A stretch of DNA of 64,000 bases from Azolla caroliniana (Eukaryota > Plantae > Polypodiophyta). The notes under the pieces are model-generated. The model did no database searches. It saw only the letters and a program-made list of their open reading frames with translations, and had not been told where the DNA came from. The stretch covers positions 20,088,001 through 20,152,000 of the forward strand of contig JBHGNT010000014.1 in NCBI GenBank assembly GCA_043228905.1, written 5' to 3'. Shown here in pieces: positions 1 through 64,000 of this stretch. The position numbers were made by a program, and so were the translations under genes. The stretch's first letter is position 1. Every line of letters begins with the position of its first letter.

Positions 1-705
1 ACAAAGGCTGAGAAGGAGGACATGATGAAAGTACCATATGCCTCTGCCGTCGGAAGCTTGATGTACGCAATGGTGTGTACAAGACCGGACATTGGATACG
101 CAGTCGGAGTGGTGAGCCGGTACATGAGCAACCCCGGCAAAGAGCATTGGAACGCGGCCAAGTGGATACTCCGATACCTGAAGGGCACGGCAAACGTGTG
201 CCTCCGATTCGGCTCCGGTAAGCCCGAACTCGACGGCTTCACCGATTCGGATATGTCGGCTGATGCAGATACCAGCCGGTCCACATCAGGGTATGTGATG
301 ACGTATGCAGGGGGAGCTGTTTCATGGCAGTCGAGGCTGCAGAAGACGGTGGCGTTGTCAACCACGGAGGCGGAGTACATGGCGGTTGTTGAAGCCGGCA
401 AGGAAATAATATGGATGAAGGACTTCATTAAAGAGCTCGGTATCCGGCAGGAGGAGTATCGACTCTACTGCGACAGTCAGAGTGCCATCCACCTTGCGAA
501 GAATGCGGCTTATCACTCCCGGACGAAGCACATCCAGCGTAGATACCACTGGATCCGGGAAAGGATAGAAGACAAGGAGTTCATGCTGACGAAGATCCAC
601 ACGGACGAGAACGGGTCGGATATGCTGACTAAGGTACTTACACCCGACAAGCTGGAAGCATGCCGGAAGAGGATCGGATTGGAGAGACATCCCATGCCGA
701 AGTGA
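1..705 (+). CDS. copia Pol C-terminus (RT/RNase H), 5' part outside the window
   Basis: Open frame to TGA at 703-705 with conserved RNase H motifs. Confidence 0.92.
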   Translation, partial: TKAEKEDMMKVPYASAVGSLMYAMVCTRPDIGYAVGVVSRYMSNPGKEHWNAAKWILRYLKGTANVCLRFGSGKPELDGFTDSDMSADADTSRSTSGYVMTYAGGAVSWQSRLQKTVALSTTEAEYMAVVEAGKEIIWMKDFIKELGIRQEEYRLYCDSQSAIHLAKNAAYHSRTKHIQRRYHWIRERIEDKEFMLTKIHTDENGSDMLTKVLTPDKLEACRKRIGLERHPMPK

Positions 706-715
706 AGGGGGAGTT

Positions 716-1438
716 TGTTGGGATTTACGGTCCCTCCGGATGGGATGTCCGGAGATGAATGACGGCAAGCCCGGTTGCGGTTACGGAACCGGATGATGAC
801 GAAGACCCGGCTACGGAGCCGGATGCTGAAGACACCGGTTACGGAGCCGGATGACGAAGACCCGGCTACGGAGCCGGATGCTGAAGACCCCGGTTACGGA
901 GCCGGATGACGAAGACCCGGCTACGGAGCCGGATGCTGAAGACCCCGGTTACGGAGCCGGATGACGCATGTACCCGGAGAGAGATCCGGATGCGGGGACA
1001 TATTTGTGAATATGTTTGCCAAGGGCCCTCGAGGCTATATTTGTAAATAGCCCGAAAGTCATATGGGTATAAATATGACTTAGGGCAAACAGTTTAAATG
1101 TTGCTGCTCATTTTCTGTTTTCCACTTAGAGGGAGCGAAGTGAGAGCAGCCGAGAGAGAGAGAGAGAGAGAGACGAAGAGGTCGTTGCCTCTGTGTAGTA
1201 CCGCCGCCTGTGGCGAAGACAGTGAGCTCAAGGTTGTTGCCTTGAAGCCTCACCATTGTACATCCCTGTTCATAGTGATAGTTGGAGTTTGAGGACTCCC
1301 GTGGTTTTTCCCATTTAGGGTTTTCCACGTAAAATATCTAGTGTACCTTTCTCTCTATTGTCCTCGTGCACTTTGTATTTCCCGTTTTCTTGGAGTTGAT
1401 CCTATTCCTCGGTTGTGGCCGAGCACTGTTTTTCAACA
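716..1438 (+). repeat. 3' LTR (723 bp) with internal tandem array and TATA-like box
   Basis: TG...CA termini with TGTTG/CAACA inverted ends, immediately after the PPT. TATAAATA at about 1068 and a GA tract downstream. Confidence 0.85.
779..966 (+). repeat. Tandem array of 7 units, alternating 27/28 bp (55-bp higher-order repeat), in U3
   Basis: GGTTACGGAGCCGGATGACGAAGACCC alternates with GGCTACGGAGCCGGATGCTGAAGACCCC. Units start at 779, 809, 837, 864, 892, 919 and 947. Confidence 0.95.
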
Positions 1439-3765
1439 GGATCTACAATCCACTTACTACATGTATACGCGAGCACTTGAATAGCCATGTTCACTAGTGT
1501 TGGTTCCGCATTGTCTCACAACTTGTGGCATTGGATCCTATTGGGTGTTTCCTTGACTCTTGGAATCAAGGAACCCTCCTCATTGCCTATCCACTTCTCC
1601 ATTGTCGTCCTTGGACTAGTAACTTCCCCACGTAGTAGAGCGTTCATAATTTCAAATCTCATAGTCCATTCGCCCTTGATTCCATGCAGTAGGTTGGTTT
1701 GATCCTGTCATGGCAATGCCATGAGCCGCCTCCGACATTCTATGCTCTTTGATGGACCTTTTGCAATGCTTCCCCACAACAACCCCTTACTTGATCCAAT
1801 TAGTTTATCTAATTCATCTCAGATACATGGGTTTCACAAGATGCATTGATTGAGTTAGGCAAGTTCAAAGTTAGGTTGACCGCATGTGAGCCCTCTTCTT
1901 ATGTCACACCACACCTTCTACATGGATGCACTGAATCTATCCTCCAATTGGCGTGAGAATCTTGGTTTGAGACCCATGTTTAGAATCCATCCCATCTGAG
2001 GGGCCCAATTAGCACATGTACGCGGCTTAAAGTAAGCGATGCGTAGTCTCAATAACGCTTTCCAACAATAATCCCTTGGTTGGAGTCCTTGCATCACAAA
2101 TTTGGCGAGTAATGCTTTGGACTATGAGAGGGAATCAATCAAACCGATCCCTCCTCTCGACTTGGGTGAAGTGAGAACATGCCATGCCACCTTGGTTGAG
2201 GCTGCATAGTTTTTCTTACATGATGATATGTAATTGTGTACCCGTCTCTGCCTCTTATTTATACTTCCTTTGGAGATCGTCAAACATAGTAGGTTGTACC
2301 GTGTTGTTGCAAGAAATACCTGATTCACCACTATGATGTGTCTTGCCAGTGAAAGTTTTTTCGAGCTCGAATGTATCAACTTTTGTTGTATGGAGTGAAT
2401 AACTGGTGCAATCATTGTCTCAGGAGGCGTGTTGAAGCCAATTTGGAAACCCAAATACTTGGTGCTCACTCCCTAGTTTATCCATGTGAAATTGGGATGT
2501 GGGCACCAAGTTGGATGCGGTTCATCATAGAGCCATATTGCACAGGATTTATGCCAATTGATCATGGCGTTTGATCTCTCGCAAAACAAAGATAGTCCAC
2601 TTTCTAGCTTCTTTAGATTCTCCATGTCCCCTTGCATGTAGATTGTGGTATCTTCCACAAATTCTATATCTAGGAGTCATTGGTGAGAGTGTGACACAAG
2701 AACACCACGTAGGTTTACATGCCTCCGGTTGCGGAAGCTAGATAGTGCGTCTGTATATAATAGAAATAGGGATGGAGCATGTGGGCATCCCTGTCGCACA
2801 CCCGTCGCACATAACGTGATATTTGGAGGAAGGGCCCCCTTTCACTTGCTATTGATACACAATTGCTGACATTTTTGTGCAGGGCTACCGTGCCTTTAAT
2901 CCACGACCCTTGGAAGCCAAGTTTCCCCATCATTCTTTCTAGAAAACCCCAACCTACCATGTTGTATGCTTTCTCGAAATCTAGAAGCACCACAACCACC
3001 TTATTGTTGGTACGCTTCGCAAGGGCTATTACTTCCCAGAATGAGAAGAGGTTGTTTAAGATGTTCTGATTTTTAACGAAGCCTATCTAGGAGGAGTGAA
3101 TGAGTTGATTGAAAAGGCGTGTTTGAAGGCATGCCATGATTTTTGCTAGCAAATGGTAGACAATATTGAGAAAAGTTATGGGCTGCTACTTACTTATGTT
3201 GTTGGCATTCCCGCCACCTTTGGGAACATAGTTGTTAAAAAGCGTGTATTCTACGTTTTAGATATTCTGAAGTATTCTACACGTATTCTATTCTATTTAA
3301 CGTATTCTACGTTTTAGAACGGTTGTTTTGCAAATGTTCACGTATTCTAAGAATTTGACGTATTTAACAAGCATTTATCACTTCAAAAAAGTTTAAAATT
3401 TTTTAATTTTTTGAAAAAAAACTTAAAATTTTAAGAAGTATTTAATGTATTTTACAAATATTCTACACGTATTCAAGTATTTAACGTATTTTATCTATAA
3501 AATACGTATTCTAAGTATTTAGAAAAAAAAGTTAGAGCACTTAACATATGTATTTTACATGTATTGTATGTTAAGTATTCTACAACAATGTTTGGGAATG
3601 AGATGTAGCATTCCTTCGGCATATTACCATATGTTTGGAGGAGGTCTTCTTTAATAATATCCCAAAGGCTAGTGAAGAAGTGAGGAGTTAGGCCATTATT
3701 CCAGGGAAATTATCTGCATCTAACTCAAAGAGTGCATCTCATATTTCCATGATTGATAGGGGAGA
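1439..3765 (-). mobile_element. Degenerate L1-type LINE ORF2 (RT region), interrupted by a hAT MITE and abutting the copia LTR
   Basis: Minus-strand fragments LLDFEKAYN, INWHKS, YLGFQIG, KLSLA and KVAW..LTSPKSRGGIG, with many stops and frameshifts. Confidence 0.85.
3227..3590. mobile_element. hAT-type MITE (364 bp)
   Basis: Perfect 8-bp TSD TTTGGGAA (3219-3226 and 3591-3598). Termini CATAGTTGT / ACAACAATG. Interior is full of (C)GTATT(CT) motifs. The LINE sequence resumes across it. Confidence 0.85.
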
Positions 3766-3849
3766 GTGCATCTCATATATGGCAATATCCAATGTTTTGG
3801 GGCGTTGATGGTATTTTATGTTGGTCTCTTATCCTTTGCTAGGAGAAGT

Positions 3850-4760
3850 GGTTAAGCACACTTAAATCAATTTTGCGTAATCTTAATATTCGTTAATTGT
3901 CCCTCGAGTTAGACAATGTGCACTTGAGCATGAAGACTTGCATCTCTAGATATAGGCATGTCTTTTGTCCCTTCAATTGTTGAACATTATTGCAAGTGGT
4001 TCATCAACATGGCCAATTTATTTAGTTTTGACCAATCTTTATCTTTCATACAAATGGCTCTCTTTTGGTCAATCGATCTCCATTGCCAGCTCCTTTGGCT
4101 CAAAACATTGTAGATATAATTCTTCCATGAAGAAAAGTTGGTTTTGTAAAACAACCAACACTCTAACACCACTAATATTGCATCATCTTGGTGTGTTTAC
4201 CTTGTTAGAGTGGAGCAAGTTGAAAATATGTGGAGAGCAAACCTGAATGTGGTTGAATGTAGTGCATTAGATCAAAGTGTAATGCTCTAACTCCCAAACT
4301 TCTTCAAGGAATAATATGCATTGTCGATGAGTCTCTCATATGTGCCCCAACACCCTGTCTTACATTTAAGCAAATGTGAGCTAACTTGTGTGGAAGAAAT
4401 AGTGTAGATGGTGGATAGAGGAATGTGCAACATATGTTCAATTGATACACCTAAAGCACATGTAATGTATCACATTTTCCATTGCAATTGGGATTGCACA
4501 TTGTGGTTGTGAGAGAAATTCGTGCGAGGATTGGGTTGGGTCAAAGATGCATCTAAAGCATCGTTGAATGTAATCAAAGACAAAGCATTGTATTAGTATG
4601 ATACTTAGACTCCCAAACTTGTTTAGGGAAAAAAGTGCATAATGGACTAGTCTCATCACATGTGCCCCAACATCCTATCTCACATCGAAGCAAATGTGAA
4701 GTAAGACATATGGAAGCAATGGTTTGGATAGTGGACAAACGAATGGGCTCTTATAACAAG
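3850..4760 (-). mobile_element. Relic 3' part of an RTE-like LINE with an internal ~320-bp duplication
   Basis: Minus strand reads SSHLLKCKTGCWG and TSHLLRCEIGCWG, resembling the SH.L..E.G.W motif of non-L1 LINE C-termini. Anchors CTCCCAAACTT, ATGTGCCCCAACA and AAGCAAATGTGA each recur about 320 bp apart. Confidence 0.5.
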
Positions 4761-5541
4761 TATAGATGTGTGTGATTACCCCACTCAAGGAAGAATATGG
4801 TTTTGTAGTTAGGTGCGACGTATATAGCATAACGTGTGAAGTGTGAGCGTCCTCATTTTTCCCATGTCATGATACATTGGCGTTGCAAGGCCTTGCTCAT
4901 AGAGGAATCTATTGATGCATTGTGAAGCAATTGTGCTCCATCCAATACAACAAACCATTTATTTCATATCTTGCCTCTAATCGAACACACAACTTTGCTT
5001 TTATATGTCTATTGGATCGTTGAGAGAGAGGTCCTCTCGTTCATCATTTGTTCTCCACGGAAACGAACAAAAATTGCACAAGTTCAAGTTCCCATCGAGC
5101 AAGCACATTGAACATTTTTTTTTGCAATACTATAGTCTATACCAATGTTCTTCTAAAATTGTGTTCTTGTAGAAACAAGCCAACACGCCAATGCAAACAT
5201 ATTTGAGCATACAAGTTTAGCTGATGAAGCAAAATCCTCAATGCGGCATTCGAGATGGGGGGGGGGGGGAGACAAAAACACGGATACATGCAGAGTGAGA
5301 GACATTGGAACGAGTATACAGAGTATTCAGGTGAATCCTCCTCATCTGAAGAGGACGATGAAGTGAATCCTCGGAACAAGCATGCTAGTGCTAGTTCGAC
5401 ACAACTATGTAGTGATTGTGTGCGTGAGTCGGGATCGGACACGAAGCGAATGAATGAAGTGAGTCAAGATCGGATGAAGGCAATGAATGAATGAAAGGCT
5501 TTGCTGGGAAGGCCAAAGAGGCAGAGACAAGAGGCAAGCAC

Positions 5542-5542
<1 letters not shown>

Positions 5543-5592
<50 letters not shown>

Positions 5593-5807
5593 AGTGAAGA
5601 AGGGATGCATGTAAAAAAAAGGAGATAGAGAACATAAATTACAAACCGAAAAAAGGAGGCAGCATCATCATCATCATCACTATGATCAGAAGAAAAATAA
5701 AAGGCAAAAAACTCTTTCTTTCTCTCTATACATACATACATTAAGAGAGAATCAAGTATGTAGTAGTAGACTTAGTTAGACCCTAGAAGAAACCCTCTCC
5801 CCCCCCC

Positions 5808-5845
<38 letters not shown>

Positions 5846-6322
5846 CTCTGAAGATACATCCATACATAGATTCAGAAGAAAACAGAGAAACCCATCACTG
5901 GATCTCCCATCTCCATCTCCATCTCCCACCTTCTCTGAAATCTTTTCTTCCTTCCTTCTTTTTTTGAGTTCTTTCGCTTTAATGGGTTCCTTTCGTCCTT
6001 CTAATTCGATTCCTCTGTTTTTTCTCCTTCCATAGCCATCCTTCCTCCCGAGTGAGAAACAAAAAAAAACCCTAACGCTGACCTCCCCCCCCCCCCCCCT
6101 CTACCGCTAACTCTTATCCATTCCTAAGACCAGAAACTCTAAATTCGTCCCTAACCCAACAAACGGTAACCTAGAAGCCCTAAACCCTAATATTGATCCT
6201 GAACCCAAATACCTAACCCTAACCCTAACACTGACATAAAAAACCCATAACACATAACCCAAATCTTCCTCTGTTCCGAGAAAAGCCTATCTATATAAAA
6301 TTCCTTCTCTCCACTGTTCTCG

Positions 6323-6361
<39 letters not shown>

Positions 6362-6362
6362 T
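5543..6362 (+). promoter_or_regulatory. Alfin-like promoter/5'UTR with (GA)n/(CT)n tracts, telo-boxes and (TTTC)n
   Basis: (GA)n 5543-5590, (CT)n about 5810-5838, AAACCCTAA at 6067-6075 and 6182-6190, CCCTAA repeats about 6212-6228, TATA-like TATATAAAA about 6292. Confidence 0.55.
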
Positions 6363-6413
6363 GTTTTGTTTTTTCTCCGCCGAATATTTTGCTGTGTACT
6401 GTTTGATCAATCC

Positions 6414-7463
6414 ATGGAGGTTTCTTCTATGCCAAGCACGGTGGAAGAAGTGTTCGATGATTATAGAGGTCGTCGAGCCGCCCTCATTACGGCTCTTACA
6501 ACTGGTGACTCAATGATCTTAGATCCTTCTCGATTAGATTCTATGCCCCGTTTCCTTTTTTCTTCACGGTTAGGATTTTAGGATTAGGGTGTAGGGATTT
6601 TTTATTTTGCACCTAACTTTTCTTCGATTTCGCTGTTCTCTGCAGATGTGACTGATTTCTACAACCAGTGTGATCCAGGTTTGCTGCCAAAAGCCTATAC
6701 TTTTTCTATCCATTATTTATACAAGAATATATGATACTACTCGCATATATGTATGTATGTATATGTGTACATACACATACATATTACAAAGTATGATTAA
6801 CATGTTCAGCACATAGGTTTATAATGGCTGTTTTCTATGATGCATTTGCATGTGCATTTGCCGAACACGGAGAAGCATACAGAGGGAGGTTAAGATAAGC
6901 TATGTACATTGGTTGTAAGTAATGAGTCACATTTCAAATCAATATTTTCCTCCAATGTATCAATCATGAATTGCATTAATACAAGTTATGTACAGTTATT
7001 GAAGGTAATGTTGCTGTAAGTGAACATAATAAAAGGATATACATCTATTTACCTGGGAAGAAATGGTATAAATGAATTAAGAAAGCATTTCATTGAAGGC
7101 ACTGTTACCTAAATTTCATATGAAAAACTAGTAAAAAAGGATCAAGTCAAATGCACAATATTGATCTAGAGAGAGAATTTGTAAATTGTATGCATGTTTC
7201 TGGAGACAATGCTGGTAGATTTCAATACAAGATGAAGCTATGCATAGATAAAGTTATGTAAATGAGCCTGAATGCTTTTCATTGAATGCAAAGTTGCTGT
7301 AAGGAATGTGAGAAAAGAAATAAGGAAGAGGGATCAAGAGAGATAGACAGGATTGATGGAAAAAGAAATGTAGTATTCATAGTGTCTACAGCAGGGCACC
7401 AATACATATAAGACCAGAGGTAAAACCATCATTTGATACATTATTTAGCTAAAAATTCACAGA

Positions 7464-7509
<46 letters not shown>

Positions 7510-8824
7510 CTACATACACAATGTAGCTGGTAAGATATAAGCTAATGCAAATAATAAGTGAGAGTTTGGTCTTTGGTTTTGATGTTGTACAGAGAAAGAG
7601 AATTTGTGCCTTTATGGGTATCCTCAGGGGAATTGGGAGGTGACATTCCCTGTAGAGGAAGTGCCCCCAGAGCTCCCTGAACCCGCCCTTGGCATCAATT
7701 TTGCACGTGATGGGATGGAGCATCGTGATTGGCTCTCGCTGATTGCCGTTCACAGTGATTCATGGCTCTATGCGGTTGCATTCTACTATTGCGCTCGTTT
7801 TGACAAACTAGAAAGGTAAGAGCAGTTTGTGTGCTCTCGATAAGACATTGTTTATATACACACCTGCTATGTAATGCTTGAGCTACACACTCAGTCAAAA
7901 TTTTGGCTGTTATGTGAGATTTACTTATTTGAAAGGCTCACCCCCTAATACTCTTGTGTGGATAGACATATATCTAAATCTGCAAATTGAAACAAGGAAA
8001 TTGACTAATACAAGATCCTTATGAACATTGATGACTTCATACTATTGCAGAAAACGTTTATTTGGGTTGATCAATGAGCTTCCAACTGTGTATGAGGTGG
8101 TGAGTGGAAGAAAGTCTACAAAAGAGAAGGTCATCAATACTACTAACGGGTCTAGTACTAAAGAGAAGACCATTAATAATATTAATGGTTCTGGCACGAA
8201 AGAGAAGATCATTAATACAAATGTGTCTAGCATGAAAGATAAGATCGTAACTACGAATGGGTCAAGCAAAACCAAGTCAAGTGTGAAAAAGGTATCAAAT
8301 TAATTTCCATGTAAACTTAGATAGTTGTGTTGAAAAAAAAAATGCACTGTAATTCTTCATATACATGATATTGGTTTATGGATTCTTATAGGGAAAAAGA
8401 CCTCGTGTTGGATTATGTTTTTAATTTTGCAGTAAACACGATTTTGGTTCATGGATTCTTATAAGGATGGTGTTATATATCTTCATATACATGATGTTGG
8501 GTCATGGATTCTTTCAAGGAAATGTGTTATAAGTCATCATAAGAAACCACTTTGCTTGATGGATTTGTGTAGGAAAAAGTTATGAAACAAGCCCCGCCTC
8601 CACCAAAAGAAGAAGATGAAAATGAAGAGGATGAAGAGGAAGATAATGAGACATATTGTGGTATATGTGGAGGGCTCTACTCAGGATCAGAGTTTTGGAT
8701 TGCGTGTGATCTTTGTCAAAAGTGGTACCATGGGAAGTGTGTGAAGATGACTGCGGCAAGAGCCGAGCACATCAAACAATACAAGTGTCCTCCATGCACC
8801 AATAACAAACGGGCACGCCCTTGA
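6414..8824 (+). CDS. AL: Alfin-like PHD finger protein, 279 aa. Exons 6414-6504, 6646-6678, 7593-7815, 8051-8291, 8573-8824.
   Basis: Alfin domain ([60 protein letters not shown]...[14 protein letters not shown]), acidic tract and C-terminal PHD (CGICGGLY...[18 protein letters not shown]...YKCPPC). All introns are GT-AG and the exons sum to 840 nt in frame. Confidence 0.95.
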
Positions 8825-9299
8825 TTACCACCAATAAAAACCAAAACAGAAAAACAGTATATTTTAACTATTTTGATGATATGATTCTAGCGCGTTCATG
8901 CCTCGGATTGCGGCGTCGGATCGTTTTCTTAGTAGTGTGTATTAGGACAACCAACTAACCTCGGTATTTCAGCCACATGGTTTTTCTTTTTTAACTTAAA
9001 AAAAAAGTATATGTTCTAATTTTCACCCTCTTTTTGTGTTCATATTTGAATTTCAATTTATTTCTATTTGGACAATACATATGCTTCATGCAGCTTCAGA
9101 TCAGAAGCACTTGTGATATCAGTTGGTTTTGTGGGTTTTCACTGGTAATATGATAGTATTTAGTGCAACAGTTCTGGTTTCAACTTTGCATGCCCTTTTT
9201 ACCTTCAGTATGATTATTTTGTGCACAGAGAAGTCTGGTTTAAACGTCTTTTTTATCTTCTTTGTGATTCTTACTTACACCAAATGAAGAGTAAATCGC

Positions 9300-11160
9300 G
9301 GAAGCAGTGGAGTTAAGGACAATTCACTGTTTGAGTTAAAGGAGTTCCATGTAGGTGGATCAGCTCAAGGACAAGTTATATTGATCGGTCCTCGCCTAAT
9401 GAGGGTGATGACAAGTGGATAGTCATCATCTGGAGGAAACCCTTTCTTCAAGTTGTTGGAATGGGAAACATTGAACTATGTAGTGATTTCCATATGAAAT
9501 CTTATCAATTGTTCTGGGAAACCTTCTAAAAGTGCATAATCTAGTGCCTACTAAATGGATATTAGTTTATATTGTTTAAACTGGGAAAGCCACCTCTTTA
9601 TCTAGATCTTGTAAAGTAATTGATTAGCAATCCAAGAGAACATTTCTGATCCTACCAAGAAATGAAATATCTATAGTGTGCAATTGGAATCACAGTACCA
9701 AAATTGGTTCATCCACAATACTGTGTAGCTCAAAATCCTTGGATCCTTCATTGCTACCCCCAGAAAGTACATCAACCATGTGCGCGAGGATAGCAATTTG
9801 ATCTGCTACATGCTTTTGTAAAATGAGCTCTCTATTCTCCTCAACTTTCTTGGTCCTATTGTTAATCTTCAATTAACTAACTCAGTCTCAATTTGTCATG
9901 AATATCAATGAGTGACATCCTATCTTGAGGTAGATAAGAGTTCCTTAAGCACTCAATGGATCCTTAACTTTGTCAACATGTATGAATTCTAACGCCTGGA
10001 CTTGTTCCATCTTTTGATAGTTCATGGGATGTTTTCCTTCAAATGTTTTGAATCTACCATCTAAGGTATGTGGACATTGATTGAATCGCACATTTTGACT
10101 CATTTTCTTGCTAGGTGAATCATAGAGCCCATGGACCTTAGACTTTGGGTTGTATCCTACGAACAAGGATTTCATTTTGTTGGTATCCAATTTAATCTTG
10201 CATTTGTTAGAATGTGCACATTTGACTTTATGACATTTTCAAATGCATGGACAAATTTCTTGTTTGTACATGCATTTTATGGGGCCACATTTTCTATTTT
10301 GGATGTGAAAGTTGAGATGACTATGTATGCCACAATCTTAACTCTCTTAGCATAGGAAAATTTGCACATTTTCACTCCTTTAGCCATACATCCCAACAAT
10401 GGTTCAATTGTAATGTGTCCCACACATGATACTTTGGAGGCAATTCATAGAGCTGTTTCTAGACCAACTTGATTCCAAACTTTGTCAACCCAACATCTAC
10501 CAATTTATTCTCAAGGTTTTGGATCAATAAATTTTTAGCCATTTGTCGAGCTCATTTTAAGTTCAATAATTGTCAATAACAAATGCATTCTCCCCATGCA
10601 AATTGTTTACAAAGCATCTTCATTCTTGCTTATCAATAATAATTACGTTGCGTTTGGAGCAATCATAGCCATTGGAGTCCAAGCATGGTGTATGGGAGCT
10701 CATATGAATTGAACATGGTGAATATTGACAACTTGTAGTTTATCTTGCCAAGCTTCCCTTTTGAGAATATTGTTGGCATTCTTGGCCTTGGTCATATGAG
10801 GTGTCCTACTTGCAATGCTACTTGTTAAAGCCATCGATAACGCATGATTGAGAATGCACAACAAACGTATATTAAACATGGAGATTTATACTCTACGAAC
10901 ATTGACTTGTTGAGATTAAATTTACAACTTGAACCACTTACATTTGTTGGGATTTATCATTGACTTTATAAAAGAAAGATGCCTTTGCATTGAATAAGGT
11001 GAATATCTTTAATATCCTCTTCACTCTCCCATGATTATTAGATTGACCTTAAATTCTATGTTTACTTGTGATGACTTCTATATAGATCAAGGCCATGTCT
11101 TGTATGAATGGTATATTATTGTTGATTAGCCTTTCATCAGAAGTGTTCTTATCATTGATC
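9300..11160 (-). mobile_element. Highly degenerate Ty1/copia relic (gag/integrase)
   Basis: KSLFVGYNPKSKVHGLYD at 9945-10190 resembles the copia integrase C-terminal C.F.GY....K.YRLYD motif. Boundaries are approximate. Confidence 0.55.
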
Positions 11161-11439
11161 TATTCCACTATGTATATATAATTGATCCTCCATAAAAATG
11201 TATCCTCTAATGTTTCACAAGGTATTAGAATGCTAGGTTTATTCATTGACATAACTTCTCTATTGCTTGTGTGTTTCTCATTGATGGGCCAATCAAGAAG
11301 AACTAGTTCATACGTGTCCTTGTGGTCAATGATTATTGTTATTGTAGTGCAGATACATAATTTGTATGTGGAGGAGTTGCACCACATTTCGTGAGTGAAG
11401 ATCGATAAAAAGAAATTAATAGAAGACATCACCACCAAC

Positions 11440-11950
11440 AAGATGAATAAGCAAATGGGAAGCTCTCATCTTAGTGAGAAGCTTGATAGAACCAAATTCA
11501 CAGTTTGGAAGTATAAAATGAAAAAAGAAAACCCTTAGGACATGGAGATTGGGGCTACAAAGACAACAACTTGATAACAACTTGATAGATTTGCTGAGTT
11601 CAAGAAGTGTTGAGTATGTGGATGATTGCAAGGGTCTAATTGAGTATAGTTCTAAATACCATGCATGCGCAATCACATGCTTGGTTGTATACAAGATAAG
11701 AAGATGGCAAAGGATGTGAGGGAAATCTATGTAAGATGTTTGCTACCAACACAACTACATGCAAGCTTCAACTCCAACAAGAGTTTAATGTCATGCAATG
11801 AAGGGGTATGTTCATTTGATTACCAAAACCTCAATATCAAGTTGTTGTGTGATTCTCTTATATCTACGATGTGCAAGTTGATGATGAAAAGGTGGTGAAT
11901 GACATGCATATACATTGAGGTTTGTATATGTTCAAAAGAGTGGGGAGATT
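11440..11950 (+). mobile_element. Degenerate copia gag relic
   Basis: EKLDRTKFTVWKYKM at about 11476-11520 matches the copia Gag N-terminal KL.G.NF..WK..M motif. Confidence 0.5.
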
Positions 11951-12509
11951 CCACGATGGAGAAAACCATCAAAACAAGTCAATGTATACAGTATAGGTGT
12001 TTCGGCACTCCAATCAATTGTGGAGGAAAATTGTTGGAAAAGACGAGTGATAGTGCAAAACACCGACAATTCACCAACTACATTGCCAACTTTGAAGATG
12101 GCGTTTATCGAAAAGTGCTCCTAAAGAATCATAAACCAAGCACAAGTTTCAGGACATTGATGCCCATAAAGAATTATAAAACCCACTTTATGAAGAAAGC
12201 ACGTGTCATGACATCCCAAAAGATTATATAATAATTTATAATATATCATATACAATACTTAAAACATTATATTATAATATTTTAAATGATAGACATTACC
12301 TAGGCAATTGATCACCAAATGGCATGCATGAATGCTAGCTAAGTCACAACATCCATGATGGCAAAATTGCAACCTATATATTGCACAATAATGCACTATA
12401 TTTTTTCTAAGTAAAACTATTCTCGTTCAATGACCAAATAACAATCATGCTTTGCATAACTATGCATTATACATATATAGGGAGCATGTATTTTTCTTCT
12501 TAAAAGCCC

Positions 12510-15500
12510 TTTTTTTTCCAAAAAAAAATATACTCCATTAGTTAAAATGTCATTCAGTACACAACTTTAGTCCCTTTATCAAATAGTCCTTGCATACTTC
12601 CATATGGGCAACATCACTTATTTATCTTATACATCACCTGCATTCAATAGCCCACATGTTTGTTCTCTATGTATCTCATGTCATTCATGCTCCTCTTTCA
12701 TATAATGGAGGGGGAACAACCATCTAGGTACTACGTACTACTATCGTATATCCATTCCAGTTTCTAGAGCCATCGGTGTAGTACACCAACGTTTTTTGAA
12801 ATTCAGCCTCCTTAGTTCTGAAGCATCATGAATATGTTCTATCAATCCGCTCATATTGTGCCCTCAATGTAGGTTTTAATGTGTGCCATATTAACTTAAT
12901 AGATTCAATTAGAGGCCGCTTGTTTGCTGAAAATACCCTAGTACATCTTGTTGTCCATATGCACCATATGATAATGGGTGCAAGCAACATCCATAGATCT
13001 ACAATTTTCTACTTTTGTGCACTACTATAGGTGCCCTGTTATCAATGATCAATTGAATAGTTCCATTCTCCCCTCTATATATTACTTTGCATGTGCTATC
13101 AAATTTCTCCACATCATCATCAAGACAATTCCAACAAGCATGTCCCCATTTGGGGGTAAATGAGCTAGAGGCATGGCATAAAAATCGTAATGCCCTTCCC
13201 CATACAACCATTGCCTCACGACATTCCCATAGACAATGGGATGTTACTTTCTAGCTGTCCACATGCACTACATCTAGGGTCTATGTTGGGGCCTTTACCC
13301 CACGTCCCTACCAGCAAGGCTCTATGCGCAATAAGCCATAAGCACATCATTATCTTGCGGTCACCACTGTCATGCCATATCACTTTCTAGAATTTATCTA
13401 ATCTCGTTTCACTAATGCCTTCATGTATCCAATATTTATGTGCTGCAATATCTTTATGTTCTTGTTCTAGAATAATTTGCCTCCCGATTTTCATGTTGTA
13501 CCTAAAAAATTGAACCAACTTGGCGCCCTCAATTCGTCCTTGAGTTCTCTAGAAATACATCACTGGGTTCCATGATAACTGATCTGAATGCCCTTCTATT
13601 GGCCAATACATTGTCATCGGTGTGATCTCACTCAGCTTGGGGTCAACCATCATATCCTTTCCCTAATTAGACTTTCAATTTGATAGGTTGGTTGCTGACA
13701 TATTTCGTAGTAGCATGCCTCATTAGATCCTGCTTTCATTCCCTTAATTCCAATTAGATAATTTCCAACATCTATAAGTCTTGTCCATTCAATTTCGGGG
13801 GTAATTATAGCCTCATCTCCAAGGTTTGCCTATTGCATGCAATGGCATCCGTAATTCTCATTAGCATGCTTTTACCCCTATTTATCGTCCATATTCTAGC
13901 TTTTTGAGTGCCCACATCATTAAAGAGACATCTCTTCCAGTCCACTAACGCATTCCCTTGGGCATTGATTAAGTTGGCCCATTTGAAGCCAACTTTTTGT
14001 CCTATCAATAGCCCATCCACATCTTTGATTAGTGGGGTTCCACACAATTGACCTATACATCTAGGGATATGCATCATTTCTCCACCTATAAATGATTCCC
14101 TTTTTTATTCCTTGCCACACCTTCATAATTCTAACAACACATATACTTTGTGTACATCCCTAGTATTTGGATTGCATCTCTGGCACAAAATCCCAAAAAG
14201 GGTTGCTTGGCTAGCTTCCACCTTTTCTCGGCAGCCACATCTTCCATTTGCATCTCCAAAGAATTGTCCAAGGTGCCTTAGGTGGTTACAAGCTCCTAAC
14301 CACCAATTTGCCTAGTAAGGCCTTCGTTTGCACCACGGGATCCATTAGTTCCACCCCACCTTCACTTTTTTCTTTTATAAGTGTGGTCTAGGCAACCTTT
14401 GCATGAGCATGTTTTTCCTCGGTGCCCCCCATAAGAAATTTCCAATAAGCCTTTTTATCACTTTCATTGACTTGGGCACAATTATCTAGCATGCGGTAGT
14501 ATGCCATATAGTGGCCATTAGAATTTGATTTGCAATCACAATCTTGCCTGCAAAGGATAGTTTTCTTGCATTCCACCATATTAGCTTCGCTTTTATTTTG
14601 TCCACAAGTAGATTGTAGTGTTCTGATCGATCAATGTCCATATTGATTTTGAAATCTAAATATCGAACTTCTCCTCTCCTCAACCATTTGAAATTGGGGT
14701 CTGGTGCCCAATTTAACACGGGCTTATTACTAATACAAATGCCCACTGATTTATTCCAGTTTATTTTAGCAGTCGCGCCCCTACAAAACTCATTAATTGC
14801 ACTTTGCAGTTTGTCCAAGTTGTTTGCATCCCCCTTAACGTAAGTCGTGTATCATAAGCATATTTTGTATCAAGCAACATTCCTGCATCATCAGGTAGGG
14901 GAAGGCCTTGTATTTGCCAAGATCTATCAGCAATCTGATAATGTAAAGCTTCTACTGCAATAATGAATAGGTATGGGGTCAATGGGCATCCTTGGCGTAT
15001 CGATCGTGACGTCTTAAAGCTCTTCCCCATGCTTCCAGCCATTAAAACCTAACAGGTGGCATCCCTGTAAAAGGCAGCCATTCCAAGGATCCATTGTTGC
15101 TTGAAGCCTAGGGCCTCCATCACTGCCTCTAGGAATTCCCATTAGATCTTGTCATATGTTTTTTCAAAGTTGATTAGAACTATTGCTAGGCCCACTTCTT
15201 GCTCCTCCACCCATGCTGAATACTCCCAGAAAGTTATCACATTGTCAACAATGCTCTGGTTTTCTAGGAAGCCAGTTTGCATTGTATGTATAATGTCCCC
15301 TAGTACCATTTTCAATTGGCACTTACAACTTTAGCCATGATCTTATAGGCATTGGTGAGAATCATCAATGGTCGCCAATTATCGAGTATTGTCGGATCTT
15401 TTCCATCCTTGGGTATTTAATAAATCATTCCTTTGCACATTGTTGTAGGCATTAAACCTTCTGTCATAATGTATTGCATCCCTACCAGCATTTCATCCTT

Positions 15501-17560
15501 AATTTGATCCCAATGTTTTATGTAAAAGTATATAGGGAGTCCATCAATGCCTACACAACTTTGTTTGTTCATATTTACAATTGCATCCCACAATTCCTGC
15601 ATACATATAGGGGTATTTAGTTGGTCCATCATTTGTGTAGTCTCTTCGGTATCCTATTTATTATATTTCTAAAGGCATCTTGATCAATATGTTCCTCTTT
15701 GCATACATTTAGTAGTTGCATATAATAGCTCGTGGCCATTTCAAGCATTTCCTCCTCGCACGTGGTCATTGTGCCATCTATCTTTTTTAAACATGAAGGT
15801 TGAGTCCTGGAGCCTCTACATTTGACAACTTCAAAAAAACCTTTCGTAACATGGCCTCCTACCCACATCCAACTTGCCACTTTACTTCGATGGGCATTGG
15901 TAGTCCTTAGTTTTTGATACATATCTAGTTTTCATTTGGCCTCCTCTAGTCGGGCCTCAATCCATACATTATTCGAGTATTGTTCTCTTAGTTGTTGCAT
16001 AGAAGTGAGTGTCCATTGCATTCTATATAGTTTCTCCTTCATCTCTTTTCTAATTTCAATTGCTTTCTTCTGAAAGAAGCATGCACATTCCTCAATTTTC
16101 CCAACCAGCCTATGAGCGAGTTCATGATACATCCATTTGACATTAGACCATATTCTTCTTATATCATCAGTCCATTTATTGTCCATAACCAATTCCTTGC
16201 TCACCTTCACATTATGTGGCCTGCATCAATTGTTTTCTTGTATATGCAACAGAACTAGTGCATGGTTTGAGAACATCGTTCCAGTACAAATAATGCATTT
16301 GGCTTTGCTATCAATGAGCCAAAGGGTCCAAATACCATCTGTCCAGCCTAGACATTGTCCTCCCATGCACACTTCCTCCTACTCTAAAGTATAGAAGATA
16401 TTTTTCTTTTTGTATCTGAAAGTTAGGTGCATTCCAACAACCTATCACATTATATGCTAAACAAAACTTATCCCATGCGTCTTTTCGGCCCCTACACCGT
16501 GCCATTTGCATTTCCTCTTCTATCTTCTTGTTGCTCCACCATATTAAAATCTCCTCCAATGATTCACAACTTTGCATCCGGTTTCTTGTCTAGGTAGTTG
16601 CAAACAAAATTCTTTTCTTTCGGTAGCTCAATTGGGGGCATATATGTTCAATATGCCCAAGTGCCCATATCTATGTTTTATCCTTATATAGACAACGCGG
16701 CCCTCTATTAAACTCCCCCTGCCTATGTATGCTGCATTAAACTTACATTTCATTGTTGTAAGTACTCCCCCATGAATCTGTCTATCCCCTGTAGTTGCCG
16801 AGCATGTATTGGTCCAACTCCTAGGGCAAATGTTTCCAATTTTGTTGATCTTATCCCCATCTAGATGGTGCTCCTTCACCATGATAATATCAGGCAACAT
16901 TGCCTCAGTGCATCGCTGAATTTCAGCAGCCAATACATTCTGAATTGGGTGCCACCAATTCCTTGTATATTCCATGTTAGCAAGCTATTAAGATTCATTT
17001 CAACATATAGCCTGCATCTTTTGTGGCCTAGCCAATGCATTTTCAACTTCCACCAGGTTAGCTAAGATCCTATCTTGGAGATTTTCCTCTTCTAGTGTCA
17101 ACATTTCAAGGTGGTATACCATGAACTCCTTGATCATTCTAGGAAGCTTCCTAAATTTCACATTTATGTAGCATATGTGTTGCTCATTCGCCTTGCCCGA
17201 ACTCCATATCATGGCATCTTTCCATTGTCTTTTCATTTTCACGCCTATTGCGGTACCATATGACAAGTCTACATGAGCACCCATATGTTGTTCTAGCCAT
17301 CCGAGTGCTTCTTCTTTGTTGTGGGGTTCCTTAAGTCCAACGATTTGGCCTTCTTTGTCACAATTACCATAGATATTGATTTTACACATGTTGTCCTTCT
17401 TCATCTCAATTCCACACATTTCCCTGAACCACTTTTTGCCTATCAGTTTCAGTTTGATCTGTTGCCCTGTATTCGATACGGGTGTCGCATTGTATTGAAG
17501 ATGCCATTTCACTCTAGCAGTTTGGTTCAATGCTAGTCTTCAATGTATCCTTATAAATCT
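12510..17560 (-). mobile_element. Degenerate L1-type LINE: ORF1 3' part, ORF2 (APE, RT, zf-RVT) and poly(A)
   Basis: ORF2 starts at 16998 (MNLNSLLTWN). Fragments include EHHL, NIYAPN, SRLDRWY, RSIRQGCPLTPYLF, INWNKS and KLSFAGK. Poly(A) shows as a T-run at 12510. Same family as the copy at 56755-64000. Confidence 0.9.
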
Positions 17561-17659
17561 TGTCCCCTTTGTTCATAATATAATTTCCTTTTCTTACTCT
17601 CTATTTTCTAATTAACCAAAATCATTTTTTCCTTCTTTTCCTTGAGAGTTGTTGCAAGT

Positions 17660-18480
17660 TTGTTTTTCGTAGCAATGGAGTATATTAAAACATACGGATA
17701 CTCACACATCATAGCTCAATTGTCTTAGAACTAAATTTGGAACACTAAGAAAGAGAATCGATGACTTCTCGATGACTTATAACAATTTAGTATTGAGAAG
17801 ATTAAGAAGCAACAACAAGACAAGGAGTTACCAAACAAGTTTATGAACTAGGTGCATTGTTATATTTATGATTATCAGCTTTGGAACCACGTCCAAGCTG
17901 TCTAAAACAACCAAATATTTATAAAAAAAGCTCAACAACATAGTTTTGTTAATTCCACTCACTCTATCAAAGGAAAAGGAAATAAGCTTCCATGTAGAGG
18001 CCAATCCAATAATTGCACAAGCTCAATTCATCCCTAGACAATGAGTTTGGTGTGCTAAAAATGTATACACAAAGAGCGAAGAAGGCATTGTTGAAGGTTA
18101 TAATCAAATACATTACGCAAGTTGTGGGAAGAATTGGGTGACCAAGTTCAATTGTAATAGTTATTTACCATAACACTACATTGTCATGATAAAGGTTGCA
18201 CCCATCCCTGAGCCAAAGAGCTTCACACAAACAAATTATGACTTCATTAGGTAACAACAATGCATGAAGAGATTCAAGATCCCTATAAAATTGAAGTATT
18301 ACACCTCATCTTGACTCATCTATAGTTGTAGTATACGAGATTAATCAACTTTAAACAACATGTGGCCTATGCCCACCTAAAATCATTGGCTTGAATGGAC
18401 TCTTGGTATAACAAGGTCAACCAAGCATATGTGTGTTGAAGCCCGTCATGGACTTATTGAACATGAGATACCTTTGTATT
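17660..18480 (+). mobile_element. Internally deleted copia relic
   Basis: PEPKSFTQ...MHEEI at about 18205-18275 matches the copia pre-RT EP.S..EA...W..AM.EE motif, with gag-like remnants upstream. Confidence 0.45.
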
Positions 18481-18501
18481 GAACAAAGTGCAGACTTTAG
18501 A

Positions 18502-18867
18502 CATCCAACTTACTTTCATGTTTGTACTTGATTCATTCTAACTTCTATGTGTAGTTTTAGTGAAGTTTTATATAAATCATGCTCTCCCTCCTTTATAAAG
18601 TAAACACATCCAACTTACTTTCATGTTTGTACTTGATGCATTCTAACTTCTATGTGTACTTTCAGTGAAGTTTTATATAAATCATGCTCTCCCTCTTTTA
18701 TAAAGTGTTTACGCTTGTTTATTAGCTTTTGATTAGGAGTGTTTCTTATCATTTTAATATTTTCTTCTTCATTTGCTAATGTATTATTCTCTTTGGTATA
18801 ACACACACACTCACTCGTGTTTCTTATCACTTTAATATTTTCATCTTCATCTACTACTCTCATTGGT

Positions 18868-18901
<34 letters not shown>

Positions 18902-18920
18902 CTCTCTCTCTCTCTCTCTC
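18502..18920. repeat. Two adjacent tandem duplications (~104 bp and ~78 bp) ending in (CA)n(CT)n
   Basis: ACATCCAACTTACTTTCATG...TTTATAAAGT at 18502 and 18606. GTGTTTCTTATCA...TTGGTATAACACACAC at about 18739 and 18818. Confidence 0.85.
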
Positions 18921-18924
18921 CCCT

Positions 18925-19017
18925 TTGATTTCACTAGATGCCACTATGGAATGTAAGGATTGAACCCATGACTACTAGTCACCATTGGGCAACCTTACCA
19001 ACTAAGCTACATCCATC
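18925..19017 (-). mobile_element. tRNA-derived SINE head (or tRNA pseudogene)
   Basis: Minus strand has box A TAGCTTAGTTGG (18998-19009) and box B GGTTCAATCC (18957-18966) at tRNA-like spacing, with no clean anticodon arm. Confidence 0.65.
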
Positions 19018-19049
19018 TGGGCTCTCTCTCTCTCTCTCTCTCTCATAAA

Positions 19050-19790
19050 TAATGGCTTCCATTACGAAAGAAAAATACACCCACATGACAAACTTAGTAC
19101 ACAGTATAGAACCCTTATAGGGAGCTAATTACTACTACGACTCCAAACTCAATGCCACCCTACACACCAATTCAAATGATGAATATGATTATATGTGACC
19201 TTGCATAGCTCTCTCTCTTCATGGTTGAGATTTCATGACTTCTCTAGCATTGTCAATGGTCACAAACGAATCAAAAGTGAAGGAATTTCGCATATTCCAA
19301 TTGAACCATAACCCCCAATACATCAAGAACTTGAAATTAATTTGGAAATGAGGCATCGGTTCATTGTTCTCCATATGTGCAAACACCCAACTGAAGGAAG
19401 ATATGCTTACTCCAGTTAGAGACATCCACACTAAATTGATAGACCTCCAAACCATACTCGCCATGGGCATAAAATCAATGCCTATTATGTTCCAATTCCA
19501 CCGAACAAAAGAAACATGATCCTTTATTAATGTTTCTTTTTTTTAATGCATCCCCCAATGGTAAAGCTCCATCTCTTATAAACATGACAATCCCATAATA
19601 ATTCCCATGAACATTGCCAGCATAACATTGTGTATAACCCTTAGATTAATTAACCCAACATTACAATGATCTTTATGCCCTACTGCACATAAAACATCCC
19701 ATTGCTCACTTAACACAATCCTCCAAACCTCATGCATTCTAAATCTAGAACACAATACCCTCACATTCCATGTGGTGATCTTCACACTTT
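19050..19790 (-). mobile_element. LINE APE endonuclease fragment flanked by (CT)n tracts
   Basis: KITTWNVRVL at the ORF2 start, with degenerate APE sequence downstream. Confidence 0.7.
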
Positions 19791-19832
19791 ATTTTTCCTT
19801 TAATTCGAGAAATCTCCTTCTCCTTCTGCTAA

Positions 19833-19867
<35 letters not shown>

Positions 19868-20013
19868 TAACACATAGAGACTTTGTGCTTCAACATATGA
19901 ATAACCCTTCTTAGGAAGGAGACATATATCAAGAACACATGTATACTCTGGTCCCATAGGTCAAAATTGGCCTCTTTATGGACGATAAAAATTCTAATTC
20001 TAATTCTAATTCT

Positions 20014-20060
<47 letters not shown>

Positions 20061-21894
20061 CAAACACACACATACACACAAACAATCTTATGTACTCTAT
20101 TCCATTGCATATTTACACTATATTCTGTATTTGTTCATGATTTTGTGGTAGATCTATTTAAGGATTGCGATACCTTACCATATGACCCACAATTGATTAT
20201 AGCATTTGAACAACAAAGTCATCATTCTACTTTAAGATTAGATTTACTCAAATAGTTTGAATGTCTGGAGATAGTATAGTGAAATGTGTTCACTACTCTC
20301 ATTTTACATGAATTTGCCTTCCCATTTGAAGGATGAAAACATTTGTAAGAGGCCTAAGACAATGCTTCTATCACATGGGTATCATGGTAGAGGTCAACAA
20401 TGGGCTTACTGGGCTAGTGTTTAGGAGTTGTCTTTTACAAAATTATAGAGTATCATGATAAATAAAACTATGAGTCTTTGTGTTTTATAAATTCCGTGCC
20501 AAATCCTTAGTGAGGTTTTATTTTGAATAATGAAACGTTCATAAAAAATGAGTTTTTATGTCTTGTTACCGAGGACCTCATTTGAAAGTGATATGTTGTC
20601 TAAAATGTTTGCCTAGACTTGCAACTAAACCTAGTTTGAAAGTGTAGGAAAATATTTCTATGATTGATACTTTTACACCTACAAGTATGGAAGTCGACCA
20701 ATTCCGCAATGGTGACATGAAAAAGGAGAAGACCCAACAACTTGACATAAGATTTGGTGTTACCTTTTCACACAAAATTCAAAATGTTGTTCTTTTGTAC
20801 CTTCTAGATGTCATTCCAAGTAGATAAGACTCAAGAGTATCAAATGTCATTCCCAGACATATAAGAGTATACTTCCTCCCCATAACTCTCGATCACTACT
20901 TCATTGAGTGTCTAACCCAAACCTCAACCTTTTTTTAACACAAAAAACAACAATAAAGCAACTCTCCTTTAAGCAAACTCTCTTTCATTATGGCGTGGAT
21001 GATAAAAGTGGATAATTCGTTGTGGAGTGTTTGGTCTGAAATTGTATTGGCCTTTGCCTACTTATTGATTCATTTTTTCATGACTGTATCATACAATTTT
21101 GCAAGACATTGGGCCTAGTATCCTAGTTAAAAGCTCATTCTTGTTTGCACATTTTCATATGAGTTTGAACTGATATTCCTGTAGTTCTTTGGGCGGGTCT
21201 TCCTCAGAGTTTTACTTAAGAAAGGTGCATATACACTCTCAAGCAAAAACATGTACCATTATACATGCTCCACTTTCTTGGTGAAGTGTATATAACATCT
21301 TCCCTCTAGATAGACATTGAAGGGCTTTCTTCACTTCCTACAAATGCCAATTGAAAAGTGCTAGCATAATCTCATAGATAAGTGAAAGGGTAATACTCAA
21401 ATACCTTCCTATTTTTTATTAGTCTTTTGTATTCATATAGAAACTTTTGATGGTTTTTTCATTTTTCACTAATTGTCAAGCTTTAGACGTACTCGTATCT
21501 CAAAGCAATCATTAAGATTCCCTATGATACATATGTAAAACAAGTCCTTGCTTATGGGAAAAAAGGGCAGGTTGAATGTAAGTGTTGTTCATATTTTACT
21601 CAAAGGGGTTGAGTTAGCTCCTCCTAATAGGATTCTAACCAAAATGAAGGAAAAATGGGAACTTTATCGTTCCAAAAGTATCACCCTAACAGAACAAACA
21701 TGATCACAATAGATTCGGTTCTAGGAAAACCATATAGTGAGATGTTTTTCCAATTCTTGCTCTAGGTCTTGCTAACAATAAGGAGGCTCACTTATTGAAA
21801 TATCCAAACTATATTGGGAGGATGTACAATATTTGAACCAATCACCTTATGTTGATATAATAGCCAAATAAAAAGGAAAAAGGACAATCTACCA

Positions 21895-22875
21895 AAAAAA
21901 AGAAGAGAAATGCTAAGGAGTGGTTTGGCTATTGTGCCATCAACTTATAAATTTGGAGATTTGGTAATGTACAAGACTCTTGGTTGGGTGCTTATTGGAA
22001 ATGGTTGTGGGCCATGCAAATTCTTAAAAAGGTTATATTATTTAGATGGTTGTTGGTACATTATGGGATTCTTGTGAAGTCATGGATGTGGGGACATTGC
22101 CATGATTTAAAATGTGATCATTGTGGTTTTCACATTGAATCGGTTCACCATGTCTTATGGATGTCTTATTATTAGAGCAGTTTGGAAAAGAGTGTTGAGA
22201 ATTGTGTATCTTGTTTATGGTAAACAGATGTACATGGGGGGTTTTGTGAGATGGGGAAGGCTTGCTGAAGAAATATAGAATTATGAAATAGATTATTTTG
22301 ATTTTCTTCTTCTCTCTGGTGTAAGGTAGGTATTGGATGTCTCTTATGCTACAACAGTCTGTTGTTTGGTAGAGGACAAGGTTTGGTTTACAATATCTTC
22401 TTTAGTAAATTGGGTAATGGGGAAGGCAAGATGTAAATGTGTATTTCAGAAAGTCAAATAGAATGTGGTCAAGTTAGTCAAGGAGATATGGTTGATGCTT
22501 CTGCATACTATCAAAGGTCAATATGAGGCAATAATTGGTGGGCTTGATATTGTGTTTCGTAAGCAACAACATTTTAGAGAAATGTAGACAAAGGCAGAGG
22601 TCTTCACCTCTTTTGGGGAGAGAATAACGTGGAGATATGCTCCACCAAGGTGGCTTTTTCCGTCCCCATTATGGAAGGATCTCAAATTTAGATGTGTAAA
22701 TGCGGTTTCTAAGGTAGTTACATGAGGGCTTTTGTTATTCAACATGTTGATTGATGTGGGTATGTCAAATGTATGAGTTCTTTTTTTTTTCCAAAAAATT
22801 CATGTATGAGTTCTTTGTAACCTTTGGGCATCTTTCCATTAATCCTGAGGTGAATCTTTTTCAAAAAAACTAAAA
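21895..22875 (+). mobile_element. 5'-truncated L1 LINE (zf-RVT to 3' end) with TSD
   Basis: WKWLW...LFRWLLVH...CDHCG...ESVHHVLW and WRYAPPRWLFP. TSD core GACAATCTACCA at 21883-21894 and 22880-22891, after an A-rich tail. Confidence 0.85.
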
Positions 22876-23269
22876 AAATGACAATCTACCATGTGGTCTA
22901 AGGCATGAGATTTGTGGTACAACAAAGATTTGTGAAACAAAATATTTTAATCCATGACCTTATGTTACTAGCATAATAAAGGAAAGGAAGAAGAGAAAGA
23001 AAGATAATTAGAATTCAAAATTTTTTAATGTTCACAAAGAGGTCATATGGACTTATGGGACCTCAAAATGCAAATTTTCTTGATATGTATCTCCTTCCTA
23101 AGAATGGATCTTCATGCTTTGTAGTAAACTGTGTCTATCTGTGAATAGTGCACTCACATACAAGCTCAACCTTCTAGTTGGCGCTATAAGGATGTTGCCT
23201 AAGTTACCAAACTCTCTTAATATGTCACTAAAGTTCTCACAAAAAAATTTATTTGTTGAGCATATCTAA

Positions 23270-24095
23270 AAAAAGAAAAAGTGATATTCAACCTCTACTA
23301 GATTTTCATTGTATACCTTACATGTCATCATACTTTATGTATTTTGGTGCCATGATGCAACTTTAGTACCTAGCTTGTGTGAGCGTGTGTGAAGGTTTTG
23401 CTAGAGTTAAGATTCATGTTGGTTATATGGTATGGTTGAACACGATCAAACTATAGGGATCCTTACATTATATTGGATCCAACTTTCACAAGGGGTTGTT
23501 AACTTGTTTGTAGTGTAATATTCCAATTTGGACATTATACCATCTTGTCATTTCATCCTTGAACTTACCATTAGTCTTTCCTTAATAACCACATATTATA
23601 TAACATCACCTAAAACCTCTAAGAGGTCTTCCACATTTCACCTTTATGTCAACCATCCAACTACATGAGAGAGTTTTGCTTTAATCATTCTTTTGTAGTT
23701 TGCCCCCAAAATTTCAAATTGTATTTGCTAATTGATGGTTTTCATTTTTGTGATGTACTAGTATACTCTTTGTAATGCCATCATCTCTTTCGAACCAATG
23801 ATTGTGACCAATAGCATAACCTAGTGTATGTAGCAATGGATTTAACTCCTAATTGTCTCCTCAAAAACCTAGTTTGAATCTTCTCAGTCTCATTCCATGA
23901 ATTTAGTGAGATAGTATCATCCCCCAGTTCTACTTCATAGAGCCAGACTTGGGTTACCATGACATTAAATAACATTAGCATCACTTCCCATCCATGATTG
24001 TCACTTTATTGACCTTCCAACATTTAATAAAATTTCCAACTACCTTGAAGCCTAGATTCAAGACATTCAATACATCAATACCAAGATATTTTAAG
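23270..24095 (-). mobile_element. RTE-like LINE relic (post-RT C-terminal region)
   Basis: KYLGID, VWLYEVEL...WNETEKIQTRFLRRQLGVKS and HTRSHKLGTKVASW. Homologous to 42050-43950. Confidence 0.65.
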
Positions 24096-24695
24096 CTTTG
24101 TACGGATTATATGGATTCTCTCTAGGGCAGTGTTGGGCAAAGTTTTTAACTCCTACCGGAAATTTTCCTGTTGCTTGTGATCCTAACCGGAAATTAAAAT
24201 TTTTAACCGGCCACTTTCCTACAAGTGAACATGTTAAATTATTTTTTTACCACATACCAAATTTTTTTAGCACATGTATGATGCAACAACCATATGGGCT
24301 TTAAGATGCCCCATGTACACATGCACATAGAGAGTCCACTAATCATTATGTTGTCCTAAATATACATATAGCAAACTATCCACCCCACATGAGATCATTT
24401 GAGTTCAATTGACAAAACCCTCCCCCTTTGATGATAGAAGCATTGTTACATCAGTCAAAAACAATGACTAGCACCACTAAACCCGTATAGGTGAGTATAC
24501 CTTTAAGTGAAAAGGATAATCTCTAAGATATGAGTAATGACATACAAGTCCAAGCATCCAAAACTTAGTCGTATGTCCATATTAGCATGTTACTATCACA
24601 ACTCCACAAACAAGGGTCATGTAACCTGAATTTCAGCAAATAAATTACCAGTTGTCTTGTATGTGATATCAGATTGGCAATGATAGGAATATTAC

Positions 24696-25241
24696 CTCTC
24701 TTAACATGGAAAAGTTTATTTCATGGTTTGCAAGAGCCAACATTATAAGATCAACATCCTGCTCAATTTCTAGAGTGTCAAAGATGCTATACTAGAAACA
24801 GTTGATAACAATCAAAACCATTTTTATTTCATGTACAGTAGAAAATACATAGAAGTCCATACAAACAATGGAAAGTATTGGAATCAAAGCCACGAAGATT
24901 TATCTCCAAGCAAATGTATGACATGACTTTATGCCCCCCTTCACCTAGGGAGTTTGCATCAACAAAATAACCTAAGATGTAGAAATACTACAGGGTGGGA
25001 ACAACATGTGATGGTCATGCTATTTAGCCAGTAGACTCTAGGTTCCTACTTTGATCTGACGCCATCCAGGATCATGATTGAGTCAAAGGTGTATATAGTA
25101 TCAAAGAGTAACTGCCAACCTGTCCATGAAAGGAGTCCCTGGTGTGATTACATTTGAATCACAAGCTTCAGACTTCTCCTTGGGAGGAATAATTCGACCT
25201 TCCGCCTCAAATTCCCTGCCCAATCTTTCTTCTTTGGTAGC
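24696..25241 (-). pseudogene. XRN: Captured fragment of an XRN-family 5'-3' exoribonuclease (three consecutive exons with introns)
   Basis: 25241-25050: [62 protein letters not shown]. 24971-24853: [19 protein letters not shown]...[13 protein letters not shown] (frameshift). 24758-24696: DVDLIMLALANHEINFSMLRE. AG/GT borders are mostly intact. Confidence 0.9.
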
Positions 25242-25577
25242 CTTGATCAAACATGGTAGATTATAATTAATCAGAACACAGTAAAAATTCTATCAATCCC
25301 TATTTTCAAACAACATGCACAGGCAAGATAGTCCTGTATTTTAAAAAATCACCTTCATTTAGTCTATAATACAGCTTGATTCTCATAAAACAAATATAAT
25401 TGTATTGCATTGACATAGACCCATCATTGTAAGTGTGCATATATCCCCTCCACGAATTGATTAGTGAGATTCATGACATGGAATGAATTGAACTTAAGAG
25501 CCAATATCTCTACATATACACCATATCAAGTGAAACTAACAAAAGAAAGCTAGATAGGGGAATGATATGATACTCAC

Positions 25578-25840
25578 TCTAGTCAAACTCAAGAGCCAAG
25601 TAGTTGATGTAGACCTCGTTGATGATACAAAAAGAAACAACAACTCTAATTTTGCTCTCGTTCAAATCAATAGATAAAAAATCATTAAGTTCAATTTATC
25701 TTCCCCAAAAGAACTTGTTTTTTAAATTAATGCATATTCTTTAACTGATGATTTTGAACATGCAAAATTAAACTTTCACTTTCTAGGCATTACCTTTTAT
25801 GAACATCCACATATTCATCTGTCTCATCATCAATCTCTTC
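25578..25840 (-). pseudogene. Captured fragment of a DUF21/CBS (CNNM/MGR-type) gene
   Basis: Exon 25840-25794 (cag|EEIDDETDEYVDVHK|gtaatg) is followed by a degenerate exon at about 25651-25578 beginning IRVVV. Together they match the plant DUF21 motif QEEIVDETDEYVDVHKRIRVAAA. Confidence 0.78.
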
Positions 25841-26495
25841 CTGCATTATTATTAACCCACAAAGGTGTATGAGATTAAAGAAACAAAGCAGCCCATAGTC
25901 GAGAATCGAGATGTATGTGCAAACTACTTGGAGTTTAATAAACTAATGAATTAGCCCCATTAAGGCAACCACGAAAACATACATCTAATGGTTTGACGAG
26001 TCGAGGGTTCCTTCTGCATTTGCGTGGATCGGAAGGCTATCAAACATATGATAATCTCCACAACATGAGTACAAACAGATGACCTTGCGTCCCACATCAT
26101 TGTTATGCAATTGACACAGAGACAACAGATTAGAGCAATCCCCATATTAACTGCACAAAAGATCAAAATGAATAAATAGAGTTGATGATAAACAACTTAA
26201 GCACAAAAAACCCAACCAAACGACTTAAGCACAAACCTTGAAAACAAAACACACTATTCGCGAAGAGGCAATACAAAACATAGGAAAAGAGAGGGGAAAC
26301 AGGGGGAAACAGGGATTCGAGAGTTTGGAAACAGGGGGGGAAACATGGAAAAGAGGGGGGGAAAGAGGGATTGGATAGTGTAGGGAAACAGGGAAAAACA
26401 AACAAAATGTGCGGGAAACAGAAAGAAAGACAGATAGAAAGTGGGAGGGGGAAATACGAGAGAGAGGGAGAGAGTGATAGACACTGTGTATGTGT

Positions 26496-26540
<45 letters not shown>

Positions 26541-26595
26541 ACTTTTTTTTTATACGAGAGAGAGGGAGAGAGTGACAGACACTCTGTGTGTGTAG

Positions 26596-26630
<35 letters not shown>

Positions 26631-26829
26631 TTACTTTTTTATTACTTTTTTTTGTAATGCATAAATAGCCGGTTCATAAAATATGAACTGGCTAGATTCC
26701 GGTTTTGGGGAAATTCTAGCCGGAATCAATTCCGGCTCTTCCCCACCTTGGCCGGCAAAAGTCCTCACCCAACCGGAACGCTAACACTGTTCTTGGGACT
26801 TTGCCCAACACTGCTCTAGGGTATTGGTG

Positions 26830-27705
26830 AGGTCACATATTCCTCATTACGATCATTTTTATTTTATCCACATTAACATTAGTCCACTAGTTTGGCAAAA
26901 TGCTTCTAGAACACCAAGTAAACATTGCAAACCCTTTGCTCATATGAAAAAGGAACCACATCACATGCATATATTTGGGGCTTTTAATCTTTGTTCTCAT
27001 TCAACCTTATTCACTAGTTTATCCCATTTATCAATTCATAGACCAAAGAGTGTACATGAGGGTGGACATATTTGCTTAACCTCCATGTTCCACAATTGAT
27101 TTTTAATTGGCATATAACTTGCTAACACAATTGTGCAATAGTCATTGCATGTTCTAATGGTATTCCAATTTCAACCTTTCTATTCCAACCTCACCTCTTG
27201 GTACTATATCAAATGCTTTAGTGAAATTAACAAAACAAAGATGAAGGTCTTTGATTGGGACAATTTTGCCCCATAATTACTCATAACTTAACCAAATGAT
27301 CCAATGTGGAGTATTTTGGTGGAAATATTGGTTCCCCAAGTGCTCATCTTTTAGCCCGTGCACTTATCTTTTGCTCCATGATACTACAATGTGTTAGACA
27401 ATTTTGTTATAGTTGACCTGAACATGAAATCCGACAACTTTATATTTTATTTATATGTCCTACTTTAGAGATTGGTTTAATCAATTCGTGAGCAAATAAT
27501 CTCTAAACTCTTCTTTCATAGCTTAGTCTATGACAGATTCTATCCAATGGCGAATTTGTGACCTTGTCCATTTTAAGACCCTGCTTGCAATAGAAGCTAC
27601 ATATGTTGCTTTACCACAAGCCATTGTTTTAGTTTCTTTATTGATATCCCCAATATCCACACATGTATCAATAGGCATTTCAATTCTTTGAAACATTGCA
27701 TGTAT
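26830..27705 (-). mobile_element. Degenerate copia integrase relic, apparently continuing at 33965-34230 beyond the inserted LINE
   Basis: Integrase-like remnants on the minus strand (TPHWIIW..., AYVHP). The LINE TSD joins it to a purine-rich gag-like stretch. Confidence 0.5.
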
Positions 27706-28027
27706 AACTTTTGTACATAAATTCATGCATTGAGAGAAACAACGATGGCGAGGAGTAGGAGCAGAGCATGGCGGGAAAAGGAAATGGCGAGCAAGAGCAG
27801 GAGCACGGTGAGGAGCGTGCACGTTGGCTAGCTGTGAGCTACTGTCCAAGTTCACGCGCAGCGGCTGTCTCCGGAGGGTGTTTTGGCCGCTCATCAGTGG
27901 CTTTTCTTCTGCTCTGTGGTGTTGTCAGGGTTAAAGCCGGAGGGAGAGGGATGTGGTTTAGGGTTGCAAAGCCTGCCTCGAAAGCAAACGATTGAGACAA
28001 AGCTACTCTCCTTCTTAAGCGATAGGT

Positions 28028-29600
28028 ATGTCTCGTCCATTAAGGTGTAAGGTAGGAGTCGGGGACACAGGCATGCAGAAACATGTTGGAAAAATGTGGG
28101 CGAAGGATCCAATAGTGAGAGTTAACGCATCAGTGGTTGCAATTAAGGTAGCAACGGCAAGGGTACCCACTATGAGGGCAGTGGAATCGAGGTACACATT
28201 GCAAGGTGGGAACAAGGATAGGGAGAAGCATCAGATGGCAAATGGGGGGCATAGGAAAGTAGATGAGATGATGAAAGAAACAAGGCAACACATTATTGGC
28301 GAAGATAGGGAGTTGGGTAAGGAATCACTCAATCAATTAGACAAGGCGGGTTGGATGGAAGAGGATGATAGGGCTCCTCTCAACAGCAAGGCAGAAACGG
28401 TCTTCACCGTTGAATGCTCAAAGGATTTGAGAGTGTGGGGAGTGCTGGTGGTTTGGAATAAAGAAGTTGGGAAGCAAACAATTGGGGGGAATAATTCCAG
28501 CCATGCATTATGGCAAGTGATGAGTGCAGGGAGGCCGCGGGGACAGGTAGGCGGATCGTCACAAGGGTTGGATGGTGTTGCGGAATTGGACGCCACAGAG
28601 GACATGTTGCAAGTAGAAAATCTCCTACAGGAATGTGGTCATGCACATAATGCATGCCCGAGAGGAGGTCATGATAAGGATATGGATATGAATGAGAGCT
28701 CTGAGTTACTAGAGGTTTTTTTGTCAGAAGATGAAAGTAAAATTTTGAATGCAGAGATTGAAAGATTAAGGAAATGCTCGTTCATTTGTAAGCTACTTGG
28801 TGGTAGACCTAATAGAGGTATGGTTCGTGACATGTTACAAGTAGCTCTTATGGATCAAGTGCCGCAAATATTAAATGTGCACACTATGGGTCAAAATTTC
28901 TTCCATGTTGAAGTGGTCAAGGGGGGTGAATCAGATGTATCGCGGATTGTGGATATGAAATTTGTAGAGCTCAAATATGGAAGAGCTCTTTTGTTGGAGT
29001 GGCATGCTAACTTCAACACTATGGAGGAAGACAAGAAAATTGGTAACCCTTGGGTGATTTCTATGATATTCCCAAATCTACCTCGACAGTTATACCCCTT
29101 GATCCCAAAGATTGGGGATGAGATTGGCTTCGTTTGTCCCTCAAAGGCAACGATGGTAGATAGAGTTAGGGGCTACCCTAAGATTAGAGTGCTTGTGCAA
29201 AGTTCGTCCAAACTCCCCCCTATAATCAGGGTTCATGATATAGAAGCAGGTTTGATAGATGTGGCGGTGGAATACGAGGGCTTTTACTTGGTCAATGTTT
29301 TTATTGTAAAAAGAAGGGCCACATTGCTAAGGAATGCCCTAGGAAGATCAATGGTAATGGGAGGGTGGGAAAGGACAAAGGGTAGGTTGTTAGGCAAGAG
29401 AATATAGGAGTGAAATATCATAACACCCTCAATGGGGTAGTGAAGGAGAAGGCTAATACAAACTCTTAGACTCTGGTTTTGGGGCGAAAAAATCGTTTGT
29501 AGCAAGAAGGAGACACAAGTATGCCTCATGTAAGGTTGAAGAATAGCTTTGAGGCATTGTTGGAAGAAGAGGATCTGTTTTAAGATCAAAGCTCAAATAA
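28028..29600 (+). pseudogene. LINE ORF1 (DUF4283-like region plus CCHC knuckle, frameshifted)
   Basis: FICKLLGGRP...MGQNFFHVE...LLLEW...WVISMIFPNLP. QCFYCKKKGHIAKECP follows in another frame at about 29290-29340. Confidence 0.8.
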
Positions 29601-29879
29601 TGTTGAAGAGGTGGTAGTGTGCACACCTGATGCCTTGCTTGGTAAGAGTGGAAGTATCGGATTGAGAGCGGTGAAAGAGTGGTTGCGTACTAGGAGGGGG
29701 CAAGAAAGCTCTCCACTCAGTTCCGAAACTCAGAAGTTGCATGAGACAAGACAAGTAACTTTAGGCATAGATGCTCGAGTTCCAGTGAAATTTGTTGAGT
29801 CCAAAAGATCAATCAAGGATAGGTTCGACAAGGGGTGCAGGTTTACCAACAGGCTCGCAAGAGATTGATTGACTTATGT

Positions 29880-32800
29880 CATGAAGAAGGCCCAGGGCTG
29901 AGGGTTGCCAATGGTGGTGCAGGGGGCTGAGCTGTTGCGTGGGATTTGCTGATGGGTAGAATGGGGGTGAAAGATGCCTGGCATGTAATAAAAAAACCTC
30001 GAAATTCGCTAAGTTTTTCGAGAGCAAGCTACAGTATGCATGGTTTTTGCATGTCATGCATAGACAGAATATACATCCGTCCGGCACTAGAAAAATTTGG
30101 AACCAATGTTGAAATCATTGCAGGGTTAGCCTACTTCGATCATATGCCGGTTAAGATAACGCTAGAAACGCAAAGGAGACCATCAAGGGACTGCAATGTG
30201 AGGATCAACAAAAAACTTTTTGAGGATGTGGAGGTGAGTAGAAACATAAGGCGTATATGGGAAAGCAATTCGGTTGGATGTGGCGCACTTGATAAACTTC
30301 AAGGGAAGATTATCGAAACGTCAACTTATCTCCATAAGGCGACGAAAAGTAGAATTACGAGGTCTAAGGAGGAAGAAATGTGTTTAAGGAGATCAATAGC
30401 GGTTGCCCAAAGGCTACTAGAGAAAGATCCCCGATGCCAATGGTCTAGGGCAGGCCTCGAGGCTGCCAGAGAAACGTTGCAATGCTTGATTGCATCCAGA
30501 AATACAATGTTATTTAGGAGTTCGGCTGCATGGTGGAGCAAAAATGGGGATAAGGTGAATAAACAATTTTTCATGCATAAACAACCTAGAACAAACTATA
30601 GCTACAATCCGAAGCTGGTTAAGGAAGATGGCTCTATCTCGGAGGATATTTCAGAGATCTTGGAGGCGGTCACCTCACACTATCATGAGTTGCTTTCGGA
30701 TAGTTACAATAGCCCCGAACAACCTGCTATGATAGAATATGTGCTTGAGGGAATGCAACATAAAATTTCAGATGTGGCACAAGCTAATTTGGTGAGGCCT
30801 CTCTTGGAGGAGGAGGTGGTGGCTGATGCTTTGGCAAGTATTTGTAGAACATCTTGCCCAGGCTCCGATGGGTTATCAAGAGATTTTTTCAAAAAAATTT
30901 GGGACGTAATCAAGGCAGATTTGGTCAATGGGCTAAAGGAGGCATGGGATGTTGGGTACTTACCTGAGCAATTTCAAGAGGGGATGATATTTCTAATTCC
31001 TAAGGTACAAGGTGTAACAGCTGATGCAAGGCAATGGAGACCAATCACGTTGCTAAACACAATATATAAGATATTTGCTAATATACTAGCCAAGAGGGTA
31101 AAACCCTACCTGCAGGAACTAATCCATGTTGGACAAACAGGGTTCATGGAAAACAGATGCATAATTGATAATGTGCTAACATTTTGGGAGGCGATTGCCT
31201 TGGCAAAGAAAACCAATCAACACATTGTCTGTCTCATGCTTGACTTTGAGAAGGCATATGACAGAGTTCAGTGACCTTTTTTAGATAAATTCATGGAAAG
31301 GCCCAATGGCGATTAGTTGCGCTATCCCTTTACAAAGGAAGTTCAAGTAGGGTGTTAGTGACAGGGCATCGTGGCCCATCGATTCCATTACGTAGGTATG
31401 TTAGACAGGGGTGCCCGCTGGCCCCCTACCTTTTTTTATTTATTACAGAAGCATTCTCTTTCTTTTTGAACAGATCGGATGCAGGAATAAGAGGTTTAGC
31501 TATCCCACATGCGAGTAAGGAGTTGCTGGACTCCGAGTATGCAGACGACACTATGCTTTACTTGCAAGGGAATGATGCTAATTTACAGAAGGTGGAAGGA
31601 CAGATTGAGTGGTTTTGCAATGCATCAGGGGGGGAAATTAACTAGAACAAAAGTAGAGGATTCTGGGTAAGTTCAAACCCACGACCGTTATGGTGTCCCA
31701 ACGTTGATTTTCAATGGGTCCCCGATGGCATGGTTGTTACGTATTTGGGCTTTTTGGTGGGAGTTGAGACACCTAAAAATCAACAGCTTGAGCAGGTCAA
31801 AGACAAAATTAGAAAAAAGCTTTGGTTGTGGGCATCAGTAAAGCTCTCCCTTGCTGGTAGGGTTATGGTGGTGAACTATATTTTGCTGGCCACCATGTGG
31901 CATTCAGTGGCATGTTGGAGGTTAGACAAAGCCTGCATAAAAAATATTAAGGCAATGGTGAGAGGCTTCTTGTGGTCGGGTAGAGACAATGAAAAGGCAT
32001 TAGCTAAAGTGGCGTGGGGTTGTTTAGTTAAGACAAAGAATGAGGGAGGACTTGGACTGGTGGATCCGGTTCACCAAAGTAAGGCTCTACTTGGTAAGCT
32101 TTTAGTGTGAAGTTTGCAACCCGGACCAGAATTGTGGAAGGTGCTCCTTAGGAATAGAGTTTACCTTTGGTGTCCCAGGAATGGTGGTCCTTGGCAGGCA
32201 AATACATGGTGGTTGTTCAGCCCAACTCTAAAGTTGAAAGAACCGGCTAGCATGGAGGATAGAGTGGTTCGCACCATAATGAAGGCATGGTCAAGTTTAA
32301 GAGAAGGGTTAGTCTTAATGCAACTGAAAACACTGGATGAACAACTACGACAACCGTTGTTTTGGAACCTTAGGATTAGAAGTGAAGATGGTAAGATGCT
32401 TGGACAACAAAAGTACTTGCCTTGGGGGAAGATGCTAGGGTACAAGATTCAGTCGGTACACGATTGGGAGGTTTTCAGCATGAAGAGGCGGACGGGTCAG
32501 ACTGTTAATTGTAGGATTACTGGAAGACTAGCAAAGGTAACCCAATTGATAGATGGGATTGTTGATGGATTGGATAAGTTGACTACGGAAGAGACAGTTT
32601 GGTCGGGCTAGTTTGTAGGTGAGGGTGATGCACAACTTATCCGTGGTAGGTGCTCAACTAGCGAGGATCATTTGTGGGGTAACCGAAGTTCTTTGACAGA
32701 TGATGGTAGGTGGATGGCAGTGCGGGTGGCAGTGTTGGAGGGTAAGTGGTGGCAATTGAACCCAAACCCTAAGACACTGGATCATGATTGTAAAATATGG

Positions 32801-33712
32801 TTTTACAATAACAAGCACTTATATGATTTGGAGTGGGACCCATTGGAGGTTTGGTGGCAGACACCAAGAACAAAAAACTTGAAAAAGTTTTTTGAATACA
32901 ATACCAAGCTAGGAAGACGAATCGTTGGCTCCAAAACCGTGGATGCTGGAATGATTCGCAACAACTGGAAGGATAAAGGCATTTCAGACGACGATTTGAA
33001 GTCGTTTTGGAGGAGACTATGGGCATTGGATATGCCAGAAAAAATTAAGGCTTGGTGGTGGCTTCTTAGCCACAAGGCGATACCTATAGGCGAGTGATTG
33101 AGCTCCCGTGGTGGTGAGGCTAGCTGTAAGTTATGTGGACAGGCTTTGGAATCAATCTCTCACTGTTTTTGGAATTGTACAAAGGCGATTAGCATTTGGA
33201 GTAGAAACCTTCGAATCGTGGCAGCCTGTGGTGTGAAAGGGAACATTGTGTGGGGCTCAATACAAGGGTTGTCCTTAAAAGGGGAAAGCTGGGGTGAACG
33301 GTTAAACCCACAAGGACATGGATTTATAGTGCAGGGTGGTAGCGTGTTCCAATGTGATGGGGTGAAACCAGGCACAAATTCTGAAATTTTTGAGGAGATT
33401 TGGCTTATGGTGGCCTGTTTGACAGCTTGGCACATCTGGATCAAGCGTTATAAGATTATTTTTCAGCAACAAAAGATCTCATGCGGGGAGATGATGTTAA
33501 ATATCCGGTTTGATCTTGTGGCTTGGTTGCGTAGTCGGTATGATTCGATTCAAGGGGATTCGGAAGAAGCAGAAAGGGCAAGGTCAAAGTTCTTGCTAAA
33601 ATGTAGTAGCTCTCCCATGCTAGTCAAATCTTCATCGAGGCCTAAGTGGAATTACCAAGCACCTAGGTGGTTGTTTCCATCGATGGCTTCCAATATTGTA
33701 CATGGGTTGTAA
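29880..33712 (+). pseudogene. LINE ORF2 (N-terminal APE apparently deleted, several stops and frameshifts)
   Basis: IDRIY, FDHMPV, PGSDG, WRPITLLNTIYKI, LDFEKAYDRV, RQGCPLAPYLF, EYADD, CKLCG..ESISHCFWNC and WNYQAPRWLFP. Confidence 0.92.
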
Positions 33713-36700
33713 TTATGTATGTATAGCTGACACAAACATGCGTCATGGAGTTGTAGAGTCGGGGTAAAATAGGGTTTAATTCAATTTTGCTTGAGTTAAG
33801 GATCGGTTGAGTTTTTTTTGCTGCTTTTGGTTGATAGTTTTGGAGTTGTTTCTCCAAGTTGTATATGTTGATCCCATTGTGGATTTGGATAAACTTTGTT
33901 GTATTCTATTTGCTAACTAATGCGAAGTAGTGGTTTTTTTGGGAAAAAAAAACTTTTGTACATATTCGTCTTCTTCTATTTTGCATCTCTTTATCTTTAA
34001 ATTCACCTTTGACATTTTCCTTCTTATCCTTCTGTTGTCTCCAAGCTAGCTTTGGTTAGTGTTTAACCATGATTTTCATTTTTCTTTTGTCCATTTGCTA
34101 GTATTGTCCCTTTTTCTTCCTCGCGACTCTTCAATTCTTCCATTTTCCCCTTTTGTGAACTTAACCTTTTTTTATACGATCCTTGCAAACCTCATGAAAC
34201 CAAGAATTATAAGGGGGGAGGAGAGATTCATTAATGAAATTTAATTAGGTCCGGACAAATTTCTCAATTTGACTATCTTCATGGGTAGCTAATGAACTTA
34301 TGGCCTCGTATGCATATGTAGACATAGAGGACGAATAAATGCAACCATATTTACCTTTTTCCAATTTACTCTTTGAAAATGTAGAGCATCAATGGGTGCA
34401 AACTTACGTAACAATTTTCTTGAATAAAAGGATTACTCCAGCTTGGGGCCACATACATGATGTATTGTATTTGTATAGCTCGTCGTGTAGGTCAACATGA
34501 AAACATATTTATGATTTCCCTCTAGCATAAGAAAAATCGCGTAGGGTACTCTAATATGTTTTCATCAATAAAGTTACTACAATGACCAAACTCACAATTA
34601 AAATGCATAACATAAGGAAAATCATGTAGGATATTTGAGTATACATAGTATAACTAACATGTGGGCACATACTTGCAATCAATAGTTGTCATAAACATGT
34701 TTACATCATAAGCCTTGATAAACTCGCATCATGGATTCTATCGAAATTCATGAATTTTATCATGACAAATTTGATCACACACTAGAGGTAACTATTAATG
34801 TATGTACTCCAATTGTTTTCTCAAACACAAGAAATAGCTTTTAAGGAGTCCCACTTCTTCGCTTTTGAGTTATGATATGGTAAATGCAAATGATTTCACC
34901 GACAATTTAGGTTCCGTCCCTCTAATGTCTAATAAACAATATATCACAAATGCTTGCCCACACTACAACAACTTTTACACATAAAGCGTGTTGGGATATT
35001 TCTTGCTAACAACTATTATAATATCAAACACACTCAAACTTCTCCGACGTTGCAATGAATTTTAAAAGTTTTAATACCATACGTATAATGCATAGATCCA
35101 ACATTTTTCATTAACTTCCCAACCAACTGTATTCTTCTTACTCCAGCTCATGGTTGACATTTCTTGTATACGATGAAGTGCTCATTGTAGGTCGATAGGT
35201 ATAAATATCTCTTTTATTTTTTTCCATGGTCCCATATTATGACATGGAAAATATACTTAATAATATTAAATGATAGTATGTGTCACTTGATATAAGAGCA
35301 CTCTATGATCAACGTAAATTGTAATAACGTATGTATCAAGACAGAGTATTGATAATGAACTCAAACATTGAAGCTTTATATGAAATCAACACATTGTTAA
35401 TGTGTATCTTGTCGCTCTGAACAATATAGTCTTTACATTTTTGGAAATTGCTACACATTTCATTCTTGAGTTTACATGGTATGAACAAGTGAGCGCATAC
35501 ATAGTCAAAATCTATACTTGATACAAGCATCCATTCAATTGATTCATTTGGCTATCATGACTTACTCTCAACATACACTTCAACTATGGTGAAGCCTTGG
35601 TATCAATAGTTTGTTGAACAAAAAGTTTCTCCTCTTGGTGTAATTTCTATGTATTTTTCTTTTTACTATCACATGTGCCATCACTACCACATCAAGCATG
35701 TCACTTGGTTGGAAATAATTGACAAGTTATTTGCACATTATATGCTCGATTTTTGTATTGATTATTTATTGTTTTAGAAATGACTATTTGATCTCACTTA
35801 CTGAGTTACCTGGGTAAATTAAGTATGACATTTGTATCTTCATTCATCTAAAACTCTACATAAATATCCCTAAGGGCCGAGACCTTGAGATTGTGATTGA
35901 ATTACAACAATGAAAACTTATGTATATTAGTAACACCTCTCAATAGAAGTCTCTAAGTTCTTCATGTCATGAGGGAGCCAACCTTGTCATTGTATTTCTA
36001 ATGCTCTTTAATGAAGACAAGTTAATGATCTATGTTGGAGAGGAACAAGGGTAACCTTGTGTTTGAAAACACACAAATGACAAAAAGGCCAAAAGAATTA
36101 AATTGCAAGGCTACTTAATAACTTTTGATATGGAAAGGTTCTAGTTCATATGTTTATTGCAACAATAGACAACTTTATTTCTTGAAGTGAAATGATCACA
36201 TTGTAGGAAGAAACATAAGGTACCTGTCCATAGATACTCTTGTTGAGTGAAATTGTAGCCACTCTGAAGAGCCAATATGATGGCTTTAAGGGTGGCTCCG
36301 ATGGAGTTGAAAGACAATGAATAGCCTTCATCCAACAATGGTCGTCCTCTCCCTTTCTTGAGTCAGTGGGCATCCACATAAGATGGAACTATCGCGTCCC
36401 TATAGGGATTTGTACATAATTGTCTCATTTGTAAAATTTTATAACTAATGGAAAGAGTTCTTTTTTGGAAAAGAAGAAGATACTTTTGTTTCACAAGTCA
36501 GAGGTTAATTTATTCATAAGGTGAATGGATCCTCAAGCTTCATTGTCATCATCATCATCTGTTAATCGCTTCTAATTTCTTCTTCACAATGTACACATTA
36601 GGGTTATTGTTGATGCAATGGCTATAAGGAATCATTTGGATACTCATAATCAAGCCCTTTAATAGGAGACACAAGAAGTATACGTAATCATTGTTGTGAA

Positions 36701-37774
36701 GATGCTTATAGGATCATTAGGTATATGTTATATTATGCATGTCCACATAATCCCACATGTATCATGCCACCGCAATATTAACTATCCACACAAGTGGTCA
36801 ATGTGAGAACTAGGGACTAGAGGACATGGATCAGGTCTAAGGGAATCTAAGGAACACATGGTCTAAGGAGAAAAGGGAGGGGCAAATATGGAGCTATAGA
36901 TAGATTACCTCTTCATTGGATGCCAAGGCGAAAAGCTTGCCAAACAATCGCATGCATCGCCTGTGCGTGGCAAGCCATTCTGAGGTCTACATTGGGTAGG
37001 TTCTTGAGGCCGATGGGCGTGTGTGCCATGGTCCTGTTTTCCACGAACTCAGATTCTTCTGGACCCTCTTTCCGAGGCAGCAGCCGAATCATTCTGGATC
37101 CTCATTTTGAGGCGGGATCTTCTTCAACTGCTTCCCCGACAGAATCGTGTGTGTGTATGATTCTTCGGGACCCTCTTTTCTAGGCTGACCGAAATCTCAT
37201 TCTCAGAGTGTGTTGTGTTGTGTGTCCACTCTGACCGACCCCTTCCCAACAAAAATCGTCCGTGTTCTTTTGGATCGACATGTTCTCACAATTCTCTTGG
37301 GGTTCTTGTTTCCGCGACAAGAACCCTATATGGTTTGTTTGTCTCTATGTATGTATACATATAAAAACTCATTAGGGTTTTCTTGTTTCTCTCTTTTGTT
37401 TCTTCTTCTTCTTCTTCTTCTTCTTCTTTAGACTTTAACCTTGGGTTTAGGGTTTCTACCATGCAGTCAATCTGTCAGAGTCTCTGAACAAATATAGAAA
37501 ATGAGAAGAGTAAAAGTGCACGAATGATTTGATGGCGGCGATGGCTTCCCCTCCATTTCTTCCTTTCTTTGCTTGCTTCTTCTACAAGAAGCGTGTGTGT
37601 GCAGGCATCGATACAGTTCCGTGTAGGACAGTTGCCTTGCCCTCATTTGTTCGATCGGAAGAAAGATTCTAGTTGTACCCAAGCCTTGCTGCTCTGTTTC
37701 TCCTGATCTTTCTTACTACTCTGCTCATTTGTTTGCTCGTTTGATTGATCCATTGTTCGTTCGTTCGTTCGTTC

Positions 37775-40700
37775 ATGGAATTACTTCTGAGTAAATTCAG
37801 TTTTTATTCTTTGATTCGCAAGAAGTATCATCATGAGGCAGCAGCAGAAACATCAGCATCGTCCAAGAGATCTGTGAAACTCTGTGTTTGCCAATCTCCT
37901 CCTCCTTCGTCTTCTCCTCCTCCTTCTATCGTTAGTAATCAGAAGATCAGAACAGATGAGTCGATTAGTACTAAGTTTAAACCTCTACCATTTCCTTCTC
38001 AATTTTCCGTGGTTCCTGATCCCCTCGCATTTCTGTTCCCCAGAAAAGAAATAGACTTATCTACAGAGAAAACCATGGGAGATGATTTCATATTAGTAGA
38101 AGAAATGGAACCAAATGAAGAAGAAGAAGAAAAAACAGTGGATGGATTTAAGCTTGATAGTAATGATGATGATGATGATGATGAAACAGGGGATGTAATG
38201 GAACTTCATAGCAATGGTAATGATCATAAGTCTTCATTGATGGGCATAAACGTATTATCAGATGCTTGCAAACATGTGGACGTTGATAAATCTGAAGACA
38301 AGGATCTCATTGATCAATATAAAGTTAGTAAGGGTAAAATATGGCATCAAAATATCAATACAACTTGGCTAAATCCCAAGACCTTATTAACTGGAAATTT
38401 ATCAAACCAAAAACTGGGGAAAATCGTGAGTGAAAATTCCTTCTATGCATCGGATAAAGTTAAGGAAAATAGGGCAACGGATCCTTCAAGAGAAGAATCC
38501 GAAGTTACCAAATCCAATTCTGAAACTCGCTGCCTTGGTTGCTGGTTGGAGGTTCCTCACACGACAGTTGTTCATAGTAAGGAATCTTTGTCTACATATT
38601 TAGTGGATGCTTCTTTGGAGGAGATGGAATTATTGGCTCGAATGTCGTCCCTCTGTGACATGACCTACGCAATACTAGATATCCAGGTACTACTTTGTAA
38701 TATCTTTATTAAGAAGCATCATAGAATCTCTGTATATAACAGCTATCCATCTTGTTAATTGAATATGCACAGCGCAGTGTAGATCTTGCATCTATTTTTC
38801 TCTTTCTCATGCTTTTCATTAACAATTCTTTTGCATCTTATATGGATATAGGAGATCTATTACAATCATAGATCGTTTGTTAGATCTTTAGGTTCTTCTA
38901 TCATTATATATGTTAATTGACATTACTCACAGTATAGATCTTATATATATATTTCTGTCTCTCATGCTTTTCATCAACAATTATTCTGCATCTTATATTT
39001 TATGTTTATATTGGAGATCTATAACTATCTATATTTCTGTCTCTCATTGTATTCTCCGATCTTTGTTTTTTCCATGATATGCTTCAAACATTTTGCTTTG
39101 GTGTGTTTGTGTATGTAGGATCAATTGTTGTTTGAGGATCATGGCCTTCAGTTTATTACATCCTCACTCAATAAAAAAGCCAAGACAATTGCTTCCAAAG
39201 AAAATGAAGTTGACTCAAGGAAGAAACTGCCTCTGAACATTAAGAGTCGTAGTGTTAAATCAATGGTCAAATCAATGGTCGTGCCAAGTATCATAGACAA
39301 GGGTCCTAAAGTTAAAACAATGATGTCGCCAAGTATTGTATATGAAGCTCATACAGTGAACTCAATGGTTGAGACATCGAGTGCTGCATACCATTCTACT
39401 CTAAAGTTGGAATCAGTACATTCAGGATCCAGTAGCCCTATGAGTGATGATGGTTTCCGATTGCATATGGTTAATGAACGAATTGGAGCTTATGACAGCA
39501 ATGTTCAAAAGGGTGACAGAAGCTTCCAAACACTGGGCTTGTTCATGTACACAGGTGGATCTAATCTTGAGGAACTGGAATTTGTTGGAACTCCCAGCTC
39601 TAGGACTGAGATTGTTCCTGAAGAACAGGCCAAATCTAGTGGTGCACAAAGTTCACAGTCGTCAGGATCATGCCCATCAGAATGGTTTGTTTGTGATGAT
39701 CCGACAGAGCATTTACGTATATTTGCCATTCAGGTAAGAATTTGAAAGTGATGGTAGTTTCTGAGCTGGTTTATCAAGTTCCTGAAGGTTTGTATTTTTA
39801 GGGTTCAGAATCACTGGCATCATGGCAAGCTAACCTAAGTTTCGAACCGACTAAATTTGAGGTATACTTCAACAGTATTTCATGTATATGTGTGTATGAA
39901 TGGATGTATCTTTGTTGTTTGCATGGATGCACAATGCATGTATGTGTGTATGTATGTAAGTTGTATGCTGTATGCTCTTATGTATGCATGTATCAATGTA
40001 TAATATGATCTCTTTTGGACGGACATCTGTAGGGATCGGATGTTCTAGTGCATCGTGGGATATATGAGGCTGCAAATGCATTGTATGAGCAAGTGCTTCC
40101 TGAGGTTCGTGCCCATGTTTCAACACATGGACATTTTGCTCGGTTTCGGTTCATAGGGCATTCATTGGGAGGTAGTCTTGCAACACTCTTGGCACTCATG
40201 TTCGAATGGCGAGGTTTACTCCCTCAGTCGGCCATTCTTCCTGTCATAACATTCGGATCTCCTTGCATTATGTGTGGAGGTGACCATCTTCTACACAAGA
40301 TGAATAGGCCATCAAGCCATATCAAATGTATCATGATGCACAGGGACCTTGTACCACGTGCTTTTTCTTGCGATTATCCTGATCATGTTGTTGAGGTTTT
40401 GAAGAGGTTCAATGGAAGGTTCCGGGACCATCCTTGTTTAAAGAATCAGGTACTCAACATTCTTTTTTCTTTCTACAATTTTACCAACAATATATTCCAA
40501 ATTACAACATTATTTCAGACATGATACGAACTGACCATGTATAAAAATTTCAGAAGTTCCTATATGCTCCTATGGGCCAGATGCTTATATTGCAACCTAA
40601 TGTGAATGCTACGCCCTCTCACCCTTTCCTTCCAGATGGACATGGATTATACATAGTACGGCATCCCAATGATGAGATCGGGAGTGCGACCGAGTTACGA

Positions 40701-41192
40701 GCAGCTCAGAGAGCTTTTCTAAATGTGCCTCATCCATTAGATATGCTTGGTGATATTGGGTCCTATGGTTTCAATGGTACGATATTACGGTATCACCGAA
40801 GCTACACAGAAGCTATTCATGAGTTGATCAATCGTGAAAAGATGTACACAGAAGCTATTCATGAGTTGATCAATCATGAAAAGAAACGGCTTATACGTCG
40901 GCCTTCAGCATTCGCTATATCATATCATGCATATACTGATGAGATGAGCACTAGATCTCTTAGTTATGCTGTTGGTCGAACTTCATTTTTACTTAGACAG
41001 AATGTGCACTACACGATTAACCGATTCAGGTTTGGTCTCAGTGCTTCTCCCAGGTGGCAGACATACGGTGATTCTTTGATTAGATATGCTAGCATCATTG
41101 CATCAAAACATGTCCAAACGGGGATCATATTTGTTTTAATGTTGAAGATGGTTTTTCTAGAGTCCCTTTCAACATTACTTGTTTGTGTTTGA
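37775..41192 (+). CDS. PLIP: PLASTID LIPASE (PLIP)-like class-3 lipase / phospholipase A1, 880 aa. Exons 37775-38686, 39119-39733, 39802-39861, 40033-40449, 40554-41192.
   Basis: [26 protein letters not shown]|[32 protein letters not shown] nucleophile, [22 protein letters not shown] and LYAPMG...ILQP. All four introns are GT-AG, phase 0. Confidence 0.92.
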
Positions 41193-42049
41193 TGGGTATG
41201 AGGTGAGCTTGGTAATTTTCTCTTCAACGTGGCATTTACCAACGTTATGAAGCACACGGGGGCCACTTATAGGTGGATTTCAGTGGTGATTATCATTCAG
41301 CATTCTTGAACTACAAGCCACACAATCATTATATACAAAATATTACTTGGCTTAAAAAGAGTATGGGACACGTCAAATGTAGTAACACATGTAAATTTGT
41401 ATATATGTATTGTATTAAAAAACGAAAACAAAACAAACCACAAGAACATTGGAAGTGATTGGGGGGCATCAAATTGAAAGGTTTGATGAATATTATGAAC
41501 TTGAAATCTAAACAAGCAAATGATTAAAGAAAGCTATCTAAAGTCCTAATACTTGGGAAGATGAGCCCAAATGACATTGATTCTAAGGTTGTATATATAG
41601 TCTAGATTCCCTCATGAGAAATTATATTAGTATCAAAATGTAACTCATAGATGTGTACGCCAATTGTTATGTACTTTCTCTATCAAACTTGTGGGATTAT
41701 ATTGCATATATGTTGATCTTTGCTTCTCGCCTCTCATTGGTTTTGGAGAAGATCAAATTGTCATGAAAAGTATCTTGATAGATCAACATAAAGGTGGAAG
41801 GTTAAGGTGAGCCTAATTAAAGGCATCAAAAGATCCATTTCTAGATCTGATTGATTCCTATGGGTTTGGGAAGCTTTTATAGGTGTCCGAGATATGTCTA
41901 TCACAATCTATTGGAAAATGATGGAACATTATGTACATAAACTTTATATGCACAATTGAATAATCCTTGCCAAATTATGGAAATAACATATAGTACATAC
42001 ATATTCTATGAAGATATTAATAAACCAAGAAAAATATGTCTAATGACAA

Positions 42050-43950
42050 ATTGCTAGATGCAATTTTGGTGACAAGTGAGCTCTTGAAATCGACAAGAGC
42101 CAAACATGGCAATGGATAACAACGATTGTGTATGAAGCTTTCAACCAAGGTTAATCCGAAGAATTGCTCATGAGTTGGATTGAACCAATCCATAAAGGAG
42201 GAGATTTCAATATCTATGGAACTATCATGGTGTTAGCATTGTCTATAATGGAACAAAAGGTCGTCTCATGACTTCATGACATGAACGTCATCATAACAAA
42301 TAAACTCTTGGTCAAGTAGGCATTAGATCACAACATTCCATTTCTGTCATTTCTTTACAAGTGGGAACCCCATGTTATTGTTTTATGGACTTTGACAAAA
42401 GCCTTTAACACCATACAAAGACGTGACCTGGAAAAGAACAATATAAATTACAATGCTATTAAAGGATAGAGGAAATGCAAGAGAATTATATGAGCAAATT
42501 TGATGCCGATTGAAAATGGATAATGGTTTCTCGAAGTACCTTTTTTGAAACATGAGGGTCAATCAAGGGTGTCAATCAAGTCTATGCACATTGTGTAGAA
42601 GAAATAGTATGAAAGGCTACAAAAAGAAAGACAAATTAGATGGCCCAAAACATATGGAAGAGCTTATTATTGTACCCCTATATCTCAATGACGTGGTGTT
42701 ATTCTTGGACACTACCAAGGGAATACAACCAAGACACTACGCGACTTTTACATACAAGGGAGAGCCAACACAAGTGGTGCAAAGCTTCAAATATCTTGGT
42801 ATTAATGTCCCATCGACAAATAGGTGGAGCACATGCTATAAATATGAACTTCAAGTAAGTTGGAATAGTTATTATATGTTTGAGAATCAATGCAACCAAA
42901 GTAATACATGAGGGTGAGAAGCTATTAAATGCTATGGTGATCAAAGCATTTGTTTATAGATTGGCACATATCATCACTTAGTGCATGGAATGAAATAGAG
43001 AAAATTCAAAAATTGTTTTTACAAGAGACAATGGGGTGTTAATTTCTCAACATCTATCTTATCATGCTATTAGACGCATGTGCTCTACTTGTATAGGTGA
43101 TAACAACGCAAATAGTATACAAATATGTCATAAAAGTGAATAATATGCATGCACATGATCATGGACTGTCAAAATAAACCTGAAAGCTTGGCTGCATGGT
43201 ACAAAAAAACTAGTAAGAGAAATCCTCAACGTCCTGTCTTGTCATGATAATAGAAACATGGGCTTGGCCCATAGGGGTTCTAACAATGCAAATGGTATAT
43301 GAATATATCACAAAAATATAAAAAAATGATTGATCTTGGGTTTCCATAACAAACTCGGAAGATAGGCTTCAAGATACAAAAAAACTAGTTTGAGAAAAAT
43401 CCTTTCATCCAACTTGGTGCTTTGCATTATGACATGGTTTAGAAGATGGAGAGTAGAAGAATTAGGTAATGTATGAAGTATGATCATCAAAGGTAGAGTT
43501 ATTTCGGATGAAGTGCACAAATGAGAAAATGTCAAAATTGGAATACTGCATTTTAAATGTTAACCCTCAATGTTGACCCCAATACAAAGTAAAAATGGTA
43601 GAACATATCCAATTGCATCTCACTACCCACACCCTAGCACTTCCTTGAACTCGCTTACACACGTTACACGTTGAGGTAGCACCATGTAATCATCACCTAC
43701 TATGAAGACATGTAAGGTAGGCAATAATAACCTAGTGGATGATGAATACTAAATATGTTAGAACATATCAAACCACATATCATTACCCACATGAGCGTTG
43801 GCTCAGGCTCTCATAGAACCTTCGCACTTCCTCGAACTGGCTCACACACGTTAGGATTTGAGGTAGCATCATGGAATCATCACCGAATATGAAGACATGG
43901 ATGATGAATATCACTTACTCTTGCATGCTCAAAATATAATGTAATTAACG
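42050..43950 (+). mobile_element. Degenerate RTE-like LINE
   Basis: WIEPIHKGG, CFMDF.KAF, V.QGC, QSFKYLGI, WNEIEKIQKLF and a duplicated RTGSHTL..EVASW C-terminal motif. Confidence 0.65.
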
Positions 43951-45217
43951 AGAAGTATGATGACTTCTAGATCTCCACCAAGAAGGGTGAGCACATGTGT
44001 GTGTGCATTATTTTCACATAGAGAGTTTTTACTGCAATATTATAAACCTCCTTAGGAAGGAATCACATGGAACAAGAATGTTAATTCAGTGACAAATGTT
44101 AAAATTGGCCACCTCGCCTCCTCATGGGCAATTCAACATCTATTTTATTTTATTTTATTCTCTCCCTACCCAAAAGTTCATTGTATTGTTGAACTTCCCT
44201 TTTTATATGATTAGGAATTGGATGCTTCTGTTGTAAAGTGTGATTCTCATCCATGTACTCCCGATTGTGTGGCACCAATAACGTTATTCAATTTGGGCAT
44301 ATGAGATGAGTTGAACAATGAAGAGTAAGTGTCTTCTCTATTAACAATTATCTCTAGGCTTGAACGATGTTAAGGGAGCTTGGGGTAATAAATTTATAAT
44401 TTGAATACAAAATCACAATAGACATGCTACCTATCATTAAAACGAATTTTGACACACAACGCAAACCATAAGAATAAAGGACGATATATATACAATTTTG
44501 TTTTTGTTCAAGCAAAATACTGGGGATTTGAATTGTACACCTTAGGTTACTTCCCATGTTGTGTCATAAACTATCTGAATAATGTTTGTCAAAGTTTCTC
44601 TAGAGACCTTGCTAACCACATCATATATGAATGCACCCTTTCCTATTATTGTGTTTCTGACCAAAGTTTCCACAAGAACCATTTAACAAAGGGAAGCTTT
44701 CAAGATTACCTTTGATCTTTAACAAAATTCTATGACACCCTTACATTGGGTTACATAATGGACTAGAATACCCTTAAGTTTTTTTAAAATTATACAAAAA
44801 TCAAATTAACACTCATAATTTGATCATGTTTGAGTATATAAGTAAGGCCTCTCTTTCCTTGATAATAATTTGGATTATTCGGAATGCTACGTCTTCTCAT
44901 TCTTTCAATCTCTTCTAAAAGATGTCTACCTTTACCTCGAGGACGCAAGCGCGCTTTCGTATGACTAAATATAGTCCTCTGCTCCTAGATTAGGTTTTGA
45001 TATTTAGAGAATTAACTTGCTTCGAGGCAGAATACATTGCTAGAATTACATGAAGTCCTTATATTCTTTATTCAATTCTGATTTCTATAGGATACACTTG
45101 TTTGTATGAAGCTCAAATACATTCTTTACTTTTTACAAGAGTGTGGAAAAGATTTGGTTCTTCTGATAGAAAAAGAGAACCGACCAAAGCTTGTCCATTT
45201 GGGTTTAGGTTTAGAAA

Positions 45218-45349
45218 AACCGGAACCGGAACCGGATCCTAAGCCTAAACCTAAACCTAAACCGGAACCGGAACCGAATCCGAATCCGAAGCCTAAACCT
45301 AAACCGGAACCGAATCCGAAACCTAAACCTAAACCTAAACCGGAACCGG
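45218..45349. repeat. Degenerate hexamer array (AAACCT/AAACCG/AATCCG/GAACCG) directly 3' of the OVATE stop codon
   Basis: Directly visible. On the gene's strand it reads GGTTTA/GGTTCC/GGATTC. Confidence 0.9.
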
Positions 45350-45358
45350 TGGGTCAGG

Positions 45359-46738
45359 TCAGGCAATGTGAAGATCATCCAAGGCTCTGATGAAGCTCTT
45401 ATGGATTGTGTAATGGAGGTGGGGGTCGTTCAGGCTCAGGTAGCATGATAGCAGGAATTGGAGGGTCCCCATGTCATCAGACAGGCCGTTGCTCACTATC
45501 ATCTCCACCATCGACTCCCAAAATGCCATGTCTGGATCCTCGCTATACCTCACAATTGCTCTGCCATCGCCCACAACCGCACGTATGCCCTGTGGAAGCA
45601 CCATATCTTCCTGCTCTCCTTCTCCTCCTTCTTCTTTTGGCCTCTTCATCCTTCTTGTTGCTTCTTCGGTTGTCTCTTCCTGCACACCACATGCATTCAC
45701 CTTCCTCTTGTTAGAAGACCTCATGAGCACATGATGATGGGCGCCATTACTAGAATGCTCTGCCTCTCTCACCTCTGGTTTCATATGTTGTTGTTGTTGT
45801 TGATGATGATGATGATGATGGTGATCTATGTGATGTTGATGATGGGTCTTTCCATGGCCATATAATTCATGGATGCCATCTTCATGATGATGATGTTGTT
45901 GTTGTGGATGGTGATCTATGTGATCTTGATGATGGGTCTTTCCATGGCCATATAATTCATGGATACCATCTTCATGATGATGATGATGTTGTTGTTGATG
46001 GTGATCTATGTGATGTTGATGATGGGTATTTCCATGGCCATATAATTCATGGATACCATCTTCATCATCATCATGATGGGCCTTTCCATGGTCATATAAT
46101 TCATCGATGCCGTCTTCATCATCACAATGATGGTGTTGTCGACGATGATTGTGATCTATGTGATGTTGATGATGGGTCTTTCCATGGTCTTCATGATGAT
46201 GATGATTATGTTGTTGTGGATGGTAGCTATAGGCGATGTCCTCGCGATGATGCCGCGGATGATGAATGTGGATGTGATCATCCTCATCACCATCCTCATC
46301 ATGTTGTGGATGATGGATATAAGATTCTTCATGAACTTGGCTATGGTGGTGGTGGTGGTGGATGCTCTCCTCATAGAAAGCATTGTCATCATCACTATCA
46401 TCGCCGTAATTCTCCATCAATATGCTTTCCGCCACCATGGTGGTAGTAGTAGATATTGTGTTCTCCATGTGCACTCGCCCACATTCTTGTCCTTCGGACC
46501 CCGACCCCCCGATGATGCCTTCGTCTTCTTCATTGTCTTTGTCCGTTAGTTGGAAGACCTCGACACTTCCCGACCAATGAGACGCCGGCGGTTTCTTCTT
46601 CTTCTTCCTTGGACTTTGCATTCCAGCTCCCTTGAAGAAGGGCAACAATTTCTTAGGCGATGCGTCCGACCCTCCTTTGATTCTCGTGAACCAAGAGGGC
46701 ACAATGCCGCGTACTAGTTTGTGTAGCAATTTCCCCAT
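45359..46738 (-). CDS. OFP: OVATE family protein with a long His-rich repeat region (about 459 aa, intronless)
   Basis: C-terminal OVATE domain AIVRYSEDPDMAFWESMVEMIVSNGL...LQFLLSCYLSLND...HYTI.KSF. First in-frame ATG at 46738. Basic cluster PRKKKKKP. Confidence 0.9.
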   Translation of the reverse strand: MGKLLHKLVRGIVPSWFTRIKGGSDASPKKLLPFFKGAGMQSPRKKKKKPPASHWSGSVEVFQLTDKDNEEDEGIIGGSGSEGQECGRVHMENTISTTTTMVAESILMENYGDDSDDDNAFYEESIHHHHHHSQVHEESYIHHPQHDEDGDEDDHIHIHHPRHHREDIAYSYHPQQHNHHHHEDHGKTHHQHHIDHNHRRQHHHCDDEDGIDELYDHGKAHHDDDEDGIHELYGHGNTHHQHHIDHHQQQHHHHHEDGIHELYGHGKTHHQDHIDHHPQQQHHHHEDGIHELYGHGKTHHQHHIDHHHHHHHQQQQQHMKPEVREAEHSSNGAHHHVLMRSSNKRKVNACGVQEETTEEATRRMKRPKEEGGEGEQEDMVLPQGIRAVVGDGRAIVRYSEDPDMAFWESMVEMIVSNGLSDDMGTLQFLLSCYLSLNDPHLHYTIHKSFIRALDDLHIA

Positions 46739-47085
46739 ATATACCCCCGGCTCCACACGGGGTAGTGTCGCTCTATATGTTTGGTGTTTAGAAATGATAT
46801 GCTTGGTTTAAATGGATTGCTTAGAAGAAATGTTTGCAAAATTCTAGTTGTTTGAAAGGAAGCTATATATGGAGTTAGAAAAGAAAAACACAATAAAAAC
46901 AAGTCATTGGCTCCAAGAGAATGATCAAAGGTTTTATTCAAATTTAATGATAGGCCATGTGTTCAAGAACCTTGTGACCAACATAATGACCCAACCCACC
47001 CAGCTAAGTCTTGAGAGAGCCAGCCTAATACATTATTTTTGGGTGGTTTGTTTTGCCAACTTTGAACAACAACAAAGAAAACATG

Positions 47086-47124
<39 letters not shown>

Positions 47125-48199
47125 ATTTGATTATAAATATGCCATAACCACAAGAAATAACAATAGAGGAGACTTATCGACACCAAGTGACAAAATAAAG
47201 TGAGATTTATTTCTTCCGTCAATAATGAGTTCATAGCCATAGCCATTGTTGATCTGTCCCACCCTGAATCCCCGACATGTCTTCTCCCCCTATGTAAGTA
47301 ATAGTGTCCATCAATCATCACAAGAACAATGTACACAACATTACTTTGTTGTCCCCCTCAACATTAAAAAAAGGTCATCTGAAATTTCTTAGTGGACACC
47401 ACCTGTTGCCACCACGCGTAATCATCATATGTAGGCCCACCTTTAGCATGCCACGATCTTAGTGAACTTTTTCGATGACTTTGGATAGTTTTTTTTCTTC
47501 TTGCTAATTATCAAAATCGTTGAACATCAATATGAAAAGGTGTGACATGACCTTTGTATGGTTTGTGTTGCCTAACCCAAACCTAATTATTGTTCTCTCT
47601 ATCACGATATAAGAATACGTTGAAACTACTAAAGGAAGGACTAGGTTAGTTCTTGGAGATATTTCGCAATATATATGATATTTGCCAAAAGATTTCCACG
47701 GAATCAAGAAAGCATGACATGTCTTAGCCTTTAATAAAACCTGACTACTTCGACATCGTTTGGATGTTTCATTATCATATGTATTTTAAGGGTTTCTTTC
47801 AGTGGAACTAGAATTCCACTTTACCCACTTTTGTTTAGCATCTCGTGGGGTTGAGATCTCCTTGTCGTGGTATGCTTATCGGTTTATTCATACCATGGTT
47901 ATCTTCTTACACTTCCTTTAAAAAAGAAAATCTTCTTTCTTTTCACACACTTTACTCTAAAGGAAATCCTTTATGAGTTGTTATGCTTTAATTTTAAGGA
48001 TCCCCTATATTAAAGAAACTACAAAAGTAGCCCTCTATCTAGCCTTTTGAATTTCGAAAAAAATTAATCGACCACGTTCCTTGAATGAACTTGTATAGAA
48101 GAATAAAATTCTGTCATTCTTTGTACATAGTTGGGGTTTATAACCAACATATGTTTTTCCATGTATATTAAGGACTTCGAATCTCGAAATTAACTTTAA

Positions 48200-49220
48200 G
48201 GGAAAAGTACCAGGATACCCCTGGAAGTTCGTCTATTTACCAAAATGCCCCTGGAAGTTCCACATTTACCAAACTACCCCTATGTCCAAAAAAATACACT
48301 TTATAAAGTAATTATACACTTAAATCTACAAGCCCTATTTACCATAATACCCTTCAAACACAAACTTCTTCAAACACAAATCTACAAGCCCTATTATATG
48401 CTCAAATTTACAAGCCTTATTTACCAGAGTACCCTTAAACCTAAACTTATTTACCATAATGCCACTATATACCTATTTTGACCAATTTATACCACTTTTA
48501 TTTTTCAAAATACATCATAAATCAAACTAAATTATCAAGATTATATTATATATCAAAAATTTCAATTGAAAGGTCACCTGAAAATCCAATTCTATGAATT
48601 TACACCGAGTTATACTGGCTTAATCCCATAAAACCAAAATTTGTGATTGAAGTGACCAAAATTTAATCTTAAAACCAAAACATTTGATCACACACCAAAT
48701 TTTACCATTGGGATGCCATTTTGAAGCCAAATTCTAGGAATTTGCGGATTCACAAACAATTTGCGGCCAAAATGTTAAACCAAATCTCACGAAAAACTTT
48801 GCTACCAAAATGTCATTTTAAACAAAATCTCACATAACACTTTGCTATTAAAATGCTATCTTAAACCAAATTTCATGATTTTACACTAAATTTTGTTAGC
48901 AAAATGCAATCACAACTAAATCTCATCAATTTCAAAAACACTTGCAAATCAAAATTAATTATCGAAATGTAATAATTACATTTGCAAAAATTTAAGCGTT
49001 AATTAAGAGAAATTTAATTTGTAGAAATTTGTGATTGAATTGCTTAAGCAAATAAATTGTGTTTGAAGGGTATTCTAGTAAATAGGGCTTGTAGGTTTGA
49101 GTGTATAATTACTTTATAAAGTGTATTTTTTTGGATATAGGGGTAGTTTGGTAAATTTGGAACTTCCAAGGGCATTCTAGTAAATAGACGAACTTCTAGG
49201 GGTATCCTGGTACTTTTCCC
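48200..49220. mobile_element. Mutator-like (MULE) non-autonomous element, 1021 bp
   Basis: TIRs of about 163 bp starting GGGAAAAGTACCAGGATACCCCT. 10-bp TSD TTAACTTTAA (48190-48199, 49221-49230). Confidence 0.92.
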
Positions 49221-50945
49221 TTAACTTTAATTACAACTCATGAAATGGACTATGCATTAAAGAAAGTATAAGAAGGAGTGCTTAGAGAGATTACCAACCA
49301 AACATTACATAATATGGATTGCCAATCGACAAAATCAACAAAGCATCGAAAAGGTTAATTTATTCAATTAGATTCACTTGATGAACCGATGCAAAAATTG
49401 TTGTAAACCTTGCATGAGTTTCAGACCTACCCTTAATTTTGTAAGAAAAACAACTCAGTTTATTTGTCAAACATTATTTATCAAGAAACTAGAATTAGTT
49501 TGTGATTTCATAGCTCTACAATTGTATCAAAACCGTTGAATATTCACAACTTTTGCTATAATAACTATACATAGTTCACAATGGGCAATTGTTAAGGTAT
49601 CCTCAATCATAGCGCAATGCTTGTCACAATCACTTCAATAATACACATGAGTGTTATTGAAGGAGTCTAGAGAAATTACCTTATGTTGAAATTTAAAAGA
49701 CATTGTATGGCTCTCTACAATTTTCACCTCTTTAATTCTCCTTTTCTTGAAAATTCATTTGGGTTACAATTTAAATGGTGAGGGAGCTATAAACATTAAA
49801 TCATTAGTATGTTTAAAAACTATATAAAGCCTTCCTACGATGACGATAATGTTCGAACAAGTCATAATTACTCTTGAGAGATGTATGATGAAAACCCTTT
49901 TTATCAATATAACCGAAGTGGTTAGCATTAGTTGGCATCTTCCATAGGTTTTTACTGTTTTTGATGGATTTGCATTATACCTCATTTTAAAAGAATTATT
50001 TATCAGCTTATTATCCAATACGTTGGCCTCTTCCATGACAACTAGTACTTTCTCTTCTGTGAAAATCCCAACTCTCTTTTATTGGACTTTTGATCTCCTC
50101 ATGTTTATCTTTCAAATATGTCATGTAATTTTACTAACTTGGTACTAAATTGTTCTAGCAACTAGGTGCCATAAAATGGTTCAAGAAGGCTTAACCTTTT
50201 TTACTAATATATTCCCTAAGAGGTCTTTGACGCCTAATCTAATATTGCATACTCTTCATGTATGCACGAAACCTCTATCAATAGTTTTATGAATCCGAAA
50301 GGTTTACCCAAGTCATCACCTTTTTATTAAGATGGTCACAACTATGCATGCCATTGGTACTATACAAATTGGTCATTTTGAGAGAAAGGATGAGAATTGA
50401 AATAATTTGTTTTTGTCTTGGGCACAACCGTTTTGGTACTACGACCTAGGTTCTCAAGTTGTACACGTGTGCCCATCTATAAATGTACACTCTTCTATGT
50501 TCATGTCAACTACTTTTGCATGCAGTATGTTCTAGGCATGAACAAAATATTGGTAGTAACGTGAAGATATATGCTATTGTAAATGCCCAAATTTCCTATT
50601 ATAAGTTCATGTTATTTGAAACAAAACTTTAGTTAGTATTACTTTATCTATAGATATTCCATCCATTTTTCATTGAGGTATATTTTCTTATATAGGTAAA
50701 ATAGACGTTAATTCTAATTCCTTGATCCAACTTAATCGCATAGCATCACTACCTTGTGTTTTATTCATCGAAGAGATTATCGCTTGCACTGTTTTATTTC
50801 TTTCATAGCTAGCCACATAGCCCACAACATCAATAACGAAATTATTCATCAAAGAGATTATTACCAACAATGTTTTCTCTCATAACCACATACCAGGGAA
50901 CACAAGGCTCCTCAAAGCCATGAGTTGTAACTTGTACTATATATG

Positions 50946-53900
50946 TTTTTTTTTTTTTTTTTTTTTCCAAAAAAAGATACTACATTAGTATTAGAAAACC
51001 GCCATAAGGCTAAACATACAAGCTATACCGATCCCCTATATTTTCCTAAAGTCTAACCATTGGCTTGAATAAACACTTTGGTGTTGAGTAGAACCACTCC
51101 ACCTTACCAAAATACCGTCTATAAAATATACCTATGTCCCAAATGGCATGAAACTCCACCCGCCTAAGCTCCGCTTGATGCGTATTACCTTTTATACCAT
51201 CCAAAATCCCTCTAAGATTATGTACAATCTCTATCCAAATTCCGGAGATTATTTGAGCAGGTCTTTCAATCATATTTTGAAATACCTTCAAACATCGAGC
51301 CTTCCAAATATACCAAATTGTAATACTACTTACCAATTGCCATATTTGAGGTTTATCAGTTTGTATTTGTGGATTCGGAGGGATCAAAATTTTTTCCATC
51401 ATACCATGCCTCACCATAATAGCATCCGCAACCTCCTCATGTTCATATTCCATCGGTTTATCATGTACCGCTGCCCATAATACTGCACCCCATGTGTACA
51501 CTGCTCTAGGATATATTGGAATTAAAAATTTTATAATTTGTTTCCATATATCCAGAGCAAAACCACAACTCCACAAACAATGTTTAGCAGTCTCTATTAC
51601 ATCTGTACAAAAAGGACACATCTTGTCTACATTTCCTTTTCGCCACCCATTAACTGGTATAGCATTATGAACCAACAACCATCGAAAACCAACAATTTTC
51701 CTACTCATCTTTATACCCCATAACCATTTCCAAAATTGTTTAAGATGTTGTGGAGAAAGTTCATTTCGTCTCCAAACAATATTTGCAGTTGGTTCTTTCC
51801 ATGATCTAGCAGCTAATACTTTCCTACCAATCCTCACAGAATACTGAAAAAACGGCACATAATTGATGTTATCTTGCATCCTCACCTTCCAATACAGTTC
51901 TCCAGGATCCCAAGTTAGTGTAGATATTGATCTCCTTTCCAAAATCCAAATCCTCCACAAACAATTCACCTTTTGAGGATCCGGGTCTAATACCCAATTT
52001 GATCCATCATTTGCAATCACCCTCACTTCTTTATGTAAACAAAAACTAAACAAATCATGTTCCATAGATGTACAGATTAACCTACCATCATCCTGTACAT
52101 CAAAAGTCATGCATTCTTGTTCCGCAATATAGGCTTTCACTCCAATTAAAACATCCAATGGAGTAAATAAACCCATCCACTTGTGTGTAGTATATCCAAT
52201 TTGCATTTGAACATTAACAAGGGCATTCTGGATCGCAGAATACATTATCTTCCCACCCCTTATATTACTAATTAATAGCATTTGTTGATCTATAGATTTA
52301 GACAAAAAAGTTATCCATGCACCTATAGACTGTGCTGGCCCACGATCTAATTCTGCCCATGCACATTTAGTACGCTTTCCCAACATTTGTCCTCTTAGAT
52401 CAGTCAACCATGAATTCCAAATCAGCGGTTGCCTACAGAATTCAGATTCTGTTTTTGGCAATGTCTTAACTACATCACGAGAAATATCTTTCCATGCTTT
52501 AAGAACACATCGAGCAAATCTATCTTCCCAACTTGTAGCAATAGCCAATTTATTATGTTCCATAAAAGCCCATCTAGCACTAGGCGTCCAATCTCCACCC
52601 GTCTTGGGACAAAACCTTTCCAATTCATAAAACAACAATTGTTTCCAAGGTTCCGATCCTGGCAATAATCCTCGAATCACCAATTTTGCCATTAAAGCTT
52701 TCGATTGTTGTAATGGATCCACAATCCCTAATCCTCCTTGATCCAATGGCTTAACAATTGTGGACCAAGAGACTTTTGCCCTAGCATGGCTTCCATCATT
52801 ACCAGACCACAAATAATTTCGAATCAATCTTTGCAATTGTCCCATACATGATCTCGAAAAACTCCAACATGACATAATATACCAGAGACTAGACAACAAA
52901 ACATGATTAACGACTATCACTCTACCCGCAAATGATAGTTTAGCTTTACTCCAAAACATAAGTTTTTTCCTAATTTTCAATAACAAAGAAGCAACCTGAA
53001 TTTCTGAAGAAATATTCAACCCTACTTGACATCCCAAATATCTAACTGAAGTGCCCTCGGGAACCCATCTGAAATCTGGATGAGGACTCCATTGTGGAGT
53101 TGTGGAATCGGACGACACCCAAAAACCCACTGATTTATTCCAATTAATTGCTGCACCTGCAGCTATACAAAATGTTTGCATTGCTGTGTACATTTTCTGC
53201 AGATTATTATTGTGACAATCCAGATACAAACTTGTGTCATCAGCAAATTCTACATCAACCACATTTGTCCCATCAATGGGCATTGCTATTCCTTTTAATC
53301 CAACATCTTCAGCAGTCAAAAACAAACTCATTGCTTCAGCAAAAAACAGAAATAGATATGGTGCAAGTGGACAGCCTTGTCTTACACTTCGGGAAATTTG
53401 AAACTCATCACCTTTAACCCCTCCAGCCAAAACAGAACTGCATGCTGAATTATACAAAGAAGACACTCCTATCACCCATTTCTCCGGAAAACCCAATCTT
53501 ACAAGAGTACCCTGAAGGAATTCCCAATCAACACGATCATATGCTTTTTCAAAGTCAAGTAACAAAATCACTAAATTCTCTTTTTTCTTCCTAGCCAAGG
53601 CAATGACTTCCCAAAAAAAGAACAAATTATCCAGTATACTTCTTTCCTGAATAAAACCTGTTTGGGTGATATGAATCAAATCATGCAAAAAAGGTTGCAC
53701 TCTCAAAGCCAATGTTTTTGCAAAGACTTTATATATTGTATTTAACAAAGTTATTGGTCTCCATTTTCTAATATCATCTGATATACCTTCACCCTTAGGT
53801 ATTAAATAAATCAAACCAACTGCCATACTACGAGGCATATACCCAGTGTCAAAAATTCTTTGATAAGCTTTTGTTAAATCTTCCCCAATATATTCCCAAT

Positions 53901-55379
53901 AATTGAGGAAAAAATGTGGAGTAATTCCATCCTCCCCTGGACAAGACATAAGACTTAAAGCTCTAAGTGCATTATGTATTTCCATAATGTCAAAGGGCTT
54001 AACTAATGCAACCTTCATTTCATTTGTAACTTTTGGCTTAATTTGATCCCACACCCGTTTCCTACTTATGTGGACAGATTCTGTAGCCACATCAGCAGTC
54101 AACAATTTAGCATAATACGTAGTAGCAATTTGTACAATTTCTGACTCATCTACTGTTAAGGAGCCATCTTCCCTCCTTAATTGTTTAATTCCTATTGTCG
54201 ACCATTTCGGTGCAACTTGGGAAAAAAACATCTTGTTTACTTTGTCACCTACTTGTGTCCATTTTGAAGCGGAAGCTTGATATTGAAAGTTTAAAATGTT
54301 GTCCTCAATCTTTCTTAATTCCCATTTCGCATTATGTAAAGCATTTGCTGTCCATTCACACAATGGATCCCTTTCTTGAAAATGTTGCAACGATGCCAAG
54401 GCACGATGCATACTATTAATTTTCTGTGTATATGTTTCCTTTTTCCCCTGTACCCAAGAGATTAAAAAACTACTAATATGAGATATTGCCAAGGTCACAT
54501 TGTCTTCCACATTTCCAATTTGCGATAAAGTTTGTCTCCATATATACATAACTTGTTCAGTAATTATAGACTTTGTAAACAATTCTGGTGGAATTCTTAT
54601 TCTCCCTTGCTGCTTATGTTTTTTCCCAACCTTAAGTTGTAATACAACTGGGGCATGATCGGAGAAAGTCGTACCTGGATAAATGCCAACACTCCCTCCT
54701 ATCTCCGCAAATAAATCATCAACATAAATCCTATCAATTCTTGACAGGTTTGCCCCGTTTACTCTTCTATCAGATCTAGAAAACCGTAACGAATTATGTA
54801 GTTTTCCAAATGATGGTAAATGCCAAACATCCACCAACCTTCTACTTATAGTAAATCTTTCCCATGCAGATAATTCTAGACCATGCATTGTTACTCCACC
54901 CTCACCACTCCTATCCTCAGGGTCCTCAATCATATAAAGTCTCCTGCTATACACCAATGATGTACAGTTGGCAATGATCTATCCAATTCAATCCACATCT
55001 TTAATCGTTCTCTAGAAGAATTAGGAGCATATAAATTCAAAACACCAACCTTTTTATTATGAAATTCCATGATAACATATTGTGCTCTTCCCAAGAACAA
55101 ATTTCCTACCTCCAACATCTTTACTTGCCATATATCCCGAATAGCCATACATAATCCACCTTTAAGTTGTGTTGATCCATATGCTGGAACCCACACCATT
55201 TCCCATTTTCCAGGCAATAATGAACCATAGGGTTTAGTACGCCTTTCATTTAGGTGATGTTCTTGTAACATCACTATGTCCACTTGCCCAATTATACATT
55301 TATGTAGCTCTTGCCGAAATCTCCTTTTATATTGTTTACATAAAGATCCCCCAAGACCTTGAACATTCCATGTGATTCT
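50946..55379 (-). mobile_element. L1-type LINE, ORF2 only, nearly intact
   Basis: A long T-run (poly(A)) begins at 50946. ORF2 runs from ITWNVQGLG (about 55376) through APE, RT and zf-RVT to the stop at 51046. No TSD found. Confidence 0.93.
51046..55376 (-). pseudogene. LINE ORF2 with a single frameshift at the APE GDFN motif
   Basis: ORFs 54930-55283 (QEHHL, NLYAPN, AGDF) and 51046-54957 (SRIDRIY, SDHAPV, EFADD, CPFC..ETAKHCLWSC) join if one base is restored in GAC TTT A-T ATG at about 54935. Confidence 0.88.
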
Positions 55380-55573
55380 TCAATAACAACTAAAGTAGAT
55401 GGCCAAAAGGATATTCCTCGCAAATCACCATGACTTTGGAATCTTTCAACCCTTCAATATAATTGTGAAAAAATTTCCTTCACAACTAAACAAACATAAA
55501 TTTTGTTTTTTCTACTAGAGTCAATTTTTTTGGTGTATTGTAGACCATAAACAACTTTTGGCAATTTTAATTA

Positions 55574-55854
55574 GGGAAAAGTACCAAGATACCCCTGGAA
55601 GTTCCAATTTACCAAACTACCCCTATGTCCAAAAAATTACACTTTATAAAGTAATTATACACACAAATCTACAAGCCCTATTTATCAAAGATGGAAGAAA
55701 TGGACCCGAACTAGCGCTATTTACCAAAGATTTGAGTGTATACTTACTTTATAAAGTGTATTTTTTGGACATAGGTGTAGTTTGGTCAATTTGGAACTTC
55801 CAGGGGTATTCTGGTAAATAGACGAACTTCCAGGGGTATCCTGGTACTTTTCCC
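55574..55854. mobile_element. MULE MITE (281 bp), same family as 48200-49220
   Basis: Same GGGAAAAGTACCA...TGGTACTTTTCCC TIRs. 9-bp TSD TTTTAATTA (55565-55573, 55855-55863). Confidence 0.92.
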
Positions 55855-57334
55855 TTTTAATTACTTTCAGAATTTCCAACATTTTCTACATACAATTATC
55901 AAATATTTGAGCCCTTCCCATGAGTTTTGAATCTCCAACATTAGTTTCAATTACTAGAACTTTCATTACTTGTTTTCAAGCTTTCCAACACTATGATAAA
56001 ATGGTAGTATATCATATATGCATTATGACAAATCATGGAAACTACCAATTCTCATGCACTTGGGATATACTATTTTACTATTGTTCTCTCTTTTTCTCCT
56101 TCCCCTTTTGTCTATATTCCTAGGCTCGGCCTCGTCCCACATATCACAATCAATCTCCAATAGATGTTAAAAGATACATGTCAATTTAACTCTATGTCTC
56201 TCTCCGTCTCTATCTAGGTACATGGTGTGCTTACCATCACTAGACAAAGGATGTGGGTTTTTAGTTAGTCTTTTCCCATTGACCTACTCTTTGAGATTTG
56301 GCAACTACCCCATACATTGTTGAACTACTCTAATATATGTTCCGTTTTTCCAAACTTTATGTCCTTAAATTGTAAAAGTTACATATTTCACTCCTAGAAA
56401 TATTTTAATTGCTCATATTACAAGATAAGAAGAGGGCATTTGAACTATCCCCTGAGATGGGGACAAGAGGTCATCCAAGACATTTGATCCGAAAGTCACT
56501 AAATACACCCACGATCATATAGGGCTTTCTCCCATCTCTATTCTCTATCTTCTCGTTGTATCATCATGTTGAAACCCTTATTACACTCGTTACAAGTGGA
56601 ACATTGTTTCATAAGTTTATTTGTTCATGAAGAAATTGATAGAGTTCATTCTCTCTACCCCCCTCCCCAATTTACCCTAAATATATTTCAAACATGGGTT
56701 TCATGCATTAGAAATACGATTATTGAGCATACAAATTGTACATTATCGTTATCGTTTTTTTTTTCCAAAAAAGAATATACTCCTTTAGTTAAAATATACA
56801 CAAACTCGATCCCTTTCTCGGGAAGACCGAGACAAGACTATCCTATCCTACACAAGAGATCTTGCTTATTTATCTTACACTTTCACATATGGCTCTAGCC
56901 ATCCTTTCATGCACATCACCTACAGTCACTATCCCACATGCCATGTCTTTCACGCCCCTCGTTCATCTAATGGGAGGGGGGAACAACCATTTGAGTACTT
57001 CATACTTCCATAGTATATCCATTCCATTTGTTGCGGCCATCGGTGTAGTACACCATCGCTTTTGAAAATTCAGCCTCATTAGTTTTGCATCATCATTAGT
57101 ACCATCAATCCGCTCATATTGAGCTCTTAGTGTAATTATTAATGTGTGCAAGATTAGCTTAATCGATTCAGCTGGGGGGGCGTTTGTGTGCTGAAAATAC
57201 CCTGGTACACCTTGTTGTCCATATATACCATATAGTAATGGGGGCAAACAACATCCAAAAATCTCCAAGTTTTTGATTCTGTGCACAAGTTGTAGGTACC
57301 CTGTTGTCTGTGATCAACCGCACAATGCCATTCT

Positions 57335-57633
57335 TGTTGGAGACAAGGCCGTGTCGCGGAAGATCAAGTAGCATTCGATTGGGGTTGAGTACCTGCGTAT
57401 GACAGTTTCCAAGATCGTGCACAGAGAGAGAGAGAGAGAGAGGAGGCACAAAAGAACTCTTTCTATTCAATAGAAAACAATAATACAACCAACCTTACAA
57501 AAAGGTTACAATGTCACTTTATATAGTGACCGACTTAGGGCAACTACCCTTTATGCTAATTACACAAATGGCCCAAACTTGAGCTATACAAGGGGATAGT
57601 ATGAATACGTCCATTATACACTTGTATTCGACA
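57335..57633 (-). repeat. 3' LTR
   Basis: Matches 62592-62890 and is adjacent to the PPT at 57634-57640. Confidence 0.97.
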
Positions 57634-57826
57634 CTCCCCCGTAATGGGCGTATACATGGGTTATCTTAGATTACAGGTATAAACCTAGGTTCTCGGACAT
57701 ATCAGTTTTGTTCGAGTCGGCAGGGTCCGAAGGCAGAAGACCGGACTGGTCGGGTCGGAAGAGTTGAAGCCGATCATTAAGGAACTGATGTCGGTTGTCG
57801 GAAACCATCCTGCGCTGTGTCCGGCT

Positions 57827-60800
57827 CTAACCGGACTGGTTTGTCGTTACGCCCATCTGATGCCGAAGAGACCGAAAGCGGTCTGCCGAAAGACACTTGG
57901 TCATTCCATCTGCGACATTGTCGGTTGTGGATATTTTCTCTAGACCGATTTTCCCTGAAATGACGCAGTCCCGAACGAAGTGATATCGAACGTCGATATG
58001 TTTGGAGGCGTTGTGGTGAACCGGATTTTTCGACAGGGCAACAGCACCTTGACTGTCGCTATAGACAACTGGGGCCGAGTCATGGTCGACTTGCCGAAAC
58101 GTGTGCGCCAGCCGGCCGAGCCACAAAGCTTCTTTTGCAGCGTCGGACGCAGCTACATATTCTGCTTCGGTCGTTGAGGTCGCTGTGCACTCCTGAAGTT
58201 TCGACTTCCACGAAATTGCTCCATTGCCGAATTTGAAGCAGTATCCGGTTGTTGATTTCCGACTGTCTATACAGCCGGCGAAATCCGAGTCGGTGTAACC
58301 GACTACGCCTGAGGTTCGGTTCGGACCGAAAAGAATGTCGTGGTCTTTTGTGCCAGCCAGATATCTGAACACATGCTTGACTGCGTTCCAATGCGATCGG
58401 CCAGGATTGTGCATAAATCTGCTAATGACTCCTACGGCATGAGAGATATCAGGCCGTGTCGCGACCATCAGGTACATAAGGGAGCCGATTGCCGGTGCAT
58501 ACGGTACCGACTTCATATCTTCCCCCTCCGGGCCGGATGTCGGGCAGTCTCGCTGAGAGAGCCGAAGATTCATGGGGAGCGGGGTTGAAGCAGATTTGGC
58601 TGATTGCATGTTGAAGTGTTCCAAGACACGTCCGATATAGTCGGTCTGAGACAAAAAAAGATGTCTTTTATCGCGGTGCCGACTAATCTTCATGCCAAGT
58701 ATGTGTCGTGCCGGACCGAGGTCCTTCATGGCAAACTTCAACCGCAGTTGCCGAATGAGATCGGCAAGTTCGCCCGCGTGGCGTCCAGAAATTAGCATGT
58801 CGTCCACGTAAATGATGAGGAAGATGGGTGATCCATCTTGAGCTGTGGTGGTAAAGAGACAATGGTCCTCATCGCTTTTGGAGAAGCCGATCGATTGGAT
58901 GAAGTCGTCGAACTTCTTGTACCATTGTCGCGGTGCCTGTTTGAGGCCGTATAGACTCTTCCTGAGTCGGCAGACTAGATGTTCTTGGCCAGTTGCTACG
59001 AAGCCTTTTGGCTGCTCCATATAAATTTCCTCTTCAAGATCACCATGGAGGAAGGCTGTTTTGACATCTAGCTGAATCAGCTCCAAGTTGTCGGCTGCCA
59101 CTACGCCGAGTAGAAAACGAAGGGTTGTCATTTTCACCACTGGTGAAAAAATCTCGTCGAAGTCGACGCCATATTCTTGTCGGAAGCCCTTCGCAACTAA
59201 TCTGGCCTTGTACTTTGGGGTGGTCGAATCAGACGTCTCTTTTAGTCGATAAACCCACTTGCAAGGAAGAGCACGTCGATTCTTAGGTAATTCGACCAGG
59301 TCCCAAGTCTTGTTTGCCCGAATGGAGTGCATTTCCGACTCCATCGCCAGATGCCAGGTGGCTGAATCGACAGATGTCGATGCTTCTTCGTAAGACGTCG
59401 GTTCGCCGGCGTCGGTGAAGAAAATTCCAGGAGAATACCTCTCCGGAGGTTGCGACAGTCTCTCGGATCGTCGAGGTATGACTGGACTGGTCGCATCGGG
59501 TATCGAGGTCGGATGGTCCGAAAGCGAATTATTCTGCTGTACCGAGTCGGAGTTGTCCGAGTCGGTAGTGCAAGGTTCAGCTACCCGTGAAGCTGACCGT
59601 GTGTTAAGAGCGGGGCCTTCTTGAAGGGTCGGCACATCGGAAAATGTTACCCTTCGGACTTCGATCGGTGTTTTGACTGATGGATTCATAGCCGACTCGT
59701 TGAACACAACGTCCGAACTTCGAACGATTTGTCTGCGTTCGGGGTCCCAGAGTCGGTATCCCATTTCGCCGTCTGATCCATATCCAAGGAAAATGCATTT
59801 CCTGGACCGAGGTGCAAGTTTTCGGCGATCATCTTTCGGAATAAGGGCGTACGCCTCGCATCCGAAAATCCTCAGCTTGTCGTAATTCGGCTTACTGCCG
59901 ATCCATAGTTCCTGAGGAATTTGAAGTCCTAGAGGTCTGCTTGGCGACATATTGATTATGTGTACTGCCGTGAGTAGAGCCTCTGCCCAGAAGCCATCCG
60001 ACAGTCCGGAGTGTTGGAGCATGGAAACTATCCGTTCTTGGATTGTCCGATTCATGCGTTCTGCAATCCCGTTTTGCTCCGGACTGTGTGGTGCCGTAAA
60101 TTCACGTCGGATGCCGCGTTGTCGGCAGAATTTGACGAATTCTTCTGATTTGAACTCTCCCCCATTGTCGGTCCGAAAGCATTTCAGTTTTCGGTCAGTT
60201 TGATTTTCCACCATAGCGAGCCAATCGGAGAAGATCGAGAGGACACGATCTTTGGTGCGAATTGGATAAGCCCACACCTTTCGAGTCGAATCGTCAATAA
60301 AACTGACGAAGTAAGAGGCACCGCCGAGAGACTGATGCGGCATTGGGCCACAGACGTCCGAGTGGACTAAATCGAGAGGTCTCGTTTCTCTTGGTGCTGA
60401 TGTCGGGTGTGATGCGGCTGCATGTTTGCCATACTGGCAATGTTCGCAGAATTGATGGTCCGAGAAGGAGAGTTTAGGGATGTATCCGGCTCTAGATAGG
60501 TGCGTAATGCCGGCCTTGCTGAGGTGTCCTAATCTTCTGTGCCATAGTGATGACACAGGAATATCCACCAAAAACAGGTTACCCTCTCTGAGCGTAACAT
60601 GTAACGGATACAGTGAGTGTATCTTGGGTCCTCTAGCAAGCAGGAGGTTCCCCCTGTGGAGTGTCCACCCTCCCGAAGAAAAACCGGCAAGAATGCCGTC
60701 TTCATCTAGTTGTCCGACTGAGATCAATGGCCTTGAGAGCTCGGGTACATGTCGGACATTGTGAAGTACAAGTGTAGAGCCACCTGCAAGGTTGAGCTCT

Positions 60801-61861
60801 ACTGTGCCGATTCCAATGATGTCACAGTGTTGCGAGTTGCCGACTCGAACTGAGTCGGAGTGACGGATCGTATATTGCCGAAATTGGGATCGATGAGGAG
60901 TCACGTGAAATGACGCGCCCGAATCTAAGAGCCATGTGCTCGATTCTTCAGTCGTGAGTAGAACTTCTGATCCGACTGGATTTTCGATTGATAGTATATT
61001 TGGGTCGTTTGGTAGCACATCAGCTGAGAAGCTGACGTAATTGATCTCCTCATGTCGGCCACTCTTCTTGTCTGATTTCTGAGACTTGTCGTTCTTGTTC
61101 TTGAGTGCGCGGCAGTCGGCTTTGATGTGTCCGGGTTTCTTGCAATAGTTGCAGATTCGATTATCCCGTGACTGGCTCCGTCTTCGCTGATTGTTCGGCT
61201 GCCGTCAGGAATCTCTTCCTCGTATGTTCGATCGGTCTGTCGAACCTTGTACTACATAAGCGTCGTCTGTTGAATCTTTAGCGAAAGACTTTCTCCGAGC
61301 TGCTTCGGTCAGGATTGCGCTCGTGACTTCGGAGTATTTAACAGCCGTGGTTGACGCGTTGCACACGGTTGTGACGAAAGTTTCCCATGATGAGGGAAGG
61401 CTGCTCATGAGTATCATTGCTCTGAGTTCATCCTCGATTGCCGTCCCCTGAGATGAGATTTGGGAGCTTATGCTTTCGTACTCATTGAGATGTGCTTGAA
61501 CCGAGTCTGATTCTTTCATCCGCAAGTTGTAGAGACGCCGGATCAGAAACATCTTCGTTGCAGCGACCTTCTTTTCGTAGGTGTCCGACAGTGTTTTCCA
61601 CAGTTCGAATGCTGTCGTACACGATTGCACCGTAAAGTATACCGATTCCGATAGGTGCATCCGAATCGTGGCGCGGACGATTCTGTCCAGCTTCTGCCAC
61701 TCAATTGGTTTGTATCCTTCTGGAGGTTCTTCATTTTCGATGGGATCGATTTGCCCCTTGACTATGAGATAGTCCTGCATTTGCTCCTTCCAGAAGTTGA
61801 AGTTCGATCCATCGAACTTTCGTAGACTCATTTCTGACGAGCCGGATGTTGATGCCATCAA
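57827..61861 (-). CDS. copia Gag-Pol (1345 codons) with one in-frame TGA at 61205-61207
   Basis: KFDGSNF.FWK, then the stop, then CNYCKKPGHIKADC knuckle, WLLDSGAS protease, HRRLGH...CEHC and DDS/DNGGEF/NGIAE integrase, YVDD RT and TEAEY RNase H. The two listed ORFs are in the same frame with no other stop between them. Confidence 0.93.
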
Positions 61862-62577
61862 ATTTGGTTTCGGTTGACGAAGCTCGGTTCGGAGTTGACT
61901 ACGAACCTTGTTGGAGTGCAGCCGGTTGGCTCACCCGATATCGTTCTAGTCGGATTTGAACCCGAGTCGGTTCGGCTTCGGATATATGTATTGTTGAACT
62001 TGCTCGAATTGACTCCGGTAACTTGAGGGACAGAACCGACTGGTCTTCCCGAATGTTGCCGAGTCGGAGTGAGCCCGGTTCGCTTCCGAATATATATGCC
62101 AAATACCGATTATTGAAACCGATTGTCTGGACCAATTCTGCTTCGGGTGGCTGCAGCGACGAGAGAGACGGATCCAACTGATCCTCCCGAATGTCGATCA
62201 GCCGGATGAAGCACGAATTGGGGTTGTTGTCTTGAGACCGATCTGCACCGAGTGGTTACAATGAGCGGCGAGCAGCGTTTGATGACCTCTTCGGATGTCG
62301 TTTAACCGAGTGGAGCACGATCGTGTCAATGTTGCACAAGGGGATTTCACCTCGAGCGGTTACGATCACAAGGAACAGAGTACAACCGGCTGGCTTACTC
62401 CAAGCGAAGATGATCTAACGCGATGAGATGCAAGCCTCGTTTTTCTTCTTCTTCTCTGTTTCTTCGAATGACGACTAGGATGAAGCGAAAGGCCGAATAC
62501 TGTGCAGGCTGTGATGACGCGAAGGACCGAATGCTGTGCAGGCTGAGACGACGGCCGACAGTGGGTTGAGGAACCTT

Positions 62578-62589
62578 GCTCTGATACCA
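62578..62589 (-). promoter_or_regulatory. Primer binding site (tRNA-iMet)
   Basis: TGGTATCAGAGC, 2 nt inside the 5' LTR end. Confidence 0.95.
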
Positions 62590-62591
62590 AA

Positions 62592-62890
62592 TGTTGGAGA
62601 CAAGGCCGTGTCGCGGAAGATCAAGTAGCATTCGATTGGGGTTGAGTACCTGCGTATGACAGTTTCCAAGATCGTGCACAGAGAGAGAGAGAGAGAGAGG
62701 AGGCACAAAAGAACTCTTTCTATTCAATAGAAAACAATAATACAACCAACCTTACAAAAAGGTTACAATGTCACTTTATATAGTGACCGACTTAGGGCAA
62801 CTACCCTTTATGCTAATTACACAAATGGCCCAAACTTGAGCTATACAAGGGGATAGTATGAATACGTCCATTATACACTTGTATTCGACA
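62592..62890 (-). repeat. 5' LTR
   Basis: Matches 57335-57633. Its TATATAAA box overlaps a short GTCACT/AGTGAC inverted repeat. Confidence 0.97.
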
Positions 62891-64000
62891 ATTCTCCCCT
62901 CTGTACTTAGCATCGCATGTGCCATCGTATTTTGCCAAATCATCCTCAAGACGAATCCAGCAAGCATGTCCCCAGTTGAGGGTGAACGAACTAGAGGCAT
63001 GTCAAAGCAAACGTAGTGCCCTTCCCCATACAGCCATTGCCTCACGACATTCCCATAGACAATGGGAAATGCTTTCTATTTGTCCACAAGCAATACATCT
63101 AGGGTCTACATTGGGGCCTTTACCCCACATCCCTACCGGGAAGGCTCTATGTGCAATAAGCCATAAACACATCATTATCTTGCGGTCATATCTGTCATGC
63201 CATATCGTTTTCCAGAATTTATCTAGTCTCATTTCACTAATGCCCTCCTGTATCCAAAATTTCTGTGTTGCAATCTTGTCGTGTTCTTGTTCTAGAATAA
63301 TTTGCCTCCCAATCTTCGTGTTATACCTGAAAATTTGAACCAGCTTTTCCCCATCAGTTCGTCCTTGAGTTCTCCAACAATACATCATTGGGTCCCATGA
63401 TAATTGATCCAAATGCCCTTGTATAGGCCAACACACTGTCGCTGGTGTGATATCCGTTGGTTTAGGGTCAATAATCACATTCTTGCCATTTTTTGCGATT
63501 AGCCTAATCGACCTTTCTCTTTGAAAGGCTTGTTGCTCAACTCTTACCATTTCGTGCTCTAGTTTGTAGTAGAATACCTCATTTGATTCTACTTTCATTC
63601 CCTTAATGCCAATTAAACAGTTCTCAACATCTATAAGTTCTGTCCACGCAATTTCAGAGGTTGTTAGTTCTTCCTCTTCCACGGTATTCCTGTAGCATGC
63701 AATGGCATCTGTAATTCTCTTGAGCATGCCTTTACCCCTGCCTATTCTCCATATTCTAGCCTTTTGAGTGCCCACCTCATTGGACAAAAACCTCTCCCAC
63801 TCCACTAATGCATTCCCTTGGGCATTGATTGATTCAGCCCATTTGAAACCTGCTTTTTGGCCTATCATCAGCCCATCCAATCTCTAATCAATGGGTTCCA
63901 TACAATTGGCATGTACATCCGCACATATGCATCATTTCTCCACCTACATGTGATCCCCTTTCACCTACATGTGATCCCCTTTCTTATTTCTTGCCATGCT

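Follow-up and report, generated by a model that had tools for sequence, protein, structure and literature searches.

A 2,686-bp stretch of DNA in the fern Azolla caroliniana, at positions 24128-26813 of a 64-kb window (the window being the whole stretch that was analysed), has the ends of a hAT element and an interior that resembles part of an XRN exoribonuclease gene. This raises the question of whether a transposon captured a piece of a host gene and, if so, whether it moved again with that piece inside. The reading that we favour, and hold with strong confidence, is that 24128-26813 is a non-autonomous Pack-hAT element with a captured XRN fragment, which has transposed repeatedly as a unit while its cargo decayed neutrally.

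Perfect 16-bp TIRs and an 8-bp TSD had been claimed in the first-pass annotation of this DNA. Both were confirmed, the TIRs at 24128-24143 and 26798-26813, with CTCTAGGG on either side. The features of the two ends are as follows.

24120-24127: left copy of the TSD, CTCTAGGG, 8 bp, identical to 26814-26821
24128-24143, plus strand: left TIR, CAGTGTTGGGCAAAGT, perfect over 16 bp; the identical 16-mer terminates about 35 family contigs
24128-24261, plus strand: left subterminal region, with three CCGG; L021, L039, L065 and others have left-type ends 76-93% identical to it
26250-26634, no strand assigned: low-complexity sequence made up of (GA)n tracts and short G-rich repeats, about 98 bp of it duplicated in tandem at 26454-26630
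26661-26813, minus strand: right subterminal region, with six CCGG; L007, L123, L009, L065 and others have right-type ends 81-93% identical to it
26798-26813, minus strand: right TIR, the reverse complement of CAGTGTTGGGCAAAGT, perfect over 16 bp
26814-26821: right copy of the TSD, CTCTAGGG, 8 bp, immediately outside the right TIR

No third match to CAGTGTTGGGCAAAGT was detected elsewhere in the 64-kb window with up to three mismatches allowed, and under a uniform model this arrangement of TIRs and TSD is expected by chance about 1e-6 times per window. CCGG occurred nine times in the 277 terminal nucleotides versus zero times in the 2,409-nucleotide interior (Poisson p = 4e-10, with the window mean of 1.39 per kb as the baseline), a terminal clustering of the kind expected for subterminal transposase-binding repeats, which we regard these motifs as candidates for. 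Short TIRs accompanied by subterminal short repeats, a feature of the hAT superfamily, are present in the element, and its CAGTG terminus agrees with the usual hAT terminal motif. The element retains about 130-150 bp of each family end, comprising the 16-bp TIR and the subterminal CCGG-containing motifs, and an autonomous relative such as the family member L065 would supply the transposase that recognises these ends in trans. The repeat stretch at 26250-26634 has shrunk to about 10 nucleotides in L007, a second copy of the element.

Retrotransposon open reading frames surround the element in the window. No empty site for it was found within the window; a repeat at 42777-43055 was considered as a stand-in and rejected, being only partly similar and too diverged. 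An XRN pseudogene that merely has short inverted repeats of unrelated origin, or two independently inserted MITEs, on its two sides and that never moved as a unit would suit the single copy and the missing empty site in the window, but this is already contradicted and has next to no chance of being right, since only about 1e-6 such configurations are expected, the family's ends and TSDs recur, and L007 has the same cargo and the same right end with the flank switching exactly at the TIR.

The family to which the Pack-hAT belongs was found by an exact-match scan of a metagenome collection with the 16-mer TIR. About 35 contigs, from ENA assemblies ERZ10343xx-10344xx, had inward sequence homologous to the left or the right end of the window element. 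The same scan also returned an unrelated animal-type family and chance matches, and L030, a contig labelled as human-gut metagenome, was rejected as a family member because its 16-mer match was of the latter kind. The translated left end gave no match when used as a word-search query. Two contigs carried complete elements with perfect 8-bp TSDs: L021 (positions 418-3005), with the TSD GTGTTCTC, and L065 (positions 3094-8057), a member of 4,964 bp with identical TIRs, homologous subterminal regions and the TSD GGCATGAC. Two further contigs containing both ends, L015 and L094, were without matching TSDs. The TSDs of the window element, L021 and L065 each matched one of the two specified positions in nTnnnnAn, the consensus of the hAT target preference, a comparison that extends to three sites only.

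L065 carries, at 3455-5347 on the minus strand, an open reading frame of 631 amino acids that scored above the Pfam cut-offs for DUF4371 (34.1 bits, cut-off 32.1) and for Dimer_Tnp_hAT (26.6 bits, cut-off 21.4), with a zinc-finger open reading frame upstream of it. The C-terminus of this transposase matched the Hermes hAT transposase (E = 4e-4). Weak matches in L021 and L094, to BTB and others, fell below cut-offs and were rejected. The hAT dimerisation domain was thus found in the partner L065 and not in the window element, which the first-pass annotation had correctly described as lacking a transposase: a tblastn search with the family's own L065 transposase gave no match within it, nor did Pfam yield a transposase match. 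A Transpos_assoc match at 25963-26196 (E = 0.008) was below the cut-off and was rejected. Non-autonomous members share just about 130-260 bp per end with L065.

Because L065, with the same ends and an 8-bp TSD, encodes a hAT transposase, the family belongs to hAT, with L065 as an autonomous-type partner; the annotation's call of a Pack-type hAT is borne out. TSDs of 8 bp occur outside hAT too, and that length could point to another superfamily that makes 8-bp duplications, P-like elements for example. We consider this exceedingly improbable: the member with identical TIRs encodes DUF4371 together with the hAT dimerisation domain and matches Hermes, and the CAGTG terminus suits the usual hAT motif.

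The interior of the Pack-hAT accounts for the remainder of its length, and its features are these.

24457-26421, minus strand: interior cargo block, common to the XRN-carrying copies, without relation to the autonomous element and with no match to the L065 interior
24696-24758, minus strand: XRN pseudo-exon 3, 63 nucleotides, with the DVDLIML motif, AG before it and a GT donor after it; XRN_N positions 219-240; identified by tblastn with real XRN loci
24759-24852, minus strand: retained intron 2, 94 nucleotides, with donor CT in place of GT
24853-24971, minus strand: XRN pseudo-exon 2, 119 nucleotides; XRN_N positions 182-219; PDB matches; a 1-bp deletion
24972-25049, minus strand: retained intron 1, 78 nucleotides, GT...AG, at the same position as in L001, L002, L003, L004, L124 and L125
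25050-25241, minus strand: XRN pseudo-exon 1, 192 nucleotides; XRN_N positions 123-160; PDB 5fir and others; two in-frame TGA codons
25794-25840, minus strand: exon-like open stretch, 47 nucleotides (about 16 codons), with AG and GT flanks

The cargo consists of three consecutive XRN_N exons and both of their introns on the minus strand (25241-25050, 24971-24853 and 24758-24696), as had been proposed from the letters alone. Each exon was searched singly, and exons were joined solely in local scripts for difference counts and frame checks. Against the Pfam XRN_N profile, the stop-free pieces aligned collinearly: 25104-25289 with 123-160 (E = 1.5e-5), 24832-24987 with 182-219 (E = 4.5e-6) and 24672-24791 with 219-240 (E = 3e-4); the first two also matched solved Rat1/XRN2/XRN1 chains in the PDB. 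For comparison we used six real XRN loci from plant DNA in public assemblies (L001, L002, L003, L004, L124 and L125). The cargo exons have AG...GT borders and lengths of 192, 119 and 63 nucleotides versus 192, 120 and 63 nucleotides at equal junctions in the plant genes (all three exons compared in L001, L002, L004 and L124, the first two in L003). An XRN gene fragment with three XRN_N exons and their introns therefore lies inside the element, the host-gene content that defines Pack-TYPE elements.

XRN similarity was restricted to 24678-25250 when L001 and L002, the latter a contig with an entire XRN gene that includes both XRN_N and XRN_M exons, were translated in all forward frames and compared with the entire window by tblastn. 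The only other match of these frames in the window was to the zinc knuckle of a copia gag. The same search revealed no further XRN exon in the element and no XRN homology across the TIRs; the homology therefore stops short of the TIRs, and the extension past them that the first-pass annotation had named as grounds for abandoning its reading did not appear. The 2.4-kb interior is foreign DNA that includes a genomic exon-intron fragment of an XRN/Rat1-type 5'-3' exoribonuclease gene. The fragment would have been acquired at the DNA level, as the annotation had also held, because two introns are kept at conserved positions. Likely routes would be the remobilisation of nested insertions or, once an element had been excised, template switching or faulty repair of the gap.

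All the damage reported earlier (two stops, a frameshift and a GT-to-CT donor change) could be located. In-frame TGA codons lie at 25103-25101 (stop 1) and 25085-25083 (stop 2), both of them CGA in less decayed copies; a 1-bp deletion lies near 24961/24960 in exon 2; and the donor at 24852-24851 is CT, with GT in the copies L007, L126 and L014. In addition, the catalytic GEGEHK motif is altered to GEGGHK at 24936-24934 in the window copy. This sequence is not a functional XRN/Rat1 gene, which would have a complete XRN_N domain, intact acidic catalytic motifs and an open frame: only XRN_N 123-240 is present, with two stops, a frameshift and GEGGHK. The window copy is probably a dead passenger that codes for nothing, and most likely it has no effect on the host.

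The exon-like stretch at 25794-25840 has a motif that may correspond to one near the C-terminus of plant DUF21 proteins; as a candidate DUF21/CBS fragment it received no significant support from Pfam, the PDB or an exhaustive HMMER search, for which about 16 codons are a short query. The sole match of the 50-amino-acid piece in that HMMER search was P0012, another copy of the element.

The parental gene was sought with exon piece 1 by word search of public assemblies; neither the gene nor a near-identical copy was found, only exon-sized XRN fragments of at most 85% identity. The cargo, its least-decayed copy included, reaches only 67-74% identity with the real XRN loci compared, with third positions saturated, and the longest exact word shared with them is 20 nucleotides in L001 and at most 14 nucleotides in the five others. 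Compared as protein, it comes closest to the L003-type gene (P0007, 85% identity). Identity that reaches 67-74% at most implies either that the source paralogue is unsampled or that the capture is old. The search having recovered no parental XRN gene, the boundaries and the mechanism of the capture are what we infer from the element itself.

The coding part of the cargo has changed in the manner of a pseudogene. Amino-acid singletons numbered 21 in 125 codons of the window fragment versus 1-8 in the three real genes compared, and the first two codon positions together had 24 singleton changes versus 5-16. About ten replacements at otherwise invariant positions, read from the translations, are common to all cargo copies and would reflect either a temporarily relaxed constraint before amplification or a divergent parental paralogue. 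Each of the two stops goes back to a CGA>TGA change, as deamination of a methylated CpG would produce. Among the substitutions private to the window copy, too few CpG sites are left for a comparison of CpG decay.

The same XRN cargo was found in three more copies at 88-93% identity, all from assemblies other than the A. caroliniana genome of the window; repeats shared between those assemblies and the window are about 87% identical. L007 is 92.9% identical to the window over 1,965 nucleotides (24457-26421) and has the right end in addition. L126, reached via P0012, is 90.1% identical over 26257-24622, and for L014 the figure is 83% by BLAST (24492-26165) and 88% in the multiple alignment. Homology with L007 ends precisely at the last base of the TIR, beyond which 574 nucleotides of flank bear no relation to the window. 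One cargo-bearing unit has therefore inserted independently at the window site and at the L007 site. Since a flank is visible in L007 only, the number of distinct insertion sites demonstrated is two; as is characteristic of Pack-TYPE elements, the cargo has been mobilised together with the ends to more than one site, with the further copies lying in other assemblies.

A four-way alignment of the cargo revealed that the lesions are nested. In L126 the three exons are open, with lengths of 192, 120 and 63 nucleotides, CGA stands at both stop sites, and the TCG codon for Ser is undamaged. The window copy has the 1-bp deletion and stop 2 in common with L007 and L014 and has stop 1 in common with L007, whereas its donor GT>CT and E>G changes are private. 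The other copies have private damage of their own: a 1-bp deletion in L007, a 7-bp insertion and a 44-bp deletion in L014, and loss of the exon 3 acceptor in L126. Quartet-informative sites were distributed 18:6:4 in favour of pairing the window with L007 and L126 with L014. Because the lesions are nested across four copies, they can be placed in an order, which runs as capture of near-intact exons, a first amplification, the frameshift and stop 2, stop 1, the split between the window copy and L007, and the changes private to the window. The copies differ mutually by 7-12%, and the cargo is therefore old; the additional copies and the nested lesions imply that it moved repeatedly during its decay.

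That the element had transposed after capture, and might be multi-copy, was suggested in the first-pass annotation from the contrast between decayed cargo and pristine ends. The suggestion has held up, given three copies with the same cargo, one unrelated flank and nested lesions; the argument offered for it is weak by itself. The branch private to the window is 2.9%, and at that divergence 48 end bases remain unchanged about one time in four, so that 48 unmutated bases are not unexpected. The nested lesions, rather than the pristine ends, are what we take as real evidence for transposition after capture, and repeated transposition as a unit with neutral decay of the cargo is the history that the alignment documents at the sequence level.

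There are two ways in which the cargo could act. Most splice sites are intact, the three exons are open in L126, and the cargo and the L065 transposase gene are equally oriented relative to the ends; some copy might thus supply XRN exons to a chimeric host transcript or a transposon-driven one, as in some Pack-TYPE elements. Against this stand the two stops, the frameshift, the lost donor and the broken catalytic motif of the window copy, and its position among retrotransposon open reading frames, and we regard such exon shuffling as highly improbable.

The second concerns RNA silencing. XRN proteins of the parental type are endogenous suppressors of RNA silencing, and the cargo, through its transcripts or siRNAs, could affect the parental XRN gene in trans, making this a candidate regulatory Pack element that couples a transposon family to silencing. 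The XRN sequence is genuine and present in several copies, and the CGA>TGA origin of both stops hints that methylation may have affected the family. It is also established that Pack-type elements carry and shuffle host coding DNA (PMC8903248). On the other side, the cargo is no more than 67-74% identical to XRN loci, with exact words of 20 nucleotides once and otherwise at most 14; the parental gene was not among the XRN loci compared; the cargo is old, its copies being 7-12% apart; and less XRN would mean stronger silencing, with no obvious gain for the element. The divergence somewhat disfavours an siRNA link to the parental XRN, and we judge the regulatory proposal as a whole very unlikely. 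A more specific version, in which the XRN-carrying hAT subfamily would be a putative source of small RNAs against fern XRN and its copy number would feed back on the strength of silencing, seems to us very unlikely. Such a connection with RNA silencing, if true, would be of interest.

We therefore return to the reading of a Pack-hAT whose cargo decayed neutrally, a case that is solid but mechanistically ordinary as transposon gene capture. It provides a well-documented hAT gene capture in a fern with an autonomous-type partner identified, and the nested lesions over four copies put capture, amplification and continuing decay in order. It also serves as a warning to annotators that XRN-like pseudo-exons of this kind are not to be called genes. 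A literature search on hAT gene capture in ferns gave no paper on the subject. Pack-type capture has been catalogued chiefly in seed plants (PMC8903248), and the family widens its taxonomic breadth.

Several known systems can be set beside the element. With plant XRN2/3/4 (Rat1-type 5'-3' exoribonucleases) the cargo shares XRN_N 123-240 and a conserved exon structure, but it amounts to three internal exons only, with stops, a frameshift and a broken GEGEHK, and is not a gene. Like Ac/Ds-type hAT pairs, the family keeps short TIRs and subterminal repeats in deletion or replacement derivatives mobilised in trans, with an 8-bp TSD; classical Ds elements, however, are mostly internal deletions of Ac, whereas here only about 130-260 bp per end is common with the autonomous-type element. 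Pack-MULEs are similar in that gene fragments were captured with introns, amplified after capture and decayed as pseudogenes, but they belong to the Mutator superfamily and have long TIRs and a TSD of about 9 bp, in contrast to the 16-bp TIRs, 8-bp TSD and hAT partner found here. The element also resembles the Pack-hAT elements for which maize and rice already have catalogues (Gisby and Catoni 2022, PMC8903248); as Pack-TYPE elements these are likewise non-autonomous TIR elements with an 8-bp TSD, hAT-type ends and host gene fragments inside, and are multi-copy. The present element differs from them in its fern host, its 16-bp TIR CAGTGTTGGGCAAAGT, its DUF4371-type transposase partner and its XRN exoribonuclease cargo, and no sign of exonisation was seen in it. 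As far as sequence can tell, it has all the testable defining features of a Pack-hAT and represents a new family, in a fern host and with an XRN cargo.

Homology between the window element and the copies of its XRN cargo on three contigs from other assemblies ends at window position 24457 in L007, ~24467 in L014 and 24622 in L126. Because these end points are separate, the left third of the element varies between copies. Close to the truncated end of L007 (positions 1-120), there is also a direct duplication of ~55 nt of the segment equivalent to ~window 24457-24490. In the 1716-1946 region of the XRN-carrying copy L014, the right-type end of a second family member begins at 1737, directly in the cargo block, at the equivalent of ~window 24467. 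This second end is a nested or abutting insertion, and insertions of this kind are proposed as a path to new Pack cargo.

Weak domain matches, both under the cut-off, were found in two other members of the family:

L065:7115-7423 (+), 103-aa ORF with a ZZ zinc-finger match (E = 0.003)
L021:1992-2267 (-), BTB/POZ match (E = 0.036)

In L065, an autonomous-type member, the 103-aa ORF has the transposase gene on one side and the right end on the other; it is possibly a further captured fragment. The L021 element is complete and non-autonomous (2.6 kb, perfect TSD), with an interior unrelated to that of the window element.

Near its right end, the window copy contains a ~98-bp tandem duplication (26454-26630, 89% identity) that includes (GA)n tracts; the entire low-complexity stretch around this duplication is almost missing from L007. 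The left flank of the insertion (23842-24103) is a diverged copy of a repeat found once more in the window at 42777-43042 (-), the two matching at 76-91% in patches; this divergence is too high for the empty site to be reconstructed from the second copy.

The exact 16-mer CAGTGTTGGGCAAAGT also terminates a separate multi-copy family, unrelated to that of the window element, on metagenome contigs from JGI Ga0056108, Ga0056133-135, Ga0209259 and Ga0209780:

L010, L012, L022, L023, L025, L028, L032, L035 and others, elements ending in the 16-mer

That two otherwise unrelated families share the same 16-bp termini is a curious oddity. Inward of the 16-mer, the unrelated family carries subterminal repeats of the AAGTAC/TACTTAAG type, which recall those of Tol2-like animal hATs.
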